A DNA stretch of 9,071 nt from IMG/VR virus record IMGVR_UViG_3300029043_000159; one strand, written 5' to 3'. Under the pieces are notes generated by a model. It was not told the origin of the DNA. It saw nothing but the letters and a program-made list of their open reading frames with translations, and did not search any database. Positions 1 to 9,071 of this stretch are shown here, one piece after another (position 1 is the first letter of the stretch; each line of letters starts with the position of its first letter). This DNA comes from a virus. Taxonomy: Duplodnaviria; Heunggongvirae; Uroviricota; Caudoviricetes. The position numbers were made by a program, and so were the translations under genes.

Positions 1-1
1 C

Positions 2-1435
2 CCCAGCCAGATCGAGCGCCATCAACGGCAAACGCTTTATCAGTTGATGGACGGTCTGAATACGTTTTACCAACAATCTTTACAGCAACCTGTTGCCACG
101 TCTGCGCGCCAGTATCTGGAAAAACGCGGATTAAGCCACGAGGTTATCGCCCGCTTTGCGATTGGTTTTGCCCCCCCTGGCTGGGACAACGTCCTGAAGC
201 GGTTTGGCGGCAATCCAGAAAATCGCCAGTCATTGATTGATGCGGGCATGTTGGTCACTAACGATCAGGGGCGCAGTTACGACCGTTTCCGCGAGCGGGT
301 GATGTTCCCCATTCGTGATAAACGCGGTCGGGTGATTGGTTTTGGCGGACGCGTGCTGGGCAACGATACCCCCAAATACCTGAACTCGCCGGAAACGGAC
401 ATTTTCCATAAAGGCCGCCAGCTTTACGGTCTTTATGAAGCGCAGCAGGATAACGCTGAACCCAATCGTCTGCTTGTGGTCGAAGGCTATATGGACGTGG
501 TGGCGCTGGCGCAATACGGCATTAATTACGCCGTTGCGTCGTTAGGTACGTCAACCACCGCCGATCACATACAACTGTTGTTCCGCGCGACCAACAATGT
601 CATTTGCTGTTATGACGGCGACCGTGCAGGCCGCGATGCCGCATGGCGAGCGCTGGAAACGGCGTTGCCTTACATGACAGACGGTCGTCAGCTACGCTTT
701 ATGTTTTTGCCGGATGGCGAAGACCCTGACACGCTGGTACGAAAAGAAGGTAAAGAAGCGTTTGAAGCGCGGATGGAGCAGGCGATGCCACTCTCCGCAT
801 TTCTGTTTAACAGTCTGATGCCGCAAGTTGATCTGAGTACCCCTGACGGGCGCGCACGTTTAAGTACGCTGGCACTGCCATTGATATCGCAAGTGCCGGG
901 CGAAACGCTGCGAATATATCTTCGTCAGGAATTAGGCAACAAATTAGGCATACTTGATGACAGCCAGCTTGAACGATTAATCCCAAAAGCGGCAGAGAGC
1001 GGCGTTTCTCGCCCTGTTCCGCAGCTAAAACGCACGACCATGCGTATACTTATAGGGTTGCTGGTGCAAAATCCAGAATTAGCGACGTTGGTCCCGCCGC
1101 TTGAGAATCTGGATGAAAATAAGCTCCCTGGGCTTGGCTTATTCAGAGAACTGGTCAACACTTGTCTCTCCCAGCCAGGTCTGACCACCGGGCAACTTTT
1201 AGAGCACTATCGTGGTACAAATAATGCTGCCACCCTTGAAAAACTGTCGATGTGGGACGATATAGCAGATAAGAATATTGCTGAGCAAACCTTCACCGAC
1301 TCACTCAACCATATGTTTGATTCGCTGCTTGAACTGCGCCAGGAAGAGTTAATCGCTCGTGAGCGCACGCATGGTTTAAGCAACGAAGAACGCCTGGAGC
1401 TCTGGACATTAAACCAGGAGCTGGCGAAAAAGTAA
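2..1435 (+). CDS. dnaG: DNA primase DnaG, 5'-truncated by the window edge (about 477 C-terminal residues present; reading frame starts at position 2)
   Basis: Frame open from position 2 to TAA at 1433-1435. Translation (…RTLYQLMDGLNTFYQQSLQQPVATSARQYLEKRGLSHEVIARFAIGFAPPGWDNVLKRF… ending …LELWTLNQELAKK) matches E. coli DnaG as I remember it; rpoD follows immediately as in the rpsU-dnaG-rpoD operon. Identity from memory, not a search. Confidence 0.96.
   Translation, partial: PSQIERHQRQTLYQLMDGLNTFYQQSLQQPVATSARQYLEKRGLSHEVIARFAIGFAPPGWDNVLKRFGGNPENRQSLIDAGMLVTNDQGRSYDRFRERVMFPIRDKRGRVIGFGGRVLGNDTPKYLNSPETDIFHKGRQLYGLYEAQQDNAEPNRLLVVEGYMDVVALAQYGINYAVASLGTSTTADHIQLLFRATNNVICCYDGDRAGRDAAWRALETALPYMTDGRQLRFMFLPDGEDPDTLVRKEGKEAFEARMEQAMPLSAFLFNSLMPQVDLSTPDGRARLSTLALPLISQVPGETLRIYLRQELGNKLGILDDSQLERLIPKAAESGVSRPVPQLKRTTMRILIGLLVQNPELATLVPPLENLDENKLPGLGLFRELVNTCLSQPGLTTGQLLEHYRGTNNAATLEKLSMWDDIADKNIAEQTFTDSLNHMFDSLLELRQEELIARERTHGLSNEERLELWTLNQELAKK
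1233..1263 (+). promoter_or_regulatory. Candidate sigma32 heat-shock promoter (rpoD P-HS) inside the dnaG 3' coding region
   Basis: 'cccttgaaa' at 1233-1241 matches the sigma32 -35 consensus (CCCTTGAA); a '-10'-like 'gggacgatat' follows about 13 nt later. A heat-shock promoter for rpoD inside distal dnaG is established for E. coli; the exact placement here is from motif reading only. Confidence 0.45.
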
Positions 1436-1629
1436 TTTAACGGCTTAAGTGCCGAAGAGCGATCGGGAAGCCCCCGACAGCCGCACTGAGAGGCAGCGGC
1501 AAATATATAAGTACGCCCTCGTAATTATCGTTGGCGGTAAACAACCGTTGGATTTCAGCGTTAACGGCTGAAGGACATCGGGTCAATCGCCCAACACCAA
1601 CCTCATGAAATAAGTGTGGATACCGTCTT

Positions 1630-3471
1630 ATGGAGCAAAACCCGCAGTCACAGCTGAAACTTCTTGTCACCCGTGGTAAGGAGCAAGGCTATCTGACCTA
1701 TGCCGAGGTCAATGACCATCTGCCGGAAGATATCGTCGATTCAGATCAGATCGAAGACATCATCCAAATGATCAACGACATGGGCATTCAGGTGATGGAA
1801 GAAGCACCGGATGCCGATGATCTGATGCTGGCTGAAAACACCGCGGACGAAGATGCTGCCGAAGCCGCCGCGCAGGTGCTTTCCAGCGTGGAATCTGAAA
1901 TCGGGCGCACGACTGACCCGGTACGCATGTACATGCGTGAAATGGGCACCGTTGAACTGTTGACCCGCGAAGGCGAAATTGACATCGCTAAGCGTATTGA
2001 AGACGGGATCAACCAGGTTCAATGCTCCGTTGCTGAATATCCGGAAGCGATCACCTATCTGCTGGAACAGTACGATCGTGTTGAAGCAGAAGAAGCGCGT
2101 CTGTCCGATCTGATCACCGGCTTTGTTGACCCGAACGCAGAAGAAGATCTGGCACCTACCGCCACTCACGTCGGTTCTGAGCTTTCCCAGGAAGATCTGG
2201 ACGATGACGAAGATGAAGACGAAGAAGATGGCGATGACGACAGCGCCGATGATGACAACAGCATCGACCCGGAACTGGCTCGCGAAAAATTTGCGGAACT
2301 GCGCGCTCAGTACGTTGTAACGCGTGACACCATCAAAGCGAAAGGTCGCAGTCACGCTGCCGCTCAGGAAGAGATCCTGAAACTGTCTGAAGTATTCAAA
2401 CAGTTCCGCCTGGTGCCGAAGCAGTTTGACTACCTGGTCAACAGCATGCGCGTCATGATGGACCGCGTTCGTACGCAAGAACGTCTGATCATGAAGCTCT
2501 GTGTTGAGCAGTGCAAAATGCCGAAGAAAAACTTCATTACCCTGTTTACCGGCAACGAAACCAGCGATACCTGGTTCAACGCGGCAATTGCGATGAACAA
2601 GCCGTGGTCGGAAAAACTGCACGATGTCTCTGAAGAAGTGCATCGCGCCCTGCAGAAACTGCAGCAGATTGAAGAAGAAACCGGCCTGACCATCGAGCAG
2701 GTTAAAGATATCAACCGTCGTATGTCCATCGGTGAAGCGAAAGCCCGCCGTGCGAAGAAAGAGATGGTTGAAGCGAACTTACGTCTGGTTATTTCTATCG
2801 CCAAGAAATACACCAACCGTGGCTTGCAGTTCCTTGACCTGATTCAGGAAGGTAACATCGGCCTGATGAAAGCGGTTGATAAATTCGAATACCGCCGTGG
2901 TTACAAGTTCTCCACCTACGCAACCTGGTGGATCCGTCAGGCGATCACCCGCTCTATCGCGGATCAGGCGCGCACCATCCGTATTCCGGTGCATATGATT
3001 GAGACTATCAACAAACTCAACCGTATTTCTCGCCAGATGCTGCAAGAGATGGGCCGTGAACCGACGCCGGAAGAACTGGCTGAACGTATGCTGATGCCGG
3101 AAGACAAGATCCGCAAAGTGCTGAAGATCGCCAAAGAGCCAATCTCCATGGAAACGCCGATCGGTGATGATGAAGATTCGCATCTGGGGGATTTCATCGA
3201 GGATACCACCCTCGAGCTGCCGCTGGATTCTGCGACCACCGAAAGCCTGCGTGCGGCAACGCACGACGTGCTGGCTGGCCTGACCGCGCGTGAAGCGAAA
3301 GTTCTGCGTATGCGCTTCGGTATCGATATGAACACCGACCACACGCTGGAAGAAGTGGGTAAACAGTTCGACGTTACCCGCGAACGTATCCGTCAGATCG
3401 AAGCGAAGGCGCTGCGCAAACTGCGTCACCCGAGCCGTTCTGAAGTGCTGCGTAGCTTCCTGGACGATTAA
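1630..3471 (+). CDS. rpoD: RNA polymerase sigma-70 factor RpoD (613 aa)
   Basis: 613-aa [39 protein letters not shown]… with the acidic linker ([14 protein letters not shown]) and conserved region 2/4 motifs (…[27 protein letters not shown]… / …[30 protein letters not shown]…). Matches E. coli sigma-70 from memory. Confidence 0.98.
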
Positions 3472-3511
3472 TCGGTAGAGGCGTTACGCCGCACCCGGCA
3501 CTAGTCCCTCT

Positions 3512-3534
3512 GCACAAACGCCACCTTTTCGGTG
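3512..3534 (+). terminator. Left half of the rpoD/mug convergent intrinsic terminator, split by the IS4 insertion
   Basis: Joining the left flank 'aaacgc' + one copy of the duplication 'caccttttcggtg' + the right flank 'gcgtttttt' reconstructs 'aaacgccacc-ttttc-ggtggcgtttttt', a 10-bp stem with a 5-nt loop followed by a T-run. With IS4 present only a 4-bp 'cacc/ggtg' stem remains on this side. Confidence 0.6.
3522..3534. repeat. IS4 target-site duplication, left copy (13 bp, 'caccttttcggtg')
   Basis: Identical 13-mer directly abuts both IS4 termini (3522-3534 and 4961-4973). Confidence 0.9.
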
Positions 3535-3583
3535 TAATGCCGATCAGTTAAGGATCAGTTGACCGATCCAGTGGCTGTGTAAG

Positions 3584-3618
3584 AATCCGGAAACGCTCAC
3601 TTGTTTCCGGATTTTTTT
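3584..3618 (+). promoter_or_regulatory. Perfect 11-bp hairpin plus T-run inside the IS4 left end, immediately 5' of the transposase ATG (terminator-like)
   Basis: 'aatccggaaac' (3584-3594), loop 'gctcactt', 'gtttccggatt' (3603-3613), then T-run to 3618; the ATG is at 3619. Seen directly in the sequence; function inferred. Confidence 0.4.
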
Positions 3619-4947
3619 ATGCACATTGGACAGGCTCTTGATCTGGTATCCCGTTACGATTCTCTGCGTAACCCACTGACTTCTCTGGGGGATTACCTCG
3701 ACCCCGAACTCATCTCTCGTTGCCTTGCCGAATCAGGTACTGTAACGCTACGCAAGCGCCGTCTTCCCCTCGAAATGATGGTCTGGTGTATTGTTGGCAT
3801 GGCGCTTGAGCGTAAAGAACCTCTTCACCAGATTGTGAATCGCCTGGACATCATGCTGCCAGGCAATCGCCCCTTCGTTGCCCCCAGTGCCGTTATTCAG
3901 GCCCGCCAGCGCCTGGGAAGTGAGGCTGTCCGCCGCGTGTTCACGAAAACAGCGCAGCTCTGGCATAACGCCACGCCGCATCCGCACTGGTGCGGCCTGA
4001 CCCTGCTGGCCATCGATGGTGTGTTCTGGCGCACACCGGATACACCAGAGAACGATGCAGCCTTCCCCCGCCAGACACATGCCGGGAACCCGGCGCTCTA
4101 CCCGCAGGTCAAAATGGTCTGCCAGATGGAACTGACCAGCCATCTGCTGACGGCTGCAGCCTTCGGCACGATGAAGAACAGCGAAAATGAGCTTGCTGAG
4201 CAACTTATAGAACAAACCGGCGATAACACTCTGACGTTAATGGATAAAGGTTATTACTCACTGGGACTGTTAAATGCCTGGAGCCTGGCGGGAGAACACC
4301 GCCACTGGATGATACCTCTCAGAAAGGGAGCGCAATATGAAGAGATCAGAAAACTGGGTAAAGGCGATCATCTGGTGAAGCTGAAAACCAGCCCGCAGGC
4401 ACGAAAAAAGTGGCCGGGACTGGGAAATGAAGTAACAGCCCGCCTGCTGACCGTGACGCGCAAAGGAAAAGTCTGCCATCTGCTGACGTCGATGACGGAC
4501 GCCATGCGCTTCCCCGGAGGAGAAATGGGGGATCTGTACAGTCATCGCTGGGAAATCGAACTGGGATACAGGGAGATAAAACAGACGATGCAACTGAGCA
4601 GGCTGACGCTGAGAAGTAAAAAGCCGGAGCTTGTGGAGCAAGAGCTGTGGGGTGTCTTACTGGCTTATAATCTGGTGAGATATCAGATGATTAAAATGGC
4701 GGAACATCTGAAAGGTTACTGGCCGAATCAACTGAGTTTCTCAGAATCATGCGGAATGGTGATGAGAATGCTGATGACATTGCAGGGCGCTTCACCGGGA
4801 CGTATACCGGAGCTGATGCGCGATCTTGCAAGTATGGGACAACTTGTGAAATTACCGACAAGAAGGGAAAGGGCCTTCCCGAGAGTGGTAAAAGAGAGGT
4901 CCTGGAAATACCCCACAGCCCCGAAAAAGAGCCAGTCAGTTGCTTAA
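3619..4947 (+). CDS. insG: IS4 transposase (442 aa from the ATG at 3619; the ORF track's 448-aa version starts at an upstream TTG at 3601)
   Basis: Translation [77 protein letters not shown]… ending …[13 protein letters not shown] matches the E. coli K-12 IS4 transposase InsG from memory. Stop TAA at 4945-4947 lies inside the right inverted repeat. Confidence 0.95.
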
Positions 4948-4960
4948 CTGACTGGCATTA

Positions 4961-4973
4961 CACCTTTTCGGTG
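4961..4973. repeat. IS4 target-site duplication, right copy (13 bp, 'caccttttcggtg')
   Basis: Identical to 3522-3534; immediately followed by 'gcgtttttt', the distal half of the split terminator stem and its T-run. Confidence 0.9.
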
Positions 4974-4980
4974 GCGTTTT

Positions 4981-5487
4981 TTATCGCCCACGCACTACCA
5001 GCGCCTGGTCCAGCTCGCGATACGCTTCAACCAGTTTATCCAGTGAAACGCGACTTAAACCACTGGGATTTGGCAGCACCCAAATCTGCGTCGAACCAAT
5101 GGTGAGCGTTTGTTTCCCCCACTGTGCACCGCGCTGGCTGAATCCCTGTTCATATGCTTGTTTGCCCAGAATCGCCAACGCCTGCGGCTGATAATCTTCA
5201 ATTTTTTCAATCAGCTTACGCCCGCCTGCGTGTAGTTCTTGCTTTGAAACTTCATTGGCTTGCACCGTTGGACGGTCTACCAGTTTGGTGACGCCACAAC
5301 GATAATCCAGCAGATGCTGTGACTCCTGCGGCTTCAACTGACGGTCGGTAAACCCGGCCTGATATATCACCTTCCAGAAGCGATTTGCCGGATGAGCAAA
5401 GGGAAAACCAGTCCCGGCAGATGAAAGCCCAGGGTTGATACCGCAAAACACGACCCGTAACCCTGGAGCCAAAATATCCTCAACCAT
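4981..5487 (-). CDS. mug: G/U mismatch-specific DNA glycosylase Mug (168 aa)
   Basis: Translation [51 protein letters not shown]… matches E. coli Mug from memory. Strong Shine-Dalgarno 'aaaggag' about 5 nt upstream of the ATG on the minus strand (5493-5499). Convergent with rpoD, as in E. coli. Confidence 0.96.
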
Positions 5488-5611
5488 ATTTACTCCTTTC
5501 TAACATCACCAGGAAAAGTATAACGGATTGAAAATACATTGTTTATAAAAACAGCAGGCGCGCGGTAATGGCTGGATTGCGACACGGAGTTACTTTATAA
5601 TCCGCTACCAT

Positions 5612-5687
5612 GGCCCCTTAGCTCAGTGGTTAGAGCAGGCGACTCATAATCGCTTGGTCGCTGGTTCAAGTCCAGCAGGGGCCACCA
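5612..5687 (+). tRNA. ileX: tRNA-Ile2 (anticodon CAU, lysidine-type), 76 nt including encoded CCA
   Basis: GGCCCCTTAGCTCAGTGGTTAGAGCAGGCGACTCATAATCGCTTGGTCGCTGGTTCAAGTCCAGCAGGGGCCACCA: 7-bp acceptor stem, GTTCAAGTCC T-arm, anticodon stem GGCGA/TCGCT flanking loop C-T-CAT-A-A. Matches E. coli ileX from memory and sits next to mug as in E. coli. Confidence 0.93.
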
Positions 5688-5695
5688 TATCTATC

Positions 5696-5732
5696 AAGGG
5701 GTTACGTTAACAGCGTGACCCCTTCGTTTTTT
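5696..5732 (+). terminator. Intrinsic terminator downstream of ileX
   Basis: Stem 'aaggggt' (5696-5702) pairs with 'acccctt' (5718-5724), followed by 'cgtttttt'. Confidence 0.55.
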
Positions 5733-5734
5733 CT

Positions 5735-5753
5735 AGGATACCTATAGGATACC
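5735..5753. repeat. Direct repeat 'taggatacc' x2 spaced at a 10-bp period, just downstream of the ileX terminator
   Basis: 'taggatacc' at 5735-5743 and 5745-5753. A related GATACCC/GGGTATC inverted pair occurs at about 6071-6090. Confidence 0.5.
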
Positions 5754-6013
5754 GTGACAGAGTATAAGCAGGTATAAAAACAACAAGTTACGCAACATCA
5801 TACCTGTCATGAAACTTTAACTATCCGACATGATAGCTGGTCGATGATCACGGATAATCCGTTATGTGGATCCCCATATCGGCATCAGGCCCACCAGCGT
5901 GAAGCGTTTTTCATTTTTCGCGGGTATAAAAAATCGATGGGGCTGGCAGTCCGGAAGACGTCAGGGTACAGAGATTTGACCCGCCCCTCCCTGTGCATGA
6001 GCACAATAAGTAA

Positions 6014-6037
6014 CCGAAGGCGGAATTCCGCCCTCGG
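6014..6037. repeat. GC-rich hairpin 'ccgaaggcgg-aatt-ccgccctcgg' (10-bp arms, one mismatch)
   Basis: Read directly from the sequence; lies in an ORF-poor stretch between ileX and the phage-like genes. Confidence 0.5.
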
Positions 6038-6162
6038 TACTTACATATGAGAAACGATATTTCTTCCACCGATACCCTTTATTTGGGTATCGCGAGTAAG
6101 CCCCAAAATCTGGGTGTTACTCTTACTACCCAAACTACGGGTAGTTTCCGTAGTTTCATAGT

Positions 6163-6184
6163 CGAGTTGCAGATCTGCAACTCG
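6163..6184. repeat. Perfect 22-bp palindrome 'cgagttgcagatctgcaactcg'
   Basis: The sequence equals its own reverse complement. A second inverted repeat 'aagtgca-ttttt-gcactt' lies at about 6196-6213, both just 3' of the minus-strand 95-aa ORF. Confidence 0.6.
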
Positions 6185-6231
6185 CCACCAGTTGCTAAGT
6201 GCATTTTTGCACTTTCGGTAATATCAACCAG

Positions 6232-6519
6232 TTACCGCCGTAAGTGCTCCGGCTTCCTCCACTGGTAAGTATTTTTCGCGCTCTCCCTCCGTTGTTGAGA
6301 ACGGCGACGGTATGCCAGCAACTCAAGAACTCTGGTTCGTATGTTGCGCATATCCACGCCGTTAAGCTCAATACCGTCACGGAGCATCACCTCAGCCACC
6401 ACACGCGCGTAATTTTCAGCGGTGACTGTATCCGGCTGCGCGGCCTGTTCGTCAACCAACTGGCTGATTCCACCAGCACAGCGGATTAATCGCAGTATTT
6501 CAGATTCGGTCATTATCAT
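6232..6519 (-). CDS. Hypothetical protein (95 aa), translationally coupled to the upstream TerS-like gene by an ATGA overlap
   Basis: ORF MIMTESEILRLIRCAGGISQLVDEQAAQPDTVTAENYARVVAEVMLRDGIELNGVDMRNIRTRVLELLAYRRRSQQRR…; its ATG (6517-6519) overlaps the TGA stop (6516-6518) of the preceding gene. No family recognised; could be a stand-alone small protein or the residual N-terminus of a deleted downstream gene. Confidence 0.55.
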   Translation of the reverse strand: MIMTESEILRLIRCAGGISQLVDEQAAQPDTVTAENYARVVAEVMLRDGIELNGVDMRNIRTRVLELLAYRRRSQQRRESAKNTYQWRKPEHLRR

Positions 6520-7001
6520 GCCTGTTTTGCGACCTCATTCACTACGTCATTTTTTACCATCCGGCTGATAATCTGATTACGCAAATCGTCAATAATTGAC
6601 TGCACTCTGTTTACTGCCATCGGTTTAAGCCCAGCATCACGTGCCAGAATATTGGGGAGTTTTGCCAGTTCCTCGCTTACGACCTCCCCCCATATAGCCA
6701 TCTCTTTTCGCACATCATCGGCGGGTATGAGTTGCGCCGTTTCCTGTTCGAACTTGAGGCGCTCACGTTCGGACTGATACCAGGCCTTACGGTCATGTGG
6801 CTCCATTTCTTCCAGTGATGCCGGAACGGGAAGATCAAGAAAACAGGTCAGAATGTCAGTCACCCGATAGAGTTTCAGCTTGTCATGCCCTCCGGCTGGC
6901 TGGATGTTTTTCAGCCTTGCCGCCGCAGTCTGACGACATATTCCCGCTATCGCCGCCAGTTGGTTAATGTTCAGCATCAGATTTTTCAGTTCTCGATCCA
7001 T
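6516..7001 (-). CDS. Phage terminase small subunit-like protein (lambda Nu1-like N-terminal DNA-binding domain), 161 aa from the ATG at 7001
   Basis: Start chosen at the Met preceded by 'ctggagcggat' (GGAG about 5 nt upstream); the ORF track's longer version begins in the promoter region. N-terminus 'LNINQLAAIAGICRQTAAARLKNIQPAGGHDKLKLYRVTDIL' parallels lambda Nu1 'VNKKQLADIFGASIRTIQNWQEQGMPVLRGGGKGNEVLYDSAAVI' (N-x-x-QLA-x-I-x-G … GG … LY pattern). Similarity judged by eye from memory of Nu1; it could instead be another helix-turn-helix protein. Confidence 0.5.
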   Translation of the reverse strand: MDRELKNLMLNINQLAAIAGICRQTAAARLKNIQPAGGHDKLKLYRVTDILTCFLDLPVPASLEEMEPHDRKAWYQSERERLKFEQETAQLIPADDVRKEMAIWGEVVSEELAKLPNILARDAGLKPMAVNRVQSIIDDLRNQIISRMVKNDVVNEVAKQA

Positions 7002-7228
7002 ATCCGCTCCAGAATGTTTTAAACATGCATATTGCGAACAACTTTCAGAAGAGGTCAAAAAATGCGCTATATGTTGAGCACAAAACAAGCAAAATTAACA
7101 TACCAAAAATAAAAATACTTAAAATTCAATATCATAGAAAGATGATGATGACGAATGAAAATGCAAAAACTAGCCTTTTTCCGCGCCGCTCCCGCCCCGT
7201 GGCAGGCCACCCCACCGGGAGGACCCGT

Positions 7229-7252
7229 AAAAAAGGCGGCTATAGCCGCCCT
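7229..7252 (-). terminator. Intrinsic terminator acting on minus-strand transcription (perfect 16-bp palindrome 'ggcggctatagccgcc' with a flanking A-run on the plus strand)
   Basis: Plus strand reads 'aaaaaa-ggcggctatagccgcc'; on the minus strand this is a GC hairpin followed by UUUUUU. Lies at the 3' side of the ClpP-like remnant and upstream of the TerS-like gene. Confidence 0.55.
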
Positions 7253-7335
7253 TGAACACTTCACTGATTCTATTAATGCGCTTCTGCTCTCCACCAGCAA
7301 TATTTGCCTCCCCCTGTAGCGATGTAATCATTCCT

Positions 7336-7650
7336 TTAATGTTTTCCGGCATATGTAAAAGTCTCCCGGGCGTTTCGATTCAATTCGCGCCATTGCTCTG
7401 ACAGATGGCAACAATTCATCAGCAAAACCGTGCTTAAGACATTCTTTTCCATCTAAGTTTCATCTTCCTGCATGTCGGCAATTTCCTGTGCCGATTTGCC
7501 CGTTTTTCTGGCATAAGCAGGGATTAATACGGTTTCTACCTTACCCAGCAAATCAGCATAATCACGCATATCGCCAGAGATACCCCACGGCTTATGGATC
7601 ATCATGCAACACATTCGAAATATGCCTCTGTTAATTAAGCCTTTTTTCTG
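7336..7650 (-). pseudogene. Remnant of a ClpP-family (S14-like) serine protease gene, possibly a phage prohead protease: 5'-truncated with an in-frame TAG
   Basis: Minus-strand frame reads …NRGIFRMCCMMIHKPWGISGDMRDYADLLGKVETVLIPAYARKTGKSAQEIADMQEDET*MEKNVLSTVLL…. 'MMIHKPWG … TGKSAQEIADMQED' parallels E. coli ClpP 'RVMIHQPLGG … TGQSLEQIERDTERD' (catalytic His region). The frame opens only after a stop at 7651-7653 with no upstream coding partner, and has an in-frame TAG (plus 7453-7455). By-eye homology from memory. Confidence 0.45.
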
Positions 7651-7710
7651 CTAATGGGCATTGGTTAACTCCAAATGCAATACACCACCATTTATATGGT
7701 TAAAGGCACG

Positions 7711-7739
7711 TTGCATTGAGTTACACATAGTAATATATT
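7711..7739 (+). promoter_or_regulatory. Candidate sigma70 promoter TTGCAT-N17-TATATT driving the AT-rich plus-strand cassette
   Basis: -35 'ttgcat' at 7711-7716, 17-nt spacer, -10 'tatatt' at 7734-7739, within very AT-rich DNA. Confidence 0.4.
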
Positions 7740-7797
7740 AATAAAAAAAATAAATTATGGTATTACTAATGGACATTATCGGCTTCGTTAATAACCC

Positions 7798-8376
7798 GTG
7801 GTTTGTAGGTATCGCTGGAGGGGACTTATTACAACCTGGATTGGTCGCAAGGTTTTTTCTGGTAAAGACAAAAAAGAGTATTTGCTAAAGGTCGAGGCGA
7901 CTAACAAAGAAATAGTTTACTCTTTACGGTCAGCTATATCTGACGCTATCCACCATGATAGAAAAGTAATATTGAGTTTAATGGCTGCAACTGCAAGAAA
8001 AAATGGCGTTTTGCTAAAAGACATTTACACTATTAAAGAAATCACGGAGGATTTAATTAAGGAAGTGATTGATTCTAGCTTCATCCCTTCAGATTATAAA
8101 AAGAATTTTTGCGAAACTCTTTCGAAGATTTATCTCCATGCTGAACCAGCAACAGAAGAATCTTCAGAGAAATATATTTATGAGAAAGAGCAAGCCGCTC
8201 ATCTTTCTAGAAAAAACGAAAGTATCATTGCGAGTGCTACAACTCTTCTTGGCGTTATGGTAGCCTTATTAACGTTCGCATTATCATTCATTCAAAGCGG
8301 TAGTTCAGCACTTGACACACTTCGGGAAGCGCTATTCTTTGGAATTGGGCCGGCTATAGCAAAGTATTCCCAGTAG
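7798..8376 (+). CDS. Hypothetical protein with a single C-terminal transmembrane helix (up to 192 codons; true start uncertain, an in-frame ATG at 7981 would give 131 aa)
   Basis: Only sizeable plus-strand ORF in the AT-rich cassette; AT-rich codon usage. Hydrophobic segment 'IIASATTLLGVMVALLTFALSFI' near the C-terminus. No family recognised. The GTG at 7798 has no obvious Shine-Dalgarno sequence. Confidence 0.45.
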   Translation: MVCRYRWRGLITTWIGRKVFSGKDKKEYLLKVEATNKEIVYSLRSAISDAIHHDRKVILSLMAATARKNGVLLKDIYTIKEITEDLIKEVIDSSFIPSDYKKNFCETLSKIYLHAEPATEESSEKYIYEKEQAAHLSRKNESIIASATTLLGVMVALLTFALSFIQSGSSALDTLREALFFGIGPAIAKYSQ

Positions 8377-8405
8377 CTTTCCCAGCTTTCATCGCGTTGG
8401 TGTCA

Positions 8406-8546
8406 ATGATGATATTGGTCATAATAAAAACAGTAATAAATAAAAAGGAAAGGACCTTCTTTATTTCAGCAGAGCCACAGGAGAATAAAAATAATAAAAC
8501 AGAAAACGCTAAGAAAGAAAGTGGCGATGAAAAAGATTCGAAGTAG
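8406..8546 (+). CDS. Possible small membrane peptide (46 aa from the ATG; the frame is open upstream and encodes a hydrophobic stretch followed by a Lys/Glu-rich tail)
   Basis: Open frame from 8316 reads …FPAFIALVSMMILVIIKTVINKKERTFFISAEPQENKNNKTENAKKESGDEKDSK*. It overlaps the 3' end of the 192-codon ORF in another frame; no clear ribosome-binding site. Confidence 0.2.
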   Translation: MMILVIIKTVINKKERTFFISAEPQENKNNKTENAKKESGDEKDSK

Positions 8547-8578
8547 TTTTTTGTAAATTGACTTCAAATAACAGATTA

Positions 8579-8606
8579 AAGGTTGCTCCGATATGGGGTA
8601 ACCTTT
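8579..8606 (+). terminator. Weak hairpin plus T-rich tract, possible terminator for the plus-strand cassette
   Basis: 'aaggtt' … 'aacctt' with a 16-nt loop, followed by 'ttatatattttta'. Weak. Confidence 0.2.
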
Positions 8607-8653
8607 TATATATTTTTATACAGATATACTCGGTCATTTATGGAATATTATGA

Positions 8654-9071
8654 TTAAGCCCATAACTCACCACTTTCTGATTCTTGCGCCCTTCGAACCA
8701 TCTCATCGCGTAAATCATCTATAACGCCCTGAACACGCGATACCGCTGACGGCGTTAACGCACAATCTCGTTAGAGGATATCCGGAAGCGTTTCCAGTTC
8801 CTGAACAACAGCCTTTGCCAGGGTGGAATATTCACGCGCAACCTCTTCAGAGGGTAGAAGCTCCCGTTCTTCTTTTTCGAGCTTGAGCCTTTCATTTTCC
8901 CACTGATACCATGCCTTTCTATCCTGCGGCGACATTTCACCATTTCCTCGCACCGATGGCATGATAAGCACTCGTAAGGCTTTCCCAAGTTCGTACTGTT
9001 TAAGGTTTTCCCCGTTCCCGCCGACTAACTCCAGATCACGCAGCCGCCGCGCAACCAAGTTACGATTCATG
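8654..9071 (-). pseudogene. Second, diverged terminase-small-subunit-like gene: in-frame TAA (plus 8771-8773), 5' end beyond the window
   Basis: Minus-strand frame reads …SPQDRKAWYQWENERLKLEKEERELLPSEEVAREYSTLAKAVVQELETLPDIL*RDCALTPSAVSRVQGVIDDLRDEMVRRAQESESGELWA*. It aligns along its length with copy 1 (…EPHDRKAWYQSERERLKFEQETAQLIPADDVRKEMAIWGEVVSEELAKLPNILARDAGLKPMAVNRVQSIIDDLRNQIISRMV…); the TAA sits where copy 1 has Ala. The N-terminal alignment implies the true start is past position 9071. Confidence 0.6.

Follow-up and report, generated by a model that had tools for sequence, protein, structure and literature searches.

The window, a stretch of 9,071 nucleotides, carries a complete copy of the insertion sequence IS4 between rpoD and the convergent gene mug, in the stem-loop that forms their shared terminator in most Escherichia coli. 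The insertion is real and ordinary, and it matters little for the locus itself. We consider it likely that it represents a routine insertion of IS4 at a preferred target, and that hairpins located at both ends of the element probably replace the terminator that was split. A strong phenotype from the loss of the rpoD terminator is not expected; IS4 most likely supplies a replacement.

The IS4 copy and its neighboring genes

The gene rpoD (1630..3471, + strand) encodes sigma-70 and is essential and highly expressed. It was recognized as an open reading frame of 613 aa with the Pfam Sigma70 regions 1.1 to 4. The convergent gene mug (4981..5487, - strand) encodes a G/U mismatch-specific DNA glycosylase of 168 aa with a Pfam UDG domain. 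Both genes are annotated in matching genomes. The 3' untranslated spacer of rpoD (3472..3515, + strand), delimited by alignment with IAI39, UMNF18, and 1517k, contains a REP-like palindrome. E. coli IS4 passed over this palindrome, which lies 20 nt upstream, and used the terminator. The spacer of the window lacks 8 bp (GCCGGATC) that are present in most E. coli, and the same deleted allele with an empty site is also found in KE55, 18KM2445, and AST215. An Rfam search of positions 3300-5800 returned no match besides the tRNA.

The element itself spans 3535..4960 (+ strand, 1426 bp) and was delimited by its match to K-12 IS4, its ends and its length. It is nearly identical to the reference copy (K-12 IS4, NC_000913.3 4502090-4503515), with 99.6% identity and 6 of the 1426 nt being different, and matches of 99.7-100% carry the IS4 annotation in E. 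coli genomes. Its termini are TAATGCCGATCAGTTAAG at the start and CTTAACTGACTGGCATTA at the finish. The left terminal inverted repeat (IRL; 3535..3552, + strand) agrees with the reverse-complemented right end (TAATGCCGATCAGTTAAG versus TAATGCCAGTCAGTTAAG) at 16 of 18 positions, while the right terminal inverted repeat (IRR; 4943..4960, + strand) doubles as one arm of the right-end hairpin described below. With a size of ~1.4 kb and imperfect 18-bp terminal inverted repeats, the copy has the dimensions and ends of the IS4 subgroup, for which the end signature is of the -AATR...WTW type (PMC2266710 Table 1).

The transposase gene (3619..4947, + strand) is intact and encodes 442 aa from its ATG, as derived from the open reading frame list and Pfam. 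It is a single open reading frame for a DDE transposase, as is usual in the IS4 family, with the Pfam domains Nterm_IS4 (3e-33) and DDE_Tnp_1 (2.5e-31). The codons at 4541-4585 encode a 15-aa stretch that reads as the Y(2)R(3)E(6)K motif, and a DDE transposase with this motif and an IS4 N-terminal domain defines the family (PMC2266710). Compared to InsG of K-12, two amino acids are changed (R326L and P428S). RefSeq annotates copies of the IS4 transposase from an upstream TTG (position 3601 in the window), giving a protein of 448 aa; no exact match to the 448-aa product of the window is on record.

A sequence-only reading of this DNA had named the element as IS4, and its near-identity to the K-12 copy, ends, length and Pfam domains bear this out. 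The reading was also right that rpoD and the transposase gene lie on one strand (both +, according to the open reading frame coordinates) and that the copy lies elsewhere than the single IS4 of K-12. From the stop codon of rpoD to the ATG of the transposase gene there are only 147 nt. The K-12 IS4 (insG, the founding member of the IS4 family) has the same length of 1426 bp, the same ends, a transposase of 442 aa and a duplication within the same range of 11-13 bp, but is located between yjgZ and nanX in the KpLE2 element (4502090-4503515) instead of between rpoD and mug.

The split terminator and the empty site

IS4 is flanked by an exact 13-bp direct repeat, CACCTTTTCGGTG, at 3522-3534 and 4961-4973. 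Its length falls within the 10-13 bp of target-site duplications in the IS4 family; other copies have duplications of 11, 12, or 13 bp. The left target half (3516..3534, + strand) comprises an A-tract, the full 5' arm AAACGCCACC (3516-3525), the loop, and the four innermost nt of the 3' arm. The right target half (4961..4981, + strand) comprises the second copy of the duplication (4961-4973), the outer part of the 3' arm (GCG) and a T-tract, which adjoins the stop codon of mug (4981-4983, - strand).

Removal of IS4 and one repeat yields the sequence ...ACAAACGCCACCTTTTCGGTGGCGTTTTTTATC, in which AAACGCCACC-TTTTC-GGTGGCGTTTTTT folds into a hairpin with a 10-bp stem and a 5-nt loop (-16.5 kcal/mol, z = -5.35, 0/200 shuffles as good). 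On the + strand the stem is followed by U6. On the - strand the same stem (-18.5 kcal/mol) is followed by UUUGUG, the U-run in the direction of mug being short (3 U). The reconstructed site thus has a GC-rich hairpin with a U-run on both strands, as is characteristic of a bidirectional intrinsic terminator. Older literature places a terminator after rpoD in the rpsU-dnaG-rpoD operon.

The sequence-only reading had proposed that IS4 sits in the terminator hairpin of rpoD and mug, that the 13-bp repeat was made by duplicating the palindromic core of this hairpin and that the native hairpin is lost on both flanks. Each of these points is confirmed: the 13-bp repeat and the reconstructed fold place IS4 in the hairpin, the duplication corresponds to the loop together with the four innermost stem positions on either side of it, and only a 4-bp CACC/GGTG stem is left per side. 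When the folding of the intact and split terminators was compared, as the reading had suggested, the intact hairpin gave -16.5 kcal/mol, whereas no significant fold was obtained for the left IS4 junction (z = -0.84).

The empty site, reconstructed over 300 nt, aligns contiguously in 5286 of 5426 complete E. coli genomes, with matches at 100% identity in three complete genomes. Related genomes without IS4 therefore carry the sequence that the sequence-only reading had reconstructed. Among them, K-12 has an empty rpoD/mug site and so has strain MS1679, the closest relative of the downstream island of the window. When the window is compared with MS1679 by BLAST, it aligns in two blocks, with an overlap of exactly 13 bp between them. 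Chance as an explanation of this arrangement is excluded by the exact 13-bp repeat, the IS4 of exactly 1426 bp, and the empty site that is uninterrupted in thousands of genomes.

A symmetric target rule for IS4

Judging from aligned flanks, the IS4 target is a symmetric sequence of ~25 bp, composed of an A-tract, ~3 nt, CNCC...GGNG, ~3 nt and a T-tract. The CNCC...GGNG part represents the 11-13 bp that get duplicated. In its sequence pattern, this target resembles a bidirectional intrinsic terminator. The rpoD/mug target, AAA-CGC-[CACCTTTTCGGTG]-GCG-TTTTTT, fits the rule perfectly.

The rule is supported by flanks from many genomes. Among the left flanks of IS4 in GTDB genomes, of which 40 are unique, A is found at -18 (34/40), G at -1 (33/40), and G at -4 (31/40). 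Runs of four or more A at -26..-13 occur in 59% of 175 unique flanks of IS4-type ends versus 4.7% of controls, and a perfect stem of at least 3 bp that ends at the insertion point occurs in 69% of these 175 flanks versus ~20% of controls. The pattern was recovered separately at the IRL (46 flanks) and the IRR (21 flanks) of IS4 proper. These flanks bear out the strict target selectivity that the sequence-only reading had attributed to IS4, and we cite De Palmenaer et al. in support of the rule.

Five out of nine distinct complete IS4 sites reconstruct to central hairpins of 9-16 bp. The other four, including the K-12 site, have no hairpin, indicating that the target is a sequence consensus and not a terminator as such. 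The K-12 target (target-site duplication CAGAACCAAGAT) has AAA...TTT arms like rpoD/mug but forms no hairpin. Reportedly, a consensus AAA-N20-TTT for IS4 targets was already given in papers from 1981-1984. Insertions of IS4 in the pheST attenuator and at a single site in galT are also said to have been reported in the early 1980s, from laboratory mutants selected by phenotype. Like rpoD/mug, both are targets of high selectivity with AAA on one side and TTT on the other. The rpoD/mug copies differ from them in that they are natural alleles, lie between convergent genes, and show no phenotype that would obviously have been selected. The pheST precedent had been invoked in the sequence-only reading and agrees with our data, since the attenuator terminator of pheST in K-12 (AAAGC-CTCCCAGTGGAG-GCTTTTTTT), which is an intrinsic terminator hairpin, fits the derived rule.

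In Pseudomonas-like metagenome contigs, elements with IS4-type ends are located in REP-like GCGGGCTTGCCC palindromes. Six out of seven complete diverged elements from metagenomes have no matching duplication, which is probably due to chimeric assembly across repeated copies, and these elements were left out of the target definition. A literature search on IS4 in combination with rpoD/mug, terminator insertion, pheS/galT targets or impinging transcription yielded nothing specific. A paper on insertion sequences in Shigella mentions the expansion of IS4, while rpoD and terminators are absent from it (PMC7373316).

Terminator-like hairpins at both ends of IS4

At the left end, an inward-facing, terminator-like hairpin was found at 3581..3618 (+ strand), with a stem of 12-15 bp, a loop of 6-8 nt, and U7 (-18.4 kcal/mol, z = -6.2). 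It also appears as an inverted repeat in the window and finishes 1 nt before the transposase ATG. The hairpin, whose stem runs into the U-run, is absent from the standard terminator scan and was found by a looser scan. Covariation is extensive, with 10 of 12 pairs changed on both sides, 96.7% of cells paired and 0/500 shuffles as good (22-49% paired in slid controls), although some sequences of this alignment were chosen because they bear the hairpin, so that the unbiased support consists of the 8/8 complete elements. The upper stem varies freely, with compensatory changes, while the stem base (AATCC/GGATT), which contains the likely ribosome-binding site GGA, keeps its sequence.

The right-end hairpin (4956..4924, - strand) was detected by the terminator scan and also faces inward. 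It reads GCCAGUCAGUU-AAGC-AACUGACUGGC, followed by UCUUUUU, and has an 11-bp stem (-18.7 kcal/mol, z = -6.1) that begins 4 nt inside the IS4 end. The hairpin consists of the terminal inverted repeat and an inverted copy of that repeat; covariation is seen in two of nine pairs. Both end hairpins are present at the same positions in 8/8 diverged complete relatives. In both, a stable hairpin with a U-run faces incoming transcription, and both pass the conservation test based on compensatory changes. A T run of 5-8 directly after the stem is kept at both ends in nearly all relatives, even though the stems change.

A consensus scan further identified a promoter-like site at 3559..3586 (+ strand), consisting of TTGACC, 16 nt and TG-n-AAGAAT. 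TTGAC and xAxAAT are found at the same spacing in diverged relatives, and the -10 element overlaps the base of the left hairpin. Transcription from this site is predicted to start at ~3593, within the 5' arm of the hairpin. The predicted IS4 transcript starting at 3593 is unstructured around its AUG (z = +1.7). In the predicted fold of read-through RNA, the GGA that shortly precedes the AUG is enclosed in the left hairpin.

Predicted fate of the rpoD and mug transcripts

We propose that IS4 entered the rpoD/mug target by cut-and-paste transposition. Transcripts of rpoD most likely end at ~3618, ~85 nt beyond the old terminator and just short of the transposase ATG, and those of mug at ~4924, ~45 nt beyond the old terminator. 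Read-through is expected to be confined to the first ~85 nt of IS4 on the side of rpoD and to ~37 nt on the side of mug, because both hairpins match the lost terminator in stability and are conserved. The transcript of IS4 itself, starting in the 5' arm, would escape the left hairpin, and its weak ribosome-binding site, GGA, would stay accessible, whereas transcripts from outside would either stop or be masked. Overall, the expression of rpoD, mug and the transposase gene is probably changed little, and this would account for the persistence of both orientations. We infer that the IS4 hairpins stop transcription, that the transcript of IS4 starts at the position given, and that the insertion is nearly neutral.

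The hairpins might alternatively be DNA-level or translational elements, so that transcription enters IS4 while translation of the transposase stays blocked. The right hairpin, made of a repeat and its inverted copy, does look like a duplicated binding site, and the AATCC/GGATT base of the left one, which holds the likely GGA ribosome-binding site, is conserved in sequence; both this base and the right-end palindrome could be protein-binding DNA sites. The protection of IS10 and IS50 from outside transcription also operates through sequestering of the ribosome-binding site. However, the T-run is kept at both ends, and neither a binding site nor a pure mask of the ribosome-binding site needs one. 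The compensatory changes in the left upper stem are moreover typical of RNA structure and not of a protein-binding sequence. We therefore regard this alternative as unlikely.

It seems rather improbable that the insertion removed termination for both genes, with strong rpoD transcription driving the transposase gene, mug transcripts running antisense to it, and the 3' ends of the rpoD and mug transcripts being altered; transposase expression from this copy would in that case be unusual and dependent on the host. The native 10-bp hairpin is indeed split into 4-bp stems, rpoD and the transposase gene are co-oriented with 147 nt from stop codon to ATG, and some leakage past an IS4 hairpin is plausible, since intrinsic terminators are rarely 100% efficient. 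Yet incoming transcripts would meet a 12-15 bp hairpin with U7 before the ATG or an 11-bp hairpin with UCUUUUU at the right end, both no less stable than the lost terminator and with their structure kept in relatives. Any RNA reading through from rpoD would hide the GGA upstream of the AUG in its hairpin, and the 39 versus 38 genomes with the two orientations (see below) give no sign that co-orientation with rpoD matters. The sequence-only reading had expected rpoD read-through into the transposase gene and antisense mug transcripts through it; neither is supported, as the predicted left-end hairpin with U7 intervenes in the first case and the predicted right-end hairpin with UCUUUUU in the second.

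Recurrent insertion at rpoD/mug

Another 77 complete E. coli genomes (~1.4%) have IS4 at the identical base-pair position. It has the orientation of the window (+) in 39 and is inverted (-) in 38, these counts being genomes and not independent insertion events. IAI39 and CE10 are examples of the + orientation, cq9 and F2_81 of the - orientation. The insertion point and duplication are identical in all six occupied copies that were inspected. The flanks of UMNF18 (+) and cq9 (-) show no differences over 2.5 kb, while their IS4 copies have opposite orientations and differ by 6 SNPs. Since strains with identical flanks carry opposite orientations, insertion of IS4 at rpoD/mug has recurred. The flank alleles with and without the 8-bp deletion are each found both occupied and empty; the combination of the window, + orientation with the 8-bp-deleted spacer, occurs in no complete E. 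coli genome.

A single ancient insertion that spread by descent and homologous recombination, with no hotspot involved, is very unlikely: insertion point and duplication are exactly alike in all occupied alleles and recombination of E. coli core genes could carry an occupied allele across backgrounds, but the two orientations would need a second transposition, the flanks of UMNF18 and cq9 are identical despite opposite orientations, the IS4 copies at this site differ among themselves by 3-17 SNPs, and the site fits the independently derived consensus at every informative position. This perfect fit would itself account for repeated hits in both orientations in E. coli. The location, presented in the sequence-only reading as a notable coincidence, is hence a standard target, as evidenced by the 77 other genomes, both orientations and the consensus match. 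Shared occupancy of rpoD/mug by IS4 should not be taken as shared ancestry in typing or phylogeny, because this terminator is a recurrent IS4 site that is used in both orientations.

About 63 genomes have no contiguous empty site. A third insertion class among them is not supported by the one example inspected, GF130, where a different spacer, carrying a NADAR-family gene and another terminator, lies between rpoD and mug.

Relation to other insertion sequences

Terminator-like or palindromic targets are found in other elements as well. IS231A of Bacillus thuringiensis, also of the IS4 family, reportedly (in work by Hallet et al. from 1994) has the target GGG-N5-CCC flanked by A/T-tracts. It thus shares a symmetric, terminator-like target with an A-tract, GC palindrome and T-tract and a duplication of about one helical turn. 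It differs in belonging to another subgroup, with CAT... ends, another consensus and a duplication of 10-12 bp. Insertion sequences that target REP elements include IS1397, ISKpn1, ISPpu9/10 and ISPa11 (IS110), and ISRm22 (IS4 family) (Tobes and Pareja, 2006, PMC1525189). They share a fixed insertion point within extragenic GC-rich palindromes, whereas the rule for E. coli IS4 includes the A/T tracts. Elements of the IS110 type moreover rely on a different, RNA-guided recognition.

The data allow a wider but tentative reading, somewhat less probable than not, in which members of the IS4 subgroup are ‘terminator-swap’ elements that combine targeting of a terminator shape, two inward-facing terminators and a promoter inside the left one. 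Their transposase would recognize the shape of A-tract, GC palindrome and T-tract, or REP-like hairpins in some hosts. Insertion would take place at the axis of the palindrome, both neighboring genes would regain termination, and the promoter in the base of the left terminator would let only the transcript of the element itself reach the transposase gene. If true, such insertions would be nearly invisible to the host, and the recurrent, orientation-neutral occupancy of sites such as rpoD/mug would be explained as well. We found no paper that states this idea for IS4, in a search that left the early IS4 literature uncovered, and part of it may already be described. The target rule and the inward-facing hairpins together provide a testable model of terminators as safe landing sites, where neighboring genes are left undisturbed and the element is not driven by them.

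At the left end, the -10 element lies at the hairpin base and the ATG directly follows the U-run, an arrangement with the same logic as the protection of IS10, IS50 and other elements from outside transcription. In these elements, transcripts from outside pair an upstream segment with the start region, while their own transcripts start inside this segment and escape. The block in IS10 and IS50 is translational, whereas the structure predicted for IS4 also has the shape of an intrinsic terminator, with a second one at the other end. The promoter-inside-terminator layout of the left end makes it a candidate for a compact natural insulator that is testable and reusable.

Organization of the window and the inserted element

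The IS4 insertion is real, is located exactly in the rpoD/mug hairpin and hits a typical, recurrent target of this element. The window contains a partial dnaG (44-1435), rpoD (1630-3471, + strand), a spacer of 63 nt, IS4 (3535-4960), a gap of 20 nt, mug (4981-5487, - strand), a tRNA gene with anticodon CAU (5612-5687) and, past the tRNA, a degraded phage-like island (5700-9071). The IS4 copy is 1426 bp long and has the terminal repeats TAATGCCGATCAGTTAAG and, as reverse complement at the other end, TAATGCCAGTCAGTTAAG. It is six nucleotides and two amino acids (R326L, P428S) apart from the K-12 IS4, and its transposase ORF of 442 aa matches Pfam Nterm_IS4 and DDE_Tnp_1 and has the Y(2)R(3)E(6)K motif. 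All tested defining features are present; the inserted element is an intact IS4. It does not occupy the position of the K-12 copy, which lies between yjgZ and nanX.

The split hairpin and the empty site

A 13-bp direct repeat, CACCTTTTCGGTG, borders IS4 exactly (3522-3534 and 4961-4973). Upon removal of IS4 and one repeat, the site reads ACAAACGCCACC-TTTTC-GGTGGCGTTTTTTATC, a hairpin with a 10-bp stem and a 5-nt loop (-16.5 kcal/mol, z = -5.35 upon folding), the stem of which is also formed on the mug strand. The duplication covers the loop and the inner four base pairs of both arms, so each flank is left with only a CACC/GGTG mini-stem, and the fold at the left junction is not significant (z = -0.84). 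The 300-nt rebuilt empty site is contiguous in 5286 of 5426 complete E. coli genomes including K-12, with 100% identity in three genomes. MS1679, the top match to the downstream island (99.6%), also has an empty site; aligned to it by BLAST, the window splits into two blocks with an overlap of exactly 13 bp. The sequence-only reading had placed IS4 in this hairpin, with the duplication as its palindromic core, a 4-bp stem in each flank and a position distinct from that in K-12; both the folding of intact versus split terminator and the comparison with IS-free E. coli bear this out. All its factual elements are confirmed, and its interpretation is supported in part.

At this locus, about 63 genomes lack IS4 and also lack a contiguous empty site. 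The one inspected, E. coli GF130 (comparison locus L172), differs in its rpoD-mug spacer, which holds a 564-nt NADAR-family gene (3316-3993 of that locus), and in its rpoD terminator, AAGCCCTCCATCGTGAGGGCTTTTTTTT; the canonical hairpin is absent. This single genome suggests that a GF130-type spacer allele may lie behind many of the others.

Recurrence at rpoD/mug

Occupancy was probed with 300 nt over the left junction, with IS4 co-directional with rpoD (+), and with the equivalent for an inverted IS4 (-). The former is covered in 39 genomes and the latter in 38 more; the two orientations imply at least two insertion events. The insertion base (...TTTTCGGTG|TAATGCC) is identical in all six copies read (IAI39, UMNF18, 1517k, F2_81, cq9 and S. 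flexneri SFBU1023), and the five E. coli copies have the same 13-bp duplication on both sides. UMNF18 (+) and cq9 (-) show no differences over 2.5 kb of flank, with opposite orientations and IS4 copies six SNPs apart. A spacer allele with an 8-bp deletion is found in three states, namely empty (KE55 and others), - (F2_81) and + (the window), and the undeleted allele is likewise known empty, + and -. Judged by these sequence comparisons, rpoD/mug is a recurrent IS4 target. Of the 5426 genomes, 2652 carry IS4, in about 5400 places altogether, so this site accounts for approximately 1.4% of copies and is one favoured target among many. The allele is already annotated in RefSeq genomes (e.g., IAI39, CE10); our literature search found no mention of IS4 at rpoD/mug.

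The deletion affects a REP-like palindrome after rpoD (window 3472-3515), which lacks 8 bp, GCCGGATC, found in nearly all E. coli. Three complete genomes (KE55, 18KM2445 and AST215) combine the deletion with an empty site, and F2_81 combines it with an inverted IS4. In SFBU1023 (L036, CP182556.1), IS4 has the same rpoD/mug position (right junction at ~3517 of the locus), with a right-hand repeat that is CTCCCCCGGTGACGTTT, not CACCTTTTCGGTGGCGTTT, and is the same as the flank of another IS4 in this genome (L025). The difference resembles the product of a short tract of conversion or recombination that reached out of IS4 into flanking DNA and stopped in the shared CGGTGNCGTTT, in an assembly that is rich in indels and may be in error.

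Target preference of IS4

An exact-pattern scan of GTDB species genomes with the IS4 left end gave 44 loci (E. coli, S. flexneri, Kosakonia, Scandinavium, Photorhabdus and others), and a pattern matching either end gave at least 120 further loci in metagenome contigs. Among 40 unique left flanks, A is found at -18 in 34, G at -1 in 33 and G at -4 in 31. Of 175 unique flanks among the matches listed, 59% have a run of at least four A at -26 to -13 (4.7% at random positions of the same loci) and 69% have a perfect stem of at least three pairs with its 3' arm ending at the insertion point (~20% in controls). Taken separately, 46 left-end and 21 right-end flanks of IS4 proper yield the same pattern, hence the target is symmetric. 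These alignments define the IS4 target as an A-tract, ~3 nt, [CNCC ... GGNG], ~3 nt and a T-tract. The rpoD/mug site, AAA-CGC-[CACC TTTTC GGTG]-GCG-TTTTTT, agrees at every informative position.

When rebuilt, five of the nine distinct complete sites of IS4 form a central hairpin of 9-16 bp, in several cases with runs of A and T; the other four, the K-12 site included, do not. IS4 thus follows a sequence consensus of palindromic form; terminators naturally satisfy it but are not required. IS4 targets include the AAA-N20-TTT pattern, a single site in galT and the pheST attenuator. The last of these had been cited as a precedent in the sequence-only reading, and the K-12 pheST terminator (AAAGC-CTCCCAGTGGAG-GCTTTTTTT) indeed fits the rule. 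IS231A targets GGG-N5-CCC with A/T tracts. The behaviour described here agrees with these sites and with reports on the IS4 subgroup. ISRm22, an IS4-family element, inserts in REP palindromes only (PMC1525189), and Pseudomonas-like metagenome contigs carry elements with IS4-type ends within REP-like GCGGGCTTGCCC palindromes. In addition, environmental contigs contain IS4-type end pairs only 60-150 bp apart (L058 1718-1884, L071 850-1016, L098 8423-8578, L126 5080-5159), which represent miniature non-autonomous (MITE-like) derivatives of the subgroup, several of them inside Pseudomonas-type REP-like sequence.

Inward-facing hairpins at the IS4 ends

A terminator-like site lies just inside each IS4 end, both facing inward. 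The left-end hairpin (3581-3618, + strand) reads AAGAAUCCGGAAAC-GCUCACUU-GUUUCCGGAUU followed by U7 (-18.4 kcal/mol, z = -6.2), with the transposase AUG immediately past it at 3619. The right-end hairpin (4956-4924, - strand) starts four nucleotides inside the end and reads GCCAGUCAGUU-AAGC-AACUGACUGGC followed by UCUUUUU (-18.7 kcal/mol, z = -6.1). Neither is less stable than the split rpoD/mug terminator. Conservation was assessed in eight complete metagenome elements sharing the terminal 19 nt of IS4, seven of which are barely alignable to it elsewhere; the eighth (L139) has 84% full-length identity. A hairpin with T-run is present at both positions in all eight complete relatives among the matches listed. 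The left hairpin stays between the conserved TTGAC and ATG while its stem sequence varies, with compensatory changes in 10 of 12 pairs, 96.7% of cells paired, none of 500 shuffles as good and 22-49% pairing in slid controls, in an alignment partly picked for detected hairpins, so that the eight complete elements are the cleaner evidence. The right hairpin has two covarying pairs.

The sequence-only reading had predicted rpoD read-through into the transposase and mug read-through antisense into IS4. Both are probably blocked by the element's own putative end terminators: rpoD transcripts likely end near 3618, ~85 nt beyond their former end, and mug transcripts near 4924, ~45 nt beyond theirs. 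In the inverted copy (38 genomes), the predicted roles of the two ends are simply exchanged.

The rpoD/mug IS4 of UMNF18 (L002, ~4061) carries a C-to-A substitution within its right-end hairpin, GCCAGTAAGTT, by which one stem pair is lost and the site is missed by the terminator scan; the substitution also introduces a premature stop, which makes the annotated transposase three codons shorter. In mug read-through RNA (window 4915-4983, - strand), the loop segment of the duplication, CCGAAAAGG, is able to base-pair with CUUUUUCGG after the right-end hairpin, giving an extended structure (-33.5 kcal/mol, z = -7.5). This predicted pairing appears to be a site-specific coincidence that might alter termination there.

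Predicted promoter and transposase expression

A promoter-like site (3559-3586; TTGACC, 16 nt, TG-n-AAGAAT) has its -10 in the base of the left hairpin, a layout retained in relatives. IS4's own transcript would start ~7 nt downstream, near 3593, without most of the 5' arm, and from this start the predicted RNA is unstructured around GGA and AUG (z = +1.7). Transcripts from outside would include the complete hairpin, which would terminate or mask them; we infer promoter, start site and termination alike. IS10 and IS50 discriminate against outside transcripts by the same logic, to which IS4 would add the terminator form. In a tentative proposal, which we judge somewhat less likely than not to be both true in function and new, the IS4 subgroup would be adapted to swapping terminators: its members would land in bidirectional terminators and bring two substitutes together with a promoter-in-terminator switch.

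Three GATC (Dam) sites lie within the first 34 nt of IS4 (window 3542-3568), one inside the terminal repeat (3542-3545) and two (3553-3556 and 3565-3568) on either side of the -35-like TTGACC. They suggest, by analogy with IS10 and IS50, that methylation may control end use and the promoter. GATC sites near the IS4 ends have been remarked on earlier.

The tRNA gene and the downstream island

The tRNA at 5612-5687 is tRNA-Met (CAU) according to ARAGORN, but the identical gene is listed as tRNA-Ile in RefSeq; the gene is of the ileX type, with the CAU anticodon modified to read AUA. An antisense Rfam match to Plastid-ycf2 on this gene is weak, below threshold and spurious. The phage-like island has two DUF1441 genes on the - strand (6516-7088 and 8771-9070), and in MS1679 it contains a pseudogene of a ClpP-like prohead protease. 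In other strains nfeF or an integrase is found at this tRNA, which indicates a variable integration site.

What the first reader, a model, noticed from the sequence alone, without database searches (positions are those of the whole stretch)
6232..7260. Orphan packaging module next to ileX: cos-like site, TerS-like gene and a coupled 95-aa ORF, with no large terminase
An intact Nu1-like gene with a good ribosome-binding site is tightly coupled (ATGA overlap) to a 95-aa ORF, but nothing resembling TerL follows before the tRNA. A small-terminase homologue plus cos without its own TerL is the logic used by helper-dependent satellites (E. coli PICI-type elements are reported to redirect helper-phage packaging this way) and could equally act as a packaging decoy that interferes with phages. 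Which applies here, if either, is inference; the element may simply be a deletion remnant.
Basis: partly seen in the sequence, partly recalled or inferred. Interest (0 to 1): 0.6.

Follow-up and report, generated by a model that had tools for sequence, protein, structure and literature searches.

The report
Packaging end of a phage satellite
This is the packaging end of a phage-dependent satellite island (PICI) inserted at the ileX tRNA gene: a helper-type cos site, a small-terminase copy whose front half matches helper phages and whose back half is satellite-specific, and a small gene that ends many such islands; it is a known kind of element, but this module has not been tested in the literature I could search.

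Summary
On the minus strand lie a cos site (7228-7159), an intact 161-aa small-terminase homologue (7001-6516, DUF1441/phrog_141) and a tightly coupled 93/95-aa ORF (6513/6519-6232). No TerL lies before ileX (5612-5687).

It is not an orphan phage remnant. It is the normal terminal module of a Gram-negative PICI. In a near-identical genome the island is 12.8 kb, bounded by a 46-bp ileX repeat, with integrase, an AlpA-like HTH protein and primase.

The TerS-like gene is a mosaic. The cos region and codons 1-94 are 96-98% identical to a lambdoid prophage's cos/terS. Codons 95-161 are a PICI-only allele: 97-99% identical among PICIs, about 60% to phages, and lacking the acidic tail found on nearly all other full-length family members.

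The 93-aa gene is the last gene of at least three PICI classes, including EcCICFT073, where it follows rppA. It is absent from 50,697 phage records.

The protein is not an Rpp homologue by sequence but sits in Rpp's position. I infer it redirects or perturbs helper terminase. This is untested. The island in this window is partly decayed: a capsid-gene fragment and a truncated second TerS copy.

Verdict: a new variant of a known kind, of moderate interest.

The parts
5612..5687 (+). ileX tRNA gene (tRNA-Ile2, anticodon CAT), the integration target
   Evidence: ARAGORN; Rfam tRNA at 73 bits; annotated tRNA-Ile in RefSeq.
5642..5687 (+). att core: the 46-bp 3' part of ileX, repeated exactly at the far (integrase) end of the island
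   Evidence: Direct repeat D3 at L001 20143-20188 and 32931-32976, spacing 12,788 bp. Window coordinate = L001 coordinate minus 14,501.
5696..5724 (+). Terminator-like hairpin plus T-run just after ileX, supplied by island DNA
   Evidence: Terminator scan. It lies beyond the att core, so it is island sequence.
5732..5776 (.). 45-bp repeat (GGATACC-TATA-GGATACC motif) found just inside both island ends; candidate integrase arm sites
   Evidence: Repeat D5 at L001 20233-20277 and 32801-32845, 78% identical. The function is inferred.
5860..6231 (-). Strongly structured non-coding block downstream of the 93-aa gene, shared by PICIs at ileX, clpS and thiM
   Evidence: Alignment A6. RNA fold -154.9 kcal/mol, z = -7.1. 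No Rfam family. Absent from EcCICFT073. Function unknown.
6232..6519 (-). 93-aa gene (95 aa from the first ATG; probable start 6513); the conserved last gene of Gram-negative PICIs
   Evidence: phrog_1561 at E 1e-50, no Pfam. 730 protein clusters in Enterobacteriaceae. No tblastn hit in 50,697 phage records. 70% identical to the gene after rppA in EcCICFT073. Terminal gene in 88 of 88 loci. dN/dS 0.24.
6516..7001 (-). 161-aa PICI small-terminase paralogue: helper-type N-half (codons 1-94) plus PICI-specific C-half (95-161) without an acidic tail
   Evidence: DUF1441 and phrog_141. Mosaic identities. Bimodal C-half. Genomic contexts. dN/dS 0.12.
7002..7185 (-). cosB-equivalent spacer between the predicted cosN and the terS-like start
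   Evidence: With the 70-bp cos block, the whole cos-to-ATG segment (7228-7002) is 96.5% identical to prophage L011 but only 66-80% to other PICIs. Its sequence co-varies with the DNA-binding half of the downstream gene.
7186..7197 (-). Predicted 12-nt cohesive end, GGGCGGGAGCGG (cosN)
   Evidence: By-eye alignment to lambda ACG|GGGCGGCGACCT|CGCGG (my recollection of the lambda sequence, not a tool result) and to the annotated cohesive end of phage LLS. The cut site itself is inferred.
7159..7228 (-). Conserved cosQ/cosN block shared with phages of the mEp460/phi458 type
   Evidence: Alignment with three phages. 0-1 mismatches in the phage and prophage loci L003, L005 and L011-L014; 5 in phi458 (L006).
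7229..7251 (-). Terminator hairpin GGGCGGCTATAGCCGCC plus T6, closing the upstream capsid-gene remnant
   Evidence: Read directly from the sequence. The same hairpin/T-run precedes the cos blocks in other PICIs.
7254..7611 (-). Decayed fragment of a ClpP-protease/major-capsid fusion gene: residues 103-227 of 637, spread over three frames
   Evidence: tblastn; Pfam CLP_protease profile positions 108-158; RefSeq pseudogene. The 5' boundary lies near the HE-PICI attB site CLP_protease:110 of PMC10111431.
7769..8557 (+). Accessory ORF: 262 aa in strain MS1679, frameshifted in this window
   Evidence: Translations compared. No Pfam match above the curated cut-off (one weak BrkB hit, E 0.0056); no NCBIfam or PADLOC match.
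8782..9071 (-). Second, truncated DUF1441 copy, which stops at family residue ~113 and runs off the window
   Evidence: Pfam; translation of L001 23283-23744; 43% identical to copy 1.

Best explanation
The region is the terminal packaging module of a Gram-negative phage-inducible chromosomal island (PICI) integrated at ileX.

**Shown**
- It carries a cos site of the mEp460/phi458 lambdoid type.
- It carries a chimeric small-terminase paralogue. Its DNA-binding N-half and the adjoining cosB spacer are near-identical to those of a lambdoid prophage. Its C-half is a PICI-only allele without the acidic tail.
- It carries the 93-aa gene that ends many PICIs.

**Inferred mechanism**
1. A helper phage of this type induces the island.
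2. The paralogue binds cosB beside the island's cosN.
3. Because its N-half is the helper's own, it co-assembles with helper TerS.
4. The mixed complex uses helper TerS and TerL to cut and package island concatemers into helper-built heads, and it lowers helper packaging.

This makes it the positional and probably functional counterpart of Rpp in EcCICFT073, built from a different TerS family. The role of the 93-aa protein is unknown. My best guess is a general PICI late or transfer function, not one tied to a TerS type.

Confidence that this is a PICI packaging module is about 0.9. Confidence in the co-assembly mechanism is about 0.4.
For: **PICI identity**
- 46-bp ileX att repeat and a 12.8-kb island with a 473-aa integrase, an HTH_17 protein, Icd-like and DUF4222 proteins and a primase, all pointing toward ileX.
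- tRNA-Ile2 PICIs carrying a CLP_protease gene are described in PMC10111431.

**TerS family and cos**
- Family hits; cos block.

**Mosaic**
- Window versus prophage L011: 96.5% (cos to ATG), 97.5% (codons 1-94), 60.5% (codons 95 to stop).
- PICI L015 versus phage phi458: 96.3%, 98.9%, 59.6%.
- PICI versus PICI in the C-half: 96.6-99.5%. Phage versus phage in the C-half: 98-99%.
- The PICI C-half combines with at least four N-half types. Nearly all other full-length family members end in an acidic tail.
- The best phage match to the PICI C-half is 60%.

**Context**
- The PICI allele is followed by the 93-aa gene and never by TerL.
- The phage allele is followed by a GpA-type TerL.

**Positional equivalence to Rpp**
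- In EcCICFT073 cosN lies 90 nt upstream of rppA, and the 93-aa homologue follows it.

**Background**
- In lambda/21 hybrids the TerS N-half sets cosB specificity and the C-half sets TerL binding. Rpp lacks a TerL-binding end (PMC9026076).

**Selection**
- dN/dS is 0.12 for the TerS-like gene and 0.24 for the 93-aa gene, with no disrupted copies.
Against: - No experiment exists for this module in the searched literature.
- The DNA-binding half and cosB are the same as a candidate helper's. A mixed complex therefore gives no obvious way to prefer island DNA over phage DNA, unlike Rpp, whose cosB differs from the helper's.
- Loss of the acidic tail is only suggestive. No TerL-binding site has been mapped in this family.
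- Structure models and fold searches gave nothing beyond a MerR-like winged helix in the N-terminus.
- The island here has lost the second, PICI-invariant cos and a working capsid gene, so it may no longer be mobilised.
- In EcCICFT073 no late-region gene other than rppA blocked lambda. This argues against an interference role for the 93-aa protein.
Confidence: 0.4

Rival explanations
1. Stand-alone satellite TerS, as in pac-type SaPIs. The 161-aa protein forms its own oligomer, binds the island's cosB and recruits helper TerL directly through its PICI-specific C-half, without needing helper TerS.
For: - It is full length: 161 aa against 163-166 aa in phages.
- All predicted helices of the family are present.
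- It sits next to a complete cos.
- The C-half allele is highly conserved among PICIs, as expected for a working interface.
- The 2018 PICI paper notes that some Gram-negative PICIs carry terS homologues.
Against: - The C-half is only about 60% identical to the phage allele, which is itself 98-99% conserved among phages. It also lacks the acidic tail kept by nearly all other full-length members across genera. It therefore differs exactly where TerL specificity would be expected.
- An independent TerS/cosB pair would not need to track helper N-halves at 96-99% identity.
Confidence: 0.25
2. Domesticated anti-phage decoy. The protein occupies phage cosB, or poisons phage TerS rings, but cannot bring in TerL. 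It blocks lambdoid phage packaging for the host's benefit, and it is kept in an island that is otherwise decaying.
For: - In this window the terS-like gene and the 93-aa gene are intact. The neighbouring capsid gene, the second TerS copy and an accessory ORF are all broken.
- The N-half and cosB are identical to a prophage's.
- The acidic tail is lost.
- Rpp shows that such proteins can block phages strongly.
Against: - The same allele sits in intact PICIs that have an integrase, a primase, a full capsid gene and two cos sites. It is therefore part of the satellite life cycle and not specific to decayed islands.
- It would also block the island's own cos.
- No PADLOC match.
Confidence: 0.15
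3. Inert remnant of a deleted lambdoid prophage, with no present function.
For: - Pseudogene fragments lie next to it.
- Only 3 of 5,426 genomes share this exact composite.
Against: - The module is the regular end of PICIs in 30 of 88 surveyed loci and is found in 187 complete genomes.
- The 93-aa gene is absent from 50,697 phage records.
- The C-half allele is PICI-specific.
- Both genes are under purifying selection with no disrupted copies.
- The island has att repeats and an integrase.
Confidence: 0.05

Closest known systems
Rpp module of EcCICFT073 (RppA/B/C; PDB 6HLK, 6HN7; PMC6739421)
   Same: - Same place in the same kind of island: cosN, then a TerS-derived DNA-binding protein, then the 93-aa gene, then the att end.
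- No TerL in the island.
- The N-terminus is a winged-helix domain of TerS type.
   Different: - No detectable sequence similarity: phmmer and a family profile against the PDB found no Rpp or Nu1 chain, and BLASTP gave E 8.8.
- Derived from DUF1441 TerS, not Nu1.
- Full length rather than 30-40 residues shorter than TerS.
- Its cosB equals that of a candidate helper, whereas the Rpp-recognised cosB differs from the helper's.
Small terminase of mEp460/phi458/PhiR55_1-type lambdoid phages (Pfam DUF1441, phrog_141)
   Same: - Same family and same position behind cos.
- N-half up to 100% identical at protein level (P0167).
   Different: - C-half about 60% identical, and the acidic tail is missing.
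- Followed by the 93-aa gene instead of a GpA-type TerL, the 70-aa gene that follows it and the portal gene.
SaPI-encoded TerS with Ppi (pac-type Gram-positive PICIs)
   Same: A satellite carries its own TerS homologue and no TerL, with small accessory genes beside it (background summarised).
   Different: - cos rather than headful (pac) packaging.
- Unrelated protein family.
- The packaging site is not distinct from that of a candidate helper.
- No evidence that the 93-aa protein acts like Ppi. In EcCICFT073 no late gene other than rppA blocked lambda.
tRNA-Ile2 PICIs and HE-PICI composites (Tommasini, Mageeney and Williams 2023, PMC10111431)
   Same: - Same integration site.
- Same CLP_protease-bearing late zone.
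- Composite or tandem structures with duplicated late segments.
- The ClpP fragment here starts near their attB position 110.
   Different: - That paper says these PICIs lack alpA, whereas an HTH_17 protein is present here.
- In the passages I read, it does not analyse the TerS-like gene, the 93-aa gene or cos.
Capsid-forming PICIs (EcCIEDL933 type)
   Same: - They end with the same 93-aa gene.
- Same early backbone: HTH protein, Icd-like, DUF4222 and primase.
   Different: - cf-PICIs encode their own TerS (P27 type), TerL, HNH, portal, protease and capsid.
- This island has none of TerL, HNH or portal.

Membership tests
Gram-negative PICI | Site-specific integration with flanking att repeats and an integrase at one end | tested here: met
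   46-bp exact repeat of the ileX 3' part, 12,788 bp apart. A 473-aa tyrosine recombinase lies at the far end, in the 99.6-100% identical strain MS1679. The far end lies outside the window.
Gram-negative PICI | AlpA-type regulator and primase/replication module, genes unidirectional, size 10-20 kb | tested here: met
   HTH_17 protein (E 1e-11), DNA primase family protein and DUF4222 protein. Most genes, including int, the HTH gene, primase and the late genes, point toward ileX; three small or accessory ORFs are opposite. Size 12.8 kb.
Gram-negative PICI | No full set of virion and lysis genes | tested here: met
   No TerL, portal, tail or lysis genes are annotated. tblastn for TerL and portal in the window was negative.
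Gram-negative PICI | Induction and high-frequency transfer by a helper phage | not testable with these tools
   Needs an experiment. Candidate helpers are phi458/mEp460-type phages and the L011-type prophage.
Rpp family | Sequence homology to RppA/B/C | tested here: not met
   phmmer and an HMM of alignment A4 against the PDB did not find 6HLK or 6HN7 at E up to 1 and 10 respectively. RppA itself finds 6HLK at 5e-31. BLASTP of the 161-aa protein against RppA gave E 8.8.
Rpp family | TerS-like winged-helix DNA-binding domain at the N-terminus | tested here: met
   The N-half is identical to a prophage TerS. Foldseek gave local hits to MerR-type domains with probability up to 0.96. The model is of modest quality.
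Rpp family | Shorter than TerS, lacking the TerL-binding end | tested here: inconclusive
   161 aa against 163-166 aa, so it is not shorter. The acidic tail kept by nearly all other full-length members is replaced by MVKNDVVNEVAKQA. Whether that tail binds TerL is unknown.
Rpp family | Island cosB differs from helper cosB | tested here: not met
   The cos-to-ATG spacer is 96.5% identical to prophage L011. A PICI-invariant cosB exists at a second cos in intact relatives, but it is absent here.
Rpp family | Binds helper TerS and blocks the helper | not testable with these tools
   Needs a two-hybrid or pull-down assay and plaque assays.
Phage small terminase (DUF1441 / phrog_141) | Family profile match over the full length | tested here: met
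   DUF1441 E 1.3e-36, residues 10-148. phrog_141 E 1e-57, residues 1-152.
Phage small terminase (DUF1441 / phrog_141) | Immediately followed by the cognate TerL gene | tested here: not met
   It is followed by the 93-aa gene. No GpA-type TerL was found in any of 88 PICI loci. Phage copies overlap the TerL start.
Capsid-forming PICI | Own TerS, TerL, HNH, portal, protease and capsid genes | tested here: not met
   Only a capsid/protease pseudogene and fragments are present.
P4-like satellite | psu/delta/sid genes and a P2-type cos | not tested
   No such products are annotated in the island, and the cos is of lambda type. No dedicated search was run.

The most novel reading that the evidence does not exclude
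PICIs of this lineage use a packaging-hijack design that has not been described. They keep a private, conserved C-terminal half of TerS, without the acidic tail, together with the 93-aa terminal gene. They repeatedly capture the cosB-plus-DNA-binding cassette from whichever lambdoid helper is current. The chimeric protein can then slot into that helper's terminase and bias or block packaging. The 93-aa protein would be a general transfer factor of Gram-negative PICIs that has so far been overlooked.
Probability: 0.3. Interest if true: 0.65.

Novelty: new variant of a known kind. Interest (0 to 1): 0.45.

Why it matters
Rpp is the only mechanism worked out so far for how Gram-negative PICIs take over cos packaging, and it applies to lambda/Nu1-type helpers. 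This module appears to be the equivalent for helpers with the DUF1441-type small terminase, a group that includes Stx2a-, Stx2d- and cdt-converting lambdoid phages.

It offers a clean natural experiment. The same DNA-binding half occurs with two sharply different C-halves, one confined to phages and one confined to satellites. Testing what the satellite half does would show which part of this terminase family contacts TerL. It would also show how satellites keep pace with changing helper specificities.

The 93-aa gene is a simple sequence marker for the end of several PICI classes.

Tried and rejected
- **95-aa product versus TerL.** BLASTP against the mEp460 TerL gave no similarity (E 5.4). 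The TerL N-terminus idea is rejected.
- **PDB sequence searches.** Both proteins, and a profile of the TerS family, returned only chance-level hits. These included weak ankyrin/DARPin matches for the 93-aa protein.
- **Structure models and fold searches.**
  - The AlphaFold models have pLDDT 75 and 79.
  - The 93-aa model had no Foldseek match at E below 1.
- **Remote homologues of the 93-aa protein.** A search of 1.84 billion representatives found a narrow family: 38 representatives, mostly fragments.
- **Family libraries.** NCBIfam and PADLOC gave no hits. Rfam matched only the tRNA, plus its sub-threshold antisense hit.
- **Species-representative genome scan.** It returned a single locus.
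- **EH41 island proteins.** Its 137-aa and 180-aa proteins are not Rpp. The 180-aa protein is Nu1-family.
- **cf-PICI gene '1792'.** I could not map this hypothetical gene, whose mutation impaired transfer, to the 93-aa gene.
- **Literature.** I found no paper on DUF1441 in satellites and none on c1504.
Full report
**1. What is in the window**

The window is E. coli chromosome. It reads dnaG, rpoD, an IS4-family insertion, mug, then a tRNA with anticodon CAT at 5612-5687 that RefSeq annotates as tRNA-Ile, i.e. ileX. Everything beyond 5687 is island DNA, and its genes run on the minus strand toward the tRNA.

The reported features are all there.
- A 161-aa ORF runs from the ATG at 7001 to the stop at 6518-6516. 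GGAG lies five bases before the ATG.
- A small ORF has its first ATG overlapping that stop (ATGA at 6519-6516). Its second ATG, at 6513, is the start used by homologues and by RefSeq, giving 93 aa.
- A GC-rich block lies upstream, at 7228-7159.

The 161-aa protein matches Pfam DUF1441 (E 1.3e-36) and phrog_141 'terminase small subunit' (E 1e-57). It is 66-71% identical to the annotated TerS of phages mEp460, phi458 and PhiR55_1. tblastn with two TerL types and two portal types found nothing in the window.

**2. The cos site is real by homology**

The 70-bp block is identical, or differs at one base, from the sequence just upstream of terS in phages 606R10 and PhiR55_1 and in four prophage loci. 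It differs at five bases in phi458. In every case it sits about 215-230 bp before the terS start.

By eye it aligns to lambda's ACG|GGGCGGCGACCT|CGCGG as ACG|GGGCGGGAGCGG|CGCGG. The lambda sequence is from my own recollection. Phage LLS has a DUF1441 TerS 54% identical to this one, and its record annotates a 12-nt 5' cohesive end, GGGCGGCGCGCT, 129 nt before its terS. The exact cut site here (7197-7186) is therefore inferred.

A hairpin plus T6 (7251-7229) closes the upstream gene. The same hairpin-then-cos arrangement recurs in related islands.

**3. The surroundings show a PICI**

Strain MS1679 matches positions 5500-9071 at 99.6% and the finding region at 100%. In that genome the island is 12.8 kb.
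- It is bounded by a 46-bp exact repeat of the ileX 3' part.
- From the far end it carries a 473-aa tyrosine recombinase, an HTH_17 (AlpA-like) protein, Icd-like and DUF4222 proteins, a primase and a HEPN protein.
- It then carries a frameshifted ClpP-protease/major-capsid fusion, a truncated DUF1441 copy and a plus-strand accessory gene.
- It ends with a ClpP fragment, cos, the intact DUF1441 gene and the 93-aa gene.

Tommasini, Mageeney and Williams (PMC10111431) describe PICIs in tRNA-Ile2 that carry a CLP_protease gene. They also describe invasion of that gene at profile position 110 by helper-embedded PICIs, and tandem composites with duplicated late segments. The ClpP fragment here retains residues 103-227 of the 637-aa fusion, spread over three frames. 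Its 5' boundary fits that attB position.

So this particular island is a decayed composite. That reading of its history is inference.

**4. The module is the standard end of intact PICIs**

Intact relatives at ileX and at clpS read primase, SSB, ClpP/capsid fusion (637 aa), cos, DUF1441 gene (162 aa), 93-aa gene, att.

I surveyed 88 loci that contain the 93-aa gene: 80 from IMG/VR plus 8 reference loci. The gene was always the last recognisable gene. Its upstream neighbour was:

| Upstream neighbour | Loci |
|---|---|
| DUF1441 TerS-like gene | 30 |
| Nu1-family 180-aa gene | 32 |
| cf-PICI TerL | 16 |
| rppA | 3 |
| A capsid-module gene directly | 7 |

No GpA-type TerL or portal was found within 9 kb upstream on the same strand in any locus. 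The full module covers at least 80% of the query in 187 of 5,426 complete E. coli genomes.

**5. The TerS-like gene is a checkerboard mosaic**

Nucleotide identities by segment:

| Pair | cos to ATG | Codons 1-94 | Codons 95 to stop |
|---|---|---|---|
| Window vs prophage L011 | 96.5% | 97.5% | 60.5% |
| PICI L015 vs phage phi458 | 96.3% | 98.9% | 59.6% |
| PICI vs PICI | 66-80% | 70-75% | 96.6-99.5% |
| Phage vs phage | 78-80% | 76-81% | 98-99% |

Prophage L011's terS is followed by a GpA-type TerL, the 70-aa gene that follows it, a portal and a capsid fusion.

Among 107 near-full-length family clusters, identity to the query over residues 95-150 is bimodal.
- 13 clusters score 82-98% and all end in a ...MVKNDVVNEVAKQA-type tail. 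They combine with at least four DNA-binding-half types.
- All the others score 61% or less, and nearly all end in an acidic tail, across Escherichia, Salmonella, Enterobacter, Providencia, Proteus, Serratia and Hafnia.

The best phage match to the PICI C-half in 50,697 records is 60%.

The cosB spacer and the DNA-binding half therefore move together as a cassette shared between satellites and phages. The C-half is specific to lifestyle.

Both genes are under purifying selection, with no disrupted copies in the survey:
- 161-aa gene: dN/dS 0.12.
- 93-aa gene: dN/dS 0.24 over 43 alleles.

**6. The 93-aa gene**

- It matches phrog_1561 (function unknown) and no Pfam, NCBIfam or PADLOC family.
- It has no tblastn hit in the phage collection.
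- It forms a narrow enterobacterial family.
- The model has three helices and a basic C-terminal tail with a near-invariant Y-x-W-(K/R)-K-P-E-R-L-R-R end. It matches no known fold.
- It has no similarity to TerL.

It is 70% identical to the gene that follows rppA in EcCICFT073, and it also follows TerL in cf-PICI-type islands. Its role therefore does not depend on the TerS type.

In the Rpp paper, none of the late-region genes other than c1503 (rppA) blocked lambda when expressed alone. If the homologue was among those tested, a simple interference role is unlikely. Its function remains unknown.

**7. Comparison with Rpp**

In CFT073 the 144-aa gene at L019 2660-3094 is RppA (phmmer 5e-31 to RppC, PDB 6HLK). 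An exact lambda cosN lies 90 nt upstream of it. A second, inverted cosN lies between it and the 93-aa gene. The resident helper prophage has its own cosN 188 nt before its TerS.

So cos, then a TerS-derived gene, then the 93-aa gene, is the same layout as here. But the 161-aa protein shows no sequence similarity to Rpp. It is not shortened. Its cosB is the helper's, not a private one. It works in Rpp's place but is not a member of the Rpp family.

**8. Mechanism**

In lambda/21 hybrids the TerS N-half sets cosB specificity and the C-half sets TerL binding. Rpp is thought to rely on helper TerS to bring in TerL (PMC9026076).

By analogy, a protein that has the helper's own N-half should bind the same cosB and should be able to co-assemble with helper TerS. 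That N-half includes the winged-helix domain and the highly conserved central helix. Its divergent, tail-less C-half should change how the complex deals with TerL.

My weighting of the readings is:

| Reading | Confidence |
|---|---|
| Co-assembly with helper TerS (preferred) | 0.4 |
| Stand-alone satellite TerS | 0.25 |
| Retained anti-phage decoy | 0.15 |
| Inert remnant | 0.05 |

The main weakness of every reading is the same: with identical cosB, it is unclear how island DNA would be preferred.

Intact relatives carry a second cos upstream of the capsid gene. Its downstream spacer is invariant among PICIs, whatever their DNA-binding cassette. That may be where discrimination happens. This second cos is missing from the island in the window.

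**9. Verdict**

- The satellite interpretation is supported.
- The element is a known kind (a Gram-negative PICI at tRNA-Ile2), with a packaging module that has not, to my knowledge, been characterised.
- The mosaic structure gives a clear, testable lead.

Noticed in passing
window 3480-4975 (transposase ORF 3601-4947, + strand): An IS4-family element (Nterm_IS4 plus DDE_Tnp_1) lies in the short rpoD-mug spacer. The spacer is 78 bp in strain MS1679 and about 1,510 bp here.
   Followed up: partly
window 5860-6231 (- strand): The non-coding stretch after the 93-aa gene folds far better than shuffled sequence (z = -7.1) as a row of near-perfect hairpins. One is the 20-bp palindrome GAGTTGCAGATCTGCAACTC. 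The stretch is shared almost unchanged by PICIs at ileX, clpS and thiM but is absent from EcCICFT073. It matches no Rfam family. The first hairpin after the stop codon varies between islands in a compensatory way.
   Followed up: partly
L015 4250-4840 and the equivalent in L018, L022, L030, L039 and L047 (not in the window): Intact PICIs of this type carry a second cos upstream of the capsid-fusion gene. Its downstream spacer is invariant among PICIs, contains TTTCACCTG twice and ends in a terminator hairpin. This recalls the two cos sites of EcCICFT073. What reads this spacer is unknown.
   Followed up: partly
window 7254-7611 (- strand): The capsid-fusion gene is reduced to residues 103-227 in three frames. 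Its 5' boundary coincides with the published HE-PICI integration position in CLP_protease (about 110). This suggests a past satellite-into-satellite insertion followed by deletions.
   Followed up: partly
window 7769-8557 (+ strand): An accessory ORF of 262 aa in strain MS1679 is frameshifted in this window. It matches no Pfam family above the curated cut-off (only a weak BrkB hit, E 0.0056) and no NCBIfam or PADLOC family.
   Followed up: partly
window 8782-9071 (- strand), continuing to L001 23744: A second DUF1441 copy, 43% identical to the first, stops at family residue ~113. It has no 93-aa gene after it.
   Followed up: yes
window 5696-5724 (+ strand): The terminator-like hairpin right after ileX is island DNA, so the island supplies the tRNA gene's terminator.
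   Followed up: no
L009 14538-15080 and 31 other surveyed loci: PICIs with a lambda-type capsid often carry a 180-aa Nu1-family protein where EcCICFT073 has rppA. The Pfam Phage_Nu1 match covers only profile positions 35-162, and the protein ends in a basic tail. This may be a third type of satellite TerS derivative.
   Followed up: partly
L001 26077-26790: A HEPN-domain gene sits between the primase and the capsid gene on the opposite strand. This looks like an accessory or defence slot. It has no PADLOC match.
   Followed up: partly

Follow-up and report, generated by a model that had tools for sequence, protein, structure and literature searches.

Satellites nested one inside another are already on record. 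PMC10111431 describes an HE-PICI lodged in a tRNA-Ile2 PICI, forming a composite of 20.6 kb whose gene zones include a primase, DUF4222, an Icd-like gene and a ClpP/MCP fusion, and it names the integration point of the inner element C:CLP_protease:110. The outer type described there occupies ileX, carries a distinctive 472-aa integrase and lacks alpA. The 5' and 3' ends of PICIs and the region adjacent to pri are immune hotspots (PMC11364771), a description also given for the element ends in PMC10085698, and the psu-int region of P4 is an immune hotspot as well (PMC9122126).

The locus studied here lies in a window of 9,071 nt, the whole stretch of viral DNA that was analysed. It shares with the published composite the integration point (codon 110 of ClpP, which encodes the H of MMIH), the type of outer element and the gene zones, and it differs in length and completeness: the window and the MS1679-type locus correspond to a derivative shortened to about 12.6 kb, in which the inner integrase, the 5' ClpP fragment and some of the capsid gene are missing. 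We had considered a kind of satellite integration not seen before and dropped the idea, since the arrangement is already described as HE-PICI. The sections of PMC10111431 that were consulted hold no discussion of the cargo gene in the end slot, which is the main subject of this work.

Results

Two nested satellites at ileX

The features of the locus are collected in Table 1. ARAGORN labelled the tRNA gene bounding the outer element as tRNA-Met, and RefSeq gives tRNA-Ile in MS1679 and F11. In GPEC996 a 25-bp repeat of the ileX 3' end adjoins the far-end 472-aa integrase and nfeF, and no AlpA is annotated in MS1679. Bounded by ileX and the repeat of its 3' end, with the distinctive integrase and no alpA, the outer element is a tRNA-Ile2 PICI. 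Its terminal 95-aa ORF has no Pfam match; 114 E. coli genomes that share the layout next to ileX carry it, annotated as a hypothetical protein. Both DUF1441 genes had been labelled TerS-like, a name that does not hold in Pfam, where the two copies match PF07278 only and no TerS family; from their position in PICIs, a TerS-like role is plausible.

Table 1. Features of the nested satellite locus, in window coordinates.
Feature	Position	Strand	Remarks
tRNA-Ile2 gene ileX	5612..5687	+	anticodon CAU; attachment site of outer PICI
95-aa ORF	6232..6519	-	last gene of outer (tRNA-Ile2) PICI
DUF1441 gene, copy 1	6516..7001	-	outer PICI; Pfam PF07278, E = 1.3e-36
Remnant of ClpP-like prohead protease/major capsid fusion gene	7255..7614	-	outer PICI; CLP_protease, E = 2.9e-4
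att core ATGGATCATCAT	7594..7605	.	inner satellite, HE-PICI site C:CLP_protease:110; ClpP codons MMIH
Arm-type repeat GCAATACAC	7677..7685	+	putative integrase arm site of inner satellite
Promoter-like site TTGCAT-N17-TATATT	7711..7739	+	TTGCAT 7711-7716, 17-nt spacer, TATATT 7734-7739
Frameshifted 3-TM protein gene	7769..8546	+	homologous to 262-aa WP_112075629.1; piece 1 7769-7821, piece 2 7822-8357, piece 3 8358-8546
Terminator-like hairpin	8578..8606	.	12-bp stem, then U-rich run; between convergent genes
DUF1441 gene, copy 2	8654..9071	-	inner satellite; runs off window; Pfam PF07278, E = 2.1e-25

Owing to the HE-PICI insertion, codons 1-106 are absent from the ClpP-like remnant, which starts at MMIHKPWG, as do the truncated prophage genes (551-553 aa) of two related loci, L005 and L006. 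The junction at MMIH corresponds to H110 counted in the 640-aa L005 protein, and the 12-mer core recurs at both ends of a 10.7-kb element in L005 (9842-9853 and 20553-20564). Beyond int, the 5' ClpP fragment was found in L005, L006 and NCTC9699, the last of which keeps a fuller composite, in which the whole inner satellite is flanked by the two halves of the ClpP gene that it interrupts. Four loci (L005, L006, L063 and L064) present an N-terminally truncated prophage ClpP/MCP gene, then the accessory gene described below, then satellite genes. Judged by its relatives L005, L006 and L010, which carry int (PF13356 + PF00589), Phage_AlpA, a D5_N/DUF5906/Pox_D5 primase, the ClpP/MCP fusion and DUF1441, the inner element has the gene content of an HE-PICI or Gram-negative PICI (an Arm-DNA-binding integrase with AlpA, a zone for primase and replication, and a late zone in which phage head genes have been captured). 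The window covers one end of this element, the far end lying outside it, and MS1679, its closest relative, has the outer integrase only.

Both flanking genes had been thought to break off at the edges of the AT-rich interval. The ClpP remnant does so; the second DUF1441 copy, with an in-frame TAA at 8771-8773, ends naturally, its read-through translation reaching the natural C-terminus at 8654. At 7254/7255 about 1.24 kb of the capsid part is gone (a 1237-bp gap in BLAST against F11). We conclude that the interval 7635-8653 is the integrase-distal end of an HE-PICI (C:CLP_protease:110) inserted in the ClpP/capsid gene of an older tRNA-Ile2 PICI, that the DUF1441 copies stem from separate satellites, one nested in the other, and not from one module, and that the composite later lost DNA, namely part of the capsid gene, the inner integrase being missing from the closest complete genomes.

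An AT-rich satellite end with a single accessory gene

The GC content of 7635-8653 is 0.353, against a window mean of 0.494 (sd 0.052), and the 1019-bp stretch of lowest GC in the whole window starts at 7631. The description of the interval as AT-rich, made by eye in the earlier note, is therefore borne out: it is the lowest-GC kilobase of the window, and the break is sharp once GC is computed. So is the observation on strand, the ORF being on the plus strand and its neighbours, the ClpP remnant and the two DUF1441 genes, on the minus strand.

The near-consensus sigma70 promoter that had been claimed holds in part. Its two hexamers and the 17-nt spacer are present; measured against hexamers near TTGACA/TATAAT at a spacing of 16-18 nt, the site matches 8 of the 12 consensus positions (3/6 and 5/6), which is not near-consensus and falls under the promoter-scan threshold. 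TTGCA and (A)TAyATT hold the same position in six orthologous loci, with a spacer that varies between them, and the stretch could instead hold binding sites for the integrase or IHF. The repeat GCAATACAC lies at the equivalent position in six loci, in one or two copies each, and two copies adjoin int in L005 and L006; it is likely to be the arm site at which the integrase of the inner satellite would bind. The hairpin has a folding energy of -16.5 kcal/mol (z = -3.7), and none of 200 shuffles was equally stable.

The same slot carries different cargo in E. coli F11, LR-31 and NCTC9699 (a 100-aa ORF plus one of 79 or 296 aa), and in this respect behaves as the variable unit that had been expected. 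The AT-rich stretch is composed of the att arm of the satellite, the promoter-like site that is conserved, a single accessory gene and a hairpin terminator, and the accessory gene stands alone and reads inward within the satellite end. The earlier view of horizontally acquired, self-contained satellite cargo is supported, as are those of a promoter-like site of its own, here conserved and joined by a terminator hairpin, and of a membrane protein without known family as product.

Two deletions in the accessory gene

The 192-codon ORF originally noticed in this interval (7798-8376, GTG start) resembles no recognised family, as stated at the time, and proves to be a fragment of a 262-aa gene, with piece 2 of the frameshifted gene falling inside it. 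Compared with the intact gene, the window copy has lost 10 bp after 7821 and 1 bp after 8357, the absent bases being GATTTTCAGT and A. Three E. coli genomes carry an intact version of the same DNA without either deletion, which means that the window copy has been frameshifted twice. In alignments to GPEC996 and 19KM1776, no substitutions beyond the deletions separate the window gene from that of GPEC996, and GPEC996 and 19KM1776 differ from each other in the gene by only two substitutions, both synonymous. Read from the conserved start, the window copy meets a stop at 7888. The disruption leaves this copy without function here. That the gene is real is supported by the 188 contigs that carry the intact protein, by the synonymous nature of those two substitutions and by the size of the family described below. 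A product look-up for the exact 192-aa window product found no record. Because the real gene is the full one and not the 192-codon piece, the protein has three hydrophobic helices; the single helix at the end of the ORF in the earlier description reflects frameshifts that had gone unnoticed.

A large family of predicted inner-membrane proteins

The intact 262-aa protein is predicted to lie in the inner membrane, with a short periplasmic N-terminus, TM1, a helical domain in the cytoplasm, TM2 and TM3 joined by a short loop, and a K/E-rich cytoplasmic tail, in that order. Hydropathy peaks lie at 160-178 and 205-223. TM1 is conserved, with a GxxxGxxxG glycine zipper (G14/G18/G22), is only moderately hydrophobic (hand-calculated mean Kyte-Doolittle of about 1.4, under the cut-off of 1.6 applied in the hydropathy scan), and runs on into a strongly conserved cytoplasmic helical domain of about 100 residues. 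The AlphaFold model has a pLDDT of 84 overall and 90-97 in the cytoplasmic domain. With the structure so modelled, the structural search proposed at the outset gave no significant fold match.

The family comprises 749 clusters at E <= 1e-3, all of 220-310 aa, spanning Proteobacteria to Acidobacteriota, Planctomycetota and Firmicutes; it is large, extends over many phyla and has no characterised member. Members occur at twelve IMG/VR loci, and the GC content of the gene is under that of its flanks in 45 of 48 loci, both in keeping with a mobile accessory gene. The profile-HMM and defence-system searches that had been advised gave no significant match for the intact protein in Pfam, NCBIfam, PADLOC, PHROGs or the PDB. 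In PADLOC-DB 2.0 it matched 0 families, its 81 relatives gave isolated matches only (E of at least 7e-4), and no significant homology to any defence protein was found for the family. Matches of the intact protein and its relatives to membrane models in Pfam, NCBIfam, PADLOC and PHROGs (BrkB, SLATT_2, holins, HtpX and others) were weak and inconsistent and were set aside as compositional. Identity with SLATT 2TM effectors was likewise rejected, since NF033633, whose cut-off is 40 bits, scored 13.4 (E = 0.044) and is absent among the families matched by relatives. A PDB profile search returned designed helical proteins only; tblastn with three family members against 50,697 sequenced phage genomes found nothing, and a plasmid search yielded one Geobacillus homolog only. 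All-against-all BLAST of neighbours at 53 loci revealed no conserved partner gene, a downstream 205-aa ORF being kept solely in an Enterobacter bugandensis subgroup. A literature search on accession WP_112075629 returned no paper.

Discussion

We tentatively propose that the intact protein is a single-gene module of inter-virus conflict, and we give its being anti-phage at all somewhat less than an even chance; a membrane-permeabilising mechanism is about half as probable as that. The cytoplasmic domain would sense an infection cue, upon which the helices would oligomerise and make the inner membrane leak or depolarise, causing abortive infection, or, with lower probability, keep DNA from entering, and the host population of the satellite would be protected. 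In its widest form, which we regard as unlikely, the proposal would make the protein the founder of a new phylum-spanning protein family, carried by satellites and prophages, that provides single-gene membrane immunity, with a conserved cytoplasmic four-helix sensor wired directly to a glycine-zipper pore helix, and cost or toxicity would explain the double inactivation seen here in otherwise unchanged DNA.

The gene might instead be neutral or unrelated cargo, encoding a membrane protein that acts outside phage biology (in stress, in transport regulation or as a toxin) and hitch-hikes in mobile DNA. The searches found no functional homology of any kind, the neighbours are heterogeneous, many of them housekeeping genes, and the gene has been lost by frameshift here without obvious consequence. 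Against this stand the strong conservation of the cytoplasmic domain across phyla, the recurrence of the gene in a specific end slot of satellites, a slot that, like the analogous one of P4, has been shown to hold immune systems, and the known defence genes near some homologs, where neighbours match Drt9, Old, PD-T7-1, PD-T7-5, TIR-TM and ThsB models. We consider this reading doubtful.

A role at the membrane in the life cycle of the satellite or prophage (holin-like, lysis-timing, or interference with helper lysis), and not in immunity, appears to us improbable. The predicted topology, N-out and C-in with three helices and a highly charged C-terminal tail, is reminiscent of class I holins, a few relatives have sub-threshold holin matches (PF04971 in 3 of 81, best E = 1e-4; PF07332), and at ten loci on viral contigs terminase, portal, HNH and one amidase are found no more than four genes away, in a region where lysis genes are often located. 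Yet none of the 50,697 phage genomes has a family member (three queries) and neither has PHROGs, the family proteins, at 220-290 aa and with their inserted conserved cytoplasmic domain, are far larger than holins, the satellite copies have their own promoter-like site and read against the late genes, and many copies sit in chromosomal settings without nearby phage genes. A class I holin would be expected to have about 70-150 aa, to match a holin family, to occur in phage genomes and to have an endolysin gene beside it; the 262-aa protein does not fit this pattern, since its relatives' matches are sub-threshold, the 50,697 phage genomes and PHROGs lack it and no lysis gene adjoins it in satellites.

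That the two frameshifts are assembly errors, the gene being intact in the source genome, we also hold to be improbable. Across 1.1 kb the surrounding DNA shows no other difference from GPEC996, the 1-bp loss falls in an AA dinucleotide and the exact 192-aa product is recorded nowhere, but a 10-bp deletion is atypical for sequencing error, the other long ORFs of the window (dnaG fragment, rpoD, IS4 transposase, mug and DUF1441 copy 1) are intact, and adjacent satellite genes have decayed independently in relatives. The replacement put forward in the earlier note, by which an AT-rich cassette later displaced the terL/portal interior of a single decayed packaging/head module and left two TerS-like copies, is very hard to sustain: two DUF1441 genes do flank the region, with the 95-aa partner only at copy 1 and a sharp composition break at the cassette, but the left edge is a site-specific recombination junction (core in MMIH, then arm-type repeats) common to elements inside intact prophage genes, with a duplicated 12-bp core, the interrupted ClpP halves of NCTC9699 lie on either side of the whole inner satellite, no terL or portal remnant is present, and the layout agrees with the HE-PICI-in-PICI composite of PMC10111431.

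The window itself mainly illustrates decay: a pseudogenised cargo gene within an arrangement of nested satellites that is already known. Should the intact gene confer phage resistance, it would be a compact and widely distributed single-gene addition to the defence catalogue, and the idea of immune hotspots would extend to PICIs of the helper-embedded kind. Since its conserved cytoplasmic domain is connected with TM1 by a long helix, the protein is an attractive subject for studies of signal-to-pore coupling.

As a small multi-helix inner-membrane protein on mobile elements, the proposed anti-phage protein presumably resembles holins and the membrane effectors of exclusion or abortive infection, such as RexB, SieB, the TM effectors of CBASS and Pycsar, Kiwa KwaA and class I holins, and its glycine-zipper helix and charged C-terminal tail are traits that we likewise take to be effector- or holin-like. 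It differs from all of them in having no significant sequence or fold similarity to them, in being without a partner sensor gene and in its unique, conserved helical domain, which lies in the cytoplasm between TM1 and TM2. Compared with the immune hotspots of PICIs and P4, the protein is unlike their contents in matching no catalogued system, but the setting is similar: in the circular form the gene has the last late gene on one side and the att site or integrase on the other, it is strain-variable, of low GC and equipped with its own promoter-like site, and an HEPN gene fills the primase-adjacent slot of the same element.

Composition and gene layout

The feature at 7635-8653 of the window is real, but the earlier note mis-parsed it. 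Its computed GC content is 0.353 against a window mean of 0.494 (sd 0.052), and the minimum-GC stretch of 1019 bp in the whole window begins at 7631, which bears out the AT-rich break that had been called. The opposite orientation also holds, as the ORF lies on a different strand from the neighboring genes. The tRNA gene ileX is read as Met-CAU by ARAGORN and as tRNA-Ile in RefSeq. Between rpoD and mug is a 1426-bp insertion (3535-4960) holding an IS4-family transposase ORF (3601-4947); MS1679 and F11 lack it and align on either side.

Features of the window and of related loci (L-handles denote genome loci)
Feature	Position	Strand	Remarks
End of dnaG, then rpoD, IS4 copy, mug, tRNA gene ileX			Gene order ahead of the phage-like genes
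95-aa ORF		-	First of the phage-like genes after ileX
DUF1441 gene, copy 1		-	PF07278, E = 1.3e-36
ClpP fragment		-	PF00574, E = 2.9e-4
49-codon ORF	8397-8546		Tail of the broken cargo gene
Terminator-like hairpin	32 nt past the cargo gene's true stop		12-bp stem, then U-rich run; -16.5 kcal/mol, z = -3.7
DUF1441 gene, copy 2	Beyond 7635-8653	-	Runs off the window end
Alternative two-gene cargo	L075 14475-15686; L076 14475-15686; L061 15739-16299		Sister E. coli strains
205-aa ORF	L010 10900-11517; L011 1362-1979; L012 3710-4327		E. bugandensis subgroup

The interval is the end of a nested satellite

Satellites of Enterobacter cloacae (L005) and Pectobacterium (L006), arranged as int, AlpA, primase, ClpP/MCP, (DUF1441), end with a homolog of the cargo gene, which reads inward from the element end. 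Directly outside it is a prophage ClpP/capsid fusion ORF of 551-553 aa beginning MMIHKPWG, exactly the point at which the window's ClpP remnant starts, and the absent 5' part of this prophage gene is found beyond the satellite integrase. Each end of the L005 satellite carries the 12-mer ATGGATCATCAT, which recurs at window 7594-7605, both element ends are flanked by GCAATACAC repeats, and two IMG/VR contigs have the same layout. The element is the helper-embedded PICI (HE-PICI) of site group C:CLP_protease:110, as described in PMC10111431, which gives 24 E. coli cases where the targeted ClpP gene lies within a PICI itself located in tRNA-Ile2. This genomic setting of the cargo gene is thus already known.

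The proposal that a cassette had replaced a terL/portal interval was not upheld, as the edge matches the HE-PICI att junction, and from this nested layout the DUF1441 copies therefore belong one to each of two satellites. What had been taken for a "cassette" is the terminal part of the inner satellite, with an att arm, a promoter-like site, a single gene and a terminator. Of the two flanking genes said to break off at its edges, the ClpP remnant does begin at the junction, but DUF1441 copy 2 reaches its natural stop at 8654. Homology of copy 2 runs to that stop past an in-frame TAA (8771-8773, Ala in copy 1); RefSeq annotates a shortened 153-aa form.

NCTC9699 retains the nested composite with both ClpP halves, and the GPEC996 element is bounded by a 25-bp ileX 3' repeat adjoining a 472-aa integrase, which abuts nfeF in GPEC996 and MS1679. 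For the shorter form of the window and MS1679, we infer recombination between two related satellites plus a capsid deletion. With respect to F11 (L061 13694-14930), the outer PICI's ClpP/MCP gene has lost about 1.24 kb from its capsid part at 7254/7255, which puts DUF1441 copy 1 near the ClpP remnant.

In each of the three E. coli genomes with an intact cargo gene, the inner satellite's own ClpP/MCP fusion (L062 16769-18678, in MS1679; L001 10729-12638) is frameshifted and has an internal stop, and because of this the satellite has probably lost its mobility there. Enterobacter vonholyi has a small int-AlpA island that ends with a homolog and carries the same att-like sequence (GGGTTATGGAGCATCATGCAA; L004 9808-9828). 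Its neighbor is a CMD-family gene of the chromosome instead of ClpP, and the island may belong to the "off-target" integrations that have been reported for this integrase group.

The cargo gene is broken in the window

Cargo-gene DNA was found in only 3 of 5426 complete E. coli genomes (MS1679, GPEC996 and 19KM1776), where it forms an intact ORF of 262 codons (WP_112075629.1). In alignment with these, 10 bp (GATTTTCAGT) are missing from the window after 7821 and a further 1 bp after 8357, and its frame from the conserved start at 7769 ends at 7888. The 192-codon ORF described previously is present (7798-8376), but is merely the middle piece of this gene, whose copy in the window is a pseudogene. 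Three mismatches and two gaps, both gaps within the cargo gene, separate the window from GPEC996 over 3.4 kb, with zero substitutions across 1.1 kb. An assembly error could still lie behind the gaps, but we think that both deletions are genuine, because the window's other long ORFs are intact.

The supposed near-consensus sigma70 promoter has TTGCAT and TATATT at the positions claimed, spaced by 17 nt, but matches only 8 of 12 consensus positions. A promoter scan did not list TTGCAT-N17-TATATT, and the region's site count was below that of shuffles. As the TTGCA and -10-like elements and their distance to the start codon are kept in six loci with the cargo gene, with a variable spacer sequence, conservation speaks for this putative promoter more strongly than its consensus score.

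A widespread family of hypothetical proteins

A word-indexed search yielded 16 enterobacterial clusters, and a profile search of 1.84 billion representatives yielded 749 at E <= 1e-3, all of about 220-310 aa, and 265 at E <= 1e-30. Family loci occur in Gamma-, Alpha- and Betaproteobacteria, Acidobacteriota, Planctomycetota, Elusimicrobia, Firmicutes and Saccharimonadales. A total of 188 contigs encode the intact E. coli protein, and its Klebsiella and Enterobacter relatives at identities of at least 90% are all named "hypothetical protein". Neither Pfam, NCBIfam, PADLOC and PHROGs, searched with the protein and 81 relatives, nor PDB sequence and fold searches gave a significant or consistent match, in agreement with the earlier note, which recognized no family.

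A distant homolog (30% identity over residues 49-180; L003 5049-5540) adjoins the replication gene of pLDW-2, a conjugative plasmid of the thermophilic Firmicute Geobacillus thermodenitrificans, showing that the family moves on plasmids too. In an Enterobacter bugandensis subgroup, a conserved 205-aa ORF without a Pfam match follows the homolog 3' on the same strand, a possible partner gene absent from the E. coli version.

Protein architecture and putative function

Hydropathy reveals two strong transmembrane helices in the intact 262-aa protein (160-178 and 205-223), and an N-terminal helix (about 10-28; TM1) of moderate hydrophobicity and high conservation bearing G14-x3-G18-x3-G22. With basic residues after TM1 and a tail rich in K and E, the protein fits a predicted N-out/C-in topology in which residues about 30-155 are cytoplasmic. 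In the AlphaFold model (81-sequence alignment; pLDDT 84 overall, 90-97 across residues about 41-130), TM1 continues, as a single long helix, into a compact domain of helices. Near-invariant positions concentrate in these two parts, and include E, N, E, R, T, R, the motif K-E-x-M-D-S-S-F, a K and a C.

GC content is below that of the flanks in 45 of 48 family loci (mean difference 7.9 points). No conserved neighbor gene was found around the family loci, and the cargo gene is therefore a stand-alone module. Among 150 genes at most two positions from homologs, some strongly match Drt9, Old, PD-T7-1, PD-T7-5, TIR-TM and ThsB, and many others are housekeeping or mobile-element genes. Ten viral-contig loci have the family gene close to terminase, portal and HNH genes, and 50,697 sequenced phage genomes contain no family member. 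Taken together, these observations lead us to favor a role as an accessory conflict gene over one in the core functions of a phage. The gene may instead have a role like that of holins or in lysis, or one unconnected with phages. For an accessory conflict gene, the architecture, together with what is generally known about glycine zippers and about membrane effectors of abortive infection, suggests a sense-then-leak mechanism, in which the conserved cytoplasmic domain would sense infection and the glycine-zipper TM1, together with TM2 and TM3, would make a leak. The intact allele is a reasonable candidate for defense screening.

A variable slot at the satellite end

The ileX-proximal remnant is common to about 114 E. 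coli genomes. Strains F11, LR-31 and NCTC9699 have the window's junction and arm repeats, but after these comes other plus-strand cargo, namely an ORF of 100 aa paired with one of 79 or 296 aa; IS1 cuts the 296-aa ORF to 79 aa in F11. A Pfam scan of the 100-aa and 79-aa ORFs gave no match. Next to primase or RepA, the same E. coli satellite carries a plus-strand HEPN-domain gene (L062 19017-19730; L075 18348-19061). Immune systems of PICIs are reported at element ends and beside pri (PMC11364771; PMC10085698), and those of P4-like satellites between psu and int (PMC9122126). The HEPN gene occupies the pri-adjacent accessory slot reported for PICI immune systems, and the cargo gene is a member of an uncharacterized family in a recognized kind of hotspot.

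Follow-up and report, generated by a model that had tools for sequence, protein, structure and literature searches.

The window, that is, the whole stretch of 9,071 nucleotides analysed here, is a piece of the Escherichia coli chromosome and carries the 3' part of dnaG, rpoD, an IS4 insertion, mug and the tRNA gene ileX, followed by part of an island. The tRNA-proximal 3.4 to 3.5 kb of this island, referred to as the resident island, is all of it that lies inside the window; the region to the right of position 9071 was read from strain MS1679, whose sequence agrees with that of the window to 99.4%. Between 5500 and 9071, the complete arrangement is present in three of 5426 complete E. coli genomes, namely those of strains MS1679, GPEC996 and 19KM1776. 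Within the resident island lie two genes of the DUF1441 (small-terminase) family, referred to as copy 1 and copy 2, the second of which is assigned below to another phage satellite, a helper-embedded satellite (HES). An Rfam scan of the window gave no match besides the tRNA. Between rpoD and mug, an IS4-family element of 1426 bp is found at 3535-4960, which encodes a 448-aa transposase (NCBIfam transpos_IS4_1) and is flanked by a 13-bp target duplication, CACCTTTTCGGTG, at 3522-3534 and 4961-4973 in a palindrome just past rpoD; this element is not present in MS1679 or LR-31. The features of the island part are the following:

5612..5687, plus strand: tRNA gene with CAT anticodon (ileX), tRNA-Met according to ARAGORN and tRNA-Ile according to RefSeq; target of resident-island integration
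5642..5706, plus strand: att identity block of the resident ileX island, comprising the 3' half of the tRNA and a further 19 nt, repeated in MS1679 at the far island end, beside the integrase gene
6232..6519, minus strand: 95-aa gene, PHROG 1561, last gene of the resident island
6516..7001, minus strand: copy 1, intact 161-aa DUF1441/small-terminase-family gene of the resident island (Pfam, PHROG, BLASTP)
7137..7236, minus strand: lambda-like cos region upstream of copy 1, near-identical to the region upstream of the mEp460 TerS gene and alignable to the lambda cos junction
7186-7197, minus strand: cosN-like GGGCGGGAGCGG, from the alignment with the lambda cos junction
7215-7226, minus strand: cosQ-like GGGTCCTCCCGG, from the same alignment
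7255..7593, minus strand: remnant of the resident ClpP-protease/major-capsid fusion gene, starting with MMIHKPWG at the HES insertion point
7594..7605, minus strand: 12-bp crossover core ATGATGATCCAT of the assigned HES attR, at CLP_protease profile position ~110
7606..7700, minus strand: right arm of the assigned HES att site, with the motif GTGTATTGC at 7677-7685, which is single here and doubled in relatives
7769..8546, plus strand: accessory gene of the assigned HES end, 262 aa in MS1679 and in the contig of the 93% orthologue of copy 2; no family match
8578..8606, plus strand: hairpin resembling a terminator, with a 13-bp stem followed by a T-rich tract, separating copy 2 from the 262-aa gene convergent with it
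8654..9071, minus strand: copy 2, 3' 139 codons of a presumably HES-derived DUF1441/small-terminase-family gene, whose start lies beyond the window

On the minus strand, the stretch from 8654 to 9070 translates into 139 codons with one internal stop, the TAA at 8771-8773, and a terminal TAA at 8654-8656. The methionine codon at 9070 is internal, and in MS1679, which is identical to the window over the copy 2 stretch, the gene starts at least 39 nt past the window end, as MRVNVSQLAELVD-MNRNL. If the stop is read through, copy 2 covers positions 13-145 of the 147 positions of the Pfam profile PF07278 (DUF1441) and scores 115.4 bits against it, while copy 1 reaches 126 bits at a cut-off of 35.1; both copies match PHROG 141 'terminase small subunit', copy 2 with an E-value of 3.6e-44. 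BLASTP aligns the two proteins with 54 identities over 126 positions (43%, E 9e-34), and their overall identity is about 40-43%. A first-pass annotation, which was made from the letters alone, had described a diverged second TerS-like copy with a single in-frame TAA, and translation, BLASTP, Pfam and PHROG all bear this out; its estimate of roughly half identity was too high, but the homology itself stands. It had also held that the pair is not a recent duplication, with which the present results agree: copy 1 is 99% identical to a resident ileX island protein and 66% identical to the TerS of phage mEp460, and copy 2 has satellite proteins from elsewhere as relatives, with 95% and 82% identity. 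A local duplication followed by divergence was rejected as an origin of the pair, since each copy has much closer relatives elsewhere.

Copy 2 has no uninterrupted frame across the DUF1441 domain, the internal TAA being codon 113 of 151. In the BLASTP alignment, this stop falls opposite an alanine of copy 1 in the motif LPNILARDAG, as had been described before; however, the ancestral codon was not an alanine codon but GAA for glutamate. Glutamate occupies this column in 51 of 52 aligned homologues, the sole exception being copy 1. Intact relatives of copy 2 were obtained from a search of 5.8 billion proteins, the closest of which is P0001, a protein of 151 aa with 93% identity encoded on a metagenome contig, and many more with 72-82% identity are found in Enterobacter, Klebsiella, Citrobacter, Salmonella and E. 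coli. At the DNA level, the 93% orthologue has GAA where the window has TAA, and the lesion is therefore a single G-to-T transversion (Glu113 to TAA). Apart from the stop, copy 2 differs from this nearest intact relative at nine residues. Two of the changes, S70W and F77L, affect columns that are invariant across the 52 sequences, and three others, E55G, A138V and V141A, introduce residues that are absent from the respective columns in those sequences, a pattern that thus points to relaxed constraint on copy 2.

The AF2 model of the intact orthologue (pLDDT 83.6) predicts an N-terminal winged-helix-like domain comprising residues 1-49, with the order strand-helix-helix-strand-helix, plus four helices. 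According to this model, the stop at position 113 cuts off the end of the third helix and the entire last helix (120-145), which is the best-predicted part of the protein. The same TAA is found in MS1679, GPEC996 and 19KM1776, that is, in 3 of the 5426 complete E. coli genomes, and on the metagenome contig OGTB01004733.1; among the complete genomes, the TAA-bearing copy occupies two different chromosomal sites. A scan of one-genome-per-species contigs gave no match for either the GAA or the TAA allele. PGAP annotates the truncated reading frame as an ordinary protein. Judged from its sequence, copy 2 is a pseudogene of a DUF1441 (small-terminase-family) gene, and the earlier reading of the TAA as an inactivating change is upheld.

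In MS1679, the island spans the region from ileX to nfeF. Read from its far end towards the tRNA, it encodes an integrase (473 aa), a hypothetical protein, an HTH protein, a second hypothetical protein, an Icd-like protein, a third hypothetical protein, a DUF4222 protein and a primase. These are followed by a HEPN gene on the opposite strand, a ClpP-protease/major-capsid fusion gene, which is a pseudogene, copy 2 and the 262-aa gene on the opposite strand; the tRNA-proximal part then consists of the ClpP fragment, copy 1, the 95-aa gene and the tRNA. With its co-directional integrase, primase and late zones, flanked by direct att repeats, the resident island has the layout of a Gram-negative PICI when read in the MS1679 context. 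The att block next to ileX matches the MS1679 locus at 27931-27995 with 91% identity over 65 bp (blastn), and a blastn search of the island in MS1679 found such sites at the two outer ends only and no third, internal tRNA-type att between the two copies. An uninvaded form of the island is present in strain APEC E16002, where the ClpP/capsid gene and the DUF1441 gene, which is of the copy 1 type, each occur once; from integrase to primase, MS1679 is 97% identical to this resident type. The copy 1 module occurs in 187 of the 5426 E. coli genomes.

A lambda-like cos site lies directly upstream of copy 1 (7186-7226), and the corresponding site of copy 2 is present in MS1679, outside the window. 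Both the start and a cos-like site of copy 2, which the first-pass annotation had placed to the right of the window, were thus recovered by extending the analysis via MS1679. Around 200 bp upstream of the mEp460 homologue are nearly identical to the upstream region of copy 1. In this phage, the DUF1441 homologue is directly followed by genes for TerL, a small protein, the portal protein and a ClpP/scaffold/capsid protein. No TerL gene was found in the islands of MS1679, APEC E16002 and 90-9280; satellite-encoded DUF1441 proteins would therefore need a helper enzyme. Comparison with known structures yielded weak N-terminal Foldseek matches to TerS DNA-binding domains in the PDB (7lwr, 6hn7_B and 1j9i, with E-values of only 0.2-1.1), and the hhalign match to lambda Nu1 is also weak, with a probability of 12%. 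Since the fold and profile similarity to lambda Nu1 is weak, the TerS assignment is based on family naming and gene position. At the sequence level, a TerS role of DUF1441 is supported by the family annotation and by the position of the gene beside cos and TerL; a full-text literature search retrieved phage genome papers only and no functional study of DUF1441. In intact relatives, DUF1441 most likely binds the adjoining lambda-like cos via its predicted N-terminal winged helix-turn-helix and, once bound, most likely brings in the large terminase of the helper for DNA cutting and packaging.

In the MS1679 locus, copy 2 is preceded by a cos-like site at ~18745-18830, which reads CACGTGGCGGCGGCAT, compared to CACGGGGCGGCGGCAT in intact relatives. 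The first base of its cosN-like 12-mer is T instead of G, possibly as yet another defect in what is left of the HES. In the uninvaded island of APEC E16002, a lambda-like cos sequence is found twice, at ~24960-25110 and 21600-21760 of the locus; one of the two lies upstream of the late operon and the other upstream of the DUF1441 gene.

The two modules meet inside the ClpP/capsid gene. The ClpP fragment of the window covers CLP_protease profile positions 108-158, and it starts, with MMIHKPWG, at the same residue as the second part of the split helper gene in an Enterobacter HES locus. The core ATGATGATCCAT is common to the attR of the window and to attL and attR of this Enterobacter locus; it is also found at attL and attR of the complete ileX composite of E. 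coli O114:H49 strain 90-9280 and in the uninterrupted attB within the ClpP gene of APEC E16002. In the window, a satellite arm precedes the core and resident ClpP sequence comes after it, and the homology between the window and the contig of the 93% orthologue ends at the core. The arm motif GTGTATTGC is single in the window because of a 12-bp deletion in the right arm. From these junction data, it follows that the sequence up to 7593 is resident island and that HES sequence extends from 7606 rightwards. Accordingly placed by position, copy 1, its cos (7186-7226) and the ClpP remnant belong to the resident island, and copy 2 and the broken 262-aa gene to the HES. The HES genes are co-oriented with the target ClpP gene. 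On the contig of the 93% orthologue (1700-3629), the sequence past the core leads not into a ClpP gene but into a helicase-like (AAA_25) gene of the other strand, which may reflect an off-target integration.

Close relatives of copy 2 are the end genes of satellites of ~10 kb, in which the order is int, AlpA, further genes, DUF4222, primase or helicase, further genes, a 70-aa gene, ClpP/capsid and DUF1441. At two Enterobacter loci, such a satellite sits inside the ClpP/capsid gene of a lambdoid prophage, which is split into an N-terminal part of 187-195 aa and a C-terminal part of 552 aa. The complete composite at ileX in strain 90-9280 has an HES-clade integrase and AlpA as well as attL. In MS1679, no second integrase, attL or left-arm motif was found, and what is present there is therefore an HES remnant rather than a complete HES. 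The ClpP/capsid pseudogene of MS1679 together with copy 2 is 80% identical to an HES, but only 72% identical to the resident type. Strain LR-31 seems to carry the outcome of a separate collapse, in this case of the 90-9280 type.

The HES-derived genes are decaying beyond copy 2. The HES ClpP/MCP gene of MS1679 contains two nonsense codons and one frameshift. The 262-aa gene is broken in the window only, where 10 bp are deleted after 7821 and 1 bp after 8357, and is intact in MS1679, GPEC996, 19KM1776, the contig of the 93% orthologue and OGTB01004733.1; its product has no Pfam, PHROG or PADLOC family and a C-terminus that looks hydrophobic. PADLOC gave no match for the 262-aa, HEPN and 95-aa genes, and Pfam only a sub-threshold match to BrkB. 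Copy 2 is regarded as a decaying, redundant gene because of the substitutions at invariant positions and the multiply broken ClpP/capsid neighbour. On the other side of the core, the resident ClpP remnant is frameshifted and has lost 12 bp in one deletion and 1237 bp in another, the latter with its junction at 7254/7255; in addition, TGG has changed to TAG at 7453-7455. The TAG had been recognised before and is indeed accompanied by further lesions; it had been taken as evidence for decay of the right-hand element next to an intact copy 1. Both the decay on the right and the intactness of copy 1 hold, but the TAG-bearing remnant is part of the left-hand, copy 1-bearing element, and thus both elements are damaged.

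In 19KM1776, the locus at 11001-23528 contains the whole composite late module, consisting of the 95-aa gene, copy 1, the ClpP remnant, attR, the 262-aa gene, copy 2, the broken ClpP/capsid gene and the HEPN gene, in which the TAA, the ClpP lesions and attR all recur. The backbone differs, however, and comprises AlpA, DUF6387 and a 406-aa integrase at an rcnR/thiM site, where another integrase-bearing island adjoins. The module must therefore have moved between satellites after the lesions arose, and since it was still moved after the stop had appeared, the copy 2 module is not simply inert. In GPEC996, an extra island, which encodes a separate integrase and contains several IS fragments (locus 1-10804), lies between the ileX tRNA and the present island, which means that true tandem arrays also form at the ileX tRNA.

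Several other explanations for the second copy have to be weighed. It might be suspected that copy 2 is intact and that the TAA results from faulty sequencing or assembly, as a single base separates it from the GAA of the closest intact orthologue; however, three independent complete genomes have an identical TAA, as has one metagenome contig, and together with the accompanying substitutions at invariant residues and a multiply broken neighbour gene, this leaves next to no room for such a reading. By the same token, the four other assemblies dispose of an assembly error at 8771-8773, which the first-pass annotation had raised, and the stop is not specific to one strain, as it occurs in the three complete genomes, at two chromosomal sites, and on the metagenome contig. 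The same annotation had proposed that two related elements accumulated at the same tRNA or that the region is a mosaic prophage remnant. The latter can be dismissed, as comparison with MS1679, APEC E16002, 90-9280 and the Enterobacter loci identifies the elements as phage satellites. Two related elements are indeed present, but successive integration of two islands at ileX, with copy 2 as the rest of the outer one, is highly improbable: although the array in GPEC996 demonstrates that such accumulation does occur at this tRNA, the tRNA-type att repeat of the present island is confined to its two outer ends, and the boundary between the modules is an HES attR with its 12-bp core (7594-7605) inside the ClpP gene. 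The nature of this boundary also bears on the idea that copy 2 arrived by homologous recombination between the late modules of co-resident satellites instead of by HES integration into this island. The occurrence of the module in 19KM1776 at another site and together with another integrase would fit, and recombination of this kind has been proposed for one tandem pair (bioRxiv 10.1101/2022.07.18.500453). However, the junction is a precise attR with a canonical core and arm motif at a known HES site, so that some ancestor must have been made by integration; recombination may explain the later spread of the module, but not its origin, and as an account of the latter it deserves very little credence.

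A further question is whether truncated copy 2 has been kept because it is useful, possibly as a dominant-negative or Rpp-like protein that would bind cos or the helper TerS but fail to recruit TerL. The lesion-bearing module occurs in five assemblies and is joined to two different satellite backbones, the predicted N-terminal DNA-binding part is left whole in the AF2 model, PICI Rpp proteins set a precedent for TerS-mimicking partners (PMC6739421), and there are separate PHROGs families which match only the N-terminal or only the C-terminal part. Against this, S70W and F77L at residues invariant in 52 homologues speak for relaxed constraint, the flanking ClpP/MCP gene is broken, as is the 262-aa gene in the window, the cos-like site of copy 2 in MS1679 is altered at the first base of its cosN-like 12-mer, no recurrent truncation at codon 113 is seen among the 120 matches listed, and the protein has no sequence match to Rpp. 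Overall, a useful truncation is unlikely, with a small chance of being correct. In its most specific version, the 112-residue DUF1441 protein would be a retained TerS decoy, which has kept the DNA-binding and central helices and lost the recruitment of the large terminase. The chance that this is true is slim; if so, the decoy would poison packaging from the cognate cos of the helper or of a rival satellite, and it would explain the spread of the lesion-bearing module to two backbones at two chromosomal sites. Two candidate findings in this context did not hold up. Identity with Rpp was discarded because a phmmer search of copy 1 against all PDB chains, including those of RppC (6hlk, 6hn7), gave no match at E<=1, and recurrent truncation as a functional hint was dropped because the shorter homologues are N-terminal truncations, contig ends and one frameshift near LPDIL.

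Taken together, it is very likely that copy 2 is a decaying, redundant DUF1441 pseudogene of an HES that was nested in the ClpP/capsid gene of a resident ileX PICI and later collapsed. The HES would have been a PICI-like phage satellite of ~10 kb with its own tyrosine integrase, which integrated into the ClpP-protease/major-capsid fusion gene of the PICI residing at the ileX tRNA. Its left part, from the integrase through the replication genes, would have been lost afterwards; as the end product suggests, this loss probably occurred by homologous recombination between similar, co-oriented modules of the two satellites. The collapsed hybrid would consist of the resident genes from integrase to primase, followed by the HEPN, ClpP/capsid, terS2 and 262-aa genes and the attR of the HES, and, on the tRNA side of attR, by the resident ClpP remnant, cos, terS1, the 95-aa gene and the tRNA. 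A G-to-T change converted Glu113 (GAA) to TAA and removed the last 38 residues including the conserved C-terminal helix. Next to the intact terS1 and the cos of the same island, copy 2 is redundant, and it decays like the neighbouring genes. The composite illustrates the fate of a satellite within a satellite, in which the inner element drops its integrase and replication genes and its late genes become redundant and then decay. Furthermore, the map of the locus is corrected from a tandem arrangement at the tRNA to a nested insertion in the capsid gene, and the exact coordinates of the HES attR and of the lambda-like cos site can help to annotate islands of this kind. A wider consequence of the pseudogene itself would arise only if the truncated protein were active.

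Both copies belong to the family of the TerS proteins of lambdoid phages of the Gifsy-2, mEp460 and cdtI type, with which copy 2 shares 51% and copy 1 66% identity, and both genes, like those of the phages, are located directly downstream of a lambda-like cos. In contrast to these phages, in which genes for TerL, portal and others follow, the satellites have no TerL, and copy 2 is truncated. Lambda gpNu1 is likewise encoded by a cos-proximal gene, and the winged helix-turn-helix predicted for DUF1441 superposes on the gpNu1 DNA-binding domain over ~49 residues with an rmsd of 2.3; however, there is no significant sequence or profile similarity between the two (hhalign probability 12%, Foldseek E ~1), and gpNu1 belongs to another Pfam family. 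In SaPIs of Staphylococcus aureus, the satellite's own small terminase TerS steers the large terminase of the helper to satellite DNA. The SaPI TerS is of the pac type and unrelated in sequence, whereas the DUF1441 satellites are of the cos type.

In PICIs of the EcCICFT073 type, Rpp, a satellite protein encoded near the satellite cos, is thought to redirect the helper terminase (Fillol-Salom et al. 2019, PMC6739421). EcCICFT073 has two cos sites (PMC6739421), and the resident island type, as represented by APEC E16002, likewise has two cos-like copies. DUF1441 differs from Rpp in that there is no sequence match and only a marginal fold match (6hlk, probability 0.10), and in that it is a homologue of phage TerS and not, as far as known, a TerS binder. 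The closest parallel to the present locus is provided by the 24 HESs found at the site C:CLP_protease:110 inside PICIs that are integrated in a tRNA-Met gene, forming composites of 20.6 kb (Tommasini, Mageeney & Williams, bioRxiv 10.1101/2022.07.18.500453); the wording 'tRNA-Met' is explained by the anticodon CAT, because of which ileX is called tRNA-Met by ARAGORN. The insertion point in the ClpP-like gene, the 12-bp core and the orientation with the target gene are the same as in the window. The type of resident island, which is without alpA, and the tRNA with its CAT anticodon also agree, and a complete composite occupies the same locus in 90-9280. However, the HES of the window differs in that integrase, AlpA and replication genes are missing, only the right end survives and its late genes are pseudogenes, and the HES of 90-9280 has two other genes in place of DUF1441 and the 262-aa accessory gene. 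The kind of element has thus already been described, and the present case is one more, degraded example of it.
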